Positions 1 through 64,000 of a DNA stretch of 64,000 nucleotides are shown here, piece after piece. The position numbers and the translations under genes were made by a program. The stretch lies in NCBI GenBank assembly GCA_018296565.1, contig GCA_018296565.1_3935.1; one strand, given 5' to 3'. The stretch comes from a phage. The notes beneath the pieces are model-generated. The model did not search any database, was not told where the DNA came from, and saw only the letters and a program-made list of their open reading frames with translations. Positions within the stretch are counted from its first letter, which is position 1, and every line of letters begins with the position of its first letter.

Positions 1-7919: not shown

Positions 7920-8419
7920 TGGCTGAAGTTATCTCTATTTCAAATGCTACACGAGTGCATTCGTATAGAGGTGTTCTTATCATCACTGACAAATTATCTG
8001 TAGAGGCTGGCTCAAGGGTCAGCCTTTCAGGTTATGCAAGTGATGGTGGAACCTCTGACGTTTTCACTATTTGTAGGTTACTTGATGCACCAATGAGTGG
8101 AAAACCGTTTATTTCAGGAAATTGTAGTGAAATTGTTAAAATTCCATTTGACAGTTCATGCCTTTTGGGTGTAAAGTTATATAACTGCGAGAATAAACGT
8201 ATCAATGTTAATAGCATTGAAGCCGCTTTCATTACCCTCGACACTGCATTTCAATCTCCAATGACAGTTAATAAAGAAACAAACAGACTTGAGTACATTT
8301 TTTCACAAAATGATTACAAAGTACTTGTCAAAGGTAAAGTATATGATATGATTGTAAATGTGGTAGATGAATCTGGTAACCATTCAACAGTCCTTAAACA
8401 AAAAGTAAGGTTTAATTAA
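7919..8419 (+). CDS. Hypothetical protein (head module)
   Basis: 166 aa ORF, start overlaps portal stop; no recognisable motif. Confidence 0.45.
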   Translation: MAEVISISNATRVHSYRGVLIITDKLSVEAGSRVSLSGYASDGGTSDVFTICRLLDAPMSGKPFISGNCSEIVKIPFDSSCLLGVKLYNCENKRINVNSIEAAFITLDTAFQSPMTVNKETNRLEYIFSQNDYKVLVKGKVYDMIVNVVDESGNHSTVLKQKVRFN

Positions 8420-8751
8420 TGGGAACATTAACTATTGATGGTAAGAATAAAATCCTCGCCACGCTAACCCCAACGACTATTATTTTACACAATGTAGACC
8501 CAACGGCAGACCCTACAGCAAATAAGGTTACTCAGCCAGTGGCTATTTATTTTTCTGAACCGGATAATGGCTTAATTGCCTCAGAAGATACAGTTAATAT
8601 TACTGTTCCAGCTTCTGCAACGGTCTCACACTATAGCTTGTGGGATGCTAACGATAAATGCGTGGCAACTGGTGCTCTTAGCAAACCTCAATTCTTTACT
8701 GAAGAAGGTATCTATGTTATCTCTTCAGTCTCTGTAGATTTAAACAAATAG
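8419..8751 (+). CDS. Hypothetical protein (head module)
   Basis: 110 aa ORF, ATG overlaps upstream stop. Confidence 0.45.
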   Translation: MGTLTIDGKNKILATLTPTTIILHNVDPTADPTANKVTQPVAIYFSEPDNGLIASEDTVNITVPASATVSHYSLWDANDKCVATGALSKPQFFTEEGIYVISSVSVDLNK

Positions 8752-8762
8752 GGTGAGTAAAA

Positions 8763-10109
8763 ATGAGTTCGAATATCTTCAGACTTGCTGATAGATTATT
8801 CAACCAACCTTTACTAGCCACTGAATCATTAGCTCACTCAGCAGCAACTTATGTGAATAACAGATTGCTGGGTGATGTCCAAGCAGCAGTAAACTTTGAT
8901 AAACCCAAAGGTGAAGCAAGAAGTCTTTTAAAAGTAAAAGATGACATTGCTATTATCCCTATTATGGGTGGTTTAACCCATCGTATGACATTCATTGATG
9001 CAATGTGTACAGGTGGATTAAGCTCTTATGAAGGTTTGCGTAGAGGCTTTGACGAAGCTTTAGCAGATGAGTCAATCAAGACTATTGTTCTGCATATTGA
9101 TTCCGGTGGTGGTGAAGCTTCAGGTTGCTTTGAATTAGCACGTCACATTATGGCTTCAAGAGGCCAAAAGAAAATTATTGCTTATGTAGATGAGTTCGCT
9201 TGTTCCGCTGCATACGCTCTTGCATCTTCTGCTGAAGAAATTATTGCATCACCAGATGCAGATGTTGGTTCTATTGGTGTAATTATGGTTCATCAGGAAT
9301 TAACTAAGGCATTTGAAAAGAATGGCGTAACAATTAACGTCATCAAAGCTGGTGAGTTTAAAGGTATGGGTTCACCATTCCAAGCACTCTCAGAAGAAAG
9401 CAAAGAAAGACTTCAAAAGAGAATTAATGATACATACGCAACCTTTACAGGTTTTGTAGCCGAATCTCGTAATCTCTCTGAAGAAGCTGTAAAGAATACT
9501 GAGGCGAATGTTTATTCTGCTCAGGAAGCTCTTGAACTTGGTTTAATTAACTCAATCATGTCTCAAGATGATTTCTTAAATTACTTACAAGGTTCTGAAG
9601 AGGCTCCTGTAAGTTTAAACGTTAACAATTCAGGTGAAGAAATGACTGAACAAGAAAAGCAAGAACTAGAAGCTTTGCGTCTTCAGGTTGCTCAAATGAA
9701 AGCTAAAGAACAGGAAGCTGCTTTGTCAGATTTGACTAATAAGATTTCTGCTTCTGCTGAAGCTTTTGGATTTGATGCAAAAGAAGCTGCAACGACTATT
9801 TTAGGTGCTGGTCTTGATAACCCTCTGAGTGTTCTGTTTATGAATGCTATGGAAGGTGCTAACCAGAAACTTAATGAAACTATCGCGTCCCATGCTTCTG
9901 CAATGGAAGAAAAAGAATCAGAAATTACCAAGCTGAAAGAAACTGCTGGTGCTGTTCTTGAACATTCCAACGCTATGGAAGAAATGGGTAATGACGGCGA
10001 AGCTGATTTGGTTGAAGAAGAAAAAGAACCAGCTAAGAATGCTTCCGAAGACACCGCTGAACAACGCAAACTGGCTCTCCAGAATGCTCTAAAATCTCTT
10101 ATCAAATAA
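8763..10109 (+). CDS. Prohead protease (S49/ClpP-fold) fused to scaffold-like C-terminal domain
   Basis: N-terminal region resembles SppA/ClpP-type serine peptidases (IIPIMGG, VLHIDSGGGEASG, FACSAAYALA); C-terminal about 150 aa is Ala/Glu-rich coiled coil. Sits between portal and capsid genes. Confidence 0.7.
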   Translation: MSSNIFRLADRLFNQPLLATESLAHSAATYVNNRLLGDVQAAVNFDKPKGEARSLLKVKDDIAIIPIMGGLTHRMTFIDAMCTGGLSSYEGLRRGFDEALADESIKTIVLHIDSGGGEASGCFELARHIMASRGQKKIIAYVDEFACSAAYALASSAEEIIASPDADVGSIGVIMVHQELTKAFEKNGVTINVIKAGEFKGMGSPFQALSEESKERLQKRINDTYATFTGFVAESRNLSEEAVKNTEANVYSAQEALELGLINSIMSQDDFLNYLQGSEEAPVSLNVNNSGEEMTEQEKQELEALRLQVAQMKAKEQEAALSDLTNKISASAEAFGFDAKEAATTILGAGLDNPLSVLFMNAMEGANQKLNETIASHASAMEEKESEITKLKETAGAVLEHSNAMEEMGNDGEADLVEEEKEPAKNASEDTAEQRKLALQNALKSLIK

Positions 10110-10120
10110 GGAACACAATA

Positions 10121-10498
10121 ATGGCATATCAAGGTTTTACTAAGTTAGGTAAAAGAGAACCTCTGAATGATATCATTCTTTGGGAACAGGTTACCCCAAC
10201 AGGCCACTCTCGTAAAGAGTACACTCCACAGGCATCTACAGAATACCGTGTAGGTGAGGTTCTGAAGGCAGACGGTACTAAAGTTACAGCAGGACAAGAA
10301 GCTCAGGCTGATTCGGTATGTATCGTTAACTTTTATGCAGACCTGCAACTGTCTTACCACGGTCAGTTGAAAGTTGTTGGTATTTACCGCGACGCAGAAC
10401 TAAAAGACCTGCTTACTCTTGAGTCAGGTGTTGATGCTGCCGCAGTCAAGACAGCTCTGGCTGCTAAAGGTATTGATTTCGTACCAACTGGTCTGTAA
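10121..10498 (+). CDS. Head decoration-like protein (by position)
   Basis: 125 aa ORF between protease/scaffold and major capsid genes, the position of lambda gpD; no motif-level support. Confidence 0.4.
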   Translation: MAYQGFTKLGKREPLNDIILWEQVTPTGHSRKEYTPQASTEYRVGEVLKADGTKVTAGQEAQADSVCIVNFYADLQLSYHGQLKVVGIYRDAELKDLLTLESGVDAAAVKTALAAKGIDFVPTGL

Positions 10499-10531
10499 TA
10501 ACAATAATAAGACATTCTGGAGAATTTTACA

Positions 10532-11638
10532 ATGTTGACTAATTCTGAAAAAAGCAGATTTTTCCTTGCTGACCTGACTGGTGAAGTCCAGTCTATCCCA
10601 AATACTTATGGGTATATTTCCAACTTAGGTCTATTCCGTTCAGCACCAATCACCCAAACTACTTTCCTGATGGACTTGACTGATTGGGATGTTAGCTTGC
10701 TTGATGCGGTAGACCGTGATAGCCGTAAAGCAGAGACTAGCGCACCTGAGCGTGTTCGTCAAATCAGCTTCCCAATGATGTACTTCAAAGAAGTTGAAAG
10801 CATTACTCCTGATGAGATTCAGGGTGTACGTCAGCCAGGCACTGCAAACGAACTGACTACTGAAGCTGTAGTACGTGCCAAGAAGCTGATGAAGATTCGT
10901 ACCAAGTTCGATATTACTCGTGAGTTCCTGTTTATGCAAGCTCTGAAGGGTAAAGTTGTTGATGCTCGTGGTACTCTGTACGCTGACCTGTACAAGCAGT
11001 TCGACGTTGAGAAGAAGACTATTTACTTCGACCTTGACAACCCTAATGCTGACATCGACGCTTCTATTGAAGAACTGCGTATGCACATGGAAGATGAAGC
11101 TAAGACTGGCACTGTAATCAACGGTGAAGAAATTCACGTAGTTGTTGACCGTGTGTTCTTCAGCAAGCTTACTAAACATCCTAAGATTCGTGACGCTTAT
11201 CTTGCACAGCAGACTCCGCTGGCTTGGCAACAGATTACTGGTTCTCTGAGAACTGGTGGTACTGACGGCGTTCAGGCTCACATGAACACTTTCTACTACG
11301 GTGGTGTTAAGTTTGTCCAGTACAACGGTAAGTTCAAAGATAAGCGTGGTAAGGTTCACACTCTGGTGAGTATTGATAGTGTAGCAGCAACTGTTGGTGT
11401 AGGTCATGCTTTCCCTAACGTTTCTATGCTGGGTGAAGCAAACAACATCTTCGAAGTGGCATATGGTCCATGTCCTAAGATGGGTTATGCAAATACACTT
11501 GGTCAGGAACTGTACGTATTCGAATACGAAAAAGACCGTGACGAAGGTATTGACTTTGAAGCTCACTCTTACATGCTGCCATACTGCACACGTCCTCAGT
11601 TGCTGGTAGACGTTCGTTCTGACGCTAAACCAGACTAA
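10532..11638 (+). CDS. Major capsid protein (putative)
   Basis: 368 aa, strongly biased high-expression codon usage (ctg, cgt, ggt, aac), downstream of protease/scaffold and decoration-like genes. Confidence 0.65.
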   Translation: MLTNSEKSRFFLADLTGEVQSIPNTYGYISNLGLFRSAPITQTTFLMDLTDWDVSLLDAVDRDSRKAETSAPERVRQISFPMMYFKEVESITPDEIQGVRQPGTANELTTEAVVRAKKLMKIRTKFDITREFLFMQALKGKVVDARGTLYADLYKQFDVEKKTIYFDLDNPNADIDASIEELRMHMEDEAKTGTVINGEEIHVVVDRVFFSKLTKHPKIRDAYLAQQTPLAWQQITGSLRTGGTDGVQAHMNTFYYGGVKFVQYNGKFKDKRGKVHTLVSIDSVAATVGVGHAFPNVSMLGEANNIFEVAYGPCPKMGYANTLGQELYVFEYEKDRDEGIDFEAHSYMLPYCTRPQLLVDVRSDAKPD

Positions 11639-11659
11639 TATTCTTAAGGAGGGTTATGA

Positions 11660-12109
11660 ATGTGTTATACAGGCGACCCAGCCAATAACCCTCTTGATAG
11701 AGTAAGAATCCTCTGCACAGACACCAATAATGATGAAATTCTTATTGAGCAGTCTGTGCTAGAGTGGTTCTATCTAGAATCTGGAAAGGATGAAAAGAAA
11801 GCAGCCATCAAAGCTCTTAAATATTTACTCTTTCAAGTAGCCAAGATGGGAGATGAGAAAGTTGGTGGTGTTTATTTACGTAACTCTTCCAGATTCAAAT
11901 CTCTGAAAGCTGTTTATGACGACCTTGTTAAAAGCTCTGTTTCAGGACTACCCTATGCAGGTGGTATTAATCAGTGTGATATTGACATGCGTCGTCAGAA
12001 TCCTTGCTCTGTCAAGAAATACACAGAATATGGTGATGCTGCCAGATACGAAGGCAGAGATTACTGCAACCGTGTTAATGGCGTATTTATTATCGAGCGA
12101 GATGAATAA
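11660..12109 (+). CDS. Hypothetical neck/head-completion protein
   Basis: 149 aa ORF after capsid gene with aaggaggg RBS. Confidence 0.4.
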   Translation: MCYTGDPANNPLDRVRILCTDTNNDEILIEQSVLEWFYLESGKDEKKAAIKALKYLLFQVAKMGDEKVGGVYLRNSSRFKSLKAVYDDLVKSSVSGLPYAGGINQCDIDMRRQNPCSVKKYTEYGDAARYEGRDYCNRVNGVFIIERDE

Positions 12110-12591
12110 TGGTTAAAAGGGTTATTCACCCCGCGAGAGCAAAATTAGTCGGGGCTATGAAGAACTTGCAAACGGCTAATGCTCAAGTTGGGTATTTTCA
12201 AGAACAAGGTCAACATAGCTCTGGTTTTTCTTATCCTGCTTTAATGTATTTACAAGAAGTTATTGGTGTTCCTTCAGCTTCTGGTAAAGTATATCGTAGG
12301 TTGTTTGAAATCACTATGATGCTAAACAAACAGACCTTGTTAGAGCAGACTAAGAAGAATCTATATAAGCAACTTAGCAGTCTCAATACAGACCCTTCAA
12401 ATACCTTAGAAGCATTTGCAAAGAATGCTCAGAAGGCAATTAAAAGAGGTTTTGGTAATTCTGCTATCCTCCCTCCTAACGCACCTTCCACAGTCAAGAA
12501 AAAAGGCTTTAATGCACCTCTTGTTGAGACAGGTGACTTAAGGGATAACCTTGCTTATAAAATTTCTACTAAGAAGGGTATTAAGAAATGA
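12109..12591 (+). CDS. Hypothetical neck/head-tail joining protein
   Basis: 160 aa ORF, ATG overlaps upstream stop. Confidence 0.4.
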   Translation: MVKRVIHPARAKLVGAMKNLQTANAQVGYFQEQGQHSSGFSYPALMYLQEVIGVPSASGKVYRRLFEITMMLNKQTLLEQTKKNLYKQLSSLNTDPSNTLEAFAKNAQKAIKRGFGNSAILPPNAPSTVKKKGFNAPLVETGDLRDNLAYKISTKKGIKK

Positions 12592-12989
12592 GACTCTTAA
12601 ACAGACACAGCTTTGTAGTAAAGCGTAAAGTCTCTGAAGACGGTTATTATAATGATGATGGTGATTGGGTAGCTTCACAAGATATTGTTGAGGTTAACTG
12701 TAAAGGTAATATCCAGCCATATATCAAAGGTTCTGTAAAGAATGGTACACAGATTGCTTTACCGGAGGGTATTAGACTTACCGATACAAGAATCCTGTAT
12801 ACCACATATAAACTTAGTACTTCAGACGATGTAGAGTGGAATGAGTCTGACATTGTTATGATTGATGGTCATGAGTATGAAGTATTTATGACTATGGATT
12901 GGTCACAGCAATTAGCCCATACATCCCATTATGAATATATCATTATTAGAAGGGATAAAATGAATGCAGTTAGAAACAGCAGAACTTGA
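12588..12989 (+). CDS. Hypothetical neck protein
   Basis: 133 aa ORF, overlapping start with upstream gene. Confidence 0.4.
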   Translation: MRLLNRHSFVVKRKVSEDGYYNDDGDWVASQDIVEVNCKGNIQPYIKGSVKNGTQIALPEGIRLTDTRILYTTYKLSTSDDVEWNESDIVMIDGHEYEVFMTMDWSQQLAHTSHYEYIIIRRDKMNAVRNSRT

Positions 12990-13563
12990 AAAAGGTCTAG
13001 TTAGAACCTTAGTGGATGTTATTGGTCACAGATTAGCTCGTGATAAAAATAATAGGCCAAACGTAATTAGAGCTTACCCTTCTGATAACTCAAATGACAA
13101 AGGTTTAAAACCTGACCAGCCATTTATTACCGTATATTGTCAAGATGCTGCAACACCTTATGGTTGGGTTCTTGATAAATTTGTTGAAGATGATGTAGTT
13201 TGCTACAGAATTGCTTTTCAGATTCCTGTATTGATTACGGTAAATGGTAAGGGTGCTCACAGTATCATGCTTGAGCTTAAACAACGATTAGAGATGAGTT
13301 CAGTCAGAGATTTAATCCTTGAAGAAACGGGGGCCACAGTACTAGATACTGGAGCAATCCCGAATGACTATACTTATCTCAATACAGATTTCGAAAATTC
13401 TGCACCTCTTGTTGTAACTCTTGTAAAAAATTCAGTCCTGAAAGATGAACGTGGAAGTATTATTGAGCGTGTCATTGCTGATGGTGAGTTAGTTTACGAA
13501 GAAGGACAAGAGCCACCAGAATATACTATCCATCTAGATGTAGACTCCAAAGGGGTAAAATAA
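12964..13563 (+). CDS. Hypothetical tail-completion protein
   Basis: 199 aa ORF directly upstream of the sheath-sized gene. Confidence 0.4.
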   Translation: MQLETAELEKGLVRTLVDVIGHRLARDKNNRPNVIRAYPSDNSNDKGLKPDQPFITVYCQDAATPYGWVLDKFVEDDVVCYRIAFQIPVLITVNGKGAHSIMLELKQRLEMSSVRDLILEETGATVLDTGAIPNDYTYLNTDFENSAPLVVTLVKNSVLKDERGSIIERVIADGELVYEEGQEPPEYTIHLDVDSKGVK

Positions 13564-14916
13564 ATGTGGAATCCAATTGTTAATGTAGATATTACATTGA
13601 ACACCGCAGGAACTACAAGAGAAGGTTTTGGCTTGCCACTATTCTTAGCTTCAACAGACAACTTTGAAGAAAGAGTGCGTGGCTACACTTCCTTAACTGA
13701 AGTTGCTGAAGATTTCGATGAAAACTCTGCTGCATATAAAGCTGCTAAACAACTTTGGAGTCAGACTCCTAAAGTAACTCAGCTTTATATTGGTAGACGT
13801 GCTATGCAGTACACTGTATCAATTCCTGATGCCGTTGCCGAAAGTACAGACTACTCAATTACTGTAGCTGCTGGCGGTGGAATTTCTCAACCATATCAGT
13901 ATACAGCAGTGGAATCAGATACTGCTGAGAAAGTTTTGCAACAGTTTAAAACACAGATTGAAGCTGACCCAACAATCAAAGACAAGGTTTCTGTGAACGT
14001 AACTGGTAGTGGTGGTTCTGCCACAATGGTTATCACCAAAGCTGGTGACAATGACTTTGTAAAAGTAACAACCACAGCACAGACTGTATATATTGCAAGT
14101 ACAACTGCCGATACAGCATCAACCGCTCTAGCAGCTATTGAAGCTTATTCAACTGACTGGTATTTCATTGCAGCAGAAGATAGAACTCAACAGTTTGTCT
14201 TAGCAATGGCTTCTGAGATTCAAGCTCGTAAGAAAATCTTCTTTACAGCTAACTCAGATGTAACAGCACTACAGGGCACAGAATTGGCTAGTGCAAATGA
14301 TGTTCCAGCACAGCTTGCTAAGAGCATGTACACTCGTACAGTTTGTTTGTGGCATCACACAGCAGCAGAAGACTATCCAGAAATGGCATACATTGCTTAT
14401 GGTGCTCCATATGATGCAGGGTCAATTGCTTGGGGTAATGCACAGCTCACTGGTGTAGCTGCTTCTCTACAACCAACTAATAAGAGACCACTAACAAGTA
14501 TTCAGAAATCTGCTTTAGATGCACGTCACTGTAACTTTATTGACCTTGATGGTGGTGTTCCAGTGGTTCGTAGAGGGATTACTTCTGGTGGGGAATGGAT
14601 TGATATCATCCGTGGTGTTGACTGGTTAGAATCAGACCTGAAAACTGCTCTGAGAGACTTGCTAATTAACCAGAAGGGTGGTAAGATTACTTATGATGAT
14701 ACTGGTATTACTCGTATTCGTCAAGTCATTGAAACCTCTCTGCAAAGAGCAGTCAACAGAAACTTCCTGTCATCTTACACAGTTAATGTTCCTAAAGCCT
14801 CTCAAGTTGCTTTGGCAGACAAGAAAGCTCGTATCCTGAAAGATATTACCTTCGCAGGTATCTTAGCAGGGGCTATCTTGGATGTTGACTTGAAAGGTAC
14901 AGTGGCTTACGAATAA
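13564..14916 (+). CDS. Tail sheath protein (putative)
   Basis: 450 aa ORF followed by a 148 aa tube-sized ORF, chaperone pair and tape measure: the canonical contractile-tail gene order. Confidence 0.55.
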   Translation: MWNPIVNVDITLNTAGTTREGFGLPLFLASTDNFEERVRGYTSLTEVAEDFDENSAAYKAAKQLWSQTPKVTQLYIGRRAMQYTVSIPDAVAESTDYSITVAAGGGISQPYQYTAVESDTAEKVLQQFKTQIEADPTIKDKVSVNVTGSGGSATMVITKAGDNDFVKVTTTAQTVYIASTTADTASTALAAIEAYSTDWYFIAAEDRTQQFVLAMASEIQARKKIFFTANSDVTALQGTELASANDVPAQLAKSMYTRTVCLWHHTAAEDYPEMAYIAYGAPYDAGSIAWGNAQLTGVAASLQPTNKRPLTSIQKSALDARHCNFIDLDGGVPVVRRGITSGGEWIDIIRGVDWLESDLKTALRDLLINQKGGKITYDDTGITRIRQVIETSLQRAVNRNFLSSYTVNVPKASQVALADKKARILKDITFAGILAGAILDVDLKGTVAYE

Positions 14917-14931
14917 TAGAGGTAAATTGGA

Positions 14932-15378
14932 ATGGCTATGTATCAGCAATATTCCCCTAAAGACGTTGTATGTAGCTGGAATGGTATTGCCATTGAAGGC
15001 TTTGCCCCAGACTCTTTCTTACGTCTACAGAGAACATCACCACTCGTGACACCAGTCGTTGGTGCAGGTGGTCAAGTTGCTCTGACAAGAAATGCAGACA
15101 AGACAGGTACTATTGAGATTGAGCTAATGCAGACTTCTCTCTCTAACCAGATGCTTTCTGCAATTCAAGCTAAACAAGACAATATGGAACTTGAAGAAGA
15201 TATCTCTTCTAACTTCGTAATCTACGACCCATCAGGCTCTGTTCTGGCAACTGGTATTAATGCTTGGTTGCAGGAATTACCACAGATTGAACTTGGTCGT
15301 GACCAGAACTCTAAAACTTGGATTTTTGGTTGTGAGAAGTTAGACTACACTTCTACAATTCCAGCGTCAAGTGTTTAA
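14932..15378 (+). CDS. Tail tube protein (putative)
   Basis: 148 aa ORF downstream of sheath, followed by a strong terminator. Confidence 0.5.
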   Translation: MAMYQQYSPKDVVCSWNGIAIEGFAPDSFLRLQRTSPLVTPVVGAGGQVALTRNADKTGTIEIELMQTSLSNQMLSAIQAKQDNMELEEDISSNFVIYDPSGSVLATGINAWLQELPQIELGRDQNSKTWIFGCEKLDYTSTIPASSV

Positions 15379-15389
15379 TAAATCCTATA

Positions 15390-15425
15390 AGGGGGAGACT
15401 TTAAAAGGTCTTCCCCTTTTTTGTT
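15390..15425 (+). terminator. Rho-independent terminator after tail tube gene
   Basis: GC-rich hairpin gggggagac...gtcttcccc followed by TTTTTT. Confidence 0.55.
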
Positions 15426-15451
15426 TCTTTTAAAAGTATTAAGGAATCACA

Positions 15452-15850
15452 ATGAAAACAGAATCTAGAGTAATTAATGGTAAGAAAGTAAATATCATTC
15501 TGCTTGGGGCAAGAGATGGTATTAAGATGTCTATGAAGTTGGGTAAGATTGTTGTCCCAACATTTGCACAGATGCTGTCAAGTCTGACTGATAAAGATAA
15601 GAAAGAAGCTCCAATGGTTCCATTTAAAGAACTTGTTGAAGCTTGTTTTGACAGAATTGAAGAAATTAACCTAGAAGAAATGGCTACATTACTATTTCAA
15701 GGGGCAACTGTTGATGACTTCCCACTTAATATTGATACGTACTTCCAAGCAAACTATGGTGAATTTATTGATTACTTAGCATTTGCTCTGGAGGCAAACT
15801 TCGGAAGTTTTTTCGAAGCAAGCATTTTCAAAAGCCTAACTTCTCAGTAA
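15452..15850 (+). CDS. Tail assembly chaperone (G-like)
   Basis: 132 aa acidic ORF immediately upstream of tape measure gene; contains slippery heptamer near 3' end. Confidence 0.5.
   Translation: MKTESRVINGKKVNIILLGARDGIKMSMKLGKIVVPTFAQMLSSLTDKDKKEAPMVPFKELVEACFDRIEEINLEEMATLLFQGATVDDFPLNIDTYFQANYGEFIDYLAFALEANFGSFFEASIFKSLTSQ
15808..15814 (+). other. Candidate -1 programmed ribosomal frameshift site T_TTT_TTC
   Basis: X_XXY_YYZ heptamer in the zero frame of the 15452 ORF. The -1 frame is open from here into the 15853-16092 ORF, giving a G/GT-type fusion. Confidence 0.45.
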
Positions 15851-15852
15851 AC

Positions 15853-16091
15853 ATGGGTAACACTCTACAGACACCACTAACTGATGCTGCTGTAGAGGCA
15901 ACCTATGAAGAAGCAGACGAGATGAAATTTGTGCTTGCTATTTATGGTATGGAAGGGTGTAAAGAAACACTTGACCAACTCTTTGCTATGACATTCTCTG
16001 ATTTATTATCATTGAGACAATTTCTTGAAATTCAGAGGTCGTATAAAGAGGAAATTGCTTACAACGAACTTAGAAGAGCAGGAAAAATGTA

Positions 16092-16092
<1 letters not shown>
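15853..16092 (+). CDS. Tail assembly chaperone frameshift extension (T-like)
   Basis: 79 aa ORF in -1 frame relative to upstream chaperone, ends at tape measure start. Confidence 0.45.
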
Positions 16093-24102
<8,010 letters not shown>

Positions 24103-24104
24103 TA

Positions 24105-25277
24105 ATGGCAGTAGGTGAAATTCAAATTAGTGCCTTGCCTCAAGCAGCCTTGCCAATTGACCTTAGTGATATCTTCCATCTTAAGCAGGGTATTGAGGAT
24201 AAAAGGTGTACTCTTGAGCAATTACTTGCTCCACACTCAAGCCTAAGAAATAACCCTCATGGTGTTACTAAAACACAAATTGGTTTAGATAATGTTATTA
24301 ATGCTCTTCAGTTAGTCGCTGCAAATAACTTATCAGATATTGTTAATGTAGCTGAGGCAAGAGCAAATCTACAGATTATGTCTTCAGAAGAGGTTAATAA
24401 CCTTGTCCAACAACACATCAAGGACAAGAGTAACCCACACAATACAACTAAGGCACAGGTTGGCTTAAGTAATGTTCAGAACTGGACAACATCTGACCTT
24501 TATAATGAAGATGCAAATAAGTATGCTACAGCAAGAGCAGTAAATAACTTGTACAAGGCTGTTCAGGCTTCTTATCCAGTAGGTACTATTCATCTTTCTA
24601 TGAACTCTGCAAACCCTTCTACATACTTAATTTGTGGGGGTACTTGGGAGCTAGTTTCAAAGGGTAGAGCATTGGTTGGCTATGACTCTGACACAAGACC
24701 AGCAGGTTCTGTATTTGGTGCTTCAACTGTTACTTTGTCAGTTAATAATATGCCTCAGCACTCCCACTCTGTGTCTCTTAGTGGTGGTGGTCACACTCAT
24801 AGTGCCACTGTGTCAATTTCAGCTTTTGACTATGGAACTAAGACTACCAATTCTTTTGACTATGGAACAAAGACTACTAATACAACTGGTAATCATACAC
24901 ACAGTGTGTCAGGTAACACAAGTACAAACGGTACTCATGACCATGATGTGTACCCTAGAGAAAATGATGGTACTGGTAATGCTGTAGCTGACTCTGATGG
25001 TGGTGGTGCAAGAAGGACGTCAAGGACATCTAGTGACGGTGCACACTCACACAGTTTTAGCGTTACATCTGGTGCATCTGGTAACCACAGCCACACAGTC
25101 GGTATTGGTGCTCACAGCCACACAGTCGGCATCGGCTCACATACACACAGTGGTTCTGTAACAGTTTCTTCTTCTGAGCATACACACAGTGGGAACACAA
25201 ATAGTGTTGGTAGTGGACAAGCTTTCAATATTGAACAGCCATCCTTCGTACTATATGTATGGCAGAGAACAGCTTAA
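24105..25277 (+). CDS. Tail fibre protein with His-rich HxH repeat tip
   Basis: 390 aa; C-terminal half has repeated HSHS, GHTHS, HTHSVSG, HSHTVGIG motifs and a tandem duplication SFDYGTKTTN x2; C-terminus shared with the next gene. Confidence 0.6.
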   Translation: MAVGEIQISALPQAALPIDLSDIFHLKQGIEDKRCTLEQLLAPHSSLRNNPHGVTKTQIGLDNVINALQLVAANNLSDIVNVAEARANLQIMSSEEVNNLVQQHIKDKSNPHNTTKAQVGLSNVQNWTTSDLYNEDANKYATARAVNNLYKAVQASYPVGTIHLSMNSANPSTYLICGGTWELVSKGRALVGYDSDTRPAGSVFGASTVTLSVNNMPQHSHSVSLSGGGHTHSATVSISAFDYGTKTTNSFDYGTKTTNTTGNHTHSVSGNTSTNGTHDHDVYPRENDGTGNAVADSDGGGARRTSRTSSDGAHSHSFSVTSGASGNHSHTVGIGAHSHTVGIGSHTHSGSVTVSSSEHTHSGNTNSVGSGQAFNIEQPSFVLYVWQRTA

Positions 25278-25286
25278 TTTCTTTAC

Positions 25287-25308
25287 AGGGACTTTGTAGT
25301 CCCTTTTT
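25287..25308 (+). terminator. Rho-independent terminator between the two fibre genes
   Basis: Hairpin agggact-ttgt-agtccct followed by TTTTT. Confidence 0.6.
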
Positions 25309-25323
25309 AGAGGAAAATTTATA

Positions 25324-27855
25324 ATGGCAGATTACAAGTTGAGTGAATTAAACTCAATCGATACAATCCGTTCAGATGACCTTCTCCATGTCAGGGTTAA
25401 AAAGAGACCTGAAATGCTTGGTGATGAAGACCGTCGAATGACCTATCAAGACTTCTTAGCATCTTTTAAACTTGAAAGATTTGTTCAGATTGCTGGTAGC
25501 ACTATGACGGGTGACTTAGGGATTGTTAAGTTACTTTATGGTGGTAAGGTAGTATTTAACCCAACAGGCTCTTCTGAGATTAATATTGGGGATGTTTTAA
25601 AGACTTTTAAAATCAATGCAAATGGCCTTAAACTAACTATTGCAGATGCTTCAAGGTCGGCAACCGTTTATCATACTCTGAATAAGCCAAGTCCTAATGA
25701 GCTTGGTATGAGAACTAATGAAGAGAATGATGCAAGATATGCAAGACTTGCTGTAAATAACACCTTTAGAGGCACTCAAGCTATCCTCTCTGACAATGAA
25801 GCACTCATTATCAAAAATATCACTCAAGGTGCTCCACTCTATCTTCGTGGTCAAGATGCAGATGGTACTAACAGATGGTATCTAGGTAATGATAATAGGG
25901 GTACACATAATCTTGTATTAAAGAATGTAAAGTCCGACGTTTCAATTGCTATTTTAGAGAATTTGGTGACAGTCAACAGGACTCTTCAAATTGCTGGTCA
26001 AGTTCAACCTTCAAGTTTTGCTAACTTAGATGCTAGATATTTTACCCAGACAGTAGCTAATCAGAGGTTTGCACAGTTAGCTGGTAATAACACATTTAGT
26101 GGCTCTAATATTTTCACTAATTTTGTTGTTAAGAAGAACGCTAATGCTATTACTCTGCAAAATGTAGATACAACTGCTGCTTTGTATATCCAAGCAAGAA
26201 AATCAGATGGAGCTAATAAGTGGTACATTGGTAATGACGGTGATGAGAACATTGTAAACATCTATAACTATTTAGCAAAAACACAAATCTCATTAGGCAA
26301 CACCATTACCATGAGCAGAACAGTCCAAATTGGTGGTCAAGTTCAACCTTCTGATTGGGCTAACATTGACTCTAGATACATTCCAGCAGCTACTTTGAGT
26401 AATCTTGCTAAAATTAATGTGGCAAACACTTTTACAAATGTGCAGACTATTGTATCTAACAATGAAGGTCTAGTATTAAGGAACTTAACACAGGGACAGC
26501 CACAATATATCCGTGGTGTTGATACTGAGAATGTTTCTAGGTGGTGGTTAGGTATCGGTGGTCCAAACTCTAATGTGGTAACACTGAACAACAACTATTC
26601 TGACACTAAAATCTCACTTGGTGGCTCATCAGTAATGACTAATAAGAGTTTAGCTATTACTGGTCAAGTTCAGCCTTCAGATTGGTCTAACTTGGATGCT
26701 AGATACTTCACTCAAAGTGCTAGTGACGAGAGATATTTAAGAATCAGAAGCACAGGATTTAATTTAGGAAACGGTGAAAAGTGGGTTAAAATTGCTACTG
26801 TTGTGATGCCGCAATCAGCATCAACGGCAGTTATTGAGGTTTTTGGTGGCGCAGGGTTTAATATCAATACGCCAAACCAAGCAGGGAAGTGTGAGATTGT
26901 TTTACGAACATCAAATGGCAACCCAAAAGGTTTAAATGCCGTAGCTTGGAAAATCGCTGAGAATAACATCGTCAATGATATTGGTTATGTGAATACGTCT
27001 GGTGACACTTATGATATTTACTGTCGAGTTGGTTCGTACCAAAACGGTACAACATCAAGAGTTCAATCTTCTAGCAATGCAAGTGTGCAGTTGTTTGAAG
27101 TCCCACAAACATCTGATGATGCTCCACAAGGTATTGTAAAGGGTACAATCGCAAAATACTACACTAGTTTGCAAAAACCAACCCCTTCAGATATTGGTGC
27201 ATACACTAAAGCAGAGACTGACCAGAAAATTGCAGAAGCAATTAGTGACTCTACAGACCTTAATAAAATCTATCCAGTAGGTATTGTAACGTGGTTTAAC
27301 AGCAATGTTGACCCTAATACAGCACTTCCTGGGTTAACTTGGACGTACCTTAACAACGGTGTTGGTAGAACTATCAGAATCGCAGCAGCAAACGGTTCAG
27401 ATGTTGCTACAACAGGCGGCTCAGATTCTGTGACGTTAGCTGTTGGTAACTTACCATCACATACCCATAGTTTCTCTGCTACCACTTCATCTTTTGATTA
27501 TGGTACGAAGAACACTAATGGTACTGGTGCACACACTCACTCAGTTAGTGGTACTGCTGCAACTTCTGGGCAACACGCACACAGAATTTCACAGGGTGAC
27601 AACGCTAACGTTTCATCAGGTAGAGTCGCGTCTTCAAACTCTAGACAGACCCATGTTGGTTGGACTGAAAATGATGGTGCGCACACTCACTCAGTCAGTG
27701 GTACTGCTGCATCTGCTGGCGACCATGCTCACTCTGTAGGTATTGGTGCTCACAGTCACACAGTTAGTGGTAACACTGGTGGCACAGGTTCTGGTTCAGC
27801 ATTTAGTGTCACTAACCAGTTCTACAAGTTGATGGCTTGGGTGAGAACTGCTTAA
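25324..27855 (+). CDS. Long tail fibre protein with His-rich HxH repeat tip
   Basis: 843 aa; internal repeats (TLQIAGQVQPSxFANLDARYFTQ recurring about 4 times); C-terminal region parallels that of the 24105 gene. Confidence 0.65.
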   Translation: MADYKLSELNSIDTIRSDDLLHVRVKKRPEMLGDEDRRMTYQDFLASFKLERFVQIAGSTMTGDLGIVKLLYGGKVVFNPTGSSEINIGDVLKTFKINANGLKLTIADASRSATVYHTLNKPSPNELGMRTNEENDARYARLAVNNTFRGTQAILSDNEALIIKNITQGAPLYLRGQDADGTNRWYLGNDNRGTHNLVLKNVKSDVSIAILENLVTVNRTLQIAGQVQPSSFANLDARYFTQTVANQRFAQLAGNNTFSGSNIFTNFVVKKNANAITLQNVDTTAALYIQARKSDGANKWYIGNDGDENIVNIYNYLAKTQISLGNTITMSRTVQIGGQVQPSDWANIDSRYIPAATLSNLAKINVANTFTNVQTIVSNNEGLVLRNLTQGQPQYIRGVDTENVSRWWLGIGGPNSNVVTLNNNYSDTKISLGGSSVMTNKSLAITGQVQPSDWSNLDARYFTQSASDERYLRIRSTGFNLGNGEKWVKIATVVMPQSASTAVIEVFGGAGFNINTPNQAGKCEIVLRTSNGNPKGLNAVAWKIAENNIVNDIGYVNTSGDTYDIYCRVGSYQNGTTSRVQSSSNASVQLFEVPQTSDDAPQGIVKGTIAKYYTSLQKPTPSDIGAYTKAETDQKIAEAISDSTDLNKIYPVGIVTWFNSNVDPNTALPGLTWTYLNNGVGRTIRIAAANGSDVATTGGSDSVTLAVGNLPSHTHSFSATTSSFDYGTKNTNGTGAHTHSVSGTAATSGQHAHRISQGDNANVSSGRVASSNSRQTHVGWTENDGAHTHSVSGTAASAGDHAHSVGIGAHSHTVSGNTGGTGSGSAFSVTNQFYKLMAWVRTA

Positions 27856-27862
27856 TCCCTTG

Positions 27863-27891
27863 TTGACTGATTGTTAAGATGGTGTTAATAT
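27863..27891 (+). promoter_or_regulatory. sigma70-like promoter TTGACT-N17-TAATAT upstream of small membrane protein genes
   Basis: ccTTGACTgattgttaagatggtgtTAATATtc; overlapped by a 9-bp inverted repeat aagatggtg...caccatctt. Confidence 0.45.
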
Positions 27892-27934
27892 TCTTTATGG
27901 GTATTCTCACCATCTTGGCTGATGAGGTGATTAA

Positions 27935-28129
27935 ATGCCTACAATCCTAGCAATTCTTCTAAAAAATCTAGGTAGCTTCTTCTGGAAACTCATTTTATCC
28001 CTTCTAAGTGAATACATGATTGAGAAAGTGTTCTTTAGGCTTGCAAGATACCTTGCGAGTAAAACAGACACACCTATTGATGATGAGTTCGTAGATAACT
28101 TAGAAAAAGCTTTTAAGGGGGAGAAATAA
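27935..28129 (+). CDS. Small membrane protein (holin-like candidate)
   Basis: 64 aa, one hydrophobic segment (ILAILLKNLGSFFWKLILSLL), charged C-terminus, gaggtga RBS; located after tail fibre genes. Confidence 0.4.
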   Translation: MPTILAILLKNLGSFFWKLILSLLSEYMIEKVFFRLARYLASKTDTPIDDEFVDNLEKAFKGEK

Positions 28130-28501
28130 ATGAGGTGGCTAGAGGAAGCTTTTAAAAATAATATTGGTGCAATTGTAGTTGGTATTTTTAGTGTTATTGG
28201 AATGTATACCACCATGCAAGTTTCGGATGGTAAGCAAGAGGTGTCTATCACAACAAAATTACAGCAGCTAGATAATTACAGTAAATCTAATTACTCAGCT
28301 ATTCGTGATTTACAGTCTGACATGAGATTGCTTCAGTTAGGGATGGAGAACCAGAAAGTTCAGTTAGAGAATGTTAAGGGTGAGAACGCAAAACTTACTA
28401 AAACTCTTGATAAATTCTCTGACAGTGTGAACAATCTGGCTCAATCGGTATCAGCCTTGCAAGCTATTACTGAAAAGAACACAAAGAATACTGGAAAATA
28501 A
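28130..28501 (+). CDS. Membrane-anchored coiled-coil protein (spanin-like candidate)
   Basis: 123 aa, N-terminal TM (IGAIVVGIFSVIGMY) then heptad-rich helical region. Confidence 0.35.
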   Translation: MRWLEEAFKNNIGAIVVGIFSVIGMYTTMQVSDGKQEVSITTKLQQLDNYSKSNYSAIRDLQSDMRLLQLGMENQKVQLENVKGENAKLTKTLDKFSDSVNNLAQSVSALQAITEKNTKNTGK

Positions 28502-28508
28502 AATTTAA

Positions 28509-28534
28509 GGCTCCCGTAAAAAGGAGCCTTTTTT
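28509..28534. terminator. Terminator at the late(+)/early(-) convergence point
   Basis: Hairpin ggctcc-cgtaaaaa-ggagcc flanked by T-run on + strand; sits between convergent genes. Confidence 0.6.
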
Positions 28535-28537
28535 GTT

Positions 28538-29437
28538 TTACTTACCTACTGATAAAGGTGCTTCAATCTTTCCTGCATGTTGGTAGTTGTTAATTCCACC
28601 GATAAAATCACTTGCAGTGAGATGTTTTAAGTCGCTTAAAGTATTAAGTGGTAAACCAATCTCAAAAGTTGGTGCATGGAACTCTTCATTGTTCATCAGT
28701 TCATAAACCTGCTTCATATGATTCTGATAAATCTGAGTATCTCCAAAGACACCTATCAAGTACCGTGGAGTATATCCAGTCATCTTACAAAGAACTTCCA
28801 GAATAAAACCATAAGACGCAATGTTAAATGGAAGTCCTAAAAAGGTGTCTACAGAACGCTGATACCATTGCAAATCTACTTCACCTTCGTTGGTGATATA
28901 AATCTGAAACAGAACATGACAAGGTGCTAAAGCCATCGAGTTTGCTGCAATATCTGCTGCATTCCAAGCATTAACAAGCATGTAACGGTCTGTAATATCA
29001 CCCTTCATCTTCGTTACTAAGGTTTCTAACTGGTCTACAACACAACCATTATGGCCTTCAAAGTTTCTCCACTGAACCCCATAGATTCTCCCACCTGCAT
29101 CTTCTAACCAATCTTGTTCAGAAGAATAATTAGAGCTTAACCAGCGTTTAAAATCATCTGACCAGATTGTCCAACGCTCTCCATCATTTTCACCCCAAGT
29201 GCGGTAACGAAGTTCGCCAAGTTTATTCTCACCATTCAGGAACCATAAAGCTTCCCCAATAACTTGCCGTGTAAACACCTGTTTAGATGTTAAAAGCGGG
29301 AAACCAGTTCGCATATCAAAGTGAAACTTAGGTGGAGCGAATGCAGAGATAACATCTCCAGTTCGTGTAGTACGCAGTTCACCAACGGATAAAACATGGT
29401 TCAGGATATTTTTGTAACTTGTATCTGCTTGCGACAT
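28538..29437 (-). CDS. thyA: Thymidylate synthase family enzyme (ThyA-like)
   Basis: 299 aa with ThyA signatures: ALWFL, GVQWR, active-site LAPCH, QRSVDTFLGLPFNIASY. A dUMP/dCMP hydroxymethylase cannot be excluded. Confidence 0.8.
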   Translation of the reverse strand: MSQADTSYKNILNHVLSVGELRTTRTGDVISAFAPPKFHFDMRTGFPLLTSKQVFTRQVIGEALWFLNGENKLGELRYRTWGENDGERWTIWSDDFKRWLSSNYSSEQDWLEDAGGRIYGVQWRNFEGHNGCVVDQLETLVTKMKGDITDRYMLVNAWNAADIAANSMALAPCHVLFQIYITNEGEVDLQWYQRSVDTFLGLPFNIASYGFILEVLCKMTGYTPRYLIGVFGDTQIYQNHMKQVYELMNNEEFHAPTFEIGLPLNTLSDLKHLTASDFIGGINNYQHAGKIEAPLSVGK

Positions 29438-29438
29438 A

Positions 29439-29984
29439 TCAAAAGTGTCCTTTTACTTGTGGAACATAAATTTCAAAGGTTGCTTTACCATCCTCTGATG
29501 GTTTCGACTGTACCTTTGTAAATACACGGCTATCATACAGTTTATCGAAGAAGTTTTCAAAAGGTAAATGCACAGTGGCCTCTTCAGTAACTCTATGGAA
29601 AACTGTATGGAAAACTACACCAGCATATGGTAAAGCATTGACAAGGACACCTGCACCACCAATTACAAAGACATCTTCATCAATAGAGCTATCAAGATAG
29701 TTCAAAAATGCTCCAAAGGATTCTTTACTGGCCTTAGCATACATTACATCATCTTTGCCAAAATCTATGCCTAAATATGGTACAGAATTTGTTAAGATTA
29801 GGTTTGCACGTTCTGGTAAAGGCTTACTCCCCAGAGTCTTGAAAGTCTCGTTACCCATCACTACTAAGTTGTTTTTAGTAAGTCTCTTAAACTCTTGCAT
29901 ATCCTGTTTATGTCGAGGCCACGGCATACCAGTTGGAGTACCAAATTCACCGTTTTCACCACTTGCGAATATTAGCTTAATCAT
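29439..29984 (-). CDS. folA: Dihydrofolate reductase
   Basis: 181 aa; DHFR motifs GMPW, LVVMGNETFKTLG, PLPER, VIGGAGV; adjacent to thyA. Confidence 0.8.
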   Translation of the reverse strand: MIKLIFASGENGEFGTPTGMPWPRHKQDMQEFKRLTKNNLVVMGNETFKTLGSKPLPERANLILTNSVPYLGIDFGKDDVMYAKASKESFGAFLNYLDSSIDEDVFVIGGAGVLVNALPYAGVVFHTVFHRVTEEATVHLPFENFFDKLYDSRVFTKVQSKPSEDGKATFEIYVPQVKGHF

Positions 29985-30241
29985 TTTGTAAACCCTTTCT
30001 TAATGAACCAGTTGATGACACTCTTCACAACTTTACTACGATGGTAGATAAAATGTGGAGAGGGTTGGTATGAACCATAAGCCCAGAAAGCGATAATTTC
30101 ATTACACCCTGTGCATCGGGTACTTTCTTCAGCAATATGACCGTTGACTATTTCACTCACCTCACCTTGTAAGTCTGTACATCCACAATGTGGACAACGG
30201 ATAGGTGTTCCATCAGACTCATAGCAGTGTTCAATTTTCAT
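29981..30241 (-). CDS. Zinc-ribbon protein (hypothetical)
   Basis: 86 aa with CPHCGC...CTGCN four-Cys arrangement. Confidence 0.45.
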   Translation of the reverse strand: MKIEHCYESDGTPIRCPHCGCTDLQGEVSEIVNGHIAEESTRCTGCNEIIAFWAYGSYQPSPHFIYHRSKVVKSVINWFIKKGFTK

Positions 30242-30757
30242 CTATTTAACCTCAAAAACTGGCTCAAGAACCAATATAAAGTCTACACAGTCATCTTCTT
30301 CATCCAGAATACCATCAAAGTTCTTAGGAACGAAGTCGAAGAGGCTCATAACAAAACAGTCAGAAGTAACCCTTATAGTGCCTCCCATATTCTCTACAGT
30401 CAACACTGTACGGCTTTCTTTTACCTCTCTCAGAAGATTACTCACAAAGTCATCTAAGAAGTACTTCATCAGTGACTTAAAACCTTTAGGGTAATCTGTA
30501 CCGGAGTATGTTTCAATCTGAGGAACAAGCTTAACATTTATACTAGTCTTTGTTAAGAACGTATTAGAGAACATACTATCAGGTAACTTGCAAACAGTCT
30601 TTCCAGTACCTTCATGTTCAATCTCAACAAAACCAGCTTCATCGCCACACGTAACTATTTTAAAAGATGCTTCATTCTCATACTGTGAAGCCATAAACTT
30701 TTTAAGCATTTCTTTAAGGAAATCTGCATGAGCATCTTGTAAGTAGATATCAATCAT
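30242..30757 (-). CDS. Hypothetical protein
   Basis: 171 aa acidic ORF, ATG start. Confidence 0.45.
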   Translation of the reverse strand: MIDIYLQDAHADFLKEMLKKFMASQYENEASFKIVTCGDEAGFVEIEHEGTGKTVCKLPDSMFSNTFLTKTSINVKLVPQIETYSGTDYPKGFKSLMKYFLDDFVSNLLREVKESRTVLTVENMGGTIRVTSDCFVMSLFDFVPKNFDGILDEEDDCVDFILVLEPVFEVK

Positions 30758-30770
30758 AGTTAATCACCTA

Positions 30771-31130
30771 TTATGGGAACAAGCACTTAATGTCATCATT
30801 TTTGAAAACAAAACTTGTGTAGTTATGACCATCAACATCCAGCCAAACAGCCTGAACATCTACACCATCAAGGTTGTGGTAAAGCTCTTTGATGAAGTGG
30901 TCTTTTACAATCTGGCTGCTAGTTGTTTCCAGCTTAATGTTTGAGATTGCTGAACCTACAGCCATATAGCCCATGACACGTTTCTTCTCAGTATGCTTAA
31001 TCTTACCATCTTTGTAAGCCATAATGAGATTGGAGAGAATCTTCACACCATAATACTTTTCAAGGTGAGTAGGTACACCATAAAAGCCTAATGCAAAGTT
31101 TTCAGAGTGGATAATGTTTTCACGTTTCAT
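30771..31130 (-). CDS. Hypothetical protein
   Basis: 119 aa ORF, ATG start. Confidence 0.45.
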   Translation of the reverse strand: MKRENIIHSENFALGFYGVPTHLEKYYGVKILSNLIMAYKDGKIKHTEKKRVMGYMAVGSAISNIKLETTSSQIVKDHFIKELYHNLDGVDVQAVWLDVDGHNYTSFVFKNDDIKCLFP

Positions 31131-31131
31131 A

Positions 31132-31431
31132 TTAATCTGCCAACCTTAAATTAAAATTAACACCAAATTTTTCACAGACACCCAACATATACTCAAGAGA
31201 GACATTCCCAGTGAGGTGGATTATGTTGGATACACGAGCTTGAGAGATACCACAAATTTTAGCAACTTGCTCTTGAGAAAGACCTCTGGATTTAATCTCT
31301 CTCTTAAAACGATGTGCAACGAAATCCCTCATCTCGTCTACATCCATTGGACAAATATAACTCTCCATTTCAGCCTCTCTATCAGCCTCCCAATCATCTT
31401 GTGGAGCATAAGGGTCAAAAACCTCATTCAT
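31132..31431 (-). CDS. HTH (XRE-type) DNA-binding regulator
   Basis: Track ORF starts at a TTG at 31461; ATG at 31431 follows a ggaag RBS. C-terminal helix-turn-helix LSQEQVAKICGISQARVSNI. Confidence 0.55.
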   Translation of the reverse strand: MNEVFDPYAPQDDWEADREAEMESYICPMDVDEMRDFVAHRFKREIKSRGLSQEQVAKICGISQARVSNIIHLTGNVSLEYMLGVCEKFGVNFNLRLAD

Positions 31432-31636
31432 CTTTCTTCTTCCGTTTACGTGAAGTATCAATTAATGAGTCTATGTTTGTAGCTCTGACCTTTTCACGTT
31501 CATCATTAAGATAATCGTCAAGAGCCTTTTCAATCTGTGAATCATCCTGACAGATGACTGTAAAGACTGTAAAGCCGTCTGTATCGTCAATTATCTTACC
31601 ATAACCGCTTCTGGGATGTAACTTTTTAAGAGCCAT
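31424..31636 (-). CDS. Hypothetical protein
   Basis: 70 aa ORF, ATG start, basic C-terminus. Confidence 0.4.
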   Translation of the reverse strand: MALKKLHPRSGYGKIIDDTDGFTVFTVICQDDSQIEKALDDYLNDEREKVRATNIDSLIDTSRKRKKKDE

Positions 31637-31637
31637 A

Positions 31638-32021
31638 TCAAATACCTGTGCAGCTTCTGTTTTCTAAGAAATACTCAACACCATACATAGCTTTTTGCAT
31701 CAAATCTTCTTTAAACTGGATACGATGATTGAGCATAGCCTGTACATCAATATCATCAGGGTGCTTCTCTTTAATATTTGCAGATTGCAGGAAATACTCT
31801 GCAAGAACACGATACTGATAGTCAGTTACCTTATCAGTCATCTCTGTTAAAGACTCTTCAGAGATTGGTTTAAGCAACTCACCTTTAGATAGAGCAACAC
31901 CTTTAACAATCTGGCAAGTGTCTTCTGGAACACCTGATAAGTCCACATTTGGAAGTTCTGTTGCATTGACTGGTAAATTCATTGCCATAACCGTTGCAGC
32001 AGCTAATAAAATCTTTTTCAT
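31638..32021 (-). CDS. Secreted/periplasmic protein (signal peptide)
   Basis: 127 aa; N-terminal signal peptide MKKILLAAATVMAMNLPVNA. Confidence 0.5.
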   Translation of the reverse strand: MKKILLAAATVMAMNLPVNATELPNVDLSGVPEDTCQIVKGVALSKGELLKPISEESLTEMTDKVTDYQYRVLAEYFLQSANIKEKHPDDIDVQAMLNHRIQFKEDLMQKAMYGVEYFLENRSCTGI

Positions 32022-32130
32022 AATGACCTCAAAGTTATATTAAATTTTGTATTACGTTGAGTATAAAAATAAGCTATAACACCTGACTTGTCAACAGATT
32101 TTATAGCTTATTTGGCAGATTTTTTATAAG

Positions 32131-32433
32131 GCTACTGCCATCCTTCCATACCAAACCGTTCCCAACCCAACCCTACAGCACCGAGCCAAACCCTACCGAA
32201 CCGTGCCTAACCTGACCTAACCGTACCTTACCAAACATCGCTTAAAAACCCTCTTAGAAGACGCTTAAGTGATGTAATCGAATTTTAATGTAGCTCCGAT
32301 TAACTACCCATACCTGACCTAACCTGACCTAACCGAACCGAACCAAACCCTACCCCGCCTCACTGTACCTCATTAAAAGACCCTGTTTAAAGACCTTTTA
32401 AAAAGGAGCCTCCGAAGAGGCTACCTAGTCAAC
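32131..32433. repeat. C/A-rich G-poor intergenic repeat region, copy 1
   Basis: About 300 bp noncoding, plus strand nearly devoid of G, short repeats (cctgacctaacc x2, ccgaaccgaacc). Contains 33-nt module ttaaaaaccctcttagaagacgcttaagtgatg, hairpin aatcg/cgatt, and module cattaaaagaccctgtttaaagaccttttaaaaagg. Confidence 0.6.
32395..32422 (-). terminator. Rho-independent terminator (minus strand) after the 32434-33464 cassette
   Basis: Minus strand reads hairpin agcctc-ttcg-gaggct followed by TTTTT. Confidence 0.5.
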
Positions 32434-32874
32434 TTAGAAAGGTTTTCTACGTTGCTTGTTAATGTTAGCTTTCATAGCAGCTAAATGGTTTTGCTGTTCA
32501 ATCAGTCGTGAGCGTTCTTGATGGCTAAGTGCCATAGTGTTCACATTCTCAATCGCTTGAGTGGCTTGCTTTAAAGCTCGACCAATCTTACCAGACATTT
32601 TACGTTTTGCAATAGTTGCTTGATGCTTAGGTTCAACCACACGATAACCAACACCCATTGAAGCAACCAGATAAATCTTCTCTTCTTTAAGAAGCTTCTC
32701 AATAAACTTCTCAAGTCGGTTTAGACGTGTAAGCGCATAAGCCTTCATTTCATCTTCGTACTTAACAATGTCACCTTGATAAGTTGGCTTCACAATACCT
32801 AAGAAGGTATCCATCTCAGAGTGTGATACAGTGTCACCGTAACTAAACTTTGCTGCTAATGCTTTTGTATTCAT
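32434..32874 (-). CDS. Hypothetical protein (cassette gene 2)
   Basis: 146 aa ORF, ATG start, helical and basic C-terminus. Confidence 0.5.
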   Translation of the reverse strand: MNTKALAAKFSYGDTVSHSEMDTFLGIVKPTYQGDIVKYEDEMKAYALTRLNRLEKFIEKLLKEEKIYLVASMGVGYRVVEPKHQATIAKRKMSGKIGRALKQATQAIENVNTMALSHQERSRLIEQQNHLAAMKANINKQRRKPF

Positions 32875-32876
32875 AA

Positions 32877-33900
<1,024 letters not shown>

Positions 33901-33909
33901 AACAACTTT

Positions 33910-35010
33910 TTATTCGTAATCTCGAATAACTAACCCAACAGGGAACTGTAAAGAACCCTTACGAGTCATCTTCTGGAACTGAACAGTTAAAGGTTTCCCG
34001 ATAAACTCTTCAGGATGTTCAGCAAGATACTGTTTCTTCTCATGAGTAGTCTTCCATGAGACATCTACAAAGACGTTAGGAAGAGTCTCTACGACGAACT
34101 TACCATGACCACGTTTATCAGTCTTTACACCAGTTACTTTAAACTCTTCAGTGTGCATCTTCTTGTGCTTAATCAAGAAGTATGAACGGTGACAACACTC
34201 ATAGAAGGAGTCTTCAGAGATTGAACGGTACATTGCACCTTCAAACTTAGCTTCAACCCACTTATCATGAGCTTCATCAAACTCTTCCCAAGAGTTAACA
34301 CGACGAGACTTAACAGGGACAACTTTACAGCCGTCTCTGAAGTCATTCAATGGTGAAGTCTCAATAATATCTCTACGCTCAGGCCACGTCTTAGCACTGT
34401 CACAGATATCATACCAGTAGAACTGGAGTAGATGTCGGTCTGGATTGTCAGCATTCTTAATCATAGACACAATATCTTCTAAGTCCCAACCATGAGCATA
34501 AATCTCACCATCAAAGTCTTCGACTTGTGGATGTAATTTAAGCAACAAAAGCAAATCTGGGATTAGTTCTACTGGGACGTTGTAAACAGTATTCTCACGA
34601 GAATAAGCCGTGAAGCTAACTGAATCAGCATCTCTTGAAATTCTACAACGAACACCATCAAGTTTTGGTTGAGCATCAGCAGGGAACTTCAGATACTTTG
34701 CATGACTAACCTTTGCAGCATCATGAGCAAGCTGTACACCTACCTTCTCAGTATTCTGTGCAGACTCTTTTGTGTAAGCATAACCTTTACGGTCAACTTG
34801 CTTTTTATACTTAGCAGCAACTTCAAAGAGAGCTTGCTGTTCAGCGTTACGCTCATTCTTTTTACCGATGTTTTTAGGTTCTGCTGTATACTCTTCAAAC
34901 ATCATCTTGCCATTTTCTTTACCATAGGTTGTAATAACTTTGTCACCTACAGCGACACATGACCAGACGTTAAAAGAGCCATCTTTATTTTGTTTGTATA
35001 GAATTGTCAT
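33910..35010 (-). CDS. ATP-dependent DNA ligase
   Basis: Track ORF trimmed to ATG at 35010 with gagg RBS. Adenylation motif I KLDGVR (AQPKLDGVRCRI); size typical of T7-type phage ligases. Confidence 0.75.
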   Translation of the reverse strand: MTILYKQNKDGSFNVWSCVAVGDKVITTYGKENGKMMFEEYTAEPKNIGKKNERNAEQQALFEVAAKYKKQVDRKGYAYTKESAQNTEKVGVQLAHDAAKVSHAKYLKFPADAQPKLDGVRCRISRDADSVSFTAYSRENTVYNVPVELIPDLLLLLKLHPQVEDFDGEIYAHGWDLEDIVSMIKNADNPDRHLLQFYWYDICDSAKTWPERRDIIETSPLNDFRDGCKVVPVKSRRVNSWEEFDEAHDKWVEAKFEGAMYRSISEDSFYECCHRSYFLIKHKKMHTEEFKVTGVKTDKRGHGKFVVETLPNVFVDVSWKTTHEKKQYLAEHPEEFIGKPLTVQFQKMTRKGSLQFPVGLVIRDYE

Positions 35011-35012
35011 TT

Positions 35013-35204
35013 TTATTCCTCTGAGTGATACCAAGTATTGCAAGCATTACATGCGTAAAGCTCTAAGTCATTTTTATCCGGTTTATGAAAGCAGTTTGCT
35101 CCGCAGTGGCAACGGAATGGCTTTCCATCAACTGTCAGGGTGAATGATTGAATCTTCCCATCAGGAGTTCGTACAGCATTTTTATGCTTGTCTTCTTTGT
35201 TCAT
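35013..35204 (-). CDS. Small zinc-binding protein (hypothetical)
   Basis: 63 aa with CHCGANCFH...CNACN cysteine/histidine cluster. Confidence 0.4.
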   Translation of the reverse strand: MNKEDKHKNAVRTPDGKIQSFTLTVDGKPFRCHCGANCFHKPDKNDLELYACNACNTWYHSEE

Positions 35205-35407
35205 TTTCTCTTACCACCAATCTCTACGTCAATAACTTGAACATCACCAGCAACATCAAACTTATGAATGATGTTTTCCACAGTGTAAGTCCAACCCTCA
35301 ATGCGAACCAATTCACCTTCTCGCGGTACGATTGGGTTACGTTGGGCCACGGTTGCAGTGGAATAAACAACATCGTAGCAGTAGATATAGTGTACTAAAA
35401 CTTGCAT
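35201..35407 (-). CDS. Hypothetical protein
   Basis: Track ORF 35201-35506 overlaps the lipoprotein gene in another frame; trimmed to internal ATG at 35407. Start choice is uncertain. Confidence 0.35.
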   Translation of the reverse strand: MQVLVHYIYCYDVVYSTATVAQRNPIVPREGELVRIEGWTYTVENIIHKFDVAGDVQVIDVEIGGKRK

Positions 35408-35414
35408 ATTAGTC

Positions 35415-35675
35415 TCATCCATCAATAACAGTAGTGTGTGATTGACCATTTTTGCCATATCTATAAGATGTTGTTGTTTGAGAGTTTGGGCATCTGACAA
35501 CAACAATATCCCTGCTTATAGCATCCCCATTGAGTTTGTAGATTTTGCAGTCTTGCATCTCTGGAGGGAGGCTGTAAGAGGCATCTTTGTTTTCATAAGA
35601 TGGGTTACAGCCAGCCAGAAAAATTACTCCAAGTGCAACCATTGCTTTCACACAACTCTTAACCTTATTGTTCAC
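35415..35675 (-). CDS. Lipoprotein
   Basis: 86 aa; signal peptide with lipobox (VIFLAGC). Start codon not verified by eye. Confidence 0.5.
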   Translation of the reverse strand: MNNKVKSCVKAMVALGVIFLAGCNPSYENKDASYSLPPEMQDCKIYKLNGDAISRDIVVVRCPNSQTTTSYRYGKNGQSHTTVIDG

Positions 35676-35807
35676 GATAATCTACCTCTCTGTATGTTTT
35701 TAAATAGTGAGTGATGAGTTCTGGTAATTCACTACGTTTAACGTTTGAACGAAGAAGTGTCCAGTCAAAACCTTTACCAACCCTCCCCCAGAGACTGTAC
35801 ATTTTCT

Positions 35808-36026
35808 TCATAGCAACTCCAGAATATCAATACGTTCACCTTTGAGTACTCCAGTACGGTCTTTTGCAATCTTACCTTCAACAATAAGAATGTGTGCAGA
35901 CCTTAAAGTGTCGCTGTTAAAGGTTTTTACGAACCTACTAGGCATGACTACAATGCACATCTCCTGAATCAGCTCTGGAGTATAGCAGTTATCATGAAGT
36001 TGCTGAATAACGTCTGCAAGTGTCAT
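35808..36026 (-). CDS. Hypothetical protein
   Basis: Track ORF starts at a TTG at 36041; internal ATG at 36026 follows a ggag RBS. Confidence 0.4.
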   Translation of the reverse strand: MTLADVIQQLHDNCYTPELIQEMCIVVMPSRFVKTFNSDTLRSAHILIVEGKIAKDRTGVLKGERIDILELL

Positions 36027-36232
36027 TTTTGATATCTCCAATATTCAATGTCTATAAGTTCTTGTGCAATGCTTTTAAGGTTACTTTTAAGGAAAACTTT
36101 CTCACCACCAGACAGGGAAGTGTTATCAATGAGTCTATTCATTCTCTCAAACAACTTTTGCTTACGATTCTTGATAGTCTCCTTTGAAGCACCTTTCATC
36201 ATTGCTGCATGAGTTCTTCCACGGTGGCTCAT
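36023..36232 (-). CDS. Hypothetical basic protein
   Basis: 69 aa, ATG with strong aggaggg RBS. Confidence 0.45.
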   Translation of the reverse strand: MSHRGRTHAAMMKGASKETIKNRKQKLFERMNRLIDNTSLSGGEKVFLKSNLKSIAQELIDIEYWRYQK

Positions 36233-36293
36233 AAGCCCTCCTATATAAGATACAGTATAAGGTACTCTTCCATGAGAACCTTGTCAATACTAA

Positions 36294-38993
36294 TCAGTGA
36301 ACCTCAAGCCAACTCTTTCCAACCTTACCTGTACCAGTTACAAGTGTTTCTTTCTTAAGACCTAAGTTCTTAGAAGCTTGCCCGTAATACCAATCAGTAA
36401 CTGCTTTTACTTCTGCCGTCATACTCTCTGGACATTCCCAGCTAGTCTCATCGTGATATGCGCACAATAAGCGAGCACCTATAGCTGGTTTACGCCCATT
36501 TAGCTTCATCAACCCTTCGTCAATCATGCGACGACAAGCAAGGTTAATTGCCTCATTTTGAATCTGGGCCTCTGAACCCATCAAAAGGTAGTTCAACAGT
36601 TTGTGTGGAGATTTACACCACAACCAAGCTCCAGCAACCTTTACAAAACCCCCTTTAGAGATTGCAGCAGTCTTACCAAACACCTCTTCAAGTGCCTTTT
36701 TAGTTGCTTTGTAGTCAGCTTCCAAGTCATCTAACAGCTTCTTAATTTTAGGCAAACGTATAAAGTAAGTCTGTTTAGTCAGCGCACCTTCCTGAGTAGT
36801 CGCAGCTTTAATCGTCTTAGCAAACTTCTCATCACCTGCACCGAACAGCAGTGCATAGATACCATTCTTAGCTTTCTTACGACCTTTGCTAATCTCATGA
36901 AGAAGATTCTCATCCTGAGTAGCTCGACAAGTCAAGATGTCCTGCTCATCATTCAAGCTAAAGTAAATACTGTTCAGTGTATGTGCATCAGTCCCTGAAT
37001 AGACAACGTACAGGTCATTCTCAGAGTCATAGCGAAGGTACTTATCAATCTCTGGGTTGAGGTACTCATCAAAGTGTTTGCAGTAATAGCGTCCATCTTC
37101 TTGACGAATGAACTCAATTTCTTCTTTACCTTGCGTTACCGCTTTGGTGAAGTCTTTATCACCCATAAAGTTACAAAGTAGAACTAGCTGGGCTGAGTTC
37201 ATATCTACAGAGACAACGTTAGTACCTTCCTCACAAATCCACACTGCCCTCATTGGTTCCCCATAGACAGCAGCACCAGACGGTACGTTTACAATACCAT
37301 ATTGTGTCATACGTCCAGTTGAAGTACCAAACACCATTGCACCAGCACTAAGGCGACCATCAGGACGAATCTGGTTCAACCAACCTTTTTCATCATCCTT
37401 TGAGTTCTCAATAGTTCTGCGTCGGTGCATCAAAGTATAGTACTTAGCAATCTTCTGTCCAAGCTCACCTTCAATCGTATCATAAGATGATTCAGTAAGT
37501 TTTGGTGAAGTACGGATTAAGCAAGGCTCAAGCAAATCTGTGTACTTCTTCACAGACCAGTTATGCTCAATGTACTGTACACCTTCATGTTCAACATAGC
37601 TCAAACCACACCGCTCAACCATTTCCTGCCACTTAGGATGTTTTGTAATCATCTTTTTATTGTCTTTGAAACGACAAACTTTGACAGGGCGACCGTCTGA
37701 GTCTTTCTTGTAGTTCCAGTCATCTGGAATCCAACCAACTGATTTCAAGTAGTCTTTTACCACTGCTACCTGAGTCATACGAGAAACTTCAAACTCAATT
37801 GGTGTATATGGTGCATCAATCAATCCTGTGTAGCGACTTGACTCAAGTTCAAAGTGGTTAACAACGTGGCTGTTATAGTACTTCACAGTTTTGACTGTTT
37901 TTACTGGCTTCCAGTCTTTGCATTTCTTACCAATCTTTGCATTCAACTCATTGCAAATTGCACGAGCATCCTTCATTGCTACAAAGCCTTCCTTGTACTC
38001 TTCACCAGTTACAGAGTTGGTTGGTGTATAGCAATTTCTCTTTTCAATGTTAAAAATCTTTGTAGTTGGCTTACCAAATGGTTTGATTTCATAAGTCTGC
38101 ATCTCACCATTACGCACCTGCTGACGATACTTCGTCTTAGGGTACTTGGTAATTCTTTTCAGTCCATCTGCATGACCAAATGCTTCAACATACTCATTCC
38201 AAGCTTTTGCAAACTCTTCTCCAGTGACTTTACCTTTGGTCTTAATAGTTGGAGGTAGATGTGGTTCAACCTCTGAAGCAAGCTCATTAGTCAACTTGTC
38301 AAGTTCCTTTACATGGAACTCCATAAGCTCTTTATCAGCTTTCCAACCATTGATAGCCTGTTGACTCATCCAGAAAGATGTCTCTTTAGCTCTCATGTAA
38401 GTTTCATAAGTGTCTATGCCACACTTCTTAAGCTTGAGATACTCGTTATCAAGTGCCCGTTTAGTTTTGGCGTTAATACGGATATCTTCTACAACACGAG
38501 TGAAGATTTCTGCATTCCACACACCCCAGTGTTCAATCTCTGGTTTACGAACACCAACACGAGCACCCCATGCAGCCAAACCATGAGCACCTTTATAACC
38601 CTTTGGAGTTGGTCTATCCATCCACTGAACACGAGACTGGATAAGAGAATCCTGAAAGAAATTACTCCACGGTTTACACTTTGGATTATCAAAGTTCCAT
38701 AAATCAGGTGCAATGTGATTGAAAACCCACCAGTCATAACCGAGACCGTTATGGATGCAAAGACGTTTTGCCTTTAACGCAAACTCAATACCTTCACGTA
38801 AGCCACCCTTAATATACTTGGTATACTTGTGACCGAGGATAGGCTCATCTGTAAAGACCCATACAGGCGGCTCTTCATCGTCAGATTTATAGTCTGCGAA
38901 AGCCATTACGTGCACTTTAGTGAACTCAAGGAGTAAACCATCAGTTTCTGTATCACCAACTAAATGTAAGTTTTTAAAATCTACGTTTTCCAT
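36294..38993 (-). CDS. DNA polymerase, family A, with 3'-5' exonuclease domain
   Basis: Start taken at internal ATG (38993) with gaggga RBS. Exo I motif GDTETDGL at N-terminus; about 900 aa; adjacent to ligase and near T7-type primase-helicase. Confidence 0.85.
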   Translation of the reverse strand: MENVDFKNLHLVGDTETDGLLLEFTKVHVMAFADYKSDDEEPPVWVFTDEPILGHKYTKYIKGGLREGIEFALKAKRLCIHNGLGYDWWVFNHIAPDLWNFDNPKCKPWSNFFQDSLIQSRVQWMDRPTPKGYKGAHGLAAWGARVGVRKPEIEHWGVWNAEIFTRVVEDIRINAKTKRALDNEYLKLKKCGIDTYETYMRAKETSFWMSQQAINGWKADKELMEFHVKELDKLTNELASEVEPHLPPTIKTKGKVTGEEFAKAWNEYVEAFGHADGLKRITKYPKTKYRQQVRNGEMQTYEIKPFGKPTTKIFNIEKRNCYTPTNSVTGEEYKEGFVAMKDARAICNELNAKIGKKCKDWKPVKTVKTVKYYNSHVVNHFELESSRYTGLIDAPYTPIEFEVSRMTQVAVVKDYLKSVGWIPDDWNYKKDSDGRPVKVCRFKDNKKMITKHPKWQEMVERCGLSYVEHEGVQYIEHNWSVKKYTDLLEPCLIRTSPKLTESSYDTIEGELGQKIAKYYTLMHRRRTIENSKDDEKGWLNQIRPDGRLSAGAMVFGTSTGRMTQYGIVNVPSGAAVYGEPMRAVWICEEGTNVVSVDMNSAQLVLLCNFMGDKDFTKAVTQGKEEIEFIRQEDGRYYCKHFDEYLNPEIDKYLRYDSENDLYVVYSGTDAHTLNSIYFSLNDEQDILTCRATQDENLLHEISKGRKKAKNGIYALLFGAGDEKFAKTIKAATTQEGALTKQTYFIRLPKIKKLLDDLEADYKATKKALEEVFGKTAAISKGGFVKVAGAWLWCKSPHKLLNYLLMGSEAQIQNEAINLACRRMIDEGLMKLNGRKPAIGARLLCAYHDETSWECPESMTAEVKAVTDWYYGQASKNLGLKKETLVTGTGKVGKSWLEVH

Positions 38994-39187
38994 TTTTACT
39001 CCCTCTAAAATCATTAACCTCATACATTACTGCAAAAAATTATAAAAAGCAAGTTGACAATGCACTTGACAAGGTGTTAATCTTTGCGAAGTGGGTTTTT
39101 ACTTAAAAGGTTACTTAACAGTTTAACTATACAGATACTTTAAAACTCTTAAAAGATTATTTAATAGCTTTTAAAAAGCTTTAAAGT

Positions 39188-39207
39188 ATAACGTATAGAA
39201 TACGTTA
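39188..39207. promoter_or_regulatory. Palindromic operator-like site in divergent control region
   Basis: Inverted repeat TAACGTAT-aga-ATACGTTA about 45 bp upstream of the 39251 ATG; nearby second palindrome AGCTTTTAAAAAGCT near 39166-39180. Confidence 0.35.
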
Positions 39208-39250
39208 AGATAAAAGATTAAAACTTAATAGTTACTTAAAAGAGGCTTAC

Positions 39251-39673
39251 ATGCAGAAAATGTTTGTTCACCCAGACATAGCTGACTTTGTTAGAGCTTT
39301 GCAGAAGTTGGAAGAACTTGACATTGCTGCTCAACGGGAATATGCTCACCATCACAGGAGAATGGTTGATATACAACATGAAATAGAGTTGTCTGAAAAC
39401 TATGAAGATGACTTAAAATGCTCTGTATTTGAGCATATGAAAGATGTTGCTACAGCGAGACGTAAAGCTAAAGACACAGTTGCTTTACTAGATTCTCTTA
39501 AAAAGAGGTTGCAAAGTGGTACAGACCTGTGTAATCTAGCGTCACTGATTAACGATGTTGAAACTTCTTGGGATAGGCACTATTATCCACGTTCTGAAAA
39601 GACACTTGACTTTTCTTCATCCGAAAACTTAAAATGTTCTAGAAAGAAACTTAACCAACTGAGAGAGAAATAA
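39251..39673 (+). CDS. Hypothetical protein
   Basis: 140 aa ORF, ATG start; first gene of the + strand replication block. Confidence 0.5.
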   Translation: MQKMFVHPDIADFVRALQKLEELDIAAQREYAHHHRRMVDIQHEIELSENYEDDLKCSVFEHMKDVATARRKAKDTVALLDSLKKRLQSGTDLCNLASLINDVETSWDRHYYPRSEKTLDFSSSENLKCSRKKLNQLREK

Positions 39674-39674
39674 T

Positions 39675-40475
39675 ATGAATATCGATGTAGAAAAGATGCT
39701 TGAAGAGAAAGGTGTTGATGAAGCATTCTTAATCAATGCCGTAGAAAGCATGGCTATGATTCTTCGTGGTAATAACTACACAGAACAGTTTATGCCTGCA
39801 AGCTATAACTTGCCTGAAGACAAGTCTGATAACGGTGCTTTTGCAGAACAGGTTAATATGATGTTGACAGACACTACACTTGCTCTGGCATCTATTGCGG
39901 TTGGTGTTGATGCACTTGCTGAGTTCATTTTTTATGAAATGCAAAAGAATGACTATATCAGGATGTCAGACGAAGATAAGGAACTGTTGCTGACTAAGGA
40001 CACTGATTTCATTATTGATACGCTTATCTCATCAACGAGTGCTGTTATGGCTGTTCTTGAGAAGCGTATGGAAGAGAAACTTTCACGATATGAAAAACTT
40101 GATTGGGGCGTAGAAGAATTAAACCCACGAATCAAAGAGATTATACAGCAAACTAAAGAGTCTTTGGAAGAAGCTGTTGAAAATGACTCTGTAGCTGATA
40201 TAGAACCACTTCAGGTGAAAGTTGCACTGATGATTCCAGCTATCTCCACGATGATGAATATCGTTGCACTAATCCAACTTTCACAGATGATGGGTGTGAG
40301 TATTGAGTTCATTGAGGAGATGACTGGTGGCGTTAGTATGCAAGCAATCAATGATGTTTTGGTGAACATTGGTGCTTCAATCATTGAAGAGAAACTACGC
40401 ATTAACTTCGGTGATGATTTTGTGAAGCAAATCTCAGCTATGGCTGAAAAAGAGTCTGCTGAGCAAATGCACTAA
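39675..40475 (+). CDS. Hypothetical acidic protein
   Basis: 266 aa, highly acidic, ATG start. Confidence 0.5.
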   Translation: MNIDVEKMLEEKGVDEAFLINAVESMAMILRGNNYTEQFMPASYNLPEDKSDNGAFAEQVNMMLTDTTLALASIAVGVDALAEFIFYEMQKNDYIRMSDEDKELLLTKDTDFIIDTLISSTSAVMAVLEKRMEEKLSRYEKLDWGVEELNPRIKEIIQQTKESLEEAVENDSVADIEPLQVKVALMIPAISTMMNIVALIQLSQMMGVSIEFIEEMTGGVSMQAINDVLVNIGASIIEEKLRINFGDDFVKQISAMAEKESAEQMH

Positions 40476-40493
40476 GTCTTTATAAATCTTACA

Positions 40494-40518
40494 AGCCTCC
40501 TTAGTTGGGGGCTTTTTA
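40494..40518 (+). terminator. Rho-independent terminator
   Basis: Hairpin agcctcc-ttagtt-gggggct followed by TTTTT. Confidence 0.5.
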
Positions 40519-40536
40519 GTAATTAATGGAGATAAA

Positions 40537-41280
40537 ATGAGTAATATTATCGCATTTACTGGAAAGGCACGTTCTGGAAAAGACACCTCATGTTCTATTG
40601 TGAAGAACATCTTAGAGGATGAGTATGGCTACAATGTTGCTGTAATGGCCTTTGCAGACAACCTTAAACTATCTGCATCAAAGATATTTGACTTGACTTG
40701 GAATGACCTGTACGGTGAAACTAAAGAGACTCCACAGGTTTTTGACTTATCATACCCTGAACTGATGTTTAAAGTTACGGAAGCTATGGAGTTCACCTTC
40801 AGAGATGAACGTTACCATATGGACTTCAAGCTTATGTCAGAGTTAACCGGACGATTAATCATGGAGCTTAAGAAGGTTGCTAAACCGACTCTATTGACAC
40901 GTCTGGGGTTTAGTAAAAAGTATAAATTCTCATCAAGACAAATTCAACAGATTTGGGGTACTGAAGTTGTCCGTAAAGTAATGGGCGACAAGTTCTGGTC
41001 TAAAGACCTTGAAAAAAGAATGGTTAGATTCCATGAAATGTGCTCACTTAGAAACCAATATGGTTTTGTCTTAATCAGTGATTTAAGATTTGACTCTGAA
41101 GCTGAATGGCTGAGTAGATTTGCACACCAAACTATTGAAGTAAAAAGAGACAATGTGGACAAAGTTTCATCACATGTTTCAGAAAATGGGATTTCTACAA
41201 AATATGAGCGTGACATTATTCATAATAATGGTACTCTTGCAGACCTTGAGAACAAGCTAAGAGCCATCATTAAAGTTTAA
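40537..41280 (+). CDS. Deoxynucleoside monophosphate kinase
   Basis: 247 aa; N-terminal P-loop IIAFTGKARSGKDT matches T4 gp1-type dNMP kinase pattern. Confidence 0.6.
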   Translation: MSNIIAFTGKARSGKDTSCSIVKNILEDEYGYNVAVMAFADNLKLSASKIFDLTWNDLYGETKETPQVFDLSYPELMFKVTEAMEFTFRDERYHMDFKLMSELTGRLIMELKKVAKPTLLTRLGFSKKYKFSSRQIQQIWGTEVVRKVMGDKFWSKDLEKRMVRFHEMCSLRNQYGFVLISDLRFDSEAEWLSRFAHQTIEVKRDNVDKVSSHVSENGISTKYERDIIHNNGTLADLENKLRAIIKV

Positions 41281-41288
41281 AAGAGAGA

Positions 41289-41489
41289 ATGAAGATGAGA
41301 GTAAAAGACAATTTTAAAGTTATTGACCACCGTTTAGTGGAACTCTCATCTCTTTCCAATGAGGTAATGATTGAACGTCTTAAGAGAGTTGAATCACGAA
41401 GGAAAGAGATTGCAGATGAAATTCATGAACTGGACAAGATTGAAAATGGATTGAAGGCAGAACTACAACGAAGAGGTGCTAATGTCTAA
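41289..41489 (+). CDS. Hypothetical coiled-coil protein
   Basis: 66 aa helical ORF; 3' end overlaps primase-helicase start. Confidence 0.4.
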   Translation: MKMRVKDNFKVIDHRLVELSSLSNEVMIERLKRVESRRKEIADEIHELDKIENGLKAELQRRGANV

Positions 41490-43467
41490 AGGTCGTAAAT
41501 TGAAAGAGGCTGGTCAGTTTGTTGGTCATTGCGCATGTCCACGTTGTGGTTCATCAGATGCTGGTTCAATCTATCATCATGACGATGGTTCTTATTCAAT
41601 GACTTGCTTTAGTTGTAACAAAGGTTTCCCAGAGTGGGATTTTGATAAAGGACAAATCGTGAGCACTTATTCTACTGGTTCAGACAATAAAAACCGTACT
41701 TTCCGTGGAATGGATTTAGACGATGTGAAAGAAAACCTTGAAGCAATGGACTTGAAAGACAGGAAGATTCCTGCAAAAGTTCTTGAGCGTTTGGGTATCA
41801 AGGTTGACATTGACAGTGATGGTGAAATTGACGCGCATTTCTACCCAACTTACAAACGCAATGAAGATGGCAAGCTAGAGCATGTTGGATACCGTGTTCG
41901 TCACCGTTACCCAGAAGACCATCCAAAAGAGCACCTACGAGGTAAGTTAAAAGACTTTTCTGGTGGTGTTGGAGACATTAAAGGTGAACTGGCAATGTTT
42001 GGTTCATGGATTGCTCCAGAAGGTGGGAATCGTCTGTTCATCTGGGAAGGTGAGATGGAATGTGCCACAGCAATCTATATGACTTCTTTGGCGATTAAAG
42101 ATAAGTCTCGTCGTAAGAATTACTGTCACGTATCTGTCCCATCAGGTGCAAACATTAAGTCTATCAAAGACAACTATCAGTACATCACATCATTTGATGA
42201 GATTTACTTGTGCTTTGATAACGATGAAGCAGGTGCTAAAGCTACCAAAGAGGCTGCTGGTATCTTACCTATTGAGAAGGTTCGCTTATTCCAGTATCCA
42301 GAAGGTGTAAAAGACCTTAACGAATGGTGGACAAAGTTTTATAAAGAGAAAGATACAGTTCTGGAAGGATTTAAACAGCGTATCTATAACGCACCTCGTT
42401 ACTGCCCTGCTGGTATCAAGAACTTTGCAGATGGTTTTGAGGCAATGAAGAATCGTGGTCAGATTCCATTGATACCTTTCCCAGAATCTTTCGGGGACTT
42501 GAACAGGCTAACTTACGGTGGTTACGGTTTAGGTGAGATTACAACTATTGCAGCACCATCTTCAGTAGGTAAGTCAGCTTACACTCGTGAGATGATTTAT
42601 TCAGCTTGGAAAGAAACTGATTATAATATCGGTGTAATTCCTGTAGAAGATACCTATGAAGAGTTGATGGAGATGCTCTGTGCAATCCACCTAAGCAAAC
42701 AGATTTCTGAGATTCCTTATGATGAACGAGATTGGGATGAACTAAAAGGGGCGCACGCCGAGCTTTCAAAAGGTCGCCGCATTCATATCGTTGACCATCA
42801 AGGGGCAATTGACCAAGATAACCTGCTGGAGTTTGTTGACTATCTTGTTAATAGTTTAGACTGTAAGATTATTATTCTTGACCCTATTACGTTGGCTCTG
42901 TCACGTTCTGATACGGATGAAGAGGAAGTGTTATCTGAACTACTGCGTCGTTGCAAACGCTACCAGTATGCACAGGTGAACGTCTGTCACGTTCGTAAGA
43001 GTGCAGGCGGTCAGAAAGCTAACTCTGAAGGCGGAGACATCTCTGAAGAGGATATTAAGGGTTCTGGTGCGTATTTCCAGATTTCCATGAACAACATTCT
43101 ACTAATGCGTAACAAGGTTGACCCAGACCCTGTTAAGAAAAACTTGACAAAAATCAAGTTAACTAAGTGTCGTCGTCATGGTAAGTCAACAGGTATTGCT
43201 GGCCATACTTGGTACAATCCAGACACAGGACGTCTTATCAAAGCTTCTGGATGTGGTGTTGACATTGATGGTGCAGCAGAAAATATTCGTCAACAGTTTG
43301 GTATTGGTGAAGCTGAAGACCATTATGACGACTCTTTACCTCATTATGAAGATGAAGTGTTTGACCGTGAGACTGGTGAAGTCTATACTGAAGAACAGCG
43401 TCAAAGCTCAACGATTCCACCTGTATTAAGTGAGGATGCAGATGACTGCCCGTTTGAAACTGAGTGA
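41482..43467 (+). CDS. DNA primase-helicase (T7 gp4-like)
   Basis: Track ORF starts at a GTG at 41476; ATG at 41482 follows an aagaggtg RBS. N-terminal zinc ribbon CACPRCGSSD...CFSCNKGF, C-terminal helicase Walker A AAPSSVGKSAYT. Confidence 0.85.
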   Translation: MSKGRKLKEAGQFVGHCACPRCGSSDAGSIYHHDDGSYSMTCFSCNKGFPEWDFDKGQIVSTYSTGSDNKNRTFRGMDLDDVKENLEAMDLKDRKIPAKVLERLGIKVDIDSDGEIDAHFYPTYKRNEDGKLEHVGYRVRHRYPEDHPKEHLRGKLKDFSGGVGDIKGELAMFGSWIAPEGGNRLFIWEGEMECATAIYMTSLAIKDKSRRKNYCHVSVPSGANIKSIKDNYQYITSFDEIYLCFDNDEAGAKATKEAAGILPIEKVRLFQYPEGVKDLNEWWTKFYKEKDTVLEGFKQRIYNAPRYCPAGIKNFADGFEAMKNRGQIPLIPFPESFGDLNRLTYGGYGLGEITTIAAPSSVGKSAYTREMIYSAWKETDYNIGVIPVEDTYEELMEMLCAIHLSKQISEIPYDERDWDELKGAHAELSKGRRIHIVDHQGAIDQDNLLEFVDYLVNSLDCKIIILDPITLALSRSDTDEEEVLSELLRRCKRYQYAQVNVCHVRKSAGGQKANSEGGDISEEDIKGSGAYFQISMNNILLMRNKVDPDPVKKNLTKIKLTKCRRHGKSTGIAGHTWYNPDTGRLIKASGCGVDIDGAAENIRQQFGIGEAEDHYDDSLPHYEDEVFDRETGEVYTEEQRQSSTIPPVLSEDADDCPFETE

Positions 43468-43537
43468 TAGTTATAAAAGAGAGGGGTTCATACCATTCTT
43501 TGAAGAAAAAAGTTTAAATGAATTTCAGGAAGAGTGT

Positions 43538-43566
43538 TTGACAAAGGTTGATAGGTTCTATAGAAT
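43538..43566 (+). promoter_or_regulatory. sigma70-like promoter TTGACA-N17-TAGAAT
   Basis: gtgTTTGACAaaggttgataggttctaTAGAATgc, just downstream of the primase-helicase stop. Confidence 0.45.
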
Positions 43567-43718
43567 GCTCTACATGAAATGTGATGGAGGCGTTGAGGTA
43601 GAAGAAAAGTTCCATCACAGCATAATCACAGTCACCATTACTATACCTAAACATAATATTGGTTGGCTCTTTATAATTAAAGAAAATGTGTTTGAATATC
43701 AAGTATATCGGAGAATAT

Positions 43719-43869
43719 CATGAAACACTCTAAAGCATTTGAACAAGTTTTTGGGGATTCCTTAAAAGCCACTGCTGGTAAACCAGCAAAATACTATGAA
43801 GAGAAGCGTGTAAGAACTGGAAAAACTGCACGTAAAGCAGCTTCTAAAGATAAGCACAACTTCCAGTAA
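43719..43869 (+). CDS. Small basic protein (unannotated ORF, 49 aa)
   Basis: ATG preceded by ggag RBS; lysine-rich; below the 60 aa track cutoff; flanked by two promoters. Confidence 0.35.
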
Positions 43870-43876
43870 TTAATGT

Positions 43877-43905
43877 TTGACAATAGAGTATCAACAAATT
43901 AGAAT
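43877..43905 (+). promoter_or_regulatory. sigma70-like promoter TTGACA-N17-TAGAAT upstream of SSB gene
   Basis: aatgTTTGACAatagagtatcaacaaatTAGAATtgg, about 35 bp upstream of the 43942 ATG. Confidence 0.5.
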
Positions 43906-43941
43906 TGGTACTCTTCATAAATTGAGATAGAGGTTTAAATA

Positions 43942-44799
43942 ATGTCTAAAGTTGTTAAAATGAAAGCTCCGGTAGAGAAGTACAATGGTACTGAACGTCA
44001 AACTCTGCGTTACCTTCTGAAAGATGTCTGGTTTTATTACCTGAACACTTCACCACGTCCGGGAAAAGGTAAATCTATTGATAAGAAATTCCCAGGAAAA
44101 GACTGTAACTACAGTGTTTCAATTCTGGCAGAAGATGGTAACAAGCTGTTTAAAGAGTTTACTAAGTCTAAGAAAAACCCAGAAGGTTGGGATAAAGTTA
44201 CTACTGAAGCAGTTGATGCAGATGACTTCGAAGAGAAGTTTGGTTGCAAACCACCATTTGAAGCAGACACTTACTACATCTTGAAAGTAAGTCGTGCAGC
44301 AGCTTATAAAGATGGTGCTGTGTGGACAGCTAAACAGTCATTCCCTGTAATGCTGATTGAAGAAGTAAATGGTAAGCGTGTAGCTGTTAAACAGCCGATG
44401 AAGAAAATCAAAGCTCAAGCATCTGACAAACATGAAGATGACAAGAACTATGATGTAATTCATCCAGATATTGCAGTTGGTAACGGTTCTTTTGGTAGTG
44501 TGATTCTTTCTACTCACTTCTACACTTTTGAGAACAATGTTCTGACAAAACCTATTCAGGAACAGTTTATCATTGATACCCTTGTACCTTACACTGGTGG
44601 TAACGGTGCTAACGGCGAACCTGAACTGGATGAAGATGAACTGGCTATGCTTGGTCTTGATGGTGTTGAAGATAATGGTGAAATCACTGAAGAAGACGCA
44701 ACAGACCACAAACCTTCGAATAATTCTGATGATGGTGACGATGAAGACTTGCCAGACCCAGATGACGAAGAAGATGAAGACTTCGATACAGAAGACTAA
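43942..44799 (+). CDS. Single-stranded DNA-binding protein (T7 gp2.5-like, putative)
   Basis: 285 aa with extremely acidic C-terminal tail (DDGDDEDLPDPDDEEDEDFDTED), characteristic of gp2.5-type SSBs; in replication block. Confidence 0.55.
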   Translation: MSKVVKMKAPVEKYNGTERQTLRYLLKDVWFYYLNTSPRPGKGKSIDKKFPGKDCNYSVSILAEDGNKLFKEFTKSKKNPEGWDKVTTEAVDADDFEEKFGCKPPFEADTYYILKVSRAAAYKDGAVWTAKQSFPVMLIEEVNGKRVAVKQPMKKIKAQASDKHEDDKNYDVIHPDIAVGNGSFGSVILSTHFYTFENNVLTKPIQEQFIIDTLVPYTGGNGANGEPELDEDELAMLGLDGVEDNGEITEEDATDHKPSNNSDDGDDEDLPDPDDEEDEDFDTED

Positions 44800-44816
44800 T
44801 CTCTAAAAGTTACTTT

Positions 44817-44845
44817 AAAGCCCTGTACTTAGTATGGGGCTTTTT
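44817..44845 (+). terminator. Rho-independent terminator after SSB gene
   Basis: Hairpin aaagccc-loop-gggcttt followed by TTTTT. Confidence 0.55.
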
Positions 44846-44861
44846 CATATGGAGAGTCACA

Positions 44862-45902
44862 ATGGAGAAGTACACATTAAAAAAACTTCCCGATTCAGTT
44901 ACACATGTCTTTATTGACTCTGACAGTATTGCCTATAAAGGTGCTTGTGTAGTTGAGAAAGCAAAATATAAATATGTCAATAAACTCACAGCAGAAGAAT
45001 CTGAACCATTTGATAATGCAAAAGATGCTGCAAGATGGTTAGCAGACCAGAGAATCCTTGTGGAAGAACTTGGCCTGACATTTGATGAAGATGAATGGGA
45101 AAGACAGACTTGGAAAGAAGCTAAGAGTGAAAAAGAAGCTATCATGGCTACTCAGCAGGTTCTTCAGGAATGGCTTAAGGTTGTTGGTAAAGAAAGAACT
45201 TGGGTAGGTTATTTAACAGAGAAGGGTGTACATAAACATAAAGACATTAAAGGTCTTGAGCACCAATATCAAGGTAACCGTAAAGAGGCTGTCACACCAA
45301 CACACTTAGTTGCTTGTCGTGAATATCTTCTATCAAGACCAGAGTTCAAGCTCTTAAAGGGAGGCTTCGAAGCCGATTCCATCGTAATTGCTAAAGCTGA
45401 AAAGATGGGTAAGAAGGCTGCTCTTATGAGTATTGACAAAGACCTTCGACAAGCTGAAGGGACTTATTGTATTGATATGACTTATGAAAAGTCACCACTA
45501 ATTTTTATTGCTGATAATAATGTTGGTGATATCTGGGATTGTCCTATCAAATCAAAACCAAAAGCTGCAAAAACTGTTGGTGTAGGTTTTAAATTTTTGT
45601 GTTATCAGGCTGTTGCTGGAGATAATGCAGACAACTACTTCGGCCTTAAAGGTGCTGGCAAAGTAGCTGTGATGAATGCTTTAGATGGTAAAGAGACCTA
45701 TAAAGAGTGTCTTGACGCTATCTATGAACTCTATGCTAAAAAAGAGTCTTACACCTATGTGTCATGGGATGGACAGACTGTCACAAAGACACCATTAGAA
45801 CTAATGGAACAGCATTTCTGGATAGCATATCAAGAGAGAAATCCAAAAGATAATTTCTCTTTTAAGAAATATAATTGGGAGCCGTGTATGAATGAAGATT
45901 AA
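44862..45902 (+). CDS. 5'-3' exonuclease / flap endonuclease
   Basis: 346 aa; N-terminal acidic cluster VFIDSDS and SIDKDL motif typical of FEN/5'-nuclease PIN-domain proteins. Confidence 0.6.
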   Translation: MEKYTLKKLPDSVTHVFIDSDSIAYKGACVVEKAKYKYVNKLTAEESEPFDNAKDAARWLADQRILVEELGLTFDEDEWERQTWKEAKSEKEAIMATQQVLQEWLKVVGKERTWVGYLTEKGVHKHKDIKGLEHQYQGNRKEAVTPTHLVACREYLLSRPEFKLLKGGFEADSIVIAKAEKMGKKAALMSIDKDLRQAEGTYCIDMTYEKSPLIFIADNNVGDIWDCPIKSKPKAAKTVGVGFKFLCYQAVAGDNADNYFGLKGAGKVAVMNALDGKETYKECLDAIYELYAKKESYTYVSWDGQTVTKTPLELMEQHFWIAYQERNPKDNFSFKKYNWEPCMNED

Positions 45903-46389
45903 AGGATTTGGCAATTGTCCCACCTATGGTCATTGGGTATCTTTATGTGGGGAAGTTGACCCCACTAAACATTTTGGTTTTGTCTATTTAGTACACTGTA
46001 AGAAAACCGGACAATACTATATTGGAAAGAAACAGCTTAATAGTGTGACCAAAAGAAAAGTTGCGGGTAAGACTCGGAAGAAGGTAGTCACTAAGGAAAG
46101 TGATTGGATGACTTATGAGACTTCTTCTGAGTATATTAAAAAAGATATTGAGAGTTTTGGAAAAGAGTTTTTTGACTTTTACATTATTCAAACCTACTAC
46201 ACAAAAGGTGGTCTAGTTTATGGTGAAGCAAACCTTCAACATAAATTCGATGTAATGACAAAAAGGATTGACTCTAAGCTCAGACTCTTCTACAATGCCA
46301 ATATTGCAGCAATTAAGTTCATTACTAAAGAAACTTATGAAGATGCTGAAAAAAGAATCCATAAGGTAATGAAAGCAAACTGTGCTTGA
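45892..46389 (+). CDS. GIY-YIG nuclease (homing endonuclease-like)
   Basis: 165 aa; GIY-YIG module FVYLVHCKKTGQYYIGKKQ; start overlaps 3' end of the exonuclease gene. Confidence 0.6.
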   Translation: MKIKGFGNCPTYGHWVSLCGEVDPTKHFGFVYLVHCKKTGQYYIGKKQLNSVTKRKVAGKTRKKVVTKESDWMTYETSSEYIKKDIESFGKEFFDFYIIQTYYTKGGLVYGEANLQHKFDVMTKRIDSKLRLFYNANIAAIKFITKETYEDAEKRIHKVMKANCA

Positions 46390-46410
46390 TAACTATTGAG
46401 AGAGAATAAA

Positions 46411-46641
46411 ATGTTTAACAAAAGTAAAGCTGTGAGTCATGTAGCAAAAGTTGACAGCAAGATTGAAGAACTTGAGCGCATTCTTGCAAATGCCAGAGAG
46501 TCAATAATTAAAGAGGTTGAAGCTGTTGAATCTCAAATGCAGCACCTAATGCTTAAACGTCAAGAGCTACGTGAGCATCTGGAATATATTGAAACACGAG
46601 AGCTAAAGGTTAACAGATTTTTAAGGAGTCCAAATGTTTAA
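46411..46641 (+). CDS. Hypothetical coiled-coil protein
   Basis: Track ORF starts at a TTG at 46396; internal ATG at 46411 taken as start; helical. Confidence 0.4.
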   Translation: MFNKSKAVSHVAKVDSKIEELERILANARESIIKEVEAVESQMQHLMLKRQELREHLEYIETRELKVNRFLRSPNV

Positions 46642-47389
46642 CTCAAGAGAAGCAGTAAAAAACTGGAATCTTCGTTGTGGAAACACTCAAAAGCAACCTT
46701 ACAGTGATGAGTATTGGGAATCTTTAAAATCCCAGTCTTTGTGTATGCTTGAAGAAGCAAAAGAGCTTGTAAAAGCAATTGAAGAGAAAGACCCCATTGA
46801 GACACTAGATGCTCAGGCAGATTTGCAATATGTTCTTGATGGTCTGATTTATCTGTCACAGCATGACCATAACGGTGCTATGAAAGCTGTTTGCCATAAT
46901 AATGACCTGAAGTACACAGACGACTATGAAGAAGCTTTAAAACGTCTTGCAGATATTGAGAAGCGTACTGGTCAAGAGTGTATCATCAGAATGTCAGTAG
47001 TTGATGGCAAAGAATGGTATGCAATTGTTCGTGCAGCCGATGGGAAGATTATGAAGCAATCTAATCTCCCTAAAGTTCAGCTTGGTGAATACATTGTAGA
47101 ACTTGAAAGCCAAGAACTTTTTGTGGTAGTATCTGAGACATGCGTTATCTGCAAAGGTATTGTATGTAGCTTAAAGGATTTGGGTGTAGATGGTTTTGTA
47201 GAAGTTAATCCAATTACCTCTAAAGCAGATAAAGATTTCTGTAAAGAGAATGGACTATGGATTGCAGATATTGTCTACTATGATGGTGAGCAGTTCCATG
47301 TAACCTCATACCCAAAACTGAATTATGATGCTAATAACCTGAAGTGCTGGTTAAAAGGGGTTGGTTATAATGGATTCACAGAACATTAA
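46634..47389 (+). CDS. MazG-like NTP pyrophosphohydrolase domain protein with unknown C-terminal domain
   Basis: 251 aa; N-terminal region has the all-alpha MazG-type acidic pattern (EEAKELVKAIEEKD...DAQADLQYVLDGLIYL); C-terminal 130 aa Cys-containing, unknown. Confidence 0.45.
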   Translation: MFNSREAVKNWNLRCGNTQKQPYSDEYWESLKSQSLCMLEEAKELVKAIEEKDPIETLDAQADLQYVLDGLIYLSQHDHNGAMKAVCHNNDLKYTDDYEEALKRLADIEKRTGQECIIRMSVVDGKEWYAIVRAADGKIMKQSNLPKVQLGEYIVELESQELFVVVSETCVICKGIVCSLKDLGVDGFVEVNPITSKADKDFCKENGLWIADIVYYDGEQFHVTSYPKLNYDANNLKCWLKGVGYNGFTEH

Positions 47390-47693
47390 TAAAGAAGGTG
47401 TGGCTCAGAAGAGCCACTTCTCAAACTACAATATCTCTATGACGGTGTTTATGAATGACCCGTTACTTGAGAAGTATGGTGAGACTCCAGATACACTTCT
47501 GGATAATGAACAAGTTTTAAAAGCAGTTCTGTACAAATACGGGATTGATATTGAAAAAGAGTATTCTTTTGAAATTTGCCAACATAGAAATACTTTTGGT
47601 AAAGTTGTAGTCGCCCCCCTATTCATGGGTGTAGAAAGAACTGACTATGGTTGGTTGTATCTAAAAAGAAACTTGGAGAAATACCGTGTCTAA
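47370..47693 (+). CDS. Hypothetical protein
   Basis: Track ORF starts at a TTG at 47361; internal ATG at 47370 taken as start. Confidence 0.4.
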   Translation: MDSQNINKEGVAQKSHFSNYNISMTVFMNDPLLEKYGETPDTLLDNEQVLKAVLYKYGIDIEKEYSFEICQHRNTFGKVVVAPLFMGVERTDYGWLYLKRNLEKYRV

Positions 47694-48021
47694 AACAAAA
47701 AAGCTATCTTATGATGACATCATCTCAGGTGCTAAGTTAGGTGTTGACAGTATTGGACAAGATATCAAGCACGGGGACACAGTGATGTACTGTGATGACC
47801 GAAGAGGAAGAAGTGCAATCTTGTTTGGAAGAATTGTTTGCAAGATGCGAGGTAATTACGTTGTTGCAGACATGGATGAGAACACTACACAAGAGCTTGA
47901 AGCAATTATGAATGGCAACACCTCATCGTGGTTCCTGAATTGTATGCACACTGCTTCAGTCACAAAGGTAAGTGATAAGTTTTACGACATGTGGCAGAAT
48001 GAGCAAATTTTCAAGATTTAA
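47686..48021 (+). CDS. Hypothetical protein
   Basis: 111 aa ORF, apparent GTG start with ggag RBS. Confidence 0.4.
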   Translation: MSKTKKLSYDDIISGAKLGVDSIGQDIKHGDTVMYCDDRRGRSAILFGRIVCKMRGNYVVADMDENTTQELEAIMNGNTSSWFLNCMHTASVTKVSDKFYDMWQNEQIFKI

Positions 48022-48026
48022 ACTAG

Positions 48027-48049
48027 GGAGCCTCTTCGGAGGCTCTTTT
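48027..48049 (+). terminator. Rho-independent terminator
   Basis: Hairpin gagcctc-ttcg-gaggctc followed by TTTT. Confidence 0.6.
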
Positions 48050-48067
48050 CATCTGTAGGATTTAAAA

Positions 48068-50302
48068 ATGATTAAGACAATTAAAAAATCAAACGGTACA
48101 GTAGTAAGCTTTGACCCAGAAAGACTGAATAAGTGGGCATCATGGGCAGATAAACGTGGAATTATCTGGTCAGAAGTCACTATGGAAGCTATGAAACGTG
48201 TCTATGAAGGTTGCACTACAAAAGAGATGCACCAAGCCATGATTGATGTTTGTGTTGATAAACAAACTCAAGAGTACTCAGATATGGCTGGACGGCTACT
48301 TCTGGGGATTATCTACAAAGAAGCCTTTGGAGGCTTTACTAAGGTTCCTACGCTGATTACCTTCGTTAAAAATATGGAGAGAGCAGGACTTTGGGAGAAG
48401 ATGGACTATTCACAGGAAGAGCTTGAATACCTGCAAGGTTACATCGTGCACTCAAAAGATATCTCCTACGGTTATGCAGTCTTGAAACAGTTCAGAGACA
48501 AGTATGGCATCCGTGATATTAAAACGGGAAGACTTTTTGAGTCACCACAATTTATGTTCATGGGTATGGCTATGAAAGCCTTTGAGAAGCAACCAAAGCA
48601 CCGTAGACTGCAAGATGTTATCAAGCTGTACACTTACCTATCTGACCTAAAGATTAACGCCCCTACACCTTATTTAAACGGTTTAAGAGCTACTAAATCA
48701 GGTTATGCGTCATGTTGTTTGATTAAGGCGAACGATACTGCCGAATCACTTGGTATTGCTGCAAAGGTTGCTTATGACATGACTACAAAGCAAGCTGGTA
48801 TCGGGATGCTGATGGAGACTCGCACTATTGGTGATGGTATCCGTCAAAACACGATTGAGCACATGGGTAAGCTGCCTTATTATAAGCTTGTACGTTCATC
48901 TGTAGAGGCAAACAAACAGAAGAGTCGTGGCGGTTCAGCTAATAACTTCTACACTGCTCTAGACCCGCAGATTGAAGATTTACTGCGTTTGAAGCACCCG
49001 ACAACGGTTCCTTCTAAACGTATTAATGAGATGGACTACTCATTCGGCACAAACGATTATTTCTGGCAGTGTGTTCAGTATGATACAGACTGGTTGCTAT
49101 TCTCTTACAAAGATGCACCAAAACTCTATGACATGTTCTACACAGCATCTGCTGATGAGTTTGCTATGGCAGTTGGTCACGCAGTACATTCAGGAGTCAA
49201 GCACAGACGAGTCAAGGCTCGTGAAATTGCTAAGCTGTTTATTCAACAGCGTTATGCTACAGGTCGTGTGTATCCATTCTTCACTAACAATGCAAACACA
49301 CATACACCATTTAAAGAACCATTGAAGATGTCAAATCTTTGCATGGAAATTGTGTTGCCAGTGTATGGTTTTGAGAAAGAGACAGACCTTTACAGAGATG
49401 ATGCTGTGAAAGAGGATGGTGAGGTGGCTCTTTGCTTCCTAGCTAGTTTGGTTGCAGGGAGAATTTCAGAAGATGAATACGCTGACGTTGCTTATTATGC
49501 TCTTGCAATGGTTGACTCCGTTATTGACCTTATGGATTATCCGTATCCGTCGATGCGTAACCATGTTCAGAAGCGTCGTTCTGTTGGGATTGGCCTTACA
49601 AATGTGGCTCATTACCTTGCGAAGAACTACGTGAACTACTCTTCACGAGCAGGTAAGACAAAGCTTCATGAGCTTGCTGAAATGCACTCTTACTATCTGC
49701 ATGAAGCCTCTCTGAGACTTGCTAAAGAGCGTGGAGTTCCAGAGTACATGAAGTTCACTAAGTACCCTGAAGGCTGGGTTCCTCCAAAGACAGCTAACAA
49801 GAAGATTGATGAAAAGCATGATGCAAAACTACGATATGATTGGGATAACTTAGCACAACGTATCAAAGAAAATGGTGGAATCCGAAACTCTGTATTAGAA
49901 GCTTACATGCCTAATGAGAGTTCTTCACTAGCAACTAATACGACAAATGGTTTGTACCCAATTCGTGACTTTATTTTAACTAAAAAGTCTGCAACTGGTA
50001 ACGTACTGTTTATTGTTCCAGATTATGAAGAGTTGAAGTATGTCTATGAAATTGCTTGGGATATCGACACCTTTGATATGATTGACTGTTATGCAATTGT
50101 TCAAAAGTTCACTGGTCAAGCTATCTCTTCAGACTTCTATGTTGACTATGCAAAGTCTAAGAAGGTATCATTGGCTCAAGCTCTGAAGTACATGATTTAT
50201 GCCAACTCGGTAGGTATGAAAACCATGTACTATCTGAACAGCCGTATCGGTGTAGGTAAATCTGCACTGCAAGATGCTTATTGCGAGGGTTGTGGTGTTT
50301 AG
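48068..50302 (+). CDS. nrdA: Ribonucleotide reductase class I large subunit
   Basis: 744 aa; catalytic signature SNLCMEI and C-terminal Cys pair (CEGCGV); followed by small subunit gene. Confidence 0.9.
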   Translation: MIKTIKKSNGTVVSFDPERLNKWASWADKRGIIWSEVTMEAMKRVYEGCTTKEMHQAMIDVCVDKQTQEYSDMAGRLLLGIIYKEAFGGFTKVPTLITFVKNMERAGLWEKMDYSQEELEYLQGYIVHSKDISYGYAVLKQFRDKYGIRDIKTGRLFESPQFMFMGMAMKAFEKQPKHRRLQDVIKLYTYLSDLKINAPTPYLNGLRATKSGYASCCLIKANDTAESLGIAAKVAYDMTTKQAGIGMLMETRTIGDGIRQNTIEHMGKLPYYKLVRSSVEANKQKSRGGSANNFYTALDPQIEDLLRLKHPTTVPSKRINEMDYSFGTNDYFWQCVQYDTDWLLFSYKDAPKLYDMFYTASADEFAMAVGHAVHSGVKHRRVKAREIAKLFIQQRYATGRVYPFFTNNANTHTPFKEPLKMSNLCMEIVLPVYGFEKETDLYRDDAVKEDGEVALCFLASLVAGRISEDEYADVAYYALAMVDSVIDLMDYPYPSMRNHVQKRRSVGIGLTNVAHYLAKNYVNYSSRAGKTKLHELAEMHSYYLHEASLRLAKERGVPEYMKFTKYPEGWVPPKTANKKIDEKHDAKLRYDWDNLAQRIKENGGIRNSVLEAYMPNESSSLATNTTNGLYPIRDFILTKKSATGNVLFIVPDYEELKYVYEIAWDIDTFDMIDCYAIVQKFTGQAISSDFYVDYAKSKKVSLAQALKYMIYANSVGMKTMYYLNSRIGVGKSALQDAYCEGCGV

Positions 50303-50357
50303 TTTTAACAACTATGAGGGTCGTAAAAGACCCTCTAAAAATAACTTTGGAGAGAGT

Positions 50358-50615
50358 ATGAAGGACTTAATAGCAAATCATGAGTGGCCAATTTATCTGC
50401 TCTACAAACCTCGGAAAACGTTGTACTATGTAAGTAGTACAGATATGATGATAAAACAAAATGATGACTCATGGGTCGATGGTGTGTCATACATCTCTAC
50501 AGCAGATGGTAAAATCTATGCAAGACCATATGAGATGTTCAATGAAGAAAATTGGGAAGTTCTAGACCGAAAACAAGCCTTAGAAATGATAAAGAAAGGA
50601 GAAATCACACTATGA
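50358..50615 (+). CDS. Hypothetical protein between nrdA and nrdB
   Basis: Track ORF 50274-50615 overlaps nrdA; trimmed to ATG at 50358 with ggagag RBS. Confidence 0.4.
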   Translation: MKDLIANHEWPIYLLYKPRKTLYYVSSTDMMIKQNDDSWVDGVSYISTADGKIYARPYEMFNEENWEVLDRKQALEMIKKGEITL

Positions 50616-51685
50616 TTAACCAACACCCAATCTTTTTAGGTGGTGAGAGAAAGACATTTGACTCACTTAATAAACACTACCCAAAAATCTTTGAGCTTTA
50701 TAAACAACAAAAAGCACAAGATTGGTCAGAAGATGAGTTCCCTTTTGAACAATCACGTCTTGATTTTGAGAGTGTCCCAGCATCAATGTCAGGTGTAATG
50801 CTTGAGATTCTTAAGTGGCAGTGGGAAGCAGATACCCAAGTTGCTAAGAGCTTGGCATTCGCCTTTGCACCATTCATCTCTGATGACATCTATGCAACTG
50901 CAATTATGAAGCAGTCTGAGATTGAAAACCTACATGCTCTTACTTACTCAGAGATTGTAAGGCAATGTATTAAAAACCCTGAAACAATTTTAGATGAGAT
51001 TAACCAGAATGTTGCTGTACAAGACCGATTAAAAACTGTGAATCGTGTTCTTGAAGAATTACTGGATGAAGGTATAAACTACCGCCTGAGTTATGTCCGT
51101 GATTCACTTCTGGACAAAGACCATTTACACTTCCATAAAGTGATTCTGAAAGGGCTGTTTGCAGTGACTGCACTTGAAGGCATTTCCTTCATGGCATCCT
51201 TTGCATGTACCTTTGCACTTGATGCTCAGGATAAATTTCAGGGTATTGCTCAAGCTGTCCAGAAAATTATGCTTGATGAAATCCTTCACACCAAAATTGA
51301 TATTGAAGTTTTAAAAGAAACTTTAAGAGATGATGAGTGGCAGAAAGCTTTTCAACAAATTCTTCCAGAGATTAAAGTAATCTTAGATGAAGTAGTTGAA
51401 AGTGAAGAGAAATGGTCGTATTATATCTTCTCCGAAGGACGTGCTGTAGTTGGCTTAAACACAAAACTTCTTCATGAGTGGGTTTACTATAATGCTGCCC
51501 CACTGTATGATATGTTTGGCATTCCCAGAGATTTTGTAGCTCCTAAAGAACCACCTTTGAAGTATATGATTAAGAAGATGGAAATTGATAAAGAGCAGAA
51601 TGCTAATCAGGAGCAACAGAACGGTGCGTACCTGTTGAATACTGTTGTAGATGATTTGAATAGTGGATTTTTAGAGGTTCCTTAA
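50612..51685 (+). CDS. nrdB: Ribonucleotide reductase class I small subunit
   Basis: Track ORF trimmed to ATG at 50612 with aaggag RBS; about 357 aa; position after nrdA. Confidence 0.8.
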   Translation: MINQHPIFLGGERKTFDSLNKHYPKIFELYKQQKAQDWSEDEFPFEQSRLDFESVPASMSGVMLEILKWQWEADTQVAKSLAFAFAPFISDDIYATAIMKQSEIENLHALTYSEIVRQCIKNPETILDEINQNVAVQDRLKTVNRVLEELLDEGINYRLSYVRDSLLDKDHLHFHKVILKGLFAVTALEGISFMASFACTFALDAQDKFQGIAQAVQKIMLDEILHTKIDIEVLKETLRDDEWQKAFQQILPEIKVILDEVVESEEKWSYYIFSEGRAVVGLNTKLLHEWVYYNAAPLYDMFGIPRDFVAPKEPPLKYMIKKMEIDKEQNANQEQQNGAYLLNTVVDDLNSGFLEVP

Positions 51686-51927
51686 TGACTTATGTGATTT
51701 ACTCCAAAACTGGATGCCCTCAGTGTGAGACTGCAAAGAATTTTGCAAAAGCTCGTGGTATTGACCATGTTGTGAGAATGTTAGGGCAGGATTATGAACT
51801 GTCAGACCTGATGGATATTGCACAGATGCCAGTTCGTCAGATGCCATTCATCATGAAAACTGATGGACAAAACCTAAAACCTGTTGGAACGCTACAGAAT
51901 TTTATGGCAGAGGTGAATAATGCTTAA
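51685..51927 (+). CDS. Glutaredoxin-like protein (NrdH/Grx family)
   Basis: 80 aa with CPQC redox motif near N-terminus (YSKTGCPQCETAK), immediately after nrdB. Confidence 0.6.
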   Translation: MTYVIYSKTGCPQCETAKNFAKARGIDHVVRMLGQDYELSDLMDIAQMPVRQMPFIMKTDGQNLKPVGTLQNFMAEVNNA

Positions 51928-52126
51928 ACGCCTTTGGGAAGGTCTGGTTGTTGATGCACCAGCCATTGTGATTGGTATGCTGATTGTTAACCTATTTACT
52001 GATTTTGAACAAGGTTCATTGTTTGGGGCCATGTTACTATGGGTTATCTTTGAAATATTAGAGATACAGTTAGGCATCACTGAAAAACTAAGAAAACTCG
52101 TTTCGAAGTTTTCTAAAAAGATTTAA
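51920..52126 (+). CDS. Small hydrophobic protein
   Basis: 68 aa, two hydrophobic segments, gaggtga RBS. Confidence 0.4.
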   Translation: MLKRLWEGLVVDAPAIVIGMLIVNLFTDFEQGSLFGAMLLWVIFEILEIQLGITEKLRKLVSKFSKKI

Positions 52127-52132
52127 AATGAA

Positions 52133-52155
52133 AGGGTCTCTTCGGAGACCTTTTT
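52133..52155 (+). terminator. Rho-independent terminator
   Basis: Hairpin gggtctc-ttcg-gagacc followed by TTTTT. Confidence 0.6.
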
Positions 52156-52174
52156 AGCATGTAAAGGGGCAATA

Positions 52175-54319
52175 ATGAACAAAGTACAGATTATTAAAAA
52201 GAATGGCTCACTCGAAGAACCTGATATCAAAAAAGTTTTAGCAGCAGTCACAAAGTCAGCTAATAGGGTTGGGTATAAAGAACTCCCACCAGATGTTACT
52301 CAAGCTCTTGAGTCAGCATTTATGAGGATTCTGGTAAAATCTACTAAACAGAATAATTTACTAATTTCGGTAAACGATATTCACAGTATTGTTGAAGGTG
52401 CTTTGGCAGAGGTCAATCACGAGATTTATGAGTCTTACTCAACATACAGAAATTACCGTAAAGAGGTTGCTCAAAATTGGGATGAACTTTACCAAAAGAC
52501 TAGAGACACACTCTTCTTAGGTGACCGTGAAAATGCTAACTTTGACAGCAGTTTAATTTCTACGAAAGGTTCAATTATCCGTGGTTACCTGACTAAAGAA
52601 ATCTTTAAACAGTATCATCTAACACCAGAGGAACTTGAAGCCATTGAGAAAGGCTTTATCTATATCCACGATTTGAGAGACCTGATTTTTGGTGGTATTA
52701 ACTGTTGCCTGTTTGACATTGGTAAAGTACTAAAAGGCGGCTTTGAAATGTCCGGCATTGAGTACTGTGAACCTAAATCTGTACTGTCAGCGTTGCAGGT
52801 TATTGGTGACGTAGTACTTTCAGCAACTGCACAGCAATTTGGTGGTTTTACTTTAGCAGAGATTGATAAGGTACTTGTACCGTATGCTAAGAAGTCTCTA
52901 CGCTATCATGCTGAGAAAGCATCATCTTATGGTATTCCTAAAGAGCATTACCACAATTATGTAATGGAGCAGTTACAAATTGAACTGACTCAAGGTTTTC
53001 AGTCACTTGAGATGAAACTAAATACCGTACCTTGTAGCCGTGGTGATTTTGCATTCACAACTTTAACATTTGGTTTACTTGACTCAGATATGTCTAATGA
53101 GGATAATCGACTACAATACATGATTGCAAGTACTCTCCTAGATGTTCGTATGAATGGACAAGGCAAGAGCAAAAAACCTGTTGTATTCCCTAAACTGGTT
53201 TATATTTATGACCAGAAGAGACATGATGAAAATATCTGTCAAGGTCACCTGTACAGTAAAGCTATTGAGTGTTGCTCTAAAGCAATGTACCCAGATTTCT
53301 TAAGTGTGTCTGGTCATGGTGCTGTAGCAGAGGCTTTTGAGCGTTCTGGTAAGGTAATTTCACCGATGGGTTGCAGAGCCTTTTTATCTCCATATCTTAA
53401 TGAGGGTGGAGAAGAGTTCTACGTTGGTCGTGCTAACATTGGTGCTGTATCTTTGAACTTACCAATGATTTACCAGTATTCTAAAGAGAATGGCTTAGAT
53501 TTCTGGAAAGAGCTTGATAAGTACCTAGAGATGATTCGTAGTTTCCATAAGAAACGCTACGAAATGATTGCTAATATGCCAGCAAGCTCTAACCCTCTTG
53601 CATTCACACAAGGTGGTCTGTACAAAGGAACTAAGAAACCTACTGACAAGGTTGGTTGGGATATTGTGAAGTCCTTCACAGCTTCTTTTGGTGTTACTGC
53701 GCTTGATGAGTTGTCTGTTCTTGCTGAAGGTAAACGACTGCATGAAGTTGGAAGCTATAGTTTTGCATATGATGTTCTGGCATACATTAACATGAAAACC
53801 GAAGAGTTTAAAAATGAAGATGGCTTCTTATATGCCGTCTATGGTACTCCAGCAGAATCACTTTGCGGAACTCAACTAAAACAGTTCAGAGATATGTTTG
53901 GCGTTATCAAAGGCGTTTCTGACAAGGAATACTTTACAAACAGTTTCCATATGAATGTTGCAGCAGACATCTCACCATTTGAGAAGCAGGACTTAGAAGA
54001 ACCATTCTTCCATATCTGTGGAGGCGGTAGAATCCAGTATGTAAGAGTAGCTAACCCAGAAAACTTATCAGCACTTAAGAGCTGTATTACAAGAGGGATG
54101 TTGAAAGGTTTCTATCAGGGACTTAACTTTGACTTAGCAATCTGTGAGCATTGTGGTAACAGACCAAAATCAGATGTTGAAGAGTGTGAAGTTTGTCACT
54201 CACATGATATCTCTGTGATTAACAGGGTGTGTGGGTATCTTGGATGGACTAAGATTAAAGGTGAATCCCGAATGAACGATGCAAAAATCGCTGAGATTCG
54301 TGACAGAGTTTCTATGTAA
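52175..54319 (+). CDS. nrdD: Anaerobic ribonucleoside-triphosphate reductase (class III)
   Basis: 714 aa; C-terminal zinc ribbon CEHCGN...CEVCHSHD and glycyl-radical motif RVCGYLG. Confidence 0.85.
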   Translation: MNKVQIIKKNGSLEEPDIKKVLAAVTKSANRVGYKELPPDVTQALESAFMRILVKSTKQNNLLISVNDIHSIVEGALAEVNHEIYESYSTYRNYRKEVAQNWDELYQKTRDTLFLGDRENANFDSSLISTKGSIIRGYLTKEIFKQYHLTPEELEAIEKGFIYIHDLRDLIFGGINCCLFDIGKVLKGGFEMSGIEYCEPKSVLSALQVIGDVVLSATAQQFGGFTLAEIDKVLVPYAKKSLRYHAEKASSYGIPKEHYHNYVMEQLQIELTQGFQSLEMKLNTVPCSRGDFAFTTLTFGLLDSDMSNEDNRLQYMIASTLLDVRMNGQGKSKKPVVFPKLVYIYDQKRHDENICQGHLYSKAIECCSKAMYPDFLSVSGHGAVAEAFERSGKVISPMGCRAFLSPYLNEGGEEFYVGRANIGAVSLNLPMIYQYSKENGLDFWKELDKYLEMIRSFHKKRYEMIANMPASSNPLAFTQGGLYKGTKKPTDKVGWDIVKSFTASFGVTALDELSVLAEGKRLHEVGSYSFAYDVLAYINMKTEEFKNEDGFLYAVYGTPAESLCGTQLKQFRDMFGVIKGVSDKEYFTNSFHMNVAADISPFEKQDLEEPFFHICGGGRIQYVRVANPENLSALKSCITRGMLKGFYQGLNFDLAICEHCGNRPKSDVEECEVCHSHDISVINRVCGYLGWTKIKGESRMNDAKIAEIRDRVSM

Positions 54320-54329
54320 AACTTGACAT

Positions 54330-54370
54330 GGTGGTGTGAGTCTTGATAGGCTTACATCACCTTTTTTATT
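54330..54370 (+). terminator. Strong rho-independent terminator after nrdD
   Basis: 11-bp stem ggtggtgtgag/cttacatcacc (with G-U pairs) followed by TTTTTT. Confidence 0.6.
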
Positions 54371-54381
54371 GGAGTTGTATC

Positions 54382-54726
54382 ATGGACTTGTGGCTTTATG
54401 TAGCAGTTTGTGGCCTTGCATGTCTCATCATATTAATCATTATCGGTGTCATGCGTTTTAAAGACATTATTTGCTCAGATTTTTGGCCTGAGTTTATCTT
54501 TAAAGCTATGGTAGTGGTATTCCTTATATTTTGTGCTTTTGTTGTATATGATTCGTATAAGGTAATGGCATGGATGGATGCAAACAATTGTGTAAAAACC
54601 TCTCAAAACCGTGAGGTCACTTATTTTGTGAGCGTGCTTAGTGGGAGTACCACTATACTTGTTCCACAAACTTCTGTAGAATATCTTTACACATGTGATA
54701 ATGGGAAAACTATATGGTGGAATTAA
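54382..54726 (+). CDS. Membrane protein (hypothetical)
   Basis: Track start at 54343 lies in the terminator hairpin; ATG at 54382 with ggag RBS used. Two hydrophobic segments. Confidence 0.4.
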   Translation: MDLWLYVAVCGLACLIILIIIGVMRFKDIICSDFWPEFIFKAMVVVFLIFCAFVVYDSYKVMAWMDANNCVKTSQNREVTYFVSVLSGSTTILVPQTSVEYLYTCDNGKTIWWN

Positions 54727-54728
54727 TT

Positions 54729-54929
54729 ATGTCTAAGCTTTTAAAGGTGTCGATACCCATACTGCATATAGCGGTATTCTTCATTGGGGTTAGTGTCACA
54801 GTATGGGGTTTCTCAGACCCACAATGGGAGTTTTCATATCAGGGTCAGATGGATTTGTGGTCATGCTTCAAACCATTTTTAGGGTTAACTATTGCATTTT
54901 CTGCAATACCAACTAAGGTCAAATTATGA
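54729..54929 (+). CDS. Small membrane protein (hypothetical)
   Basis: Internal ATG of track ORF 54714-54929; hydrophobic; start choice uncertain. Confidence 0.35.
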   Translation: MSKLLKVSIPILHIAVFFIGVSVTVWGFSDPQWEFSYQGQMDLWSCFKPFLGLTIAFSAIPTKVKL

Positions 54930-55321
54930 TTAAGTTAAGCCAAAAACAATTAGAGTGGATTAAAGATTACGCCTCAGAGTGTGGCTCTTGCGAAAAGAAT
55001 CACGTAAAATACTCAACATTTCATACGACCTTCACATTGTATGTTGGTGACAACGTTCTAAGTGATTCCGTAGAAGATGGTGTAGCTTTGCCTAATGAAT
55101 TACTTGACAAATTAGCTGTAGTCACTGGAACTTGGTCTGAAGAAGATGGTCACGAGCTATCTGACGATGTTGTCTTCTACAGTCTTGAAAATATTATGAA
55201 TCCAGAGTACATTATGCTAATGACTTGTGCACAAGACTGTGTGCCATTACAAAACTTCATTAAAGAGCACTGCGAAGAGTTTATTACTAAACAGGTTCCT
55301 TGTCAGGTGGTGTTTGAATGA
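54926..55321 (+). CDS. Hypothetical Cys-containing protein
   Basis: 131 aa ORF with overlapping start/stop. Confidence 0.45.
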   Translation: MIKLSQKQLEWIKDYASECGSCEKNHVKYSTFHTTFTLYVGDNVLSDSVEDGVALPNELLDKLAVVTGTWSEEDGHELSDDVVFYSLENIMNPEYIMLMTCAQDCVPLQNFIKEHCEEFITKQVPCQVVFE

Positions 55322-55617
55322 GTAAAACAATTCGAAGAAAAGGTTTGAAGAACGTTCATGGACTCTATGAGTGGAGAAATGAGGTACGTAACAGAGAAAA
55401 TGCTTCAGATGTCTACTTCCATTCTGATATGATGTCCAGAAAAGGTGGCTCTTATGACTTCACAAGCCAGCCTTGTAGAGAGATTAAGGAGGCTACTAAA
55501 CGTCTTACAAGAACACAAATCAGGCAGCTTTCTAAGACATCCTTCTTAGATGAAGACTTTGACATTGATAGTAAGTCTCCAAAGAAAGCCGCTAAGAACA
55601 CTTATATGTATTGGTGA
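55318..55617 (+). CDS. Hypothetical protein
   Basis: 99 aa basic ORF, translationally coupled. Confidence 0.45.
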   Translation: MSKTIRRKGLKNVHGLYEWRNEVRNRENASDVYFHSDMMSRKGGSYDFTSQPCREIKEATKRLTRTQIRQLSKTSFLDEDFDIDSKSPKKAAKNTYMYW

Positions 55618-55626
55618 GGTAACTAG

Positions 55627-56112
55627 ATGAATTACATGGAGATTCGACCATTTGACACAGCTAATGGTGAAGGGGTTCGTGTAAGCCTCTTCGTAGCTGG
55701 TTGTAAGCATCACTGTGAAGGCTGCTTTAACAGGGAGTCTTGGAAGTTTAATGCCGGTAAAGTGTTTACTTATGCAAACCTCTACGGCATCATTAAGTTA
55801 ATGGATGATAATGCCATCAGTGGGCTGTCAATACTTGGTGGAGAACCTCTGGATGATAGAAACATTCAAGAGGTTACCAACATATGCAAACGTATTAAAA
55901 CCGTTTACCCAGAAAAATCTATCTGGCTCTGGACAGGTTTTCAGTTACATGAAAAAATTCACCTTGATGTGATGAAATATGTTGACGTGGTGATTGATGG
56001 TAAGTATGATTCATCTAAACCAACAGTTAAACCATATCGTGGTTCTGATAACCAAAACCTCTGGAGAAAAGAGTATGGGTGGCAAGGTGATTGCCAATGG
56101 CGAGCAGAATGA
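55627..56112 (+). CDS. nrdG: Anaerobic RNR activating enzyme (radical SAM)
   Basis: 161 aa; radical-SAM cysteine motif CKHHCEGC near N-terminus; downstream of nrdD. Confidence 0.8.
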   Translation: MNYMEIRPFDTANGEGVRVSLFVAGCKHHCEGCFNRESWKFNAGKVFTYANLYGIIKLMDDNAISGLSILGGEPLDDRNIQEVTNICKRIKTVYPEKSIWLWTGFQLHEKIHLDVMKYVDVVIDGKYDSSKPTVKPYRGSDNQNLWRKEYGWQGDCQWRAE

Positions 56113-56208
56113 TTATTCTGGCAAATGGATTAAGGTATAACTCCAATTGGTATCACTGAAGAAGAACTTCATAAGTTCTGCATTAAACTTTAATGAGAGA
56201 GACTAAAA

Positions 56209-56475
56209 ATGGGAATTTTAGGTAATATGAAAGCCGGATTCTTGAAGGCACTGGCAAAAGCAGCAGCAATTGTTTCTATGACTGGAAAGCAGGTCGGTGT
56301 AGATGCTTCAGCGGTTGCACAGGTTCTTACAAGCCAAATTGAACAGCAGCCTTACATCTATGTAGGCCGTGGCAAAGGTGGTAAGAAACAAGCCCACCGT
56401 CCGTCTGGTGCAGCAGCTATTAAACGAGCAGCTAAGAAAGCTCGTAACCGTAAACGTAATAAGAAGGCTAAATAA
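56209..56475 (+). CDS. Small basic protein with Lys/Arg-rich tail
   Basis: 88 aa; amphipathic N-terminus, C-terminus AAIKRAAKKARNRKRNKKAK. Confidence 0.45.
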   Translation: MGILGNMKAGFLKALAKAAAIVSMTGKQVGVDASAVAQVLTSQIEQQPYIYVGRGKGGKKQAHRPSGAAAIKRAAKKARNRKRNKKAK

Positions 56476-56477
56476 TC

Positions 56478-56798
56478 ATGAGCAAAGTTTATAACACTCG
56501 TAAATTACAGATTTTCTTACTGTGCCAGTTTATGGCTAGAGAGCATAACTCCTACTATTGTGGTACAGGATTCATTAGTGATAATGATGGCTCATATCTC
56601 CCATTCAAAGAGGCTGTAAAACTCTTCAATGAAGAGAAAAGCTCTGAGAAAGATATTGAAAAGGTTAAATTAACCTATAGCAAGAAAGATAAGAAGATTA
56701 TCTGCCTAGATAACTTTGTGAAAGTTACCAAAGAAACTAAAGAGTCAATGGAAGAAAGTGAAATTCCATTCACAAGAATCTTGAAAGTAACTCAGTAA
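56478..56798 (+). CDS. Hypothetical protein
   Basis: 106 aa ORF, ATG start. Confidence 0.45.
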   Translation: MSKVYNTRKLQIFLLCQFMAREHNSYYCGTGFISDNDGSYLPFKEAVKLFNEEKSSEKDIEKVKLTYSKKDKKIICLDNFVKVTKETKESMEESEIPFTRILKVTQ

Positions 56799-56810
56799 GC
56801 AGATACTATA

Positions 56811-56840
56811 AGGGAACTGTAAAGGTTCCCTTTTTATTTT
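56811..56840 (+). terminator. Rho-independent terminator
   Basis: Hairpin agggaac-tgtaaa-ggttccc followed by TTTTT. Confidence 0.6.
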
Positions 56841-56849
56841 GGAGATAAT

Positions 56850-57365
56850 ATGTATCTGTCAAATCTGAAACGTTCTGCTGCAATGTCAGTGTTAAGACTC
56901 AGTTTTGAGGAACGTCAAGAGTTCATTGACTCCCACCAATACGACCCTTCCAACTCCAATCACATGATTCTCTGGAATCGTGAGAGTACTCGTGAAAGAG
57001 CATTATTTCGATATTACCCACACTACACCATAGACAACCTGTATGAATGCTTTGTTGTGAAGAACACCATTACAGTACTCAATAAACTTTGCAGATACAC
57101 AGGCAGTCAATCCTTCACATTAGGCCACCACAAACCTGTTACAAAAGGTGGTGAACATCACTGTACAAACTGGTTTATTCAGACTAAAGCTGATAACCAG
57201 AAGCAAGGAGATAGTCTTTTAAGTACCCCTAAGATGACCTATGAAGAGCAAGAGAGATATATCAAAAATAATATGCCAGATGTGCTTGACAACAACTATA
57301 CAGATTTGGCAATATCTCTCCTGTTGAAGTTCGAGATAGTTTATAGGGCAACTTACAATGGCTAA
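56850..57365 (+). CDS. HNH endonuclease
   Basis: 171 aa; HNH core LGHHKPVTKGGEHHCTNWFIQTKADNQKQGD. Confidence 0.6.
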   Translation: MYLSNLKRSAAMSVLRLSFEERQEFIDSHQYDPSNSNHMILWNRESTRERALFRYYPHYTIDNLYECFVVKNTITVLNKLCRYTGSQSFTLGHHKPVTKGGEHHCTNWFIQTKADNQKQGDSLLSTPKMTYEEQERYIKNNMPDVLDNNYTDLAISLLLKFEIVYRATYNG

Positions 57366-57636
57366 AGAAAAGTGGGAGATTTTATCATTAGTCAGTGAAG
57401 GTGGTAATGGTTGTGAAATGTACATGATACGTGGTCATGTCCCAGAGCCAATTGCACTTGAGATGGTAAATAATTATACAGATGGTTCTTACAAAGACTT
57501 AGGAGAACCAACTGTCAAACAGCAATGGGTAAAGCCTGTGCCAGATAGTACAGGAAACTGTAGTGTACTTTATCACGTTGTAGACCCTGTGAAATGCAAG
57601 TCTGCAATGGCAGTAACTAACGTAACTTTTGATTGA
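57358..57636 (+). CDS. Hypothetical protein
   Basis: 92 aa ORF, overlapping start with HNH gene stop. Confidence 0.45.
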   Translation: MAKEKWEILSLVSEGGNGCEMYMIRGHVPEPIALEMVNNYTDGSYKDLGEPTVKQQWVKPVPDSTGNCSVLYHVVDPVKCKSAMAVTNVTFD

Positions 57637-57647
57637 GAGAGAAAATT

Positions 57648-58529
57648 ATGAAAACATCTATACGTGTTACAGTTCATTCACCAACTAAAGGAACTCATGA
57701 AGAAGAGTTTAACATCATCCAATTTCCTTCTGGTGAGATTGGTGGACACTTTTCACCAGAGTTTGTTGATTTTACTGCTTATGCTGCATCATCCATCAAC
57801 AATGTGATTATGATTGTAAAAGGTTATGATAAAGACACATTGTTTGCTGTAGCACTTGCTAAAGAAGCAATTGATGATTTAATTCCTCATGATTATGCTT
57901 TAAAGACTGTCATCTTTTACTACTTACCAAATGCACGATATGACCGTCACATGTTTAAAGGCGATGCAGCAGCTTTGAAGGTTTTTGCTAAACAGGTTAA
58001 TGCAATGGGGTTTGGTGCAGTCTGTGCAGTTGACCCTCACAGTTACGTTCCAGATAACCTGTTTAACTGCTTCCAGAGTATTCCTCAAAAGGAGATTGCA
58101 GTCCACTATGCAAATGACCCACTGGTTGATTACTTAGTGGCCCCAGATGCAGGTGCTGCTAAGAAGGTTGCAGAAACCGCTAAAGAGGTGGATAAACCAT
58201 ATATCACAATGTCTAAAGTACGCAACCTCAAGACTGGTGAAATCACTGGTATGCGAATCCTTGACGATGTTGATTTGACAGATAAAACCGTCATGATTCT
58301 GGATGATATTTGTGATGGAGGACGAACCTTCATAGAAGCAGCTAAACATCTTCGTGAAGCAGGTGCAAAACGAGTGGAACTCTATGTAACACATGGTATC
58401 TTCTCTAAAGATGTTGAAAACCTTCTTGACAATGGTATTGACCATATCTACACTACAAACTCTTTAGGGGAAGCTAAAGACCGTGGCTTAACACATTATA
58501 GCCAAGTTACTGTAGCAAACCTTGATTAA
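57648..58529 (+). CDS. prs: Ribose-phosphate pyrophosphokinase (PRPP synthetase)
   Basis: Track ORF starts at a TTG at 57633; ATG at 57648 follows a gagaga RBS. PRPP-binding motif VMILDDICDGGRTF. Confidence 0.7.
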   Translation: MKTSIRVTVHSPTKGTHEEEFNIIQFPSGEIGGHFSPEFVDFTAYAASSINNVIMIVKGYDKDTLFAVALAKEAIDDLIPHDYALKTVIFYYLPNARYDRHMFKGDAAALKVFAKQVNAMGFGAVCAVDPHSYVPDNLFNCFQSIPQKEIAVHYANDPLVDYLVAPDAGAAKKVAETAKEVDKPYITMSKVRNLKTGEITGMRILDDVDLTDKTVMILDDICDGGRTFIEAAKHLREAGAKRVELYVTHGIFSKDVENLLDNGIDHIYTTNSLGEAKDRGLTHYSQVTVANLD

Positions 58530-58537
58530 AACTTTAT

Positions 58538-58560
58538 AGGGGCTTCCAAGCCCCATTTTA
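58538..58560 (+). terminator. Weak hairpin terminator between prs and nampt
   Basis: Hairpin ggggc-ttccaa-gcccc followed by a short T-rich tract. Confidence 0.35.
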
Positions 58561-58574
58561 AGAGAGATTAAAAG

Positions 58575-60356
58575 ATGACTAAATCACTTTATGCAGTACC
58601 AGCAGGTTTAAATGCAGATGCTTACAAATCTGGTCATGTTTACCAGTATCCTAGCGCAACAGAGTACTTGATGTTCAACCTGACACCACGTAGTGATAAA
58701 TGGTTTAACAGCCCTTTAGCAATTGACGGTGTAGTGGCTTTTGGTATTCAACGTTTTGTTAAAGATTACTTGATAGACCACTGGAATGCCACTTTCTTTG
58801 AACGTGATAAAAAAGAAGCAATTGACGAAATCTTAGAAGTCATGCATGGTGTTCTTGGTAAAGATGCTATCGGTCGAGAGCATTGGGAAGCACTTCACGA
58901 CTTAGGTTATCTACCAGTTGAAGTCTACGCTGTAGAAGAAGGCACAGTTGTCCCTATGCGTGTCCCAATGATTGTTTTCCAGAACACTGTTTCAGGTTTC
59001 CATTGGGTAGCAGGTTATCTGGAAGATGCTTTCTCTGCTGAGATTTGGAAGGCTTGTACCATTGCAACTATTGCATTGCACTACAAACGTATCTGTAAGA
59101 GGTGGGCTGACCTTACTTGTGATAACGACTTGCATTTGCCTTATCAGTGCCATGACTTTGCTATGCGTGGTATGTCCGGCTTTACTGATGACGCATTTAA
59201 TGCTGTAGGCCACTTGACCAGCTTTAAAGGAACTGATAGCTTCCCTGCCGTATATACAGCTAAACGCATCTACGGACAGTCTTACCCAGTCTCTGATATT
59301 GGTAGCTCTGTACCAGCCACTGAGCACTCTGTAATGTGTGCAAACATTGCTTGGGAAGGTGGTAACGAATTGATTGAAGAAGAAAGACGCTTTAAAGGTG
59401 AATTACAAACCTTCCGTCGTTTCTTAACAGAAACTTACCCAACGGGTATTGCAAGTATTGTTTCAGATACTTATAACTTCTGGAGAACTGTATCAGTGAT
59501 ACTGCCAGAACTCCGTAAAGAGATTATGGAACGTGACGGCAAGCTGGTAATTCGTCCTGACTCTGGAGACCCTGTGCATATTGTCACAGGTTATAAAGCA
59601 ATCCACTTAGAATGTGCTAAGAAGGCTTATTATGAACATCTTAGCAAGCTGGAAGCTAGTGATACAATGCTGAAATCTGTTCTGAACATGAAGCTTGAAA
59701 ACATCAACTATGGTATTGCTGGATGGCTACTGTCAGAAGGCTACGAAATGGTTGTTGACCGAGAAGACTTTGAAGTTGCTGATACAGTACTGCTGAAGAA
59801 TGCTTATATGGTTGGTTCTGCAAACGTTGTAACACGTCCTGTAGCAGAGATTGATGGAGCTATTAAGACCCTGTATAACATCTTCGGAGGGACTATCAAC
59901 TCCAAAGGTTTTAAAGTACTGGATGAGCACATCGGACTTATTTATGGTGACTCTATCACGTTGGAACGTGCAAACGAAATATTGAAGCGTTTGTATGAAA
60001 TGGGTTTTGCAAGCTCTAACGTAGTGTTTGGTGTAGGCTCTTACACTTACCAGTACATGACTCGTGACACCTTTGCATTTGCTGTCAAAGCAACTCTTGC
60101 AAGCATTGGTGGTAAGGAGATTATGCTTGCAAAAGACCCTAAAACAGATAGTGGTGTGAAGAAGTCTGCCTTTGGTGGTGTAGCGCCTATGTGGGATGGT
60201 GATAAATTGAAAGCTGTAGATGGCTATGGATTCCAGAGCTTTGCAGATGCACTTGAACATCCAGCTTGTGCTTTACGTTTAGTCTTTAGCGACTCTGAGC
60301 AGTTTGGCTACACAACTCTTGGCGATATTCGAAATAATATTGACAAGCAGCTTTAA
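58575..60356 (+). CDS. nadV: Nicotinamide phosphoribosyltransferase (Nampt/NadV)
   Basis: 593 aa; matches remembered Nampt blocks: DAYKSGH, HDFAMRGMS...KGTDS, SIVSDTYNFW, IRPDSGDP. Confidence 0.8.
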   Translation: MTKSLYAVPAGLNADAYKSGHVYQYPSATEYLMFNLTPRSDKWFNSPLAIDGVVAFGIQRFVKDYLIDHWNATFFERDKKEAIDEILEVMHGVLGKDAIGREHWEALHDLGYLPVEVYAVEEGTVVPMRVPMIVFQNTVSGFHWVAGYLEDAFSAEIWKACTIATIALHYKRICKRWADLTCDNDLHLPYQCHDFAMRGMSGFTDDAFNAVGHLTSFKGTDSFPAVYTAKRIYGQSYPVSDIGSSVPATEHSVMCANIAWEGGNELIEEERRFKGELQTFRRFLTETYPTGIASIVSDTYNFWRTVSVILPELRKEIMERDGKLVIRPDSGDPVHIVTGYKAIHLECAKKAYYEHLSKLEASDTMLKSVLNMKLENINYGIAGWLLSEGYEMVVDREDFEVADTVLLKNAYMVGSANVVTRPVAEIDGAIKTLYNIFGGTINSKGFKVLDEHIGLIYGDSITLERANEILKRLYEMGFASSNVVFGVGSYTYQYMTRDTFAFAVKATLASIGGKEIMLAKDPKTDSGVKKSAFGGVAPMWDGDKLKAVDGYGFQSFADALEHPACALRLVFSDSEQFGYTTLGDIRNNIDKQL

Positions 60357-60370
60357 AAGTATATGATAAG

Positions 60371-60392
60371 AGGCTCCTACGGGAGCCTTTTT
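60371..60392 (+). terminator. Rho-independent terminator after nampt
   Basis: Hairpin aggctcc-tacg-ggagcct followed by TTTT. Confidence 0.6.
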
Positions 60393-60409
60393 AATTTCTG
60401 GAGAAGACT

Positions 60410-60745
60410 ATGAAAATCAAAGAAATGAACATCAACATTATCTTAGAAGAACGTTGGGAGAACATCAAGAAGCCTGAAGATGGCCATAAGTTCCTCAACA
60501 AAATTTTAGTAGCAGCTAAAGAAGAACTGACTGGAAAGGTTGCAGCAGCAATCACAATAAAGGTTTGTGTAAAAGGTCTTCCACAACATCACCAGTTTGC
60601 ACTTGACGAGTTTAAAGAAAGCTTCTACAATCCAAACAAACAGATGCTTGAAAGTAACTTTGCAGTATCTACAAGTATCGTTCATGACAGAAGCTTTATC
60701 CTTTACAAAAATATGAGAGGTGAGTCATGCAAGCATATTGGATAG
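60410..60745 (+). CDS. Hypothetical protein
   Basis: 111 aa ORF, ATG start. Confidence 0.45.
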   Translation: MKIKEMNINIILEERWENIKKPEDGHKFLNKILVAAKEELTGKVAAAITIKVCVKGLPQHHQFALDEFKESFYNPNKQMLESNFAVSTSIVHDRSFILYKNMRGESCKHIG

Positions 60746-60903
60746 AAATTTTACTGTCACTTGGTAGTGTAGCAGTGTTCGTTTACCTTCTTTGCAAGTA
60801 CTATGCAGAACACAAAAAATGTGACTTCTGTAATGGGGAAGGTTATACAAGAGCAGGTTGTTGCCCTATGTGTGGCGGTTCTGGTAAAATGTTTAATAAG
60901 TGA
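60728..60903 (+). CDS. Small membrane protein with zinc-ribbon (unannotated ORF, 58 aa)
   Basis: ATG with agaggtgag RBS; N-terminal TM (ILLSLGSVAVFVYLL) then CDFCNGEG...CPMCGGSG; below the track cutoff. Confidence 0.35.
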
Positions 60904-60931
60904 TTTAACAGTAAACTAAGAGGAAAGTATT

Positions 60932-63298
60932 ATGCGCATGGTAAATGACCACGCAGAAGTGATTAAGAGTTCAACTTCTTTAGAGACGTCTCAAGCACAG
61001 ATTACAATGACACCTGAGATGTTCAGCCTTTTGAGTTCTGGTGTATACACCTTTAAAGAAAGGGCAGTGATTCGTGAACTGTCATGTAACGCAGTGGATG
61101 CTCAGAAAGAAGCTGGAAAAGAGAACATCCCATTCCATGTGCATTTACCTACTCGTTTTGAGCCTTACTTCGAAGTTCGTGATTTTGGAACTGGATTGAC
61201 TCATGATAAAGTTATGAGTCTGTACCTAAACTATGGAGCTTCTACGAAGAACGACTCTAATGACTACATTGGTGCAATGGGTATCGGCTCAAAGTCACCA
61301 TTTGCAATTGCTCAGTCATTCACAGTATCTAGTTATGTTGACGGTGTTGTTAATAAGTACTCTGTTTATCTTGAGAATGGTATCCCTCAAGTAACTAAGC
61401 TGACAACTAACCCAACAAAAGAACCTAATGGTTTAGCTGTACGTGTGGCAGTTGCTGACCACCGTATCTCAAAGTTCTTTGAAGAAGCTGGGAATGTGTA
61501 CTCATACTTCACTGTAAAACCAGAAAGTAATATTGAGTACAACGATGTATTAGCAGATATGAACGTCATTGCCCGTGAAGAAGGTGTTTATGATGCCATG
61601 ATTCATAAGCACAGCTGGCGTTCTAGTGATAACAGGACAGAGTTTAATGTGGTGATGGGTAACATTGCCTACCCTGTTAATATGGAAGCATTACTTGGCG
61701 ATGATTTCTTCAAAGTATTGCCAGAGTTTTTCCGTAGGAGCGTAGACCTTGTAAACATCTACATGCCTATTGGTTCAGTTGCTATTGCAGCTTCTCGTGA
61801 AGCATTGCAGATGAATGACACGACAAAAAATGTTATCATTGAGGCTACTAAAAAGATAACTGAAGCCATTACAAAGGATGTTATCAAAAAGATTAACAAT
61901 CAGCCCACACTCATGGATGCTGCACAGGCTTATGCTGAGTTGCGTTTGAACTCACGAGAAATGTTTAATGCTGTGTGTCCAAAGCTAGAGTGGGGAGGCG
62001 TTAAGCTTGATTCTCTGGAAGAAGAGTTGCTAAACATTCGTCGCGGGATTATCTACGCAGAAGACGGCTCAGTCATTTATGAGCGTGACGGTAAAGGTAA
62101 TATTAAGGTTGATAGGAACGGAAACAACATCCCTAAAGTAGATTACCTTTATGACCCAGTTGCTTATGTCAAGTTCAACTCTTTAGAGAGTAAGATTCGT
62201 GCAACAGCACTTTCCTACACTCAAGAGGCAAGTATGTTCAATATCTTTGGTGCAATGCGTAAAAGCCAAATTGAACAGTTTTTGTTCGTGATTAATGACC
62301 GTCGCAATAAAAATGGCACTGAGAAGACTGTAGGACGAAATCAAATCTTGCGTGGTGCATGTCGAGACTACGCTAACGAGTCAGGCCTGTTCCACAGATA
62401 CAATGGTATTGTGTTTGTATTCTCGACTGAAAAAGAGTTAGATGATTTAATCAATCTACACAAACTTGATAAAAGCTTGTTAAAGATTGTGAAAATGTCT
62501 GATAAGGAGCATCATTATCAGCGTAAAGAGGCTGTGAGAGGTGTTGTAAAACTATGGAAAGCTGTTCCAGCAGAATCTGTAGCTTCATACAAAGAGGTGT
62601 CAGAAGACTTAGACACAATTGAAGAACCTCAGCTTTATATTAAGGCAGTTGGTGACACAGTTGATGGTAGATGTTTTTGCTCATCTCCAGAAGATGTAGC
62701 TAAGTCAGTTGCTAATGTTATTGGAAAGACAGTTTATGTTTTCCGAAAAGCAAATTGGAAAAAGATACCAGAAGACTGGATTGAAGTAGATGAGAAGCTC
62801 TTGAACGACAGCTTAACTGATGTTCATTGGATTAATCATAACAGGTATATGACACGCATCTACATGAATGGTGTTCTTGACCTTACAAGTAGCTGGATTA
62901 TTGCCAGAAACTTTACATTCAATAACAGGAAGATTTCTCGTGGCTATTGCTATTCACGAGACACAAACAAAACTATCTTCTTAGAAGGCAATGAAGACGC
63001 TGTTGAGGCAATGTTTGGTAAAATCCAATACGTTGCTGCACCGTTTGCATACACTTACACTATTAGTAGATTGCAAACTTTGAAAGACTGCCTTGACAAC
63101 GATACAAAGCTGTACAAGAAAATTAAGAAAGCTGGTGACCGTATGGTCATTAAGGTGACAAACTACCTTTCAAAAAGAAAACAAGAAAACTTCTTGCTTT
63201 CTCATTTAGATTGGAATAAAGTGTCACCCATCGAAGTGAGTAAGTTCTTAGGCTTTGATGTGAAGTGTGTTCCAGAAGGGACTACAATTTACGATTAA
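60932..63298 (+). CDS. rIIA: rIIA-like protein
   Basis: 788 aa; N-terminal region matches remembered T4 rIIA blocks (RAVIRELSCNAVDA, VRDFGTGL, NDYIGAMGIGSKSPF), a GHKL ATPase-like fold. Confidence 0.75.
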   Translation: MRMVNDHAEVIKSSTSLETSQAQITMTPEMFSLLSSGVYTFKERAVIRELSCNAVDAQKEAGKENIPFHVHLPTRFEPYFEVRDFGTGLTHDKVMSLYLNYGASTKNDSNDYIGAMGIGSKSPFAIAQSFTVSSYVDGVVNKYSVYLENGIPQVTKLTTNPTKEPNGLAVRVAVADHRISKFFEEAGNVYSYFTVKPESNIEYNDVLADMNVIAREEGVYDAMIHKHSWRSSDNRTEFNVVMGNIAYPVNMEALLGDDFFKVLPEFFRRSVDLVNIYMPIGSVAIAASREALQMNDTTKNVIIEATKKITEAITKDVIKKINNQPTLMDAAQAYAELRLNSREMFNAVCPKLEWGGVKLDSLEEELLNIRRGIIYAEDGSVIYERDGKGNIKVDRNGNNIPKVDYLYDPVAYVKFNSLESKIRATALSYTQEASMFNIFGAMRKSQIEQFLFVINDRRNKNGTEKTVGRNQILRGACRDYANESGLFHRYNGIVFVFSTEKELDDLINLHKLDKSLLKIVKMSDKEHHYQRKEAVRGVVKLWKAVPAESVASYKEVSEDLDTIEEPQLYIKAVGDTVDGRCFCSSPEDVAKSVANVIGKTVYVFRKANWKKIPEDWIEVDEKLLNDSLTDVHWINHNRYMTRIYMNGVLDLTSSWIIARNFTFNNRKISRGYCYSRDTNKTIFLEGNEDAVEAMFGKIQYVAAPFAYTYTISRLQTLKDCLDNDTKLYKKIKKAGDRMVIKVTNYLSKRKQENFLLSHLDWNKVSPIEVSKFLGFDVKCVPEGTTIYD

Positions 63299-63304
63299 AG
63301 TGTT

Positions 63305-63334
63305 TGACAAGGGGCTTTTAAGCCCCTTAGAATA
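63305..63334 (+). promoter_or_regulatory. sigma70-like promoter TTGACA-N18-TAGAAT with palindromic spacer, between rIIA and rIIB
   Basis: gtgtTTGACAaggggcttttaagcccctTAGAATagcc; the spacer is an inverted repeat aggggc/gcccct. Confidence 0.45.
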
Positions 63335-63377
63335 GCCTTACAAAATGATTTATTAACTAACAAGAGAGAGTAATAAG

Positions 63378-64000
63378 ATGACTACTAAAACTAAAGCACA
63401 GATTGACGCAGAAATTTACGAACTGGTTAAAGAAGGTAAGCTGACTAAAACAGCTATTGCACAGAAGTTCAATACTTCAACCCGTTCAGTTGGTCGTGCT
63501 GTAGAGCGTCATGAAGCAACCTTAAAAGGTAAGAAGAAGGTGACTTCTACACCAGCTAAGAAGACCTTAAAGCAAGTTGCTAAGTCAGTTAAAAAGAAAG
63601 CTGGCAAACCAGTTGAAAAGGTTGTTAAAGAGGCTGTACAGAAAGCTCCAGTAAATAAACTGCATGAAGCTATGCAGAAAGATGACAAGATTGAGTACAT
63701 GATTACTGGTGATTCTGTAATTATGACTTATGGTTCAGAATCTGAAATTGTTGAGTCTACTCATCCGAACTATCAAGAGATTGTAGTTCATGTTGTGAAA
63801 GGTGAGTCCAAGAAAGCATTTGAACTGATGAACATTCGTAAGTCTATCGAAAACTTCACTCAGGGTGCTATCACAATCAAAGGCGACAAGCTATTCTACG
63901 GTGCTGTTGAGATGCGTTCTACTCTGGTTGACCGTATTCTTCACATGATGAAAACTGGCGATAAAGGTTTTGAACGACTTGTAATGTTCTTCGAAAAACT
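63378..64000 (+). CDS. rIIB: rIIB-like protein (3' end outside window)
   Basis: Open to the window edge; region NYQEIVVHVV...KGDKLFYGAVEMRSTLVDRILHMMKTGD parallels remembered T4 rIIB (LFYQNIELRSGLVDRILDSMEKGE); directly downstream of rIIA. Confidence 0.7.
   Translation, partial: MTTKTKAQIDAEIYELVKEGKLTKTAIAQKFNTSTRSVGRAVERHEATLKGKKKVTSTPAKKTLKQVAKSVKKKAGKPVEKVVKEAVQKAPVNKLHEAMQKDDKIEYMITGDSVIMTYGSESEIVESTHPNYQEIVVHVVKGESKKAFELMNIRKSIENFTQGAITIKGDKLFYGAVEMRSTLVDRILHMMKTGDKGFERLVMFFEK

What the first reader, a model, noticed from the sequence alone, without database searches (positions are those of the whole stretch)
15452..16092. Candidate -1 programmed frameshift joining the two tail chaperone ORFs
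The heptamer T_TTT_TTC (15808-15814) lies in the zero frame near the end of the 15452 ORF. The -1 frame is open from that point straight into the downstream 79-aa ORF. This reproduces the conserved G/GT chaperone arrangement immediately upstream of the tape measure gene.
Basis: partly seen in the sequence, partly recalled or inferred. Interest (0 to 1): 0.45.

Follow-up and report, generated by a model that had tools for sequence, protein, structure and literature searches.

The report
Tail chaperone frameshift in Felix-O1-like phage
The two small genes just before the tail tape-measure gene of this Felix-O1-like phage are almost certainly joined by a -1 ribosomal slip on T_TTT_TTC to give a short and a long tail-assembly chaperone; this is real and very well conserved, but it is already annotated and published for this phage group.

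Summary
T_TTT_TTC lies at 15808-15814 in the zero-frame register (AGT TTT TTC) of the 132-aa ORF 15452-15850. The -1 frame is open from 15772 to the TAA at 16090-16092, which overlaps the tape-measure ATG.

The window is a Felixounavirus (99% identical to phage NBEco005). The upstream ORF is a Pfam Phage_TAC_15 tail-assembly chaperone, flanked by sheath and tube genes upstream and the tape-measure gene downstream.

Comparative evidence for the frameshift is very strong:
- All 24 protein clusters of relatives examined (down to about 23% identity, GC 35-65%) keep NNT TTT TTY and an open -1 frame of 76-123 codons.
- In 23 of the 24 clusters the -1 region has no usable ATG.
- The window's ATG at 15853 has no Shine-Dalgarno sequence and is buried in a hairpin.

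There is no 3' stimulatory structure at canonical spacing. There is a GGAGG 13 nt upstream, and its GAGG core is over-represented across the family.

The frameshift is not new. GenBank records for Meda and Mijalis carry the joined CDS. Genome announcements from 2015 and 2017 and a 2025 paper describe it. No experimental proof was found. Verdict: confirmed, supported, already known, low interest.

The parts
15389..15428 (+). Context: intrinsic-terminator-like hairpin (13 pairs) plus T tract between the tube-position gene and the chaperone gene.
   Evidence: The homologous position is annotated 'terminator' in phages Meda and Mijalis.
15441..15445 (+). Shine-Dalgarno AAGGA of the chaperone gene, 6 nt before the ATG at 15452.
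   Evidence: SD duplex energy is -6.1 kcal/mol, about the median of the window's gene starts.
15452..15850 (+). TAC-N / G-like tail assembly chaperone ORF, 132 aa, 14.85 kDa (zero-frame product).
   Evidence: Pfam PF21822 Phage_TAC_15 at 70.9 bits against a cut-off of 22. phrog_1613. Molecular weight.
15790..15794 (+). Internal Shine-Dalgarno-like GGAGG, 13 nt 5' of the heptamer; candidate 5' frameshift stimulator (inferred).
   Evidence: The GAGG core is present in 19 of 24 relative clusters against 9.4 expected from local codon usage, P about 3.5e-5. The stimulatory spacing for -1 shifts is 9-14 nt according to PMC5009743.
15808..15814 (+). Slippery heptamer T_TTT_TTC (Ser-Phe-Phe codons AGT TTT TTC); site of the -1 shift.
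   Evidence: Conserved as NNT TTT TTY in all relatives.
15797..15837 (+). Nucleotide-conserved island around the heptamer. It is dual-coding: zero frame NFGSFFEASIFKS, -1 frame KFFRSKHFQKP.
   Evidence: It is the only stretch of the 641-nt query that blastn aligns to Erwinia phiEa21-4-like phages (query 346-386, 92.7% identity), although the proteins are only about 40% identical.
15772..15850 (+). Overlap zone in which both the zero frame and the -1 frame are open.
15814..16092 (+). -1 frame extension (T-like / TAC-C part): 92 codons plus TAA. Together with 15452-15814 it gives the predicted 213-aa, 24.3-kDa fusion, with junction ...EANFGSFF|RSKHFQKPNFSVNMGNT...
   Evidence: The T part is homologous across the family. 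phrog_4963.
15853..15855 (+). ATG that makes the downstream region look like a separate 79-aa gene. It is probably not a genuine start.
   Evidence: No SD: +0.7 kcal/mol, the weakest of 52 gene starts. It is paired in a predicted hairpin. It is ATA in L017, and it is absent or displaced in Mooglevirus, Hafnia, Erwinia and Yersinia relatives.
15852..15907 (+). Stable hairpin just 3' of the zero-frame stop. It starts 37 nt after the heptamer, so it is not a canonical frameshift stimulator.
   Evidence: -22.2 kcal/mol, z = -4.85. 96.8% of cells paired, with 2 compensatory pairs in Felixounavirus plus Suspvirus.
16092..18314 (+). Tape measure protein gene. Its ATG overlaps the TAA of the -1 frame (TAATG).
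   Evidence: PF20155 TMP_3 and phrog_4036.

Best explanation
This is the tail-assembly-chaperone pair of a Felix-O1-like myophage, expressed by a programmed -1 ribosomal frameshift. Most ribosomes translate 15452-15850 and terminate, giving the 132-aa chaperone (G-like, TAC-N). A minority slip back one base. This happens when tRNA-Phe occupies UUU (15809-15811, P site) and tRNA-Phe occupies UUC (15812-15814, A site). Both tRNAs re-pair on UUU UUU (15808-15813). Translation then continues from CGA at 15814 in the -1 frame to the TAA at 16090-16092, giving a 213-aa fusion (GT-like, TAC-NC). By analogy with lambda gpG/gpGT, the shared N-terminal domain would coat the tape-measure protein and the rare C-terminal domain would recruit the tube protein, so the fixed shift frequency would set the ratio of the two. 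Shown here: the sequence anatomy, the gene identities, the family-wide conservation of heptamer and frame, and the lack of start signals for the downstream part. Inferred: that the slip occurs, its frequency, and the roles of the domains. The likely enhancer is the GGAGG 13 nt upstream pairing with the 16S rRNA 3' end of the elongating ribosome, because no 3' structure lies at working distance. This last step is inference.
For: 1. Register and open frame.
2. Uniqueness: this is the only one of 68 in-register heptamers in the window followed by a long -1 ORF.
3. Gene identities and order (sheath, tube, TAC, T, TMP).
4. Close and mid-distance relatives: every one of 40 loci (Felixounavirus, Suspvirus, Mooglevirus, Hafnia, Erwinia, Pectobacterium and Yersinia phages, and the Vequintavirinae phage CR8 at about 26% identity) keeps T_TTT_TTC in register with an open -1 frame.
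5. Distant relatives: 79 of 79 IMG/VR loci recovered with a peptide pattern that is neutral to codon choice have NNT TTT TTY (72 TTTTTTC, 7 TTTTTTT), with 76-116 open -1 codons. Together with the window and the GenBank relatives these form 24 clusters at 60% aa identity, all keeping the heptamer. The chance of this from local codon usage is about 1e-20 if the clusters are treated as independent.
6. Nucleotide island: a 41-nt island around the heptamer is 92.7% identical between phages whose chaperones are about 40% identical.
7. No independent start: no SD before ATG 15853. In 23 of 24 clusters the first -1-frame ATG is 34% or more into the T region, or absent.
8. The T regions align across the family.
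9. U_UU.U_UU.C is listed among efficient, under-represented -1 motifs in E. coli (PMC4066793).
10. A joined CDS is annotated in Meda and Mijalis and described in PMC4319497, PMC5543628 and PMC12846349.
11. The SD-like GAGG is enriched at a spacing inside the 9-14 nt window (PMC5009743).
Against: 1. I found no experimental detection of the fusion protein in any Felix-O1-like phage; every published statement I read is bioinformatic.
2. There is no 3' stimulatory hairpin or pseudoknot within 5-10 nt, and no Rfam element, so the efficiency is unknown and could be very low.
3. In this particular lineage an ATG follows the zero-frame stop after 2 nt, so some termination-reinitiation cannot be excluded.
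4. The conservation statistics treat clusters as independent, which overstates significance.
5. The peptide pattern used required the Phe-Phe dipeptide, so that set tests codon choice, not retention of Phe-Phe itself.
6. Five of the 24 clusters lack the GAGG, including the Hafnia, Erwinia and Yersinia relatives and CR8.
Confidence: 0.88

Rival explanations
1. These are two independent genes. The 79-aa protein is made on its own from ATG 15853, by termination-reinitiation after the TAA at 15848-15850, and no fusion is needed.
For: In the window and in most Felixounavirus genomes an ATG lies 2 nt after the zero-frame stop. Most GenBank records annotate two separate CDSs.
Against: There is no SD: +0.7 kcal/mol, weaker than all 52 long gene starts. 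The ATG is paired in a -22 kcal/mol hairpin. It is ATA in a 98%-identical relative, and missing or displaced in Mooglevirus, Hafnia, Erwinia and Yersinia relatives. In 23 of 24 clusters the first -1-frame ATG would delete 34-93% of the conserved T region, or there is none. This model does not explain the conservation of the heptamer at rare codons.
Confidence: 0.05
2. Transcriptional slippage. RNA polymerase adds one extra U on the T6 run, and standard translation of that mRNA subpopulation gives the same fusion.
For: The site is a homopolymer. Seven relatives have T7 or longer. A weak hairpin-plus-T-run motif at 15787-15805 was flagged as terminator-like. An insertion of one U gives exactly the fusion frame, as the T7 sequence of phage CL1 shows.
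Against: Known productive bacterial slippage uses runs of about 9 A or T (PMC5009743), and this run has only 6. The run sits exactly in X_XXY_YYZ register on a motif with measured ribosomal shiftiness (PMC4066793). The co-conserved SD-like element at 13 nt makes sense only for a ribosomal mechanism.
Confidence: 0.04
3. The shift occurs elsewhere in the overlap, for example single-tRNA slippage on the U_UUC tetramer at 15826-15829 (ATT TTC), rather than on the heptamer.
For: U_UU.Y is the second most shift-prone tetramer in E. coli (PMC4066793). This tetramer lies inside the conserved island in Ounavirinae.
Against: According to the same paper, tetramers need a strong stimulator and are about 10-fold weaker than heptamers. 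The tetramer is not conserved outside Ounavirinae, whereas the heptamer is universal.
Confidence: 0.02
4. Artefact: a single 213-aa gene broken by a homopolymer sequencing error (true T7 read as T6).
For: One GenBank record (phage CL1, OK040806) has T7 and a single 213-aa CDS.
Against: About 300 independent phage records and 28 IMG/VR contigs share the T6, two-frame layout. T7 and T5 versions are absent from IMG/VR. Distant relatives with unrelated flanking sequence have the same two-frame layout.
Confidence: 0.01

Closest known systems
Phage lambda gpG / gpGT (-1 frameshift at G_GGA_AAG; Levin et al. 1993; Xu, Hendrix and Duda 2004, 2013, 2014, as summarised in PMC5009743)
   Same: Two overlapping ORFs lie immediately before the tape-measure gene. 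The short product comes from standard decoding and the long product from a -1 slip on an X_XXY_YYZ heptamer near the end of the first ORF. The downstream ORF has no start signals of its own. The stimulators are weak or absent.
   Different: The heptamer differs (T_TTT_TTC, slipping two tRNA-Phe rather than tRNA-Gly and tRNA-Lys). The phage is a contractile-tail myophage with sheath and tube genes upstream. Neither product matched a solved structure by sequence, and the chaperone belongs to Pfam Phage_TAC_15. The product ratio and binding partners are untested here.
Annotated 'tape measure chaperone frameshift product' of Felix-O1-like phages Moogle, Mijalis, Mordin and Meda (PMC4319497, PMC5543628; GenBank KY654690, MH586731)
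   Same: It is the same locus, the same gene order and the same heptamer. It is essentially the identical feature in sister genomes at 70-98% protein identity.
   Different: Nothing of substance differs. The window's lineage additionally has an ATG right after the zero-frame stop, which leads most annotators to call two separate genes.
TAC-N / TAC-NC of Pseudomonas phage Adele and other Vandenendeviridae, with an invariant GTTTTT motif also reported in 231 Andersonviridae (PMC12846349)
   Same: It has a conserved poly-T slippery motif near the 3' end of TAC-N, and an uninterrupted -1 frame across divergent genera. The paper explicitly extends this to the family that contains Felixounavirus.
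   Different: In the passages I read, that paper reports the motif as GTTTTT and does not describe the in-register heptamer, the upstream SD-like GAGG, or the presence or absence of 3' hairpins.
E. coli dnaX -1 frameshift (A_AAA_AAG with a 5' SD-like element and a 3' stem-loop)
   Same: An internal SD-like sequence lies within the 9-14 nt window upstream of a tandem-slippage heptamer (13 nt here).
   Different: There is no 3' stem-loop at working distance in the window. The heptamer and tRNAs differ. The shifted product here is longer, not shorter. The efficiency is presumably a few percent rather than 50%.
Phage P2 gpE / gpE+E' (myophage tail chaperone frameshift; mentioned in PMC5009743)
   Same: It is a contractile-tail phage with a -1 frameshifted chaperone pair located between the tube and tape-measure genes.
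   Different: The protein family is unrelated at the sequence level, and the slippery sequence is different (from my own knowledge; not tested here).

Membership tests
G/GT-type frameshifted tail assembly chaperone (Xu-Hendrix-Duda class) | Two small ORFs located between the tail tube / major tail gene and the tape-measure gene. | tested here: met
   Sheath 13564-14916, tube-position gene 14932-15378, TAC 15452-15850, T ORF 15853-16092, TMP 16092-18314.
G/GT-type frameshifted tail assembly chaperone (Xu-Hendrix-Duda class) | The second ORF is in a shifted frame that is open back into the end of the first ORF. | tested here: met
   The -1 frame is open from 15772 to 16089, giving an overlap of 25 codons.
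G/GT-type frameshifted tail assembly chaperone (Xu-Hendrix-Duda class) | A slippery sequence in the correct register inside the overlap. | tested here: met
   T_TTT_TTC at 15808-15814, codons AGT TTT TTC. The motif is shift-prone in E. coli (PMC4066793).
G/GT-type frameshifted tail assembly chaperone (Xu-Hendrix-Duda class) | The slippery site and two-frame layout are conserved in relatives despite sequence divergence. | tested here: met
   All 24 of 24 clusters at 60% identity, GC 35-65%. Named phages from several genera and two subfamilies also keep it.
G/GT-type frameshifted tail assembly chaperone (Xu-Hendrix-Duda class) | The downstream part lacks independent translation-initiation signals. 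| tested here: met
   No SD. The ATG is paired in a hairpin. The ATG is absent or far inside the T region in 23 of 24 clusters.
G/GT-type frameshifted tail assembly chaperone (Xu-Hendrix-Duda class) | Both the short and the fused protein are made, in a fixed ratio, and both are needed for tail assembly and absent from virions. | not testable with these tools
   This needs protein detection and phage genetics. No experimental report for Felix-O1-like phages turned up in the paper searches.
Pfam PF21822 Phage_TAC_15 | The score is above the curated gathering threshold over most of the model. | tested here: met
   70.9 bits against a cut-off of 22; residues 9-124 match model positions 1-124 of 127.
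dnaX-type stimulated -1 PRF | An internal SD-like sequence 9-14 nt 5' of the heptamer. | tested here: met
   GGAGG at 15790-15794, with 13 nt of spacing. It is enriched across the family. The function is not tested.
dnaX-type stimulated -1 PRF | A stable stem-loop or pseudoknot starting about 5-9 nt 3' of the heptamer. | tested here: not met
   The 46-66 nt after the heptamer fold at -3.2 to -3.4 kcal/mol with z = +0.95 to +1.36; the 50-nt test gave z = +0.70. The nearest stable hairpin starts 37 nt downstream.
Transcriptional-slippage recoding site | A homopolymer run of about 9 or more A/T. | tested here: not met
   The run is T6. The run-length criterion comes from PMC5009743.

The most novel reading that the evidence does not exclude
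The frameshift of this whole chaperone family (Pfam Phage_TAC_15, at least 24 divergent phage lineages) may be driven mainly by a conserved 5' element. This would be an internal Shine-Dalgarno-like (G)GAGG held at a fixed 13-nt distance from T_TTT_TTY and formed by an otherwise disfavoured GAG Glu codon. The 3' hairpins would be lineage-specific add-ons: strong, 2-8 nt downstream in the 62-65% GC members, and absent in AT-rich Felix-O1-like phages. None of the papers I read on these phages mentions such a 5' element.
Probability: 0.35. Interest if true: 0.3.

Novelty: already known. Interest (0 to 1): 0.15.

Why it matters
Practically, it matters for annotation. Most of the roughly 300 related GenBank records call two separate genes, and some mislabel the chaperone as 'head closure protein' or 'tape-measure protein'. 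The correct model is one gene with two products.

Biologically it adds one more well-supported instance of the G/GT rule in contractile-tail phages, on a Phe-Phe heptamer rather than the lambda Gly-Lys one. If the upstream SD-like element proves functional, this family would be a convenient natural series for studying how 5' and 3' stimulators are traded against genome GC content. None of this changes current understanding.

Tried and rejected
1. Downstream stimulator. Folding 46, 66 and 96 nt after the heptamer and 50 nt in the window and 50 relatives showed nothing at canonical spacing in the Felix group. An Rfam scan of 15300-16300 gave only sub-threshold chance hits.

2. The distal hairpin 15852-15907 as a frameshift stimulator. 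I rejected this because it starts 37 nt after the heptamer. RNAalifold across eight genera gave no consensus structure; the hairpin is confined to Felixounavirus, Suspvirus and in part Mooglevirus.

3. Ribosome-collision idea (a terminating ribosome stalling a follower on the heptamer). The heptamer-to-stop distance varies from 9 to 44 codons among relatives, so this is not a conserved design. It is not supported.

4. Looking for the deposited fusion protein with the search for homologous proteins. Only 124-136-aa G-type proteins came back, so I could not read the exact join coordinates chosen by the Meda and Mijalis annotators.

A profile search of the PDB found no relative.

6. Homopolymer variants. 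T7 and T5 versions are absent from IMG/VR.

7. The weak hairpin 15787-15805 followed by the T run was flagged as terminator-like. I treated it as a coding by-product of Glu-Ala-Asn-Phe codons. It would pair better with GAA than with the observed GAG, so it does not explain the GAG preference.

Full report
**What is in the sequence**

The stretch 15300-16300 and the ORF list show ORF 15452-15850 (132 aa) followed two bases later by ORF 15853-16092 (79 aa). The second ORF is in the -1 frame relative to the first.

The six T occupy 15808-15813 and a C sits at 15814. Because (15808-15452) mod 3 = 2, the zero-frame codons are AGT TTT TTC, which is the canonical X_XXY_YYZ register. Translating the -1 frame shows its last upstream stop just before 15772 and no stop until TAA at 16090-16092. 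That TAA overlaps the ATG of the next gene (TAATG, 16092).

**What the genes are**

The window is a Felixounavirus. A 1.5-kb query is 99.3% identical to Phage NBEco005 and matches 295 phage records. The current taxonomy is Andersonviridae, Ounavirinae.

| Coordinates | Size | Identification |
|---|---|---|
| 13564-14916 | 450 aa | Tail sheath (PF11863; phrog_205) |
| 14932-15378 | 148 aa | Tube-position virion structural protein |
| 15452-15850 | 132 aa | Tail assembly chaperone (PF21822 Phage_TAC_15; 70.9 bits, cut-off 22) |
| 15853-16092 | 79 aa | No Pfam match; phrog_4963 'tail assembly chaperone' |
| 16092-18314 | 740 aa | Tape measure (PF20155) |

The layout is exactly the G/GT layout.

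**Is it more than chance?**

On its own the heptamer is only weakly significant. In 69 long ORFs of the window, 68 of 18,234 codon positions carry an in-register X_XXY_YYZ, so a 25-codon overlap has about a 9% chance of holding one.

Three things lift it well above chance:
- Of those 68 sites, only this one is followed by a long -1 ORF (92 codons; the next longest is 32).
- TTTTTTC is three-fold depleted in the window (9 found against 26.8 expected).
- The comparative data below are decisive.

**Comparative evidence**

Loci from IMG/VR and GenBank cover Felixounavirus, Suspvirus, Mooglevirus, phages of Hafnia, Erwinia (phiEa21-4 type), Pectobacterium and Yersinia, and the Vequintavirinae phage CR8 (about 26% identity). 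Every one has T_TTT_TTC in the same register and an open -1 frame running to the tape-measure gene.

The only part of the 641-nt query that blastn can still align to the Erwinia phages is 15797-15837, at 92.7% identity, although the proteins are about 40% identical.

A profile-based scan then recovered 79 loci. It used the peptide pattern E[AKV]N[FY][GSK][SC]FF, which fixes Phe-Phe but not the codons.
- All 79 read NNT TTT TTY: 72 are TTTTTTC and 7 are TTTTTTT.
- The -1 frame stays open for 76-116 codons, while the +1 frame is usually closed within a few codons.
- Together with the window and the GenBank relatives, these form 24 clusters at 60% identity, spanning 35-65% GC.
- From each locus's own codon usage, the chance that all clusters use a T-ending Ser or Cys codon followed by TTT is about 1e-20. 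This treats clusters as independent, so the number is an overstatement, but the direction is clear. In the 62-65% GC phages these are rare codons.

The -1-frame peptides also align across the family (CKETLDQLFAMTFSDLLSLRQFLEIQ against ATLQELETHWSYDDVLRATALLDMQ), so the downstream part is a conserved domain.

**Does the downstream part have its own start?**

- In the window, ATG 15853 has no Shine-Dalgarno. Its best anti-SD duplex is +0.7 kcal/mol, weaker than all 52 long gene starts (median -6.05).
- It is base-paired at the foot of a predicted -22 kcal/mol hairpin.
- It is ATA in a 98%-identical relative, and absent or displaced in Mooglevirus, Hafnia, Erwinia and Yersinia phages.
- In 23 of 24 clusters the first -1-frame ATG is 34% or more into the domain, or missing.

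The '79-aa ORF' is therefore a lineage-specific appearance, not a conserved gene.

**Mechanism**

The single kind of tRNA-Phe (anticodon GAA) reads both UUU and UUC, so P-site and A-site tRNAs can both re-pair one base back on UUU UUU. Sharma et al. (PMC4066793) list U_UU.U_UU.C among the under-represented E. coli motifs that shift above 0.1% without stimulators. They place H_HH.U_UU.Y among the most efficient heptamers.

The predicted products are 14.85 kDa (132 aa) and 24.29 kDa (213 aa), with junction ...EANFGSFF|RSKHFQKP....

By analogy with lambda (PMC5009743), the N-domain would bind the tape measure and the rare C-domain would recruit the tube protein. This is inference.

**Stimulators**

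There is none at working distance:
- The 46-66 nt after the heptamer fold at only -3.2 to -3.4 kcal/mol, with positive z-scores.
- A 50-nt test gave z = +0.7.
- Rfam finds nothing.

By contrast, several high-GC relatives have strong hairpins beginning 2-8 nt after the heptamer, for example CCGCGAGCG...CGCTCGCGG with a 7-nt spacer.

Upstream, the window has GGAGG at 15790-15794, 13 nt before the heptamer. This is inside the 9-14 nt spacing reported to stimulate -1 shifts (PMC5009743). The GAGG core arises from a GAG Glu codon followed by G. It is present in 19 of 24 clusters against 9.4 expected from local GAA/GAG usage (P about 3.5e-5). Among clusters below 50% GC it is present in 12 of 15 against 5.05 expected.

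I regard this as a plausible conserved 5' stimulator. Its function is untested, and five clusters lack it.

**Rivals**

| Rival | Estimated probability | Main reason it is disfavoured |
|---|---|---|
| Independent initiation or reinitiation of the 79-aa ORF | about 5% | Start-signal data and missing ATGs in relatives |
| Transcriptional slippage on T6 | about 4% | Run length too short (about 9 needed, PMC5009743); SD-like element fits only a ribosomal mechanism |
| Shift at the U_UUC tetramer 15826-15829 | about 2% | Tetramer not conserved outside Ounavirinae |
| Homopolymer sequencing error | about 1% | About 300 independent assemblies share T6; T7 and T5 absent from IMG/VR |

**Is it known?**

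Yes.
- Phage Meda (MH586731) and phage Mijalis (KY654690) carry a joined CDS at this locus; Meda's is noted as 'Tape measure chaperone frameshift product'.
- The Moogle (2015) and Mijalis (2017) genome announcements state the frameshift.
- A December 2025 paper reports a conserved GTTTTT -1 frameshift motif in Vandenendeviridae and in 231 Andersonviridae chaperone genes.
- I found no experimental demonstration for this phage group.

Many records still annotate two separate genes.

**Verdict**

The feature is already known and of low interest. The only modestly new points are the family-wide SD-like element, the contrast in 3' hairpins between AT-rich and GC-rich members, and the hairpin that buries the misleading ATG.

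Noticed in passing
L035:601-1242 (Escherichia phage CL1, OK040806.1 84151-84792): This one GenBank record has T7 instead of T6 at the slippery run, so the 213-aa fusion is encoded in a single frame and annotated as one 'tape measure chaperone' CDS. It is either a homopolymer sequencing error or a natural GT-only variant. T7 and T5 versions are absent from IMG/VR.
   Followed up: partly
window 15852-15907: A stable hairpin (-22.2 kcal/mol, z = -4.85) lies immediately 3' of the zero-frame stop, and the ATG at 15853 is paired in its lower stem. In Felixounavirus plus Suspvirus, 96.8% of cells are paired, with two compensatory pair changes (both in the Suspvirus lineage). The ATG-to-ATA variant keeps the pair. 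It is not present in Hafnia, Erwinia or Yersinia relatives. Its function is unknown; it may suppress spurious initiation.
   Followed up: partly
L098, L104, L108-L113, L118 (about 1883-1915); L079, L084, L086; L103: Distant high-GC relatives of the chaperone gene carry strong hairpins (-19 to -27 kcal/mol) starting 2-8 nt after the same heptamer, which is canonical frameshift-stimulator spacing. The AT-rich Felix-O1-like phages have none.
   Followed up: partly
window 15389-15428: A strong intrinsic-terminator-like hairpin (13 pairs) plus T tract lies between the tube-position gene and the chaperone gene. The homologous position is annotated as a terminator in Meda and Mijalis. It could lower transcription of the chaperone and tape-measure genes relative to sheath and tube.
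   Followed up: partly
window 2-4389, notably 3388-3463: A cluster of 20 phage-encoded tRNA genes includes tRNA-Phe(GAA), the tRNA that decodes both codons of the slippery heptamer. Whether phage tRNA-Phe supply affects the shift frequency is unknown.
   Followed up: no
window, whole (9 sites listed): TTTTTTC occurs 9 times on both strands against 26.8 +/- 4.7 expected from dinucleotide-preserving shuffles. This is consistent with general avoidance of slippery or homopolymer runs.
   Followed up: no
window 15787-15805: A weak hairpin (7 pairs, 2 of them G-U) directly followed by the T run was flagged as terminator-like. It overlaps the SD-like GGAGG and is largely a by-product of the Glu-Ala-Asn-Phe codons.
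   Followed up: partly
GenBank records listed: The annotation of this locus is inconsistent across records. The chaperone is called 'head closure protein / Hc1' (C600M2, VpaE1_ev035, the SUT_S820/S920 records) or 'tape-measure protein' (BPSELC-1). A 98%-identical genome is deposited as 'Campylobacter phage A132' (MG065664), an unlikely host for a Felixounavirus.
   Followed up: no
L017:2894-2961 (IMGVR_UViG_3300045988_004167): In a relative whose chaperone protein is 98% identical, the apparent start of the 79-aa ORF is ATA rather than ATG, with everything else unchanged.
   Followed up: yes

Follow-up and report, generated by a model that had tools for sequence, protein, structure and literature searches.

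The two genes occupying positions 24105-27855 of the window (the whole 64,000-nucleotide stretch of phage DNA analysed) very probably encode a pair of Felixounavirus tail fibres, each bearing a receptor-binding tip of the T4 gp37 type; on this reading a short tandem duplication in the shorter gene is old and fixed, and host range evolves mainly by recombination. This reading is founded on observed homology, motif positions, repeat anatomy, mosaic structure and a repeat-number rule; trimer formation, metal binding, receptor contact and layer geometry are attributed by analogy with T4 and Bas63. The two-fibre architecture with gp37-type tips is correct but already described, for VpaE1 and Bas63, and the locus is an ordinary case of it, the n/n+1 tracking of the two limbs of the tip being one small addition to the known picture. 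The region in itself has little new consequence, confirming what is published, namely that two fibres with the metal-stapled tip of T4 gp37 type are carried by Felix O1-like phages.

Megablast of the window returned 230 Felixounavirus-type records, among them Escherichia phage EcoM2 at 97.6% DNA identity, and on this evidence from sequence the phage is assigned to Felixounavirus (Felix O1-like myophages; a coliphage) with EcoM2 as its nearest relative. The preliminary description of two tail fibre genes was confirmed by two co-oriented open reading frames with exact boundaries, with which phrog matches and the annotation of relatives agreed:

24105..25277, + strand: STF (short tail fibre) gene, 390 aa; open reading frame, phrog_2097 tail fiber (E 1e-135).
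25324..27855, + strand: LTF (long tail fibre) gene, 843 aa; open reading frame, full-length match to phrog_4277.

The STF gene corresponds to Bas63 gp26, VpaE1 gp74 and wV8 gene 82, its orthologues in EcoM2, wV8 and VpaE1 carrying a tail fiber annotation, and the LTF gene to Bas63 gp27, VpaE1 gp75 and wV8 gene 83. Gene order proved the same in EcoM2, VpaE1_ev108, wV8 and VpaE1, with matching lengths, and the pair follows baseplate wedge genes (489 and 285 aa), the position it has in Bas63 and VpaE1. The two open reading frames downstream (64 aa and 123 aa) matched no named family in Pfam or phrog, and NCBIfam yielded no match for the STF, the LTF or the flanking small reading frames. Folding of the T4 tip is helped by the chaperones gp38 and gp57A; a scan of the flanking reading frames detected no gp38-like gene adjoining the fibre genes, which is a difference from T4. 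A promoter and terminator scan of the region gave sites not above chance expectation, the sole terminator-like hairpin lying at 28507-28530, and did not detect in the window the terminator annotated in wV8 between the two fibre genes.

phmmer searches conducted against the T4 tip structure 2XGF matched residues 145-362 of the STF (E 8.9e-29) and residues 708-822 of the LTF (E 7e-19). The successive elements of the shorter protein were delimited as follows:

24234..24482, + strand: STF shaft; two motif copies, helical here in the AF2 model.
24564..24749, + strand: STF collar (gp10/gp12/gp37 D10-like), about aa 154-215; Pfam PF21939 Gp10_C and T4 gp10 structures.
24750..24953, + strand: STF needle descending limb; HxH at aa 219, 230, 264 and 278.
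24954..25040, + strand: STF head (tip), about aa 284-312; aligns with the T4 head region of 2XGF.
25041..25199, + strand: STF needle ascending limb; HxH at aa 314, 328, 337, 346 and 359.
25200..25274, + strand: C-terminal strand of the STF, returning to the collar (…GQAFNIEQPSFVLYVWQRTA); homologue conservation and AF2.

Within the shaft the motif H-x5-NPHxxTKxQxGLxNVxN occurs twice, at aa 44-66 and aa 104-126 (a spacing of 60 aa), a pair whose local alignment scored z = 10 against shuffles. The collar was recognised by Pfam PF21939 (E 3.6e-17; 64 bits against a cut-off of 27), matched T4 gp10 structures, was modelled at an AF2 pLDDT of 85-90, and is completed by the C-terminal strand, which is nearly invariant among 58 homologues (AF2 strand 380-388, pLDDT ~86). 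Two FDYGTKTTN decapeptides (aa 241-260) lie in the descending limb, while the head, with pLDDT <50 in the AF2 monomer, is a lineage-specific variable segment the flanks of which are kept among homologues.

Equivalent elements were evident in the LTF, preceded by a shaft of three repeats and a central domain:

25732..26697, + strand: three LTF shaft repeats; Pfam PF20744 gp37_trimer x3 (E 5e-59).
26705..27200, + strand: LTF central beta-sandwich domain, about aa 462-625; identity profile and protein alignment.
27262..27447, + strand: LTF collar, about aa 647-708; PF21939 and alignment with the STF collar.
27448..27588, + strand: LTF needle descending limb; HxH at aa 713, 737 and 751.
27589..27678, + strand: LTF head, about aa 756-785; variable cassette.
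27679..27771, + strand: LTF needle ascending limb; HxH at aa 787, 801 and 810.
27772..27852, + strand: LTF C-terminal return strand (…GSAFSVTNQFYKLMAWVRTA); invariant in five relatives.

The preliminary description had given this gene four or more repeats of roughly 60 residues; what was found instead was three repeats of 100-113 aa, at aa 137-236 (100 aa), 237-349 (113 aa) and 350-458 (109 aa), with pairwise identities of 31-42% and each closing with GQVQPSxxxN[LI]D[AS]RY. They were delimited by motif-anchored segmentation and a repeat HMM, which confirmed three copies, a BLASTP self-search having given only the full self-match, and PF20744 likewise covered three stretches (196.9 bits; cut-off 21.7). 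A fourth or fifth repeat, or sub-repeats of ~55 aa, when sought gave z <2, save for a shared ARYFTQ linker motif. The central domain was modelled as all-beta (AF2 pTM 0.68) with a Foldseek match to 6TGF (E 5.5e-7). The collar, invariant in five relatives and alignable with that of the STF, scored slightly below the 27-bit cut-off of PF21939 (E 6e-5; 24.4 bits); the descending limb contains a single FDYGTKNTN decapeptide, and the ascending limb a Pfam PF03335 Phage_fiber repeat (aa 783-795). It was additionally observed that the LTF head is flanked on both sides by a 58-nt direct repeat, a feature absent from the preliminary description.

The order of descending limb, head, ascending limb and C-terminal strand along both sequences fits a fold-back topology. 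By analogy with T4 and Bas63, each fibre would be a homotrimer docked by its N-terminus on the baseplate and ending in a collar and then a needle, in which each chain would run down to the tip and back, with the head at the turn presumably contacting the receptor, which for the genus would be LPS. One HxH from each of the three chains would place six His around one metal ion on the fibre axis (iron in T4), and were all motifs so used, the STF needle is predicted to contain nine metal layers and that of the LTF six. Descending FDYGTKxTxx decapeptides would fill those layers where the ascending limb gives a HxHxVxIG unit, and needle length would change only if both limbs gained or lost units in step; it is from this putative constraint that the 30-bp duplication considered below would be an old, fixed structural repeat and no live slippage site. 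Host range would evolve mainly by recombination with other phages, which would exchange, at conserved flanks, the head together with the distal part of the needle and, for the LTF, the central beta-sandwich domain as well.

Two tandem arrays, one in each limb of the STF needle, are relevant to this scheme:

24823..24881, + strand: 30-bp tandem repeat, 2.0 copies, 93% matches; TRF and repeat search.
25086..25151, + strand: 27-bp tandem repeat, 2.5 copies, encoding HSHTVGIG(A/S); TRF.

The first had been reported as a perfect duplication of 10 residues and as a possible slippage hotspot. The duplication is present, but it is not perfect: its copies match at 28/30 nt and in the frame then used read AFDYGTKTTN and SFDYGTKTTN, the nine residues FDYGTKTTN being common to both and encoded with two synonymous differences. 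The second array, which had escaped earlier notice, is the counterpart on the ascending limb of the array of decapeptides. The proposal that the 30-bp duplication is a recent product of slippage, and an active contingency locus through which copy number and thereby host range shift, might draw on the 93% DNA identity of adjacent copies and on a copy number that runs from 1 to 4 over the wider family; it nevertheless seems distinctly improbable in view of the synonymous divergence of the copies and the occurrence in T4 gp37 of the same two-copy element (DLGTKTTS/SFDYGTKGTN). The suggested comparison of copy number, made among relatives, pointed in the same direction: by a strict motif, almost every cluster representative with an identity of 84% or more had two copies, the sole exception (P0015) having a diverged first copy, and protein length was unchanged in the 45 cluster members listed. 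Copy number was found to differ only between divergent lineages, and there together with the opposite limb, from which it follows that a one-sided change should shift the hairpin out of register. The slippage hotspot was consequently set aside in favour of an old, fixed structural repeat.

The co-variation of the limbs could be expressed numerically. In 165 of 197 distinct tips, taken as is with shared ancestry uncorrected and counted by regular expression, the run of HxH motifs at 9-aa spacing was longer by one than the count of period-10 decapeptides, giving the classes (decapeptide, HxH run) (0,1), (1,2), (2,3), (3,4) and (4,5); in the other 32 the rule failed. We tentatively propose, at somewhat under even odds, that the needle is a modular stack in which n descending FDYGTKxTxx units are answered by n+1 tandem ascending HxHxVxIG units, length changing only by matched repeats. 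A statement of this rule was not found in the accessible papers; the Bas63 paper offers, as a suggestion only, that longer needles may have more motifs (PMC12609058). Were the rule true, the sequence of a T-even, Felix O1-like or lambdoid fibre would directly reveal its reach and its number of metal sites (five to at least nine), and it could guide the choice of needle-length edits likely to fold.

Alignment of the two C-terminal domains, the check proposed at the outset, established their homology (BLASTP: 39% identity over 190 aa, E 5e-29). Modular exchange of tips, which had been suggested from their likeness, was upheld with respect to the fibres of other phages, but not between the two genes of the window. 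Recent copying or conversion between STF and LTF within the genome would account for their common domain order and shared short motifs (SFDYGTK, HSHTVGIGAHSHTV), but is very improbable when the tips are only 39% identical in amino acids, when no long stretch of DNA is common to the two genes (the longest being 29-34 nt at 65-88% identity), when the needles are three layers apart with unrelated heads, and when each gene is far nearer to its orthologue in other phages; no relative with STF and LTF tips nearly identical in DNA was encountered among the loci examined.

Exchange with other phages was by comparison readily apparent. The LTF of the window is EcoM2-like or identical except in its central domain, a recombinant cassette that resembles wV8 and bears no relation to what EcoM2 has at that position; homologues of this cassette occur in T-even gp37 and in the side tail fibres of E. 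coli prophages. Between conserved FDYGTK and HxHSVGIGAH junctions are set head cassettes, of which there are at least five types: the LTF head of the window is common to EcoM2 and VpaE1_ev108, and is replaced in wV8 and in VpaE1, the head of the latter being of T4 type and ~90% identical to that of T4 gp37 (hand count over the printed alignment). The junctions SSFDYGTK and HxHSVGIGAHSHTV, along with the central-domain boundaries, mark natural swaps of receptor-binding cassettes, and both the junctions and the repeat rule have some practical use in host-range engineering and annotation.

The HxH motifs themselves numbered nine in the STF, where shuffles would lead one to expect 1.4, and six in the LTF, where 0.28 would be expected; these counts were reached in 0/20,000 shuffles, and the motifs were divided between descending and ascending limbs as 4 + 5 and 3 + 3, respectively. 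All seven HxH motifs of T4 aligned with HxH motifs of the STF and six with those of the LTF, STF H278/H280 aligning with T4 H929/H931, which are named iron ligands (PMC6957217) in a tip where HxH triplets from three chains hold seven iron ions (PMC6957217; PMC12609058). These alignments and enrichments, together with the homology to 2XGF, bore out the original suggestion that the His-rich C-termini are tips of the T4 long-tail-fibre type. That the region is instead a biased Ser/Thr/Gly/His linker with incidental HxH spacing and no metal binding, as might be supposed from the predominance of S, T, G and H in the needle regions and the low confidence there of the AF2 monomer, has a very low probability given the position-by-position homology to a crystallised iron-binding needle, the occurrence of 18/18 STF needle His in HxH pairs (~2 pairs expected in composition-preserving shuffles), and the near-invariance of these His in 58 homologues.

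The AF2 monomer of the STF (58-sequence alignment; pLDDT 67, pTM 0.31) exhibited strands on both limbs at low confidence, and Foldseek with this model returned no match in the PDB at E <= 0.001, 2XGF not being recovered, and below threshold nothing beyond pore toxins with long beta-hairpins and some weak matches to gp10. Because a single-chain model is uninformative for an intertwined trimer, the reading of the STF tip rests on its homology to 2XGF. A phmmer search of the PDB with the wV8 LTF C-terminus gave no match, which is probably due to its different head type.

Compared with the T4 gp37 tip (2XGF; D10 collar, D11 needle and head), the window fibres follow the same succession, from the collar through a descending limb to the head and back by an ascending limb and a return strand, and share its FDYGTK and HxHxVGIGAH elements. 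They differ in that the STF has two extra collar-proximal HxH motifs, one per limb and without structural precedent, bringing its total to nine; in that the LTF has one layer fewer, lacking the seventh T4 motif and one decapeptide; in head sequences unrelated to that of T4; and in that the tip is part of a single short polypeptide, whereas in T4 it ends a four-protein fibre.

Closer still are VpaE1, whose gp74 and gp75 were reported in 2015 as homologous to the T4 gp37 adhesin (PMC4690856), and Bas63, for which cryo-EM in 2025 described collar, needle, HxH motifs and head in both the STF (gp26) and the LTF (gp27) (PMC12609058). The genes are orthologous, occupy the same position and share the two-fibre design with gp37-like tips. 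However, seven HxH motifs were reported for the Bas63 STF against nine in that of the window, and five beta-helix repeat domains for the Bas63 LTF against three repeats detectable by sequence here (PMC12609058); the window LTF is further set apart from both phages by its central domain, which is of wV8 type, and its head, which is of EcoM2 type. A third likeness is to the Stf of E. coli lambdoid prophages (Pfam Collar PF07484, Phage_fiber PF03335 and Phage_fiber_2 PF03406), in which a central beta-sandwich is likewise followed by collar, needle and head, at 39-44% identity. These proteins differ in N-terminal attachment and shaft, and in their siphovirus or prophage contexts; some Felixounavirus LTFs carry head types that also occur in prophage fibres.

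Megablast of 24105-27855 returned matches to 230 phage records, nearly all of them Felixounavirus phages of Escherichia, Salmonella or Shigella, with Escherichia phage EcoM2 as the best match (97.6% identity). The annotated regions of EcoM2, VpaE1_ev108, wV8 and VpaE1 have a gene order in common, in which two baseplate wedge genes (489 and 285 aa) are followed by a 100-aa gene, tail fibre genes of ~390 aa and then 783-848 aa, two small genes and, on the opposite strand, thymidylate synthase; the window ORFs were found to be exactly the same set, and a Pfam match to Baseplate_J in the 489-aa protein supported the baseplate context. Both fibre ORFs of the preliminary description were recovered, together with an adjoining smaller ORF:

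23800-24102, 100-aa ORF between the 285-aa wedge gene and STF (phrog_4141, no named function)
24105-25277, short tail fibre gene, STF (390 aa)
25324-27855, long tail fibre gene, LTF (843 aa)

From synteny (gene order and neighbour lengths), the 100-aa ORF would be the counterpart of Bas63 gp25, a T4 gp9-like long-fibre platform.

The region encodes a routine, well-described pair of felixounavirus tail fibres, one short and one long, whose tips are of the T4 gp37 type. A 2015 paper noted BLASTP homology between the T4 adhesin and gp74 and gp75 of VpaE1, a close relative (PMC4690856). For the felixounavirus Bas63, a cryo-EM paper of 2025 described an STF (gp26) and an LTF (gp27) with a six-stranded needle, formed as the chain folds back on itself (PMC12609058); the architecture of the two window fibres is already in print for both phages. 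The additions made here are modest, namely an indicative matched-repeat (n, n+1) rule for needle length and precise mosaic boundaries in this isolate.

Alignment of the two C-termini confirmed their homology (39% identity across 190 residues, E 5e-29), and each end was rich in His-x-His (HxH) motifs, with nine in STF and six in LTF; composition-preserving shuffles gave means of 1.4 and 0.28 respectively, and reached the observed counts in none of 20,000 trials. All 18 His residues of the STF needle were paired as HxH. The central interpretation of these ends as gp37-type HxH tips was borne out by homology to 2XGF, the crystallised T4 gp37 tip, which matched STF aa 145-362 (E 8.9e-29) in an alignment covering collar, descending limb, head and ascending limb, and LTF aa 708-822 (E 7e-19). 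The collar, Pfam PF21939 (Gp10_C), was clear in STF and just below threshold in LTF. Each of the seven T4 HxH motifs aligned with an STF motif, H278/H280 being aligned to T4 H929/H931, described by Islam et al. (PMC6957217) as ligands of one of the seven irons in the needle. Relative to T4 gp37, STF has two more collar-adjacent motifs, H219/H221 on the descending limb and H359/H361 on the ascending limb, whereas LTF is without the seventh T4 motif and one decapeptide (FDYGTKxTxx). An AF2 monomer model of STF was of low confidence, as expected of an obligate intertwined trimer, and a fold search with it was uninformative; the hairpin topology and metal sites proposed for the window fibres are those that homology would predict.

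By the same homology each fibre would be a trimer: HxH motifs from the three chains would together supply six His to hold a metal ion on the axis, and contact with the receptor would be made by the head, where the chain turns back. The receptor reported for this genus is LPS, not protein (PMC8594841, PMC4690856).

From the collar, the descending limb of STF comprises two HxH motifs, a spacer, two decapeptides and two further HxH motifs, while the ascending limb, from the head, comprises HxH, a spacer, three HxH units 9 residues apart, a second spacer and HxH; this order sets the decapeptides opposite the tandem HxHxVxIG units. Tandem Repeats Finder located an array in each limb:

24823-24881, 30-bp unit x2.0, 93% matches (decapeptides)
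25086-25151, 27-bp unit x2.5, encoding HSHTVGIG(A/S) (ascending limb)

The 27-bp array, absent from the preliminary description, is the counterpart, on the ascending limb, of the 30-bp array. When 197 distinct gp37-type tips from two database searches (homologues P0001-P0239 plus the window STF and LTF) were scored by regular expression, ignoring shared ancestry, the 9-residue-spaced HxH run exceeded the number of period-10 decapeptides by one in 165.

Tips per class (decapeptides, tandem HxH units)
(0,1): 15
(1,2): 43, including the window LTF
(2,3): 83, the class of the window STF and of T4 gp37
(3,4): 15
(4,5): 9

This n/n+1 relationship, indicative only, is what a hairpin with its two limbs kept in register would require.

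The 30-bp array had been described as a perfect 10-residue duplication and a possible slippage hotspot. The tandem repeat is present, but near-perfect: the shared peptide is FDYGTKTTN, the first copy starting with A rather than S in the frame originally used, and the two coding copies lie two synonymous changes apart. The evidence speaks against a present-day hotspot: synonymous differences already separate the copies, a homologous pair (DLGTKTTS/SFDYGTKGTN) occupies the same place in T4 gp37, and, among cluster representatives with 84% or more identity to the window STF, two strict-motif copies occur in all but one, P0015, whose first copy has diverged. Nor did length differ from that of the representative in any of the 45 sequences listed for three large clusters (of 266, 347 and 259 members). 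Copy numbers of 1, 3 or 4 were confined to lineages at or below ~75% identity, where the repeat units have diverged too, with corresponding changes in the ascending limb.

For the LTF shaft, the four or more ~60-residue repeats previously proposed gave way to three longer ones, of 100, 113 and 109 aa (aa 137-236, 237-349 and 350-458), each a Pfam PF20744 match terminating in GQVQPSxxxN[LI]D[AS]RY, with pairwise identities of 31-42%; no further copies or half-length sub-repeats were detectable in LTF. In the STF shaft, H-x5-NPHxxTKxQxGLxNVxN occurs twice (24234-24482, aa 44-126; alignment z = 10) with a 60-residue spacing that may be the source of the 60-residue repeat, assigned to the wrong gene.

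Modular exchange, also proposed earlier, was evident with other phages but not between the STF and LTF of this genome, which share no DNA stretch beyond 29-34 nt at 65-88% identity. A 100-bp identity profile placed the boundaries as follows:

22605 to ~26300, 99-100% identical to EcoM2
~26300 to ~26700, 86-94% identical to EcoM2
26705-27200, unrelated to EcoM2 (20-44%), 79-95% identical to wV8
3' of 27200, EcoM2-like again
27505-27700, second LTF cassette (distal needle and head), shared by EcoM2 and VpaE1_ev108, replaced in wV8 and VpaE1

Judged by this profile, 26705-27200 is a recombinant cassette within LTF, corresponding by protein alignment to aa ~462-625 and 60 residues longer in its window/wV8 form than in EcoM2. 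Its domain has homologues among the distal gp37 subunits of T-even phages (33-49% identity) and the side tail fibres of E. coli prophages; an AF2 model (pLDDT 74, pTM 0.68) predicted an all-beta sandwich resembling a domain of the tailspike-like protein WceF (6TGF, E 5.5e-7, TM 0.53) and a domain of Acinetobacter phage tailspikes. In VpaE1, the distal needle and head (4601-5071 of locus L004) closely matched T4 gp37 ~897-990 (E 2e-48 against 2XGF; ~90% identity counted over the printed alignment), which suggests that this cassette passed between Felix O1-like and T4-like phages fairly recently. LTF homologues carried at least five head types, always between SSFDYGTK and HxHSVGIGAHSHTV. In the window LTF a 58-nt direct repeat, 84% identical and encoding GAHTHSVSGTAA..G.HAH, also flanks the head-coding segment (27525-27582 and 27675-27732), and might offer a substrate for deleting or duplicating the head or exchanging it as a cassette.

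Two conserved small ORFs 3' of LTF, of 64 aa (27935-28129) and 123 aa (28130-28501), matched no named family; both have a hydrophobic N-terminus, joined in the longer by a coiled coil, and 3' of them lies a bidirectional terminator-like hairpin (28507-28530).

Follow-up and report, generated by a model that had tools for sequence, protein, structure and literature searches.

What does a phage of the Felix O1 type keep in the stretch of DNA that separates its DNA polymerase gene from the divergent operon on the other side? The window analysed here, a 64,000-nt stretch of phage DNA, belongs to Felixounavirus (99.8% identity to Escherichia phage Andreotti), and the gap under study lies between the DNA polymerase gene and an operon that ends in the primase/helicase gene. 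Felix O1 and its relatives have a classic role in the typing of Salmonella, and they are in wide use as candidates for biocontrol and therapy. Divergent early promoters at this gap are already assumed in the literature. The authors of the Felix O1 genome paper found no promoter-like sequence in the gap and stated that how transcription is temporally regulated is not known (PMC3185647). By RT-PCR, they detected gene 96, which encodes the DNA polymerase, no later than 5 min after infection, and genes 96–99 reached their maximum at 25 min (PMC3185647). Our literature search found no start-site, transcriptome or replication data for any Ounavirinae phage, and no mapped transcription starts or description of a replication origin for Felix O1 and its relatives; a preprint on a Bas63 knockout library contains no usable statement on the gap. 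We compared the gap across five Ounavirinae clades (13 representatives), including the closer genera Felixounavirus, Suspvirus and Mooglevirus as well as the distant P778, Wc4 and Kolesnikvirus, and estimated chance expectations for its features from dinucleotide-preserving shuffles of the 257 bp.

An earlier note on this DNA had put the gap at about 230 bp. The longest polymerase ORF does start at 39023, but the gap is most likely 257 bp long (38994–39250), because a conserved polymerase start preceded by a ribosome-binding site (GAGGGAG-N5-ATG) is found at 38993 and is annotated in related genera. The start codon most likely used (38991–38993, minus strand) gives an 899-aa product and is the same start as annotated in the relatives. 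Its ribosome-binding site GAGGGAG (38999–39005, minus strand) is invariant in the alignment, and the longer string GAGGGAG-TAAAA-ATG is invariant in three genera; the upstream in-frame ATGs at 39014 and 39023 are not conserved. The same note had described the gap as an AT-rich divergent control region, and this description is supported: the gap has a GC content of 26%, and a near-consensus sigma-70 promoter reading rightward is kept in all five clades.

The rightward early promoter is predicted at 39054–39083 (plus strand), with a -35 hexamer TTGACA (39054–39059), an 18-bp spacer, an extended -10 element TGt (39075–39077) and a -10 hexamer TAATCT (39078–39083), and transcription is predicted to start at about 39089–39091. 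All 13 of the 13 representatives carry TTGACA-N17/18-TAnnnT with a perfect -35 TTGACA, while the -10 hexamer in the relatives is TAATCT, TAGTCT, TAATGT, TAGGCT or TACATT, at a distance of 17–18 bp. The extended -10 TGn is found in four clades, and in Kolesnikvirus the TG directly adjoins the -10. The spacers of P778, Wc4 and Kolesnikvirus cannot be aligned with that of the window, and the hexamers are nonetheless kept. The site thus has what is expected of a sigma-70 extended -10 promoter, i.e., a -35 match, a -10 with TGn at 17 ± 1 bp and conservation of the hexamers. A promoter scan overlooked it because its -10 matches the consensus at 3/6 positions and the scan demands at least 4/6; the single match of the scan in the gap, TTTAAA-N18-AATAAT on the minus strand, is not conserved and was set aside. 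The GenBank record of phage ASO1A (MZ726791) has a predicted promoter annotated at the same site, pairing TTGACA with GTTAAT at 16 bp, whereas our comparison favours TGt-TAATCT at 18 bp.

Two TTGACA hexamers 6 bp apart had also been pointed out, and both are there (39054–39059 and 39066–39071). Only 0.05% of the shuffles contain two such hexamers (P = 0.0005), and 4% contain one. The second TTGACA (plus strand) lies within the rightward spacer and forms a 12-bp direct repeat with the first (TTGACAA-N5-TTGACAA); it is invariant in Felixounavirus, Suspvirus and Mooglevirus, and missing in P778, Wc4 and Kolesnikvirus. As a -35 it is out of promoter register, there being no TAnnnT 16–18 bp downstream, and the minus-strand TTGTCA sequences have no -10 partners either. 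Upstream of the rightward -35, an A-tract resembling an UP element is found at 39032–39053 (plus strand), of which AAAAAGCAAG (39044–39053) is invariant, and TAAAAAGCA fits 8/9 positions of the consensus of the UP-element proximal subsite. Predicted curvature is maximal at these A-tracts (26–27 degrees at 39030–39040, as compared to a 99th percentile of 24 in the window), as computed by a custom wedge-model script with parameters after Bolshoy 1991. The predicted rightward promoter is a strong one as judged by its perfect -35, extended -10 and A-rich upstream segment.

The leftward counterpart is less clear-cut. A candidate promoter for the polymerase gene is found at 39024–39052 (minus strand; -35 TTGCTT from 39052 to 39047, 17-bp spacer, -10 TAATGT from 39029 to 39024), back to back with the rightward one, and would start transcription near 39017. 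Its consensus match is weak (6/12). Throughout Felixounavirus, Suspvirus and Mooglevirus, TTGCTT and TAnnGT do not vary, and no part of the gap is less conserved than the spacer between them. Positional equivalents are TTGTGT-N17-TAGACT in Yersinia phage P778, TTGACC-N17-CATACT in Wc4 and TTGTAT-N18-TATGAT in Erwinia phage vEam_W_25; in some genomes, alternatives score above the positional-equivalent candidate. The minus strand also has a perfect TATAAT (39043 to 39038); it is found only in Felixounavirus and has no -35, and we rejected it as a conserved polymerase promoter. The ASO1A record places a leftward promoter inside the repeat array described below (39152 to 39126, TTAAGA-N15-TATAGT); with its 15-bp spacer and weak -35 it is not favoured, and our comparison favours the back-to-back arrangement. 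That early transcription leaves the gap both ways, as had been proposed, is in line with the weaker leftward candidate at the equivalent place in most clades and with the detection of Felix O1 gene 96 by RT-PCR at no later than 5 min. Together these observations support the gap as a bidirectional early start region, presumably read by the host sigma-70 RNA polymerase.

The main feature of the gap, absent from the earlier note, is what follows the rightward promoter: an AT-rich leader carrying an array of short repeats. The leader (39090–39250, plus strand) is predicted to be transcribed ahead of an operon encoding gp97, gp98, a dNMP kinase and the primase/helicase. At 20.7%, the GC content of 39092–39241 is the lowest of all 150-bp windows in the 64 kb (the next lowest has 27.3%), and 39140–39239 is the least stable 100-bp duplex (-105 kcal/mol, as compared to a mean of -128.5 and a standard deviation of 5.1 in the window). 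Across the three closer genera 70–77% of the alignment columns in the leader are invariant, versus 40–77% in the flanking genes, and the length from the -10 to the start codon (148–168 nt) is kept in the five clades.

The array consists of units of the form CTT(A/T)A(A/C/T)AG on the plus strand (39102–39242), with units at 39102, 39114, 39127, 39148, 39160, 39171, 39179, 39224 and 39235. All share one orientation; some are degenerate, and 6–9 units are counted. The first three are 12–13 nt apart, and the typical spacing is about 12 nt. Strict copies of CTTWAHAG number 6, as compared to 0.16 expected from the dinucleotide-preserving shuffles, and the motif is enriched in all five clades. AG dinucleotides 11–14 nt apart occur 7 times versus 1.9 expected (P < 0.001), and this spacing is significant in independent clades too. 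In every clade the first unit is found at a distance of 44–48 bp from where the -35 hexamer begins, and the last one merges into the Shine-Dalgarno sequence of the first rightward gene, a conserved AAGAGG (39240–39245, plus strand). Core columns of the array are invariant in 49/54 cases versus 60/100 elsewhere in the leader (P = 4e-5). The array appears to be undescribed; neither the Felix O1 paper nor the ASO1A record mentions it.

We looked for the array elsewhere and for known elements in the leader. No comparable array is found at other promoter-like sites of the 64-kb window, in which other copies of the motif are mostly A-tracts flanking terminator hairpins, and we rejected the idea that the motif marks promoters or terminators genome-wide. 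E. coli genomes gave no match, and a scan of IMG/VR for 3-unit arrays revealed no wider family outside Ounavirinae, where its matches were limited to coding repeats of giant viruses (PVKK), minisatellites and one toxin-antitoxin promoter. Tandem Repeats Finder reports no array in the leader, the wedge-model script predicts no intrinsic curvature for the array, and Rfam 15 covariance models gave only chance-level matches to the leader (E-values of at least 0.9). As for antitermination, boxA has the consensus GCUCUUUAACAA with the core GCUCUUUA; the only candidate is the unit ACUCUUAAAAG (39145–39155), which resembles boxA of lambda nutL. The CUC of this unit varies between genera (CCC, GAC and GTC in the related ones), so a boxA/nut system was rejected. 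Antitermination of the Q type was rejected as well, since the second -35-like element sits in the spacer here, whereas in lambda it is downstream of the -10. Nor is the leader a Rho-loading site, because it is poor in C and in pyrimidine-C dinucleotides.

Both palindromes named in the earlier note are present, one of them with a corrected start. The palindrome AGCTTTTAAAAAGCT (7+1+7) is found at 39166–39180; it is invariant within Felixounavirus and near-invariant in the three closer genera, and in the distant clades a palindrome of the same type (nnCTTwAAGnn) is seen, the flanks of which differ yet stay complementary. The 8-bp inverted repeat does have perfect arms, TAACGTAT and ATACGTTA, around a 3-nt centre, and starts at 39189, not 39188 (TAACGTAT-AGA-ATACGTTA, 39189–39207; arms 39189–39196 and 39200–39207). 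It is invariant within Felixounavirus, kept in Suspvirus and Mooglevirus, and missing from the distant clades. By composition neither palindrome is remarkable for DNA of 26% GC, because 14% of the shuffles contain a perfect inverted repeat (arms of at least 8, loop of at most 6) and 15% contain two or more with arms of at least 7. Their conservation makes them more than chance, together with two compensatory changes in the 39189–39207 stem (in Mooglevirus a C:G pair has become T:A, and one pair is flipped, U:A/A:U, in Felixounavirus relative to Suspvirus and Mooglevirus). This repeat could be an RNA or DNA hairpin or a palindromic protein-binding site. We note that, across the 64 kb, such perfect inverted repeats are confined to two loci. 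The 39189–39207 repeat is centred on a -10-like hexamer TAGAAT (39196–39201, plus strand), and TAGAAT, TAACAT or TATAAT is found 55–81 nt 5' of the start codon in all five clades. TAGAAT also serves as the -10 of near-consensus promoter-like sites at 43538, 43877 and 63304. It has no -35 match 16–18 bp upstream at 39196–39201, and may be an internal promoter without a -35. Judged from these comparisons, the leader is an ordered array with two small palindromes under purifying selection in five clades, and no passive spacer.

The first gene 3' of the array, encoding the gp97 homologue (140 aa; 39251–39673, plus strand), is found in every clade examined. It belongs to PHROG 4039 (function unknown), has no Pfam family and no PDB match by sequence or by fold (Foldseek), and its AlphaFold model is a helical hairpin with a mean pLDDT of 71. 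gp98 likewise lacks a Pfam family, and PHROGs assign to neither protein a function that bears on replication. Neither of the two resembles single-strand-binding proteins in Pfam or PHROGs (nor does gp97 among PDB sequences and folds), and no iteron-type initiator (Rep-type) was recognised in either.

As for the role of promoter and leader, we lean, tentatively, towards an origin of replication that is activated by transcription, of the kind known from T4 (oriE/oriF) and T7 (the primary origin), a reading that we hold to be possible rather than probable. Host RNA polymerase starting at the early promoter would open the AT-rich tract, or leave an R-loop there; the opened strand would offer a loading place and a primer for the T7-type primase/helicase and the DNA polymerase, which are encoded on either side, and the repeat units would be binding sites for a phage factor that organises the origin. 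That gp97 is the array-binding factor is a guess from the position of its gene. Every replication step, and the binding of any protein at the array, we infer from sequence. Several features of the origin type are found in the gap. The lowest GC content and duplex stability in the 64 kb begin a few bases past the predicted start site; a putative early promoter is directed into this AT-rich unwinding element directly downstream, as in R-loop origins of the T4 oriF/oriG type; and, as in iteron origins, direct repeats of the same orientation are regularly spaced, their units being short, degenerate and negative by Tandem Repeats Finder. The gap also lies at the strand switch of transcription and at the minimum of the cumulative GC skew, between the polymerase and primase/helicase genes; the coding strand changes here too, which confounds the skew minimum. 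In Kolesnikvirus the first gene has a promoter of its own (TTGACT-N18-TGn-TATGAT/TAAGAT) 3' of most of the array; the upstream promoter and the array are still kept there, and this suggests a role beyond the mRNA leader of that gene.

Comparison with known origins yields likenesses and differences. The T7 primary origin has tandem promoters (phi1.1A/1.1B), used by T7's own RNA polymerase, followed by an AT-rich region of about 60 bp with a GTC primase site. The gap resembles it in that a promoter would drive the opening of an AT tract, with a family A polymerase and a gp4-type primase/helicase encoded next to it, and differs from it in having a host sigma-70 promoter and a tract of about 150 bp with a specific repeat and without GTC or GAC. 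Felix O1 carries homologues of the T7-type family A polymerase and gp4-type primase/helicase (PMC3185647). Active T4 origins are located at transcriptional divergence and at shifts in compositional skew (PMC3016281). The gap is similarly placed, and it shares with T4 origins an early promoter for host polymerase, here a predicted one, with the DNA that unwinds most easily directly downstream, and with oriE evenly spaced direct repeats of about 12 nt. Unlike here, where the repeats are non-coding, those of oriE are inside gene 5 as a 24-nt coding periodicity, and there is no sequence similarity between the two; moreover, Felix O1-type phages have a T7-type replisome, and origin activity in the gap is a prediction. 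T4 unwinding elements tolerate replacement and need no specific sequence, and therefore they do not explain why the tract here is conserved base by base. Like iteron origins, in which an initiator encoded nearby binds the direct repeats, the gap has direct repeats of one orientation by an AT-rich region, between a promoter and the conserved gp97 gene, and this layout would also allow autoregulation; unlike in iteron origins, where iterons are typically 17–22 bp and near-identical, the units are degenerate and 8 bp long, and no Rep-like initiator protein is recognised. Also against an origin, units spaced 12 bp apart do not keep phase with the DNA helix, and a role at the RNA level fits equally well with the single orientation of the units relative to transcription, their span from start site to Shine-Dalgarno sequence and the merged last unit.

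Control elements in the RNA leader and a DNA operator array are close rivals of the origin. If the array acts in RNA, which we consider rather unlikely, the AU-rich leader of about 160 nt would control the mRNA of the replication genes and set the level and timing of gp97 and the downstream proteins; the CUUWAHAG units would be where an RNA-binding factor of host or phage binds or cleaves, for instance as sites of ribosomal protein S1 (for translation enhancement or ribosome standby), of RNase E-type cleavage at AG|AUU-like sequences, or of a translational repressor. The discriminating units all point with transcription in every clade, the array begins about 9–13 nt past the predicted start and ends merged into the Shine-Dalgarno sequence, and the leader length is kept (148–168 nt), all of which is as expected of an RNA element. 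The pairing of the 39189–39207 hairpin is preserved through two compensatory changes, and the leader folds slightly better than its shuffles (z = -1.96); however, the distant clades have neither this hairpin nor a shared consensus fold, and no Rfam family matches. The unit adjacent to the Shine-Dalgarno sequence, UUACUUAAAAGAGG, resembles the enhancer of the T7 gene 10 leader, UUAACUUUAAGAAGG, and similar strings (CUUUAAAGAUUAAU and CUAAAAAGAUUUAAU) lie directly 5' of two phage tRNAs, but the array is not repeated in the leaders of other promoter-like sites. In Kolesnikvirus the promoter adjacent to the gene means that part of the mRNA of this gene lacks the array. A known system of this kind is the translational operator of T4 gene 32, an unstructured AU-rich leader with repeated UUAAA, to which the product of the gene, a single-strand DNA-binding protein, itself binds. 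The leader here is similar in its length, its AU-richness, its repeated UUAAA-like strings and its place upstream of a replication-module gene; unlike in T4, its units are anchored by a conserved C and G and recur every 12 nt, and the downstream proteins show no similarity to single-strand-binding or RNA-binding proteins that could close an autoregulatory loop.

Operators in the DNA, which we judge to be unlikely, come close to what the earlier note had in mind. A phage regulator would bind the repeats shortly past the start site and the palindrome over the internal TAGAAT, and would shut down or modulate rightward (perhaps also leftward) early transcription in an early-to-middle switch. Candidates for this regulator are a protein made from the operon and the helix-turn-helix protein of the XRE type encoded at 31132–31461. 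The existence of this protein, which the earlier note had named, is confirmed (minus strand, in the leftward operon), and its presence there is compatible with such a switch; nothing was found that links it to the sites in the gap. The first repeat is at a fixed distance from the -35 in all clades, and the second promoter of Kolesnikvirus has two units at its -35, which they flank and overlap. In its geometry, the 19-bp palindrome is like an operator for a dimeric helix-turn-helix protein; it is centred on the conserved -10-like TAGAAT, which may or may not be a promoter element, there being no -35 at this site. The TTGACAA-N5-TTGACAA repeat in the promoter spacer shares the 12-bp period of the array. 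Against operators, the other promoter-like sites of the 64 kb have neither the array nor the palindrome, and the several copies of a Cro/XRE regulon are not seen: the best other match to the 19-bp palindrome has 2 mismatches and the rest have 3, all of them poor, with no copy at 1 mismatch or fewer. Furthermore, the palindromes are not improbable by composition, the one at 39189 is missing in the distant clades, and at least nine sites over 140 bp would be unusual for a simple repressor.

It is very unlikely that only the promoters are functional and that the tract is a composition-driven spacer, its motif a product of AT-rich drift and shared ancestry: palindromes compatible with chance, the negative result of Tandem Repeats Finder and the 3-unit strings in unrelated viral contigs (giant-virus coding repeats and a toxin-antitoxin promoter) would fit, but the motif is over-represented relative to dinucleotide-preserving shuffles in five clades with barely alignable leaders, its core positions are selectively invariant, the tract is conserved at least as well as the adjacent polymerase coding sequence, and the leader length and the start position of the array are conserved.

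Returning to the transcription-activated origin, its boldest form is doubtful: 39054–39245 would be the origin of the whole subfamily Ounavirinae, with the array unwinding and recruiting a novel initiator, possibly gp97, so that one 200-bp element would tie early transcription to the onset of replication and to self-regulation of the replication operon. What the analysis provides is one promoter named by its bases with a predicted start, and an element that is compact (about 200 bp), conserved and present in a single copy. Should this be no more than a promoter followed by a long leader, the finding would be an ordinary one. If it is an origin or a master early switch, it would be useful for phage engineering and would help to understand how replication-sensing defence systems see phages of the Felix O1 type.

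The polymerase start differs among public records (38993, 39014 or 39023, with products of 899, 906 or 909 aa). The position 39023 is the start of the longest polymerase ORF, and the position 38993 is an ATG with a ribosome-binding site (GAGGGAG-N5-ATG) that is conserved and annotated in related genera; across genera, conservation is limited to this ATG and its GAGGGAG. Because the 38993 start is conserved, annotated in related genera and preceded by this ribosome-binding site, the intergenic gap most likely covers 38994-39250 (257 bp); the earlier note had described a divergent gap of about 230 bp, of which the divergent arrangement stands and the size needs to be enlarged. The 1-kb stretch around this control region shares 99.8% identity with Escherichia phage Andreotti, and over 200 Felix O1-like phages (genus Felixounavirus) match it at 95% identity or more.

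The gap is flanked on the left by the family A DNA polymerase gene (minus strand) and on the right by plus-strand genes encoding, in order, a homologue of Felix O1 gene 97 (gp97; 140 aa, function unknown), a 266-aa protein labelled 'minor tail protein' (39675-40475), a dNMP kinase, a small ORF and a T7-type primase/helicase. The predicted fold of gp97 is a helical hairpin (mean pLDDT 71), and no relatives of gp97 were found by sequence or fold. The 266-aa protein is acidic and probably helical, and its gene belongs to the early replication operon. It matches no Pfam family and is missing at this position in Yersinia phage P778; its label, which comes from PHROG 4251 and many GenBank records, looks doubtful. 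HNH homing endonuclease genes are inserted on differing sides of the polymerase gene, lineage by lineage (Kolesnikvirus L007:486-962, L008:465-944 and L011:485-961; phage ASO1A L001:83-595). In Kolesnikvirus, one such gene separates the control region from the polymerase gene, and the adjoining leftward promoter sequence varies among strains.

Earlier work already assumed divergent early promoters at this place: in the Felix O1 genome paper, early transcription was taken to start between genes 96 and 97, and the authors reported no promoter-like sequence there (PMC3185647). RT-PCR picked up Felix O1 gene 96 in the first 5 min after infection, with a peak of genes 96-99 at 25 min (PMC3185647). 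The GenBank record of ASO1A includes two computer-predicted promoters in the gap (the prediction method is described in PMC10612097), and our literature search turned up neither mapped transcription starts nor transcriptomes for this subfamily.

We compared the homologous gaps from Suspvirus, Mooglevirus, Kolesnikvirus, Yersinia phage P778, and Pectobacterium phages Wc4 and Arno162, plus 30 IMG/VR contigs. The two TTGACA hexamers reported in the earlier note are found at 39054-59 and 39066-71, and two in this gap are rare in dinucleotide-preserving shuffles of the gap (P=0.0005). The first belongs to a rightward promoter on the plus strand (TTGACA at 39054-59, N18, TGt, TAATCT at 39078-83): every sequence compared has a perfect TTGACA followed 17-18 bp on by TAnnnT (variants TAATCT, TAGTCT, TAATGT, TAGGCT and TACATT), and four clades also carry TGn ahead of the -10 hexamer. 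Spacers of distant clades cannot be aligned with one another; hexamers kept around such a spacer are characteristic of a working sigma-70 promoter of the extended -10 kind. From its placement, rightward transcription is predicted to start near 39090. Just upstream of the -35, the invariant AAAAAGCAAG coincides with a predicted bend and looks like a UP-element proximal subsite. The second TTGACA, restricted to the three closer genera (Felixounavirus, Suspvirus and Mooglevirus) and invariant there, sits in the rightward spacer and has no -10 partner.

The best conserved leftward candidate (minus strand; TTGCTT from 39052 to 39047, N17, TAATGT from 39029 to 39024) abuts the rightward -35 back to back. 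TTGCTT and TAnnGT are invariant, conservation within the gap is lowest in the spacer between them, and equivalents are found at the same place in distant clades; we place moderate confidence in this promoter because its match to the consensus is weak. For the promoters, the comparison supports the earlier note's reading as a divergent early control region; the operators of that reading are putative. Elsewhere in the window, near-consensus sigma-70 promoter-like sites (TTGACA-N17-TAGAAT twice, TTGACA-N18-TAGAAT and TTGACA-N17-TATAGT) are found in intergenic gaps at 43538-43566, 43877-43905, 63304-63333 and 171-199, and the 63304 site has a GC-rich hairpin (AAGGGGCTTTTAAGCCCCTT) for a spacer, so that a terminator-like stem is nested in a promoter. 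The sole other close TTGACA pair in the window is a tandem TTGACATTGACA at 41804-41815, within the primase/helicase coding sequence.

The leader between the rightward promoter and the gp97 start codon is extremely AT-rich. Every clade has 148-168 nt between the -10 hexamer and this codon; no other 150-bp stretch of the 64 kb is as rich in AT as 39092-39241 (20.7% GC; next lowest 27.3%), which also holds the least stable 100-bp duplex in the window (about 4.6 sd from the mean). Across the three genera, 70-77% of leader columns are invariant, versus 40-77% in flanking coding sequence (30-bp bins), and by this measure the leader is no drifting spacer. It contains six strict copies of CTT(A/T)A(A/C/T)AG (0.16 expected from shuffles), units about 12 nt apart, and the same excess is seen in the Mooglevirus, P778, Wc4 and Kolesnikvirus leaders, for which hardly any alignment with the window can be made. 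AG dinucleotides 11-14 nt apart, a criterion devised on the window and then applied to other leaders, number 7 in the window versus 1.9 in shuffles, and are also in excess in P778 (P<0.001), Wc4 (P=0.009) and phiEa104 (P=0.04). Without exception, 44-48 bp separate the first unit from where the -35 hexamer starts; all orientable units point with transcription, and the last merges into the Shine-Dalgarno sequence. Substitutions between genera concentrate on the two degenerate unit positions (49 of 54 unit core columns are invariant versus 60 of 100 columns elsewhere in the leader, P=4e-5).

No such array was found at any other promoter-like site in the window, the leader has no Rfam match, and nothing similar was found in E. 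coli genomes. Outside the subfamily, an IMG/VR scan for three consecutive units returned solely giant-virus coding repeats, minisatellites and one toxin-antitoxin promoter; no curvature of the array was predicted by our own implementation of a curvature model. As a side observation, most of the 20 tRNA genes clustered on the plus strand at 1-4389 are directly preceded by an A/T string such as ATTAAT, ATTTAAT or AAATAAAT. The leaders of tRNA-Arg (~380-402, CTTTCTAACAGAGTCTTTAAAGATTAAT) and tRNA-Leu (~1458-1475, CTCTAAAAAGATTTAAT) resemble array units, which could be chance in AT-rich DNA or a common RNA-processing signal.

Both palindromes that the earlier note had described as looking like operator sites are present, the 8-bp inverted repeat at 39189-96/39200-07 and the 15-bp palindrome at 39166-80. 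When the gap is shuffled with its dinucleotides preserved, 14% of shuffles contain a perfect inverted repeat whose arms are 8 bp long, and 15% contain two with arms of 7 bp or more; judged on composition, the palindromes are unremarkable, and it is their conservation that is notable. The 39189-39207 stem, single-copy in the 64 kb, keeps its pairing in Mooglevirus through a C:G to T:A change, and has one pair flipped between Felixounavirus and Suspvirus plus Mooglevirus; this compensation fits a hairpin as well as it fits a symmetric protein site. Distant clades lack the stem and keep a -10-like hexamer there (TAGAAT, TAACAT or TATAAT), 55-81 nt before the start codon. Because this hexamer is kept at that place, and three of the near-consensus sites elsewhere in the window likewise have TAGAAT as their -10, an internal promoter without a -35 element is possible, with the palindrome as its putative operator. 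The 39166-80 type (nnCTTwAAGnn) recurs in distant clades with flanks that differ yet stay complementary. Among the products of the leftward operon is a small helix-turn-helix protein of the XRE/Cro type (…GLSQEQVAKICGISQARVSNIIH…; 31132-31461, minus strand), a candidate DNA-binding regulator without known target.

Three readings, not mutually exclusive, fit this anatomy. We rank first, tentatively, an origin activated by transcription, in which the rightward early promoter and the AT-rich array would together open the template needed by the T7-type polymerase and primase/helicase encoded on either side. According to the T4 review (PMC3016281), active T4 origins sit at transcriptional divergence and shifts of compositional skew; the present element agrees on all four points taken from that review, GC-skew minimum included. 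The sign of the GC skew tracks the transcription blocks here: it is positive to ~28 kb, negative between 28 and 39 kb and positive beyond 39 kb. Cumulative skew within the window peaks locally near 28 kb and falls to a local minimum at the control region. The switch of coding strand confounds the skew argument. Also against an origin, unwinding elements need no specific sequence, the units are short and degenerate, and no initiator is recognisable. The Kolesnikvirus gp97 homologue has its own conserved promoter beside the start codon (TTGACT-N18-TGg-TATGAT or TAAGAT; L007:1150-1200, L011:1150-1200), a strong promoter-like site whose hexamers are common to two species, whose spacer differs and whose -35 is flanked by two array units. 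Because the upstream promoter and array are retained despite it, they seem to serve more than that gene's leader. The T4 oriE repeats have no sequence relation to the array; their 24-nt (2 x 12) periodicity lies inside the gene 5 coding sequence (L046:4427-4558, Tandem Repeats Finder), and the '12-nt iterons' of the T4 literature may reflect a protein repeat.

An element acting in the leader RNA is a less probable reading, favored by the strict unit orientation, the array spanning exactly from start site to ribosome-binding site, and the compensated hairpin at 39189-39207. One unit resembles lambda boxA, and the unit next to the Shine-Dalgarno sequence resembles the T7 gene 10 enhancer; the boxA-like reading was rejected, as its CUC is not conserved. 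Somewhat less probable still is a putative array of DNA operators, to which the fixed distance from the promoter and the overlap of units with the -35 of the second Kolesnikvirus promoter point. That the region does nothing beyond its promoters is very improbable.

The earlier observation is confirmed, as all the sequence features it named are present. The analysis adds two things: the promoter is assigned to individual bases, with five clades behind it, and a conserved repeat array, present once and extremely rich in AT, is recognised between it and the gene. This array is a concrete, cheaply testable candidate for the replication origin or early master control site of Felix O1-type phages.

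Follow-up and report, generated by a model that had tools for sequence, protein, structure and literature searches.

Comparative analysis shows that two small protein-coding genes, ORF93 and ORF49, come after the primase/helicase gene at this locus; comparison with relatives also supports a conserved host-type sigma-70 promoter (P2, predicted) before the next gene, which encodes a 285-aa protein. The locus is very probably a conserved junction of an ordinary kind within the T7-like replication module of a Felix O1-type phage (Ounavirinae). ORF93 and ORF49 are already catalogued, and their functions are unassigned in all members of their families; the features of the junction are real but ordinary.

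Phage identity and gene order

The window, i.e., the whole analyzed stretch of 64,000 nt, was identified as Felixounavirus, with 98.9% identity at the locus to Shigella phage vB_SflM_004. The following features were located, all on the + strand:

41476..43467, +, primase/helicase gene (T7 gp4-like; Felix O1 ORF101), with Pfam Toprim_2 and DnaB_C domains and the same annotation in relatives
43361..43389, +, third promoter-like site, TTGACC-17-TATACT (10/12), inside the 3' end of the primase gene
43432..43436, +, Shine-Dalgarno sequence GAGGA of ORF93, 5 nt before ATG 43442
43442..43723, +, ORF93, gene of a 93-aa protein (Felix O1 ORF102 / FelixO1p246, phrog_4982), from profile, codon and model evidence
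43538..43566, +, P1, sigma-70-type promoter-like site TTGACA-17-TAGAAT inside ORF93 (codons L-T ... Y-R-M)
43710..43713, +, Shine-Dalgarno sequence GGAG of ORF49, 6 nt before ATG, conserved in the alignment
43720..43869, +, ORF49, gene of a 49-aa protein (Felix O1 ORF103 / FelixO1p245, phrog_4424), from the phrog_4424 match, dN/dS and synonymous excess
43877..43905, +, P2, predicted sigma-70-type promoter TTGACA-17-TAGAAT, in a 72-nt intergenic region
43885..43914, +, hairpin or inverted repeat AGAGTATCAA / TTGGTACTCT enclosing the -10 of P2, from RNA folding and conservation
43930..43933, +, Shine-Dalgarno sequence GAGG of the 285-aa gene, invariant in the alignment
43942..44799, +, 285-aa gene (Felix O1 ORF104, phrog_3877), with a profile match to T7 gp2.5 and SUSP1 knockdown data
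44820..44845, +, intrinsic terminator t104 (gccctgtacttagtatggggcttttt) closing the P2 unit

The terminator after ORF104 is listed in Table 2 of Whichard 2010 (PMC3185647). The order of the ORF102 homologue, ORF49 and the 285-aa gene is common to Felixounavirus, Mooglevirus, Suspvirus, Wc4-like phages and metagenomic loci. The primase/helicase gene ends with a stop codon at 43465-43467, and its product has an acidic C-terminal tail (...DADDCPFETE). The promoter-like site within its 3' end is the equivalent of 'P102', predicted for Felix O1 (Whichard 2010, PMC3185647); its -35 is kept in most lineages, but it lies within conserved coding sequence.

Felix O1 does not encode an RNA polymerase, and promoters of the host type have been predicted both in this phage (PMC3185647) and in Felix O1-like genomes (PMC4837284). 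Expression of Felix O1 ORFs 101 and 104 peaked at 25 min, ORF102 and ORF103 being left out of the RT-PCR (PMC3185647). We failed to find in the literature on Felixounavirus/Ounavirinae usable transcript-end or infected-cell proteome data.

The small genes ORF49 and ORF93

ORF49 encodes a basic protein of 49 aa (5.6 kDa, 10 Lys and 3 Arg, net charge +8, pI 10.1), the charge of which is conserved at +8 to +10. The original prediction had placed a 49-aa basic ORF with a ggag RBS at 43719-43869; the frame and its GGAG (43710-43713) are present, and the start lies one nucleotide further, at 43720, overlapping the stop codon of ORF93 as ATGA. The description of this ORF as unannotated holds for the track with its 60-aa cutoff; the gene is annotated in the Felix O1 RefSeq record and in most related GenBank records, and the exact protein is already present in NCBI and UniRef, named 'hypothetical/phage protein'. 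ORF49 matched the phrog_4424 profile with E=2.7e-35 (residues 1-49 of the 49-position profile) and was 98% identical to Felix O1 ORF103 over all 49 residues, with one difference (Q9 vs K9). Identical proteins were found on 312 contigs.

Conservation and dN/dS, which had been proposed as a check of the 49-aa ORF, came out in its favor: dN/dS was 0.04 within Felixounavirus and 0.16 across genera, variable sites were distributed over the codon positions as 11/8/31, and a synonymous excess was limited to its own frame (P=5e-4 and 3e-6). Among the related loci carrying the conserved start motif of ORF49, the frame was intact in 34/34, and a 36-residue motif was kept down to ~55% identity in Wc4-like and metagenomic phages. 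By these comparisons, ORF49 is a real gene, and the purifying selection acting on it is strong. That it might be a chance open frame without a product has next to no probability and is already contradicted by the comparative data: the ORF is short, has no known domain and gave no phenotype upon SUSP1 knockdown, but the strong frame-specific purifying selection, the intact frame in every one of the 34 loci, the persistence of the 36-residue motif and the conserved RBS all speak against such a reading.

Neither ORF49 nor ORF93 had a match in Pfam, NCBIfam or PDB sequence searches, and PHROGs searches with both proteins matched solely families of unassigned function. A word-indexed search with ORF49 gave nothing beyond Ounavirinae-type proteins; an exhaustive profile search of 1.84 billion representatives revealed no relatives outside the clade, yielding two further genuine representatives and three spurious matches to repeat proteins. 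A hairpin inside ORF49 (43773-43788) folds well in the window (z=-3.2) and was treated as incidental, since it is not kept in Mooglevirus.

Regarding the ORF at 43430-43723 on the track, it does overlap the primase stop codon and contain P1, as the original prediction stated; its interpretation as an untranslated region failed. From ATG 43442, 5 nt after a strong GAGGA, this stretch encodes ORF93 (11.3 kDa), which overlaps the end of the primase gene by 26 nt, and in the Mijalis record an RBS is annotated at the position equivalent to this GAGGA. ORF93 matched the phrog_4982 profile over its full length (residues 1-93, E=3.3e-48), and tblastn gave full-length matches of 38-41% identity in Mooglevirus and Suspvirus. 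The AlphaFold2 model of the protein was confident (pLDDT 84.8) and had a structural match to the 97-aa protein of Wc4 (E=9e-5). It also matched BFVD models of the Silverhawkium and Wc4 homologues, BFVD giving its own family alone; the fold search against PDB gave no significant match (best E=0.1).

If 43430-43723 were instead the untranslated leader of a P1-driven mRNA, with the 49-aa protein as the sole product before the SSB gene, this would fit the position of P1 inside the ORF, the high variability of the stretch just 3' of P1 (43577-43651), where Felixounavirus sequences differ more than anywhere else in the region, the nonsense or frameshift changes in ORF93 of 3/34 relatives (L015, L024 and L023), and the SUSP1 knockdown without a fitness cost. 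However, an open ORF93 frame of almost unchanged length is found at identities as low as 20-40% in four lineage groups (Mooglevirus, Suspvirus, Wc4-like and metagenomic); a synonymous excess occurs in this frame alone (P=0.004 in each of two clades), the other two frames carrying 8-16 stops; and even the hypervariable stretch has a pN/pS of 0.31. Together with the GAGGA and with the confident fold matching the Wc4 homologue, these comparative data already contradict the leader interpretation, which we regard as extremely unlikely. ORF93 is a conserved 93-aa protein gene across several genera.

The dN/dS of ORF93 was 0.35-0.55. Its identity to Felix O1 ORF102 is only 82% because of the hypervariable central segment, in which positive selection was rejected (pN/pS 0.31 with pS 0.40) and which looks like an exchange between allelic types. 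In the CRISPRi-ART screen of phage SUSP1 (PMC11879866), the homologues of the small genes, agp052 (fitness -2.83) and agp053 (-0.06), were Not Fit; the screen also missed the primase gene and therefore yields false negatives. ORF93 is fast-evolving and apparently dispensable. ORF49 is constrained like the adjacent essential replication genes (dN/dS 0.04), yet dispensable in the laboratory knockdown screen of a relative, a combination that singles it out for testing as a small protein of conditional importance.

Our best guess, a tentative one, is that ORF49 may be an accessory protein binding a polyanion electrostatically (DNA, RNA, or the acidic tails of the primase-helicase or of the 285-aa protein) and would be conditionally useful and dispensable in the laboratory. 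The conserved charge of +8 to +10, the one point in favor of a putative nucleic-acid binder, suggests such a role.

Predicted promoters and the hairpin at P2

The tandem promoters predicted at 43538-43566 (P1) and 43877-43905 (P2) were recovered as exact TTGACA-N17-TAGAAT sites, of which the window contains 2 vs 0.01 expected from shuffles. Each matches the sigma-70 consensus at 11/12 positions with a 17-nt spacer, and the two hexamer pairs are identical. Sites of at least 11/12 numbered 7 in the window vs 2.7 +/- 1.7 in shuffles, and at a stringency of 9/12 the region had no excess over chance (13 sites vs 11.8 expected). Transcripts are predicted to start near 43572-43574 for P1 and near 43910-43913 for P2.

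The -35, the 17-nt spacer and TAnnAT of P2 are kept in 12/13 lineages, even where the downstream protein is only 44% identical, and are conserved within an otherwise diverged spacer; this pattern supports P2 as a conserved host-type promoter of the 285-aa gene. The original prediction of a second promoter before an SSB gene thus stood as to the promoter, the SSB identity (of the gp2.5 type) being plausible only. A TGTTTGACAA...TAGAAT module with a hairpin also occurs 3' of another stop codon, at 63301-63333.

From its sequence and conservation, P1, located within the coding sequence of ORF93, could plausibly serve as an internal promoter. Its hexamers are invariant in 24 unique Felixounavirus sequences, variable sites number 2/29 in P1 vs 65/249 in the rest of ORF93 (Fisher P=0.02), and TTGxxx-17-TAxAxT is kept with the same spacing in six lineages despite differing residues (YRM, GKV, CKV, AKV, RRL and CIV at the -10). 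The conservation of the -10 takes in third-position T and A choices and the rare ATA codon. P1 falls within ECLTK, the most conserved peptide motif of ORF93, so protein constraint could account for part of this pattern, and the conservation of P1 beyond that of the neighboring sequence is suggestive only. The inverted repeat around P1 (43522-43580) folded no better than shuffles (z=-0.7).

It is possible, though we do not favor it, that P1 is a non-functional look-alike arising from the conserved peptide E-C-L-T-K...F-x-[KR]-[VML] and AT-rich codon use. Equally tentatively, ORF49 would then be expressed solely from upstream transcripts, via translational coupling to ORF93 and its own RBS. The -35 is indeed the Leu-Thr codon pair of the best-conserved motif of ORF93, and the third base of this Thr codon drifts among A, T and G; Wc4-like phages, from which P1 is absent, still have ORF49, for the expression of which the ATGA overlap and the GGAG site would be enough; and chance alone should give two to three near-consensus sites per window. 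Against a look-alike, the hexamers of P1 are an exact 12/12 copy of those of P2, TGTTTGACAA is common to P1, P2 and the module at 63304, the T-A-x-A-x-T of the -10 is held at the 17-nt spacing in six lineages though the residues change, and the P1 codons show no synonymous differences.

The -10 of P2 is enclosed by a hairpin with an AT-rich stem (-9.6 kcal/mol, z=-3.1). A comparable hairpin was predicted in 12/13 lineages, and the + strand was the more stable in 10/12, because the mismatches are G.U-compatible on this strand. One clear compensatory pair, A-U to G-C, was observed, formal covariation being limited to that pair, and RNAalifold on the promoter-anchored alignment found nothing at the hairpin. 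In the window, the hairpin is followed by UCAUAAAU, not by a U-tract (3 T in the next 8 nt), and in some distant lineages (Erwinia-type, L041) by UCUUUU. The G+C-rich stem and U-tract of an intrinsic terminator were not found, and the terminator scan made no call. The sole Rfam match was a sub-threshold one to the S15 leader (17.7 bits vs a gathering score of 39.5, E=0.15), which was taken as chance.

Alternatively, the inverted repeat could function as double-stranded DNA, as the operator of a dimeric repressor made by the phage (ORF49 itself, perhaps), which would provide timed or auto-regulated expression of the 285-aa gene. The dyad is centered on the -10 of P2, both arms change together between genera, a small basic protein is encoded by the adjacent gene, and Felix O1 ORF104 peaks at 25 min, not at 5 min. 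However, the repeat is still present in loci without ORF49 (the Erwinia-type loci and L039); between lineages, the arms shift in spacing and register, a drift incompatible with a rigid dimer; its mismatches are of a kind tolerated in + strand RNA; no second copy of the dyad was found above chance in the 64-kb window; and ORF49 matches no DNA-binding family. We consider an operator very unlikely. ORF49 as a repressor of the dyad was rejected, since the dyad is present without ORF49, its register drifts and its strands are asymmetric; likewise, no domain match was found for ORF49 as a ribbon-helix-helix or Cro-like regulator, and the sole nearby dyad persists without this gene.

Proposed expression of the 285-aa gene and comparison with known systems

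The 285-aa protein had no Pfam, NCBIfam or PDB sequence match, is named SSB in one UniRef entry, and was listed as completely hypothetical in function in a recent genome-wide study. Its acidic tail ends with ...DPDDEEDEDFDTED (...DEEDEDFDTED), the last 64 residues having a net charge of -30, and F281 is invariant; the tail is thus of the T7 gp2.5 type, acidic with a near-terminal aromatic residue. Comparison with T7 gp2.5 by hhalign scored 31.5 vs 14.8 +/- 2.8 (maximum 22.7) for 60 shuffles; the match is local, covering 25 columns only (P=7e-4, probability 26%). The AF2 model was too poor (mean pLDDT 44) to judge the presence of an OB fold, and Foldseek against PDB gave nothing below E=0.2, such matches being meaningless. 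On the evidence of the tail and the profile, the protein is probably a T7 gp2.5-like SSB. Its homologue in SUSP1, agp054, was scored as Fit (P=3e-7) in the CRISPRi-ART study and validated by plaque assay (PMC11879866).

We propose that P2 would start a monocistronic mRNA for this essential gp2.5-like gene, ending at t104. In read-through transcripts from upstream, the P2 hairpin would form and may act as a weak terminator or as a 3'-end stabilizer of the primase-ORF93-ORF49 message. P1 may supply further mRNA, both for ORF49 and, when transcription reads through, for the abundant 285-aa protein.

Two linked ideas go further and are, taken together, unlikely: a promoter-dependent RNA switch at the P2 hairpin, and ORF49 as a replisome accessory acting on acidic F-x-T-E tails. 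In mRNA reading through from upstream, the 5' arm, purine-rich and Shine-Dalgarno-like (AGAG/GGAG), would pair with the pyrimidine-rich 3' arm; in P2 transcripts, the 3' arm would be the free 5' end and could pair with the RBS of the 285-aa gene, a pairing suggested by the folds of Mijalis, SUSP2, L034 and Erwinia-type sequences. How much gp2.5-like protein is made would then be set by the promoter from which the mRNA originated. The ultra-conserved ORF49 (+8), for its part, would dock on the F-x-T-E tails common to the primase-helicase and the 285-aa protein.

The practical value of the analysis is correct annotation: both small genes are genuine and would be missed with a 60-aa cutoff or a 'UTR' label. 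It also defines a promoter-hairpin-gene-terminator unit, as predicted, for the essential 285-aa protein, for which the local similarity to T7 gp2.5 is statistically supported here. Phages of the Felix O1 type serve Salmonella typing and biocontrol, and knowing which elements of the junction are dispensable aids their engineering.

ORF93 is the same gene as Felix O1 ORF102 (YP_001504374, phrog_4982), likewise overlapping the end of the primase gene and coupled to ORF103; ORF49 is the same gene as ORF103 (YP_001504375, phrog_4424) and occupies the same place between ORF102 and ORF104. The published list of five Felix O1 promoters (PMC3185647) lacks P1 and P2 and contains P102 instead. P1 and P2 agree with E. 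coli sigma-70 promoters (TTGACA-17-TATAAT) at 11/12 positions and have the 17-nt spacing that is optimal; unlike canonical promoters of this class, P1 lies inside a coding sequence, and the -10 of P2 is wrapped by a hairpin. This hairpin resembles intrinsic terminators such as Felix O1 t104 in being a stable sense-strand stem-loop just after a stop codon; it differs from them by its AT-rich stem, the lack of a U-tract and its interleaving with a promoter. As in the T7 replication module, a gp4-like primase-helicase and a downstream gp6-like exonuclease are present, and the 285-aa protein resembles T7 gp2.5 by its acidic tail with a near-terminal Phe and by the local profile match; T7, however, has another gene order and no homologues of ORF93 or ORF49.

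Gene order and the two small genes at the junction

The 801 bases around the feature matched 244 phage records, nearly all of them Felixounavirus (Felix O1-like, subfamily Ounavirinae), the closest being Shigella phage vB_SflM_004 with 98.9% identity. In annotated relatives, the primase/helicase gene is followed by a 93-aa hypothetical protein overlapping the primase end, a 45–49-aa hypothetical protein overlapping the preceding stop, a 72–92-nt spacer, a protein of ~285 aa, and a T7 gp6-like exonuclease; this order is common to Felixounavirus, Mooglevirus, Suspvirus, and Pectobacterium phage Wc4-1. The following features were located in the window:

43361-43389: third promoter-like site, TTGACC-17-TATACT, inside the primase 3' end ("P102" of the literature)
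43430-43723, + strand: ORF containing ORF93 (ATG at 43442, 93 aa, GAGGA five bases before the ATG)
43538-43566: promoter-like site P1, inside ORF93
43720-43869, + strand: ORF49 (49 aa, GGAG at 43710-43713)
43877-43905: promoter P2
43885-43914: inverted repeat AGAGTATCAA/TTGGTACTCT, enclosing the -10 of P2 and absent from the original prediction
43942-44799: 285-aa gene, preceded by GAGG
44820-44845: terminator, t104 of Felix O1

A 165-aa ORF at 45892-46389 overlaps the end of the exonuclease gene; its counterparts in related contigs were flagged as SegE_GIY-YIG (homing endonuclease).

ORF93 and ORF49 correspond to ORF102 (FelixO1p246) and ORF103 (FelixO1p245), which the Felix O1 RefSeq genome already catalogues as hypothetical proteins (YP_0015043xx-series accessions), and belong to PHROG families without assigned function (phrog_4982 and phrog_4424, respectively). 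The exact 49-aa sequence of the window was present in NCBI and UniRef as a "hypothetical/phage protein" and occurred on 312 contigs; its description as unannotated holds only under the 60-aa cutoff of the original track. Since both ORFs are catalogued and host-type promoters are expected in a Felix O1-type phage, the whole finding is real but ordinary.

The comparison of relatives shows two real, conserved small genes at the junction. As stated in the original prediction, the product encoded by ORF49 is basic and Lys-rich (10 Lys, 3 Arg, net charge +8, pI 10.1). Conservation and dN/dS, proposed earlier as a check on this ORF, were analyzed in 34 loci from public phage records and IMG/VR. The dN/dS values (Nei–Gojobori) were 0.04 within Felixounavirus and 0.16 across genera, the same range as in the flanking primase (0.01–0.04) and 285-aa (0.02–0.10) genes. 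Variable sites at codon positions 1/2/3 numbered 11/8/31, and synonymous excess was found in the ORF49 frame (P=5e-4 in Felixounavirus, 3e-6 in Mooglevirus/Suspvirus) and in neither of the two alternative frames. The gene was intact in 34/34 loci with its conserved start motif; judged by these substitution patterns, ORF49 is a real conserved gene. Wc4-like and metagenomic relatives retained a 36-residue core, K-x-F-x-x-V-F-G-D-S-L-x-A-T-x-G-K-x-A-x-x-[YF]-x-x-K-R-[VI]-R-x-G-K-T-A, and a charge of +8 to +10. The family has a narrow distribution: when 1.84 billion cluster representatives were searched exhaustively with a profile, only two more genuine ones turned up. Nor is it subfamily-wide, as both small genes were absent from the Erwinia-type loci L036 and L037, and ORF49 was missing from the metagenomic locus L039, which kept the ORF93 homologue. 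The ORF49 product may bind polyanions as an accessory peptide of the replication module.

The reading of 43430-43723 as a UTR, the one substantive interpretive claim of the original prediction, is wrong. Full-length tblastn matches to ORF93 were found in 255 records (lowest identity 38–41%, in Mooglevirus and Suspvirus), and its frame was open over 86–117 codons in all lineages possessing it, with 8–16 stops in the other two frames. Synonymous excess was confined to the ORF93 frame (P=0.004 in each of two clades). An AlphaFold2 model from a shallow alignment was confident (mean pLDDT 84.8), with a long helix packed against a four-stranded antiparallel sheet. It matched no PDB structure and, in BFVD, only its own family, including the Wc4 97-aa protein (20% identity, E=9e-5); therefore, these positional homologues share the predicted fold.

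ORF93 evolves fast (dN/dS 0.35–0.55) and forms ~70 clusters at 90% identity versus ~7 for ORF49. In its hypervariable segment (43577-43651, codons 46–70), 39/75 sites vary within Felixounavirus, and two or three allelic types occur, which suggests recombinational exchange between them; positive selection is disfavoured by a pN/pS of 0.31 with a pS of 0.40. In 3/34 relatives the frame was disrupted, by nonsense codons in L015 and L024 and by a 1-nt deletion in an A-run in L023/EC6, the latter possibly a sequencing error. Given the fast evolution, the allelic segment, and these disruptions, ORF93 looks like a dispensable accessory gene rather than a leader.

For the Suspvirus SUSP1, a screen based on translational knockdown with dCas13d has been published (PMC11879866); its genes were matched to window homologues through PHROG and Felix O1 tags. 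The homologues of ORF93 (agp052, fitness -2.83) and ORF49 (agp053, fitness -0.06, 4 guides) were Not Fit; such negative results are weak evidence because the same screen did not score the primase gene. The homologues of the 285-aa gene (agp054, fitness +2.8, P=3e-7) and the exonuclease (agp055, +1.87, P=0.005) were Fit, and a plaque assay validated agp054, with the titre falling from ~2e10 to ~5e5 (PMC11879866).

Promoter-like sites P1 and P2

As predicted, two promoter-like sites flank ORF49: P1 and P2 carry the identical hexamer pair, TTGACA-17-TAGAAT. Counting both strands, the 64 kb contain this exact pair twice; dinucleotide shuffles predict 0.01, so the matches are non-random at the sequence level. 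Sites scoring at least 11/12 numbered 7 versus 2.7 ± 1.7 in shuffles; near-consensus sites are thus enriched, yet chance can account for two or three of them per window, and at 9/12 the local count was no higher than chance. Both P1 and P2 would be fired by host RNA polymerase; neither is among the promoters given in the Felix O1 paper (PMC3185647).

Two other sites of 11/12 were observed. One, on the - strand at 33850-33902 (TTGACA-16-TATACT), has a -10 overlapping the repeat GGTGAGTA...TACTCACC, whose stem is almost identical to the P2 hairpin of Erwinia-type loci (GGTGGGTA/TACTCACC). The other, at 60340-60395 (TTGACA-16-TATGAT), is directly followed by a strong terminator-like hairpin (gaggctcctacgggagcctttttaa).

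P1 lies in ORF93 codons 33–42. A confounder is constraint on the protein, since the -35 encodes the Leu-Thr pair of the best-conserved ORF93 peptide motif; the site is also absent from Wc4-like phages. Four observations point to constraint at the nucleotide level: the hexamers were invariant in 24 unique Felixounavirus sequences; 2/29 sites varied versus 65/249 in the remainder of ORF93 (P=0.02); the ten P1 codons had no synonymous differences; and the -10 pattern T-A-x-A-x-T was kept at a constant 17-nt spacing in six lineages encoding different residues (YRM, GKV, CKV, AKV, RRL, CIV), including third-position choices and the rare ATA codon. On balance, we lean towards a functional P1. It would act as an internal promoter feeding ORF49 and, through read-through, the 285-aa gene; a P1-like site kept in L039 without ORF49 fits this second target.

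P2, predicted to precede the 285-aa gene, was conserved in 12/13 lineages as TTGACA (or TTGACT, TTGCAA), a 17-nt spacer, and TAnnAT. It was retained in an otherwise diverged spacer, even where the downstream protein is only 44% identical, and also in lineages without the small genes. With GAGG, the 285-aa gene, and t104 downstream, P2 would head a monocistronic unit. In Felix O1 RT-PCR, expression of ORF104 (the 285-aa gene) and ORF101 (primase/helicase) was maximal at 25 min (PMC3185647).

The hairpin at P2

As RNA, the repeat at 43885-43914 was predicted to fold with -9.6 kcal/mol (z=-3.1), and a hairpin between the -35 and ~+10 was predicted in 12/13 lineages (-9.6 to -16.8 kcal/mol, z -1.8 to -4.7) with at least 7 different stem sequences. 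The sense-strand RNA was more stable in 10/12 cases because mismatches were G.U-compatible on that strand. Covariation was modest: in the alignable subset, 98.6% of cells pair, with a clear A-U to G-C exchange in one pair only. RNAalifold found no structure in the promoter-anchored gap-free alignment since the stem register drifts relative to the hexamers. These comparisons show a conserved promoter-plus-predicted-hairpin module preceding an essential gene.

The module was kept before the 285-aa gene in L036 and L037 (2344-2447) and in L039 (1394-1501), all lacking ORF49. An operator for ORF49 is disfavoured because the hairpin occurs without this gene and the window holds no second copy of the dyad. 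Lying interleaved with the next promoter, the hairpin most likely serves the upstream message, either by weakly terminating it or by stabilising its 3' end, and would punctuate upstream transcripts. It has no proper U-tract in the window and is thus by definition not a canonical intrinsic terminator. The only Rfam hit, to the ribosomal S15 leader at 43884-43995, stayed below threshold (17.7 bits, gathering score 39.5, E=0.15); it extends from the P2 hairpin across the 5' UTR into the beginning of the 285-aa gene and is probably chance.

The same design recurs at 63301-63333, after the stop codon of a 788-aa ORF: 63296-63381 reads stop codon, TGTTTGACAA, hairpin, TAGAAT, RBS, ATG, with the hairpin AGGGGCTT/AAGCCCCT occupying the 18-nt promoter spacer. 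The window contains only three copies of TGTTTGACAA, at P1, at P2, and in this module, versus 0.48 expected.

The 285-aa protein as a candidate SSB

The original prediction called the 285-aa gene SSB. The protein matched nothing in Pfam, NCBIfam, or PDB sequences, and its structure model was of too low quality to use. Its SUSP1 homologue agp054, essential in that phage, was placed among genes of "completely hypothetical function" (PMC11879866). The acidic tail of the 285-aa protein (-30), which contains an invariant Phe, ends in DFDTED; an F-x-T-E ending is likewise present in the primase-helicase (CPFETE). One UniRef entry labels the protein SSB. Given this name, the tail, and a local match to T7 gp2.5, but no domain match, the assignment is plausible, not established. 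The likeness to T7 gp2.5 consists of one local match in a profile-to-sequence comparison, between residues 177–201 and gp2.5 residues 141–165 (IGxGSxxxV...Y), with a score of 31.5 (P=7e-4), well above the 14.8 ± 2.8 (maximum 22.7) of 60 gp2.5 shuffles.

Follow-up and report, generated by a model that had tools for sequence, protein, structure and literature searches.

DR2231 of Deinococcus radiodurans (PDB 2yeu, 2yf3, and 5hva) consists of one domain, about 150 aa long, with an all-alpha NTP pyrophosphohydrolase (NTP-PPase) core. As summarized from Mota et al. 2016 (via PMC10014863; PMC5122711), it is reported to be active exclusively on dUTP. Standalone phage proteins of 120-190 aa are annotated as 'NTP pyrophosphohydrolase, DR2231-like' and have no redoxin domain. 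In phage T4, the dCTPase/dUTPase gp56, an NTP pyrophosphatase of the all-alpha superfamily, acts together with the phage ribonucleotide reductase (RNR), thymidylate synthase, and dNMP kinase. The T4 dNTP-synthetase complex, to which the present locus is likened by function, is a non-covalent assembly without a fused redoxin domain.

NrdH and the glutaredoxins (PDB 4fiw, 1r7h, and 4tr0, and the phage Grx) are thioredoxin (Trx)-fold proteins of about 80-90 aa with the layout 'hydrophobic strand-K/S-x-x-C-x-x-C-helix'. TVP and GG are glutathione-binding motifs, and WSGFRP is the NrdH motif. Plant APS reductase carries a C-terminal redoxin domain (5yry), a small Trx-fold module with a CxxC that is attached to an enzyme of nucleotide or sulfonucleotide metabolism, and other redoxin fusions include the Grx-NrdB of Facklamia ignava and the Trx-NDP kinases (NME8/9).

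The protein described here shares with DR2231 the all-alpha core, the EExxE and ...D ligands, the N..K motif, and the C-terminal RRxDGKxLKP tail. It differs from DR2231 in an inserted helix and beta-hairpin (about residues 95-133), in the use of D59, whereas the canonical Glu sits one position later, and in the addition of a C-terminal redoxin domain. The standalone phage proteins are homologous to it over residues 1 to about 154, and some of them share the insertion (TM up to 0.79, rmsd about 2.8 Å). Its C-terminal portion resembles NrdH and the glutaredoxins in length, fold, and layout, and in having RNR genes nearby, but it is without the cis-proline (Asp212), the TVP/GG site, and the WSGFRP motif, and scores below the family thresholds. 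It also aligns with the APS reductase redoxin domain over 85 columns. In APS reductase, Grx-NrdB, and Trx-NDP kinase, however, the catalytic partner itself carries out, or depends on, a redox reaction.

The fused gene and its conservation

The window, which is the whole 64,000-nucleotide stretch analysed (contig GCA_018296565.1_3935.1), comes from a Felixounavirus (FelixO1-like) genome. The first-pass annotation had placed an open reading frame at 46634-47389 on the plus strand, and we found exactly this span, encoding 251 aa. The gene and its parts are as follows.

46623..46628, + strand: Shine-Dalgarno sequence AAGGAG, 5 nt before the ATG, by direct reading of the sequence
46634..47389, + strand: complete coding sequence with ATG start, 251 aa plus stop (ORF list, PHROG 2144 match); predicted layout of the product, a DR2231-type NTP pyrophosphohydrolase, then a linker, then a CxxC thioredoxin-fold domain
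46634..47083, + strand: putative DR2231-type all-alpha NTP pyrophosphohydrolase module, residues 1-150 (Pfam, profile, and fold matches)
47084..47113, + strand: flexible interdomain linker, residues 151-160 (pLDDT, dN/dS, and alignment)
47114..47386, + strand: predicted thioredoxin-fold (glutaredoxin/NrdH-like) domain, residues 161-251, 91 aa (model, fold and profile matches)

The ATG overlaps the stop codon of a preceding 76-aa ORF (ATGTTTAA), and this overlap of start and stop codons suggests that translation of the two genes may be coupled.

A single unbroken frame of 244-251 aa is kept in 305 phage records, and 302 phage records have the full fused frame at ≥80% coverage. Metagenomic relatives of the fused protein go down to 37% identity, and the fused frame also occurs in independent metagenome assemblies and in at least four genera (37-80% identity). 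The dN/dS ratio is 0.05-0.10 in the N-terminal domain and 0.15-0.24 in the C-terminal domain; in the linker it is ≥1 in three of the four comparisons, over only 10 codons. Purifying selection thus acts on both domains and not on the linker. Since the frame is kept across phages and metagenomes and dN/dS is low in both domains, 46634..47389 is a genuine gene and not a chance ORF. The fused gene is a core gene of Ounavirinae-like phages.

The protein is a genuine two-domain fusion. The linker differs in sequence and length among family members, and its pLDDT in the AF2 model is about 57, falling below 50 at residues 156-158; the full-length model has a pTM of 0.44, so that the interdomain geometry is uncertain. 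The boundaries proposed by the first-pass annotation, an N-terminal domain of 110 residues and a C-terminal part of 130 residues, had to be moved: standalone homologues end at about residue 154, placing the N-terminal domain at about residues 1-150, and the additional domain occupies about residues 161-251 (91 aa).

The two halves differ in their distribution. The N-terminal module commonly stands alone in other phages, and among the 120 best of its 1,496 relatives, a length of about 250 aa is found only in Ounavirinae-type proteins. The C-terminal domain was only ever found fused to the N-terminal module (six clusters at 50% identity), with no solo copy. Four long proteins that matched the C-terminal domain profile (P0024-27) were rejected as false positives caused by tandem repeats.

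PHROG 2144, "MazG-like pyrophosphatase", matches residues 1-250, essentially the full length (E = 1e-101). Many genomes label the fused gene 'MazG-like pyrophosphatase', and other records use "HisE" or "hypothetical". The identity of the second domain is absent from the precomputed Pfam matches, the RefSeq notes, and the literature searched, which mention the NTP-PPase part alone. It seems, then, that the gene family was already known as MazG-like and that the new part is the redoxin identity of its second half. An earlier suggestion of a novel fusion therefore holds in part: two domains are truly joined, and the nature of the second seems new, while the full-length family was already catalogued as PHROG 2144.

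The N-terminal pyrophosphohydrolase module

The predicted structure of the module contains four core helices, an inserted helix with a beta-hairpin (about residues 95-133), and a conserved basic tail. In the AF2 model, helices span residues 25-50, 54-75, 79-91, and 98-112, and strands lie within 116-133. Three motifs were located.

46751..46765, + strand: putative first metal-binding acidic motif EExxE, E40-E41-A-K-E44, invariant in fused and standalone relatives
46799..46822, + strand: second acidic motif, E56-T-L-D59-A-Q-A-D63 (alignments)
47030..47056, + strand: basic tail R133-A-A-D-G-K138-I-M-K141, resembling the DR2231 signature RRxDGKxLKP

The acidic helices noted in the first-pass annotation are present as E40-E41-x-x-E44 and E56/D59/D63. 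The former aligns on the EESAE motif of DR2231, and the latter is matched by 'HELAD' of DR2231 and 'EMVD' of HisE. D63 is invariant, and D59 is functionally replaced by E60 (the canonical ExxD) in one member (P0020). The basic tail aligns with 'RRADGKQLKPEGW' of DR2231; R133, K138, and K141 never vary in the fused family, nor do K138 and K141 in the standalone relatives. Across fused and standalone relatives, E40, E41, E44, D63, N90, K93, K138, and K141 are invariant. The alignments show the full set of predicted metal and phosphate ligands in the module.

A profile search for the MazG family returned Pfam PF01503 (PRA-PH) above its cut-off (26.5 bits versus 21.3, E = 8.6e-6, residues 25-78). 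The previous description of the N-terminus as MazG/HisE-type is thereby upheld at the level of the superfamily; within it, the module falls in the DR2231 branch and not with MazG proper. DR2231 was the top PDB match of a widened family profile (A6), at E = 1.2e-9 in two stretches covering the core and the tail. The profile built from fused members alone did not reach DR2231 in the PDB, and adding the standalone relatives was needed; its best match was HisE 1yvw (E = 0.0067). Foldseek searches of the PDB matched the DR2231 structures 2yf3, 2yeu, 2yfc, and 5hva (probability 0.98-1.0, TM-target 0.50-0.63), and those of BFVD matched viral 'DR2231-like' proteins (TM-target up to 0.79). Standalone homologues in other phages align to residues 1 to about 154. 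The protein gave no match to PF03819 (MazG proper) at E values up to 10, and E. coli MazG (3crc) reached only E = 0.013 with the widened profile, versus 1e-9 for DR2231. Because of these two results, the module is assigned on profile and fold matches to the DR2231 (dUTPase-type) branch of the all-alpha NTP-PPases, and not to MazG proper.

The C-terminal CxxC domain

Residues 161-251 are confidently predicted to adopt a thioredoxin fold. When modelled alone, the domain gave a pLDDT of 86.9 and a pTM of 0.78, with the topology beta-alpha-beta-alpha-beta-beta-alpha (strands 161-165, 188-191, 212-216, and 221-225; helices 171-182, 197-206, and 233-242 in AF2). All of the top 50 Foldseek matches in the PDB were Trx-fold proteins (best E = 3e-4, TM 0.55-0.67). 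Two sites within the domain are of particular relevance.

47141..47152, + strand: CxxC motif C170-V-I-C173, at the N-terminus of Trx-fold helix 1 (alignments)
47267..47269, + strand: D212, at the cis-proline position of canonical redoxins (HMMER alignment and model)

The stretch VCICKGIVCS, which the first-pass annotation had pointed out, is at residues 169-178. Its statement that the C-terminus has no recognizable motif does not survive: the stretch includes an invariant CxxC at the N-terminal end of helix 1 in the predicted Trx fold, and profiles match NrdH, glutaredoxin, and Glrx-like proteins whose CxxC falls in register with it. No family member, even at 37% identity, and none of the 27 full-length loci lacks C170 or C173, which coincide in the alignments with the CxxC of NrdH, Grx, and Trx. 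No other cysteine is invariant: two subgroups lack C203, and C178 and C238 occur in the window protein alone.

The profile matches of the domain are to NrdH, Grx3, Trx, and DUF836 proteins, and the top eight in the PDB are all CxxC redoxins, four of them NrdH. A single-sequence phmmer search of the PDB with the whole protein gave only matches with E of about 1, with the CxxC in register, which served as a lead and is no evidence by itself. Neither PF00462 (Glutaredoxin) nor TIGR02194 (NrdH) matched the window protein above cut-off, and the NCBIfam search returned nothing for it. Two of nine relatives matched PF00462 (best E = 1.6e-5), four of nine matched Glrx-like, and the Erwinia-phage homologue matched the NCBIfam NrdH and mycoredoxin models at 18-21 bits, the cut-offs being about 86-90.

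The conserved cis-proline before beta-3 was not found in the family alignments, which have D212 instead. In the HMMER alignment to NrdH, 'QAPVV' falls on 'igDvv', and beta-3 begins at residue 212 in the model. Most members have Asp at this position; the Erwinia-phage group has Cys, and two others have Ser or Gln. Inspection of the alignments by eye found neither the glutathione-binding motifs (TVP and GG) nor the WSGFRP of NrdH. Together, profile and alignment matches show the domain as an atypical glutaredoxin/NrdH-like redoxin by predicted homology, with NrdH and the glutaredoxin-like redoxins as its closest sequence relatives. The idea that the domain arose by recent duplication of the phage glutaredoxin did not hold (hhalign probability 11%, 28 columns).

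Genome context and proposed function

Exonuclease/GIY-YIG genes on one side and nrdA-nrdB-grx-nrdD on the other flank the gene in all members examined, even those at 37-45% identity. The conserved synteny may merely mirror how collinear Ounavirinae genomes are overall. Among the genes of the genome are those for ThyA, DHFR, dNMP kinase, and two RNRs; no dUTPase or dC(T/M)P deaminase is annotated in it, and tblastn found no Dut homologue. The phage NrdA ends in ...CEGCGV, and a canonical glutaredoxin with a CPQC motif and a cis-Pro is encoded at 51685-51927, adjoining nrdB. Directly downstream, an overlapping gene encodes an RNA-polymerase inhibitor homologue, so the operon does not serve nucleotide metabolism alone. 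The PHROG label 'thymidylate synthase' on this downstream ORF, which would apparently have supported dUMP supply, proved spurious. Among standalone viral loci, one DR2231-like relative (L038) lies 460 bp upstream of thyA, and RNR, Grx, and ThyA neighbours were absent by tblastn in 28 of the 29 loci, within short contigs and at BLAST-level sensitivity.

We propose, with a probability of about one half, that the protein is a bipartite nucleotide-pool enzyme: a dUTP/dNTP pyrophosphatase of the dNTP-synthesis module, coupled to it through a thiol-disulfide domain. The N-terminal module would split dUTP, and possibly other (d)NTPs, into the monophosphate and pyrophosphate. Removal of dUTP would prevent uracil from entering phage DNA, and the dUMP product would feed the phage thymidylate synthase. 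Substrate specificity in the MazG superfamily is not readable from sequence, and the dUTP role of the phage protein is a prediction.

With less confidence, the CxxC domain may act as a thiol-disulfide module that links the pyrophosphatase to the RNR/redoxin network. Since the phage has a canonical glutaredoxin beside nrdB, the fused domain is not required as an RNR reductant, and because NTP pyrophosphohydrolysis needs no redox step, a redoxin role here must be regulatory or aimed at another protein. One option is docking of the domain on a redox partner, for example the tail of the phage NrdA with its CxxC, in the manner of NrdH or glutaredoxin, which would tether the pyrophosphatase where dNDP is made. 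Alternatively, it could switch the enzyme according to the cellular redox state. The absence of the cis-proline is unusual in an active thiol-disulfide oxidoreductase. We put forward only tentatively that the CxxC domain, lacking the cis-Pro, serves as a dedicated adaptor that docks on the phage RNR or another redox partner by way of a thiol-disulfide contact, or that it makes pool sanitation responsive to oxidative stress.

A role of the C-terminal domain outside redox chemistry also has to be considered, in which the CxxC binds a metal or Fe-S cluster jointly with D212 (or C212) and with ligands that a second subunit contributes, or in which the domain is merely a structural or oligomerization module. 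Loss of the cis-Pro allows the active-site thiolates of Trx-family proteins to bind metal, and the Asp found at this position in most members, or the Cys in the Erwinia-phage group, would suit such a site. The missing glutathione-binding and NrdH signature motifs point the same way, as does the exclusive occurrence in fusion, which is expected of a dedicated accessory module. With merely two invariant cysteines, however (C203 being lost in two subgroups, and C178 and C238 confined to the window protein), metal binding is poorly accommodated, and a purely structural role leaves the absolute conservation of both cysteines unexplained. The CxxC moreover sits at the exact redox-active position, and by sequence the domain matches active redoxins best. 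We consider a non-redox domain doubtful.

For the N-terminal half, the usual assumption for phage 'MazG' genes, repeated for a Felixounavirus (PMC13155118), is that the MazG-like domain breaks down (p)ppGpp or the second messengers of immune systems, the C-terminal domain being an accessory; the host would thus be kept metabolically active, or its defence systems countered. The flanking RNA-polymerase inhibitor homologue, a host-takeover factor, agrees with this. Against it stand the lack of a PF03819 match and the weak MazG score (E = 0.013 versus 1e-9 for DR2231), a PADLOC search without a match for the window protein, and a wider context of nucleotide metabolism; an assayed cyanophage MazG, too, reportedly prefers dGTP/dCTP over ppGpp. 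The placement in the DR2231 branch makes alarmone hydrolysis less likely than a role in the dNTP pool, and we judge it unlikely. Far less probable still is that the protein is HisE, the phosphoribosyl-ATP pyrophosphohydrolase of histidine biosynthesis. Several GenBank records use a HisE-type name, the matched Pfam family is named PRA-PH, and 1yvw tops the PDB search with the fused-only profile, but the name simply follows that of the Pfam family, the addition of standalone relatives puts DR2231 far ahead, the basic tail is of the DR2231 type, and the genome has no further annotated gene of the histidine pathway. Finally, an artefactual fusion, whether a sequencing or assembly error joining adjacent genes or a recent accidental read-through, is refuted by the 302 phage records, the independent metagenomes, the spread over at least four genera, and the purifying selection on both halves; our comparisons gave nothing in its favour, and its probability is negligible.

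FelixO1-like phages are widely used in the biocontrol and typing of Salmonella and E. coli, and the fused gene belongs to their conserved replication and nucleotide-metabolism core. The mazG-like gene of a Felixounavirus gained mutations in co-evolution experiments (PMC13155118). The labels "MazG-like", "HisE", and "hypothetical" draw attention to an alarmone role, which is not what the sequence favours, and the annotation is corrected here for more than 300 genomes, an incremental rather than a fundamental advance. If the tentative reading of a docking adaptor is true, a dUTPase-type pyrophosphatase would be tethered to deoxynucleotide synthesis, forming a covalent, hard-wired counterpart of the T4 dNTP-synthetase complex. 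If docking or a stress response is true, the C-terminal domain would represent a previously undescribed redoxin subfamily that exists solely as a fusion. The combination of a putative dUTPase (DR2231)-type half with an atypical CxxC redoxin offers a testable idea, namely that control of the dNTP pool may be coupled to the redox state or to RNR.

The target gene and its pyrophosphatase module

Features of the target gene and its neighbourhood (window coordinates)
46634–47389, + strand: target ORF, ATG start, 251 aa
5 nt 5' of the target ATG, + strand: Shine-Dalgarno sequence AAGGAG, read from the sequence
47370–47693, + strand: downstream 107-aa ORF, ~90% identical to PDB 9W3D chain G ("Phage protein", E = 4e-59)
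48068–50302, + strand: phage NrdA, ending ...AYCEGCGV
51685–51927, + strand: phage glutaredoxin, 80 aa, 3' of nrdB; canonical, with CPQC and a cis-Pro-type QMPF (Pfam Glutaredoxin, E = 4e-7)

The window phage belongs to the genus Felixounavirus (FelixO1-like myoviruses of the subfamily Ounavirinae). Many phages of Escherichia, Salmonella, and Shigella share 96–97.5% identity with it over the 2.1 kb around the target gene. The first-pass annotation had proposed this ORF as a possible novel fusion of a MazG-like domain (residues 1–110) to a C-terminal part lacking any recognisable motif. The ATG-started frame has the same ends as claimed, the acidic helices are present in the N-terminal module, and the string VCICKGIVCS corresponds to residues 169–178. 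The ORF overlaps the stop of an upstream 76-aa ORF (ATGTTTAA) and, by 20 nt at its 3' end, the start of the 107-aa ORF. An artefactual fusion is refuted by its retention as a single, uninterrupted frame in 305 phage records.

The Pfam profile PF01503 (PRA-PH) matched the target protein with 26.5 bits, exceeding the gathering score of 21.3, and the proposed MazG-superfamily membership of the N-terminus thus stands. The profile PHROG 2144, "MazG-like pyrophosphatase", aligned over its positions 1–290 with target residues 1–250 (E = 1e-101); therefore, the entire two-domain protein is an already recognised phage family. In viral contigs, we detected 28 full-length loci and 29 loci matching query residues 1 to ~154 alone. 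Where the frame was reconstructed, these standalone ORFs span 120–190 aa and end right after a conserved R-x-x-D-G-K-[IM]-[LM]-K-P tail, indicating that the pyrophosphatase module comprises residues 1 to ~150 and not 1–110.

We built a family profile (A6) from fused plus standalone sequences, and its top PDB match was DR2231, a MazG-like NTP pyrophosphohydrolase of Deinococcus radiodurans (E = 1.2e-9). Within the helical core of this alignment, EESAE falls on E40-E41-x-x-E44, HELAD on D59...D63, and N..SK on N90..K93; the tail is aligned as well, with RRADGKQLKPEGW matching R133...K141. The AlphaFold2 model (pLDDT 82.8) contains the expected helices, as well as an inserted helix and a β-hairpin. 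Foldseek matched DR2231 structures (probability 0.98–1.0) and viral UniProt proteins named "NTP pyrophosphohydrolase, DR2231-like" (TM up to 0.79, rmsd ~2.8 Å). The module looks catalytically competent, since E40, E41, E44, D63, N90, K93, K138, and K141 are invariant in all fused and standalone relatives. By profile comparison it is not MazG proper: the Pfam search gave no PF03819 match in the target protein, and E. coli MazG matched A6 with only E = 0.013.

Other architectures were also encountered. One DR2231-like relative (L036:1378–2064, a viral locus) has a 228-aa open frame with ~85 extra N-terminal residues (MKKIEIGDVLRCITDEEPPFNNFKVGDEAEV...), which may be a different fusion partner. 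In BFVD, several phage "nucleoside triphosphate pyrophosphohydrolases" of 230–290 aa, e.g., A0A0U2KZ74 (Pseudomonas phage SM1), A0A1W6DYL1 (Aeromonas phage phiA8-29), and A0A1J0MGF7 (Serratia phage IME250), align with the full-length model over 200–286 columns, but with an rmsd of 16–19 Å, and may represent further two-domain NTP-PPase architectures whose domains are arranged differently.

A divergent thioredoxin-fold domain

The C-terminal part does carry a recognisable motif, a CxxC in a predicted thioredoxin fold. Residues 161–251 were modelled confidently both in the full-length protein and alone (pLDDT 86.9, pTM 0.78), with a predicted β-α-β-α-β-β-α topology that places C170-V-I-C173 at the N-terminal end of helix 1. 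The best 50 Foldseek matches in the PDB were all thioredoxin-fold proteins (best E = 3e-4, TM 0.55–0.67, probability ~1.0). The sequence is very divergent; the matches are nonetheless consistent. Phmmer with the single sequence aligned TCVIC on TCHFC of a thioredoxin-fold protein, and the top eight PDB matches of the family profiles (four NrdH-redoxins, Grx3, two thioredoxins/DUF836 proteins, and the APS reductase redoxin domain; E 0.03–0.3) all had the CxxC in register. In Pfam, four of nine members touched Glrx-like and two of nine matched Glutaredoxin (best E = 1.6e-5), while the Erwinia-phage homologue weakly matched the NCBIfam mycoredoxin and NrdH models. C170 and C173, two of only eight invariant columns of the domain, are conserved in all members, even at 37% identity, and unchanged in 27/27 full-length loci.

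The canonical cis-proline before β3 is missing in the family alignments, and Asp212 occupies its site, as NrdH "QAPVV" aligns on "IADIV"; other members have Cys (the Erwinia-phage group), Ser, or Gln. Inspection revealed neither glutathione-site motifs nor the NrdH WSGFRP motif. In Kolesnikvirus-type members (L002:4989–5735 of Erwinia phage vEam_W_25, and the relative P0022), the cis-Pro equivalent is a cysteine ("IGCVAFF"), and these proteins lack the Felix-group C203; from these sequences, a three-Cys cluster beside the CxxC is possible. The domain was not recently copied from the glutaredoxin that the phage itself encodes, with which hhalign aligned only 28 columns (probability 11%).

The C-domain profile, run exhaustively against 1.84 billion representatives with HMMER, yielded six genuine 50%-identity clusters; four further matches were tandem-repeat artefacts. 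All six consist of 244–251-aa proteins with the domain at the C-terminus, so this redoxin domain is known only in the fusion. The N-terminal module is common alone (1,496 relatives), and among the best 120 of these, lengths of ~250 aa occur only in Ounavirinae-type proteins. Against homologues at 75–80% identity, dN/dS was 0.05–0.10 for residues 1–150, 0.15–0.24 for residues 161–251, and at least 1 in three of four comparisons for the 10-residue linker. Given the nearly saturated dS and the shortness of the linker, these values are approximate. Combined with the low linker pLDDT and the full-length pTM of 0.44, the pattern describes two constrained modules joined by a flexible tether.

Annotations of this known gene family commonly read MazG-like, HisE-like, or hypothetical. 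The annotations seen list no redoxin domain (RefSeq, "motifs: NTP-PPase"; precomputed Pfam, PF01503 only; top BFVD match, "Uncharacterized"), and full-text literature searches returned no description of a MazG-thioredoxin or MazG-glutaredoxin fusion, nor of one for the Ounavirinae gene. The suggested novelty therefore does not extend to the full-length family, whereas the identity of the redoxin half does seem new.

Genome neighbourhood

The target gene follows DNA polymerase, dNMP kinase, primase/helicase, exonuclease, GIY-YIG endonuclease, and a small ORF, and precedes two to four small ORFs, nrdA, nrdB, grx, and nrdD. This order is common to the window and all relatives examined, including Kolesnikvirus (38% identity) and metagenomic members (37–45%), and may be mere genome-wide collinearity within one subfamily. 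The ...AYCEGCGV end of NrdA reads as the usual redoxin-accepting CxxC tail. With its own glutaredoxin, the phage has two different CxxC thioredoxin-fold modules within 5 kb. Among the 29 standalone loci, tblastn linked only one to a dNTP-metabolism gene: L038:3483–4049, on an unrelated viral contig, is followed ~460 bp downstream by a thymidylate synthase (4509–5381) 39% identical to Felixounavirus ThyA.

The 107-aa ORF is also distantly related to 9W3E chain G. Both entries belong to a December 2025 bioRxiv preprint on phage proteins inhibiting the RNA polymerases of E. coli and Pseudomonas, and the homologue there is probably "EP1". The operon thus mixes host-takeover and nucleotide-metabolism genes. 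Given these matches, the "thymidylate synthase" label of phrog_3506, the family of this ORF, is almost certainly an error carried over from Pakpunavirus records. Likewise, the "NAD synthetase" at 45892–46389 (+) in RefSeq and many GenBank records is in fact a SegE-like GIY-YIG homing endonuclease (PF19835, E = 9e-28).

Proposed function

The target protein has two modules, intact catalytic ligands, and an invariant CxxC in a predicted thioredoxin fold, and both its halves are under purifying selection. We rate it as a pyrophosphatase of the DR2231 type with a private, atypical redoxin domain that bears a CxxC. A metal-binding or purely structural thioredoxin-fold domain is favoured by the missing cis-proline, and we consider it unlikely beside the invariant cysteine pair. 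Slightly less probable is an alarmone or signalling-nucleotide hydrolase, a common assumption: in a co-evolution study of Felixounavirus P10, the mazG-like gene (CDS_060) mutated with and without oxidative stress and was read by the authors as a (p)ppGpp-related MazG (PMC13155118). A HisE function is scarcely credible, the name being a transfer artefact.

DR2231 itself is described as acting on dUTP (PMC10014863, PMC5122711). For the phage enzyme, we infer that the N-terminal module would hydrolyse dUTP, or a broader dNTP set, to dNMP and PPi. Thymidylate synthase, DHFR, PRPP synthetase, and Nampt are also encoded in NC_028825, a complete genome of a close relative, whose annotation lists neither a dUTPase nor a dCTP/dCMP deaminase; E. 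coli Dut, used as a tblastn query against NC_028825 and the window, gave nothing better than E = 0.5. Since NTP hydrolysis needs no reductant, the redoxin domain must act on a partner or as a switch. In D. radiodurans, the MazG-like DR_1022 was trapped by a bacilliredoxin, which offers a weak precedent for thiol control of such enzymes. The N-terminal module would be the only phage-encoded dUTPase-type activity, supplying dUMP to ThyA, and the CxxC domain might, with lower confidence, tie this enzyme into the RNR/redoxin network or make it responsive to redox state.
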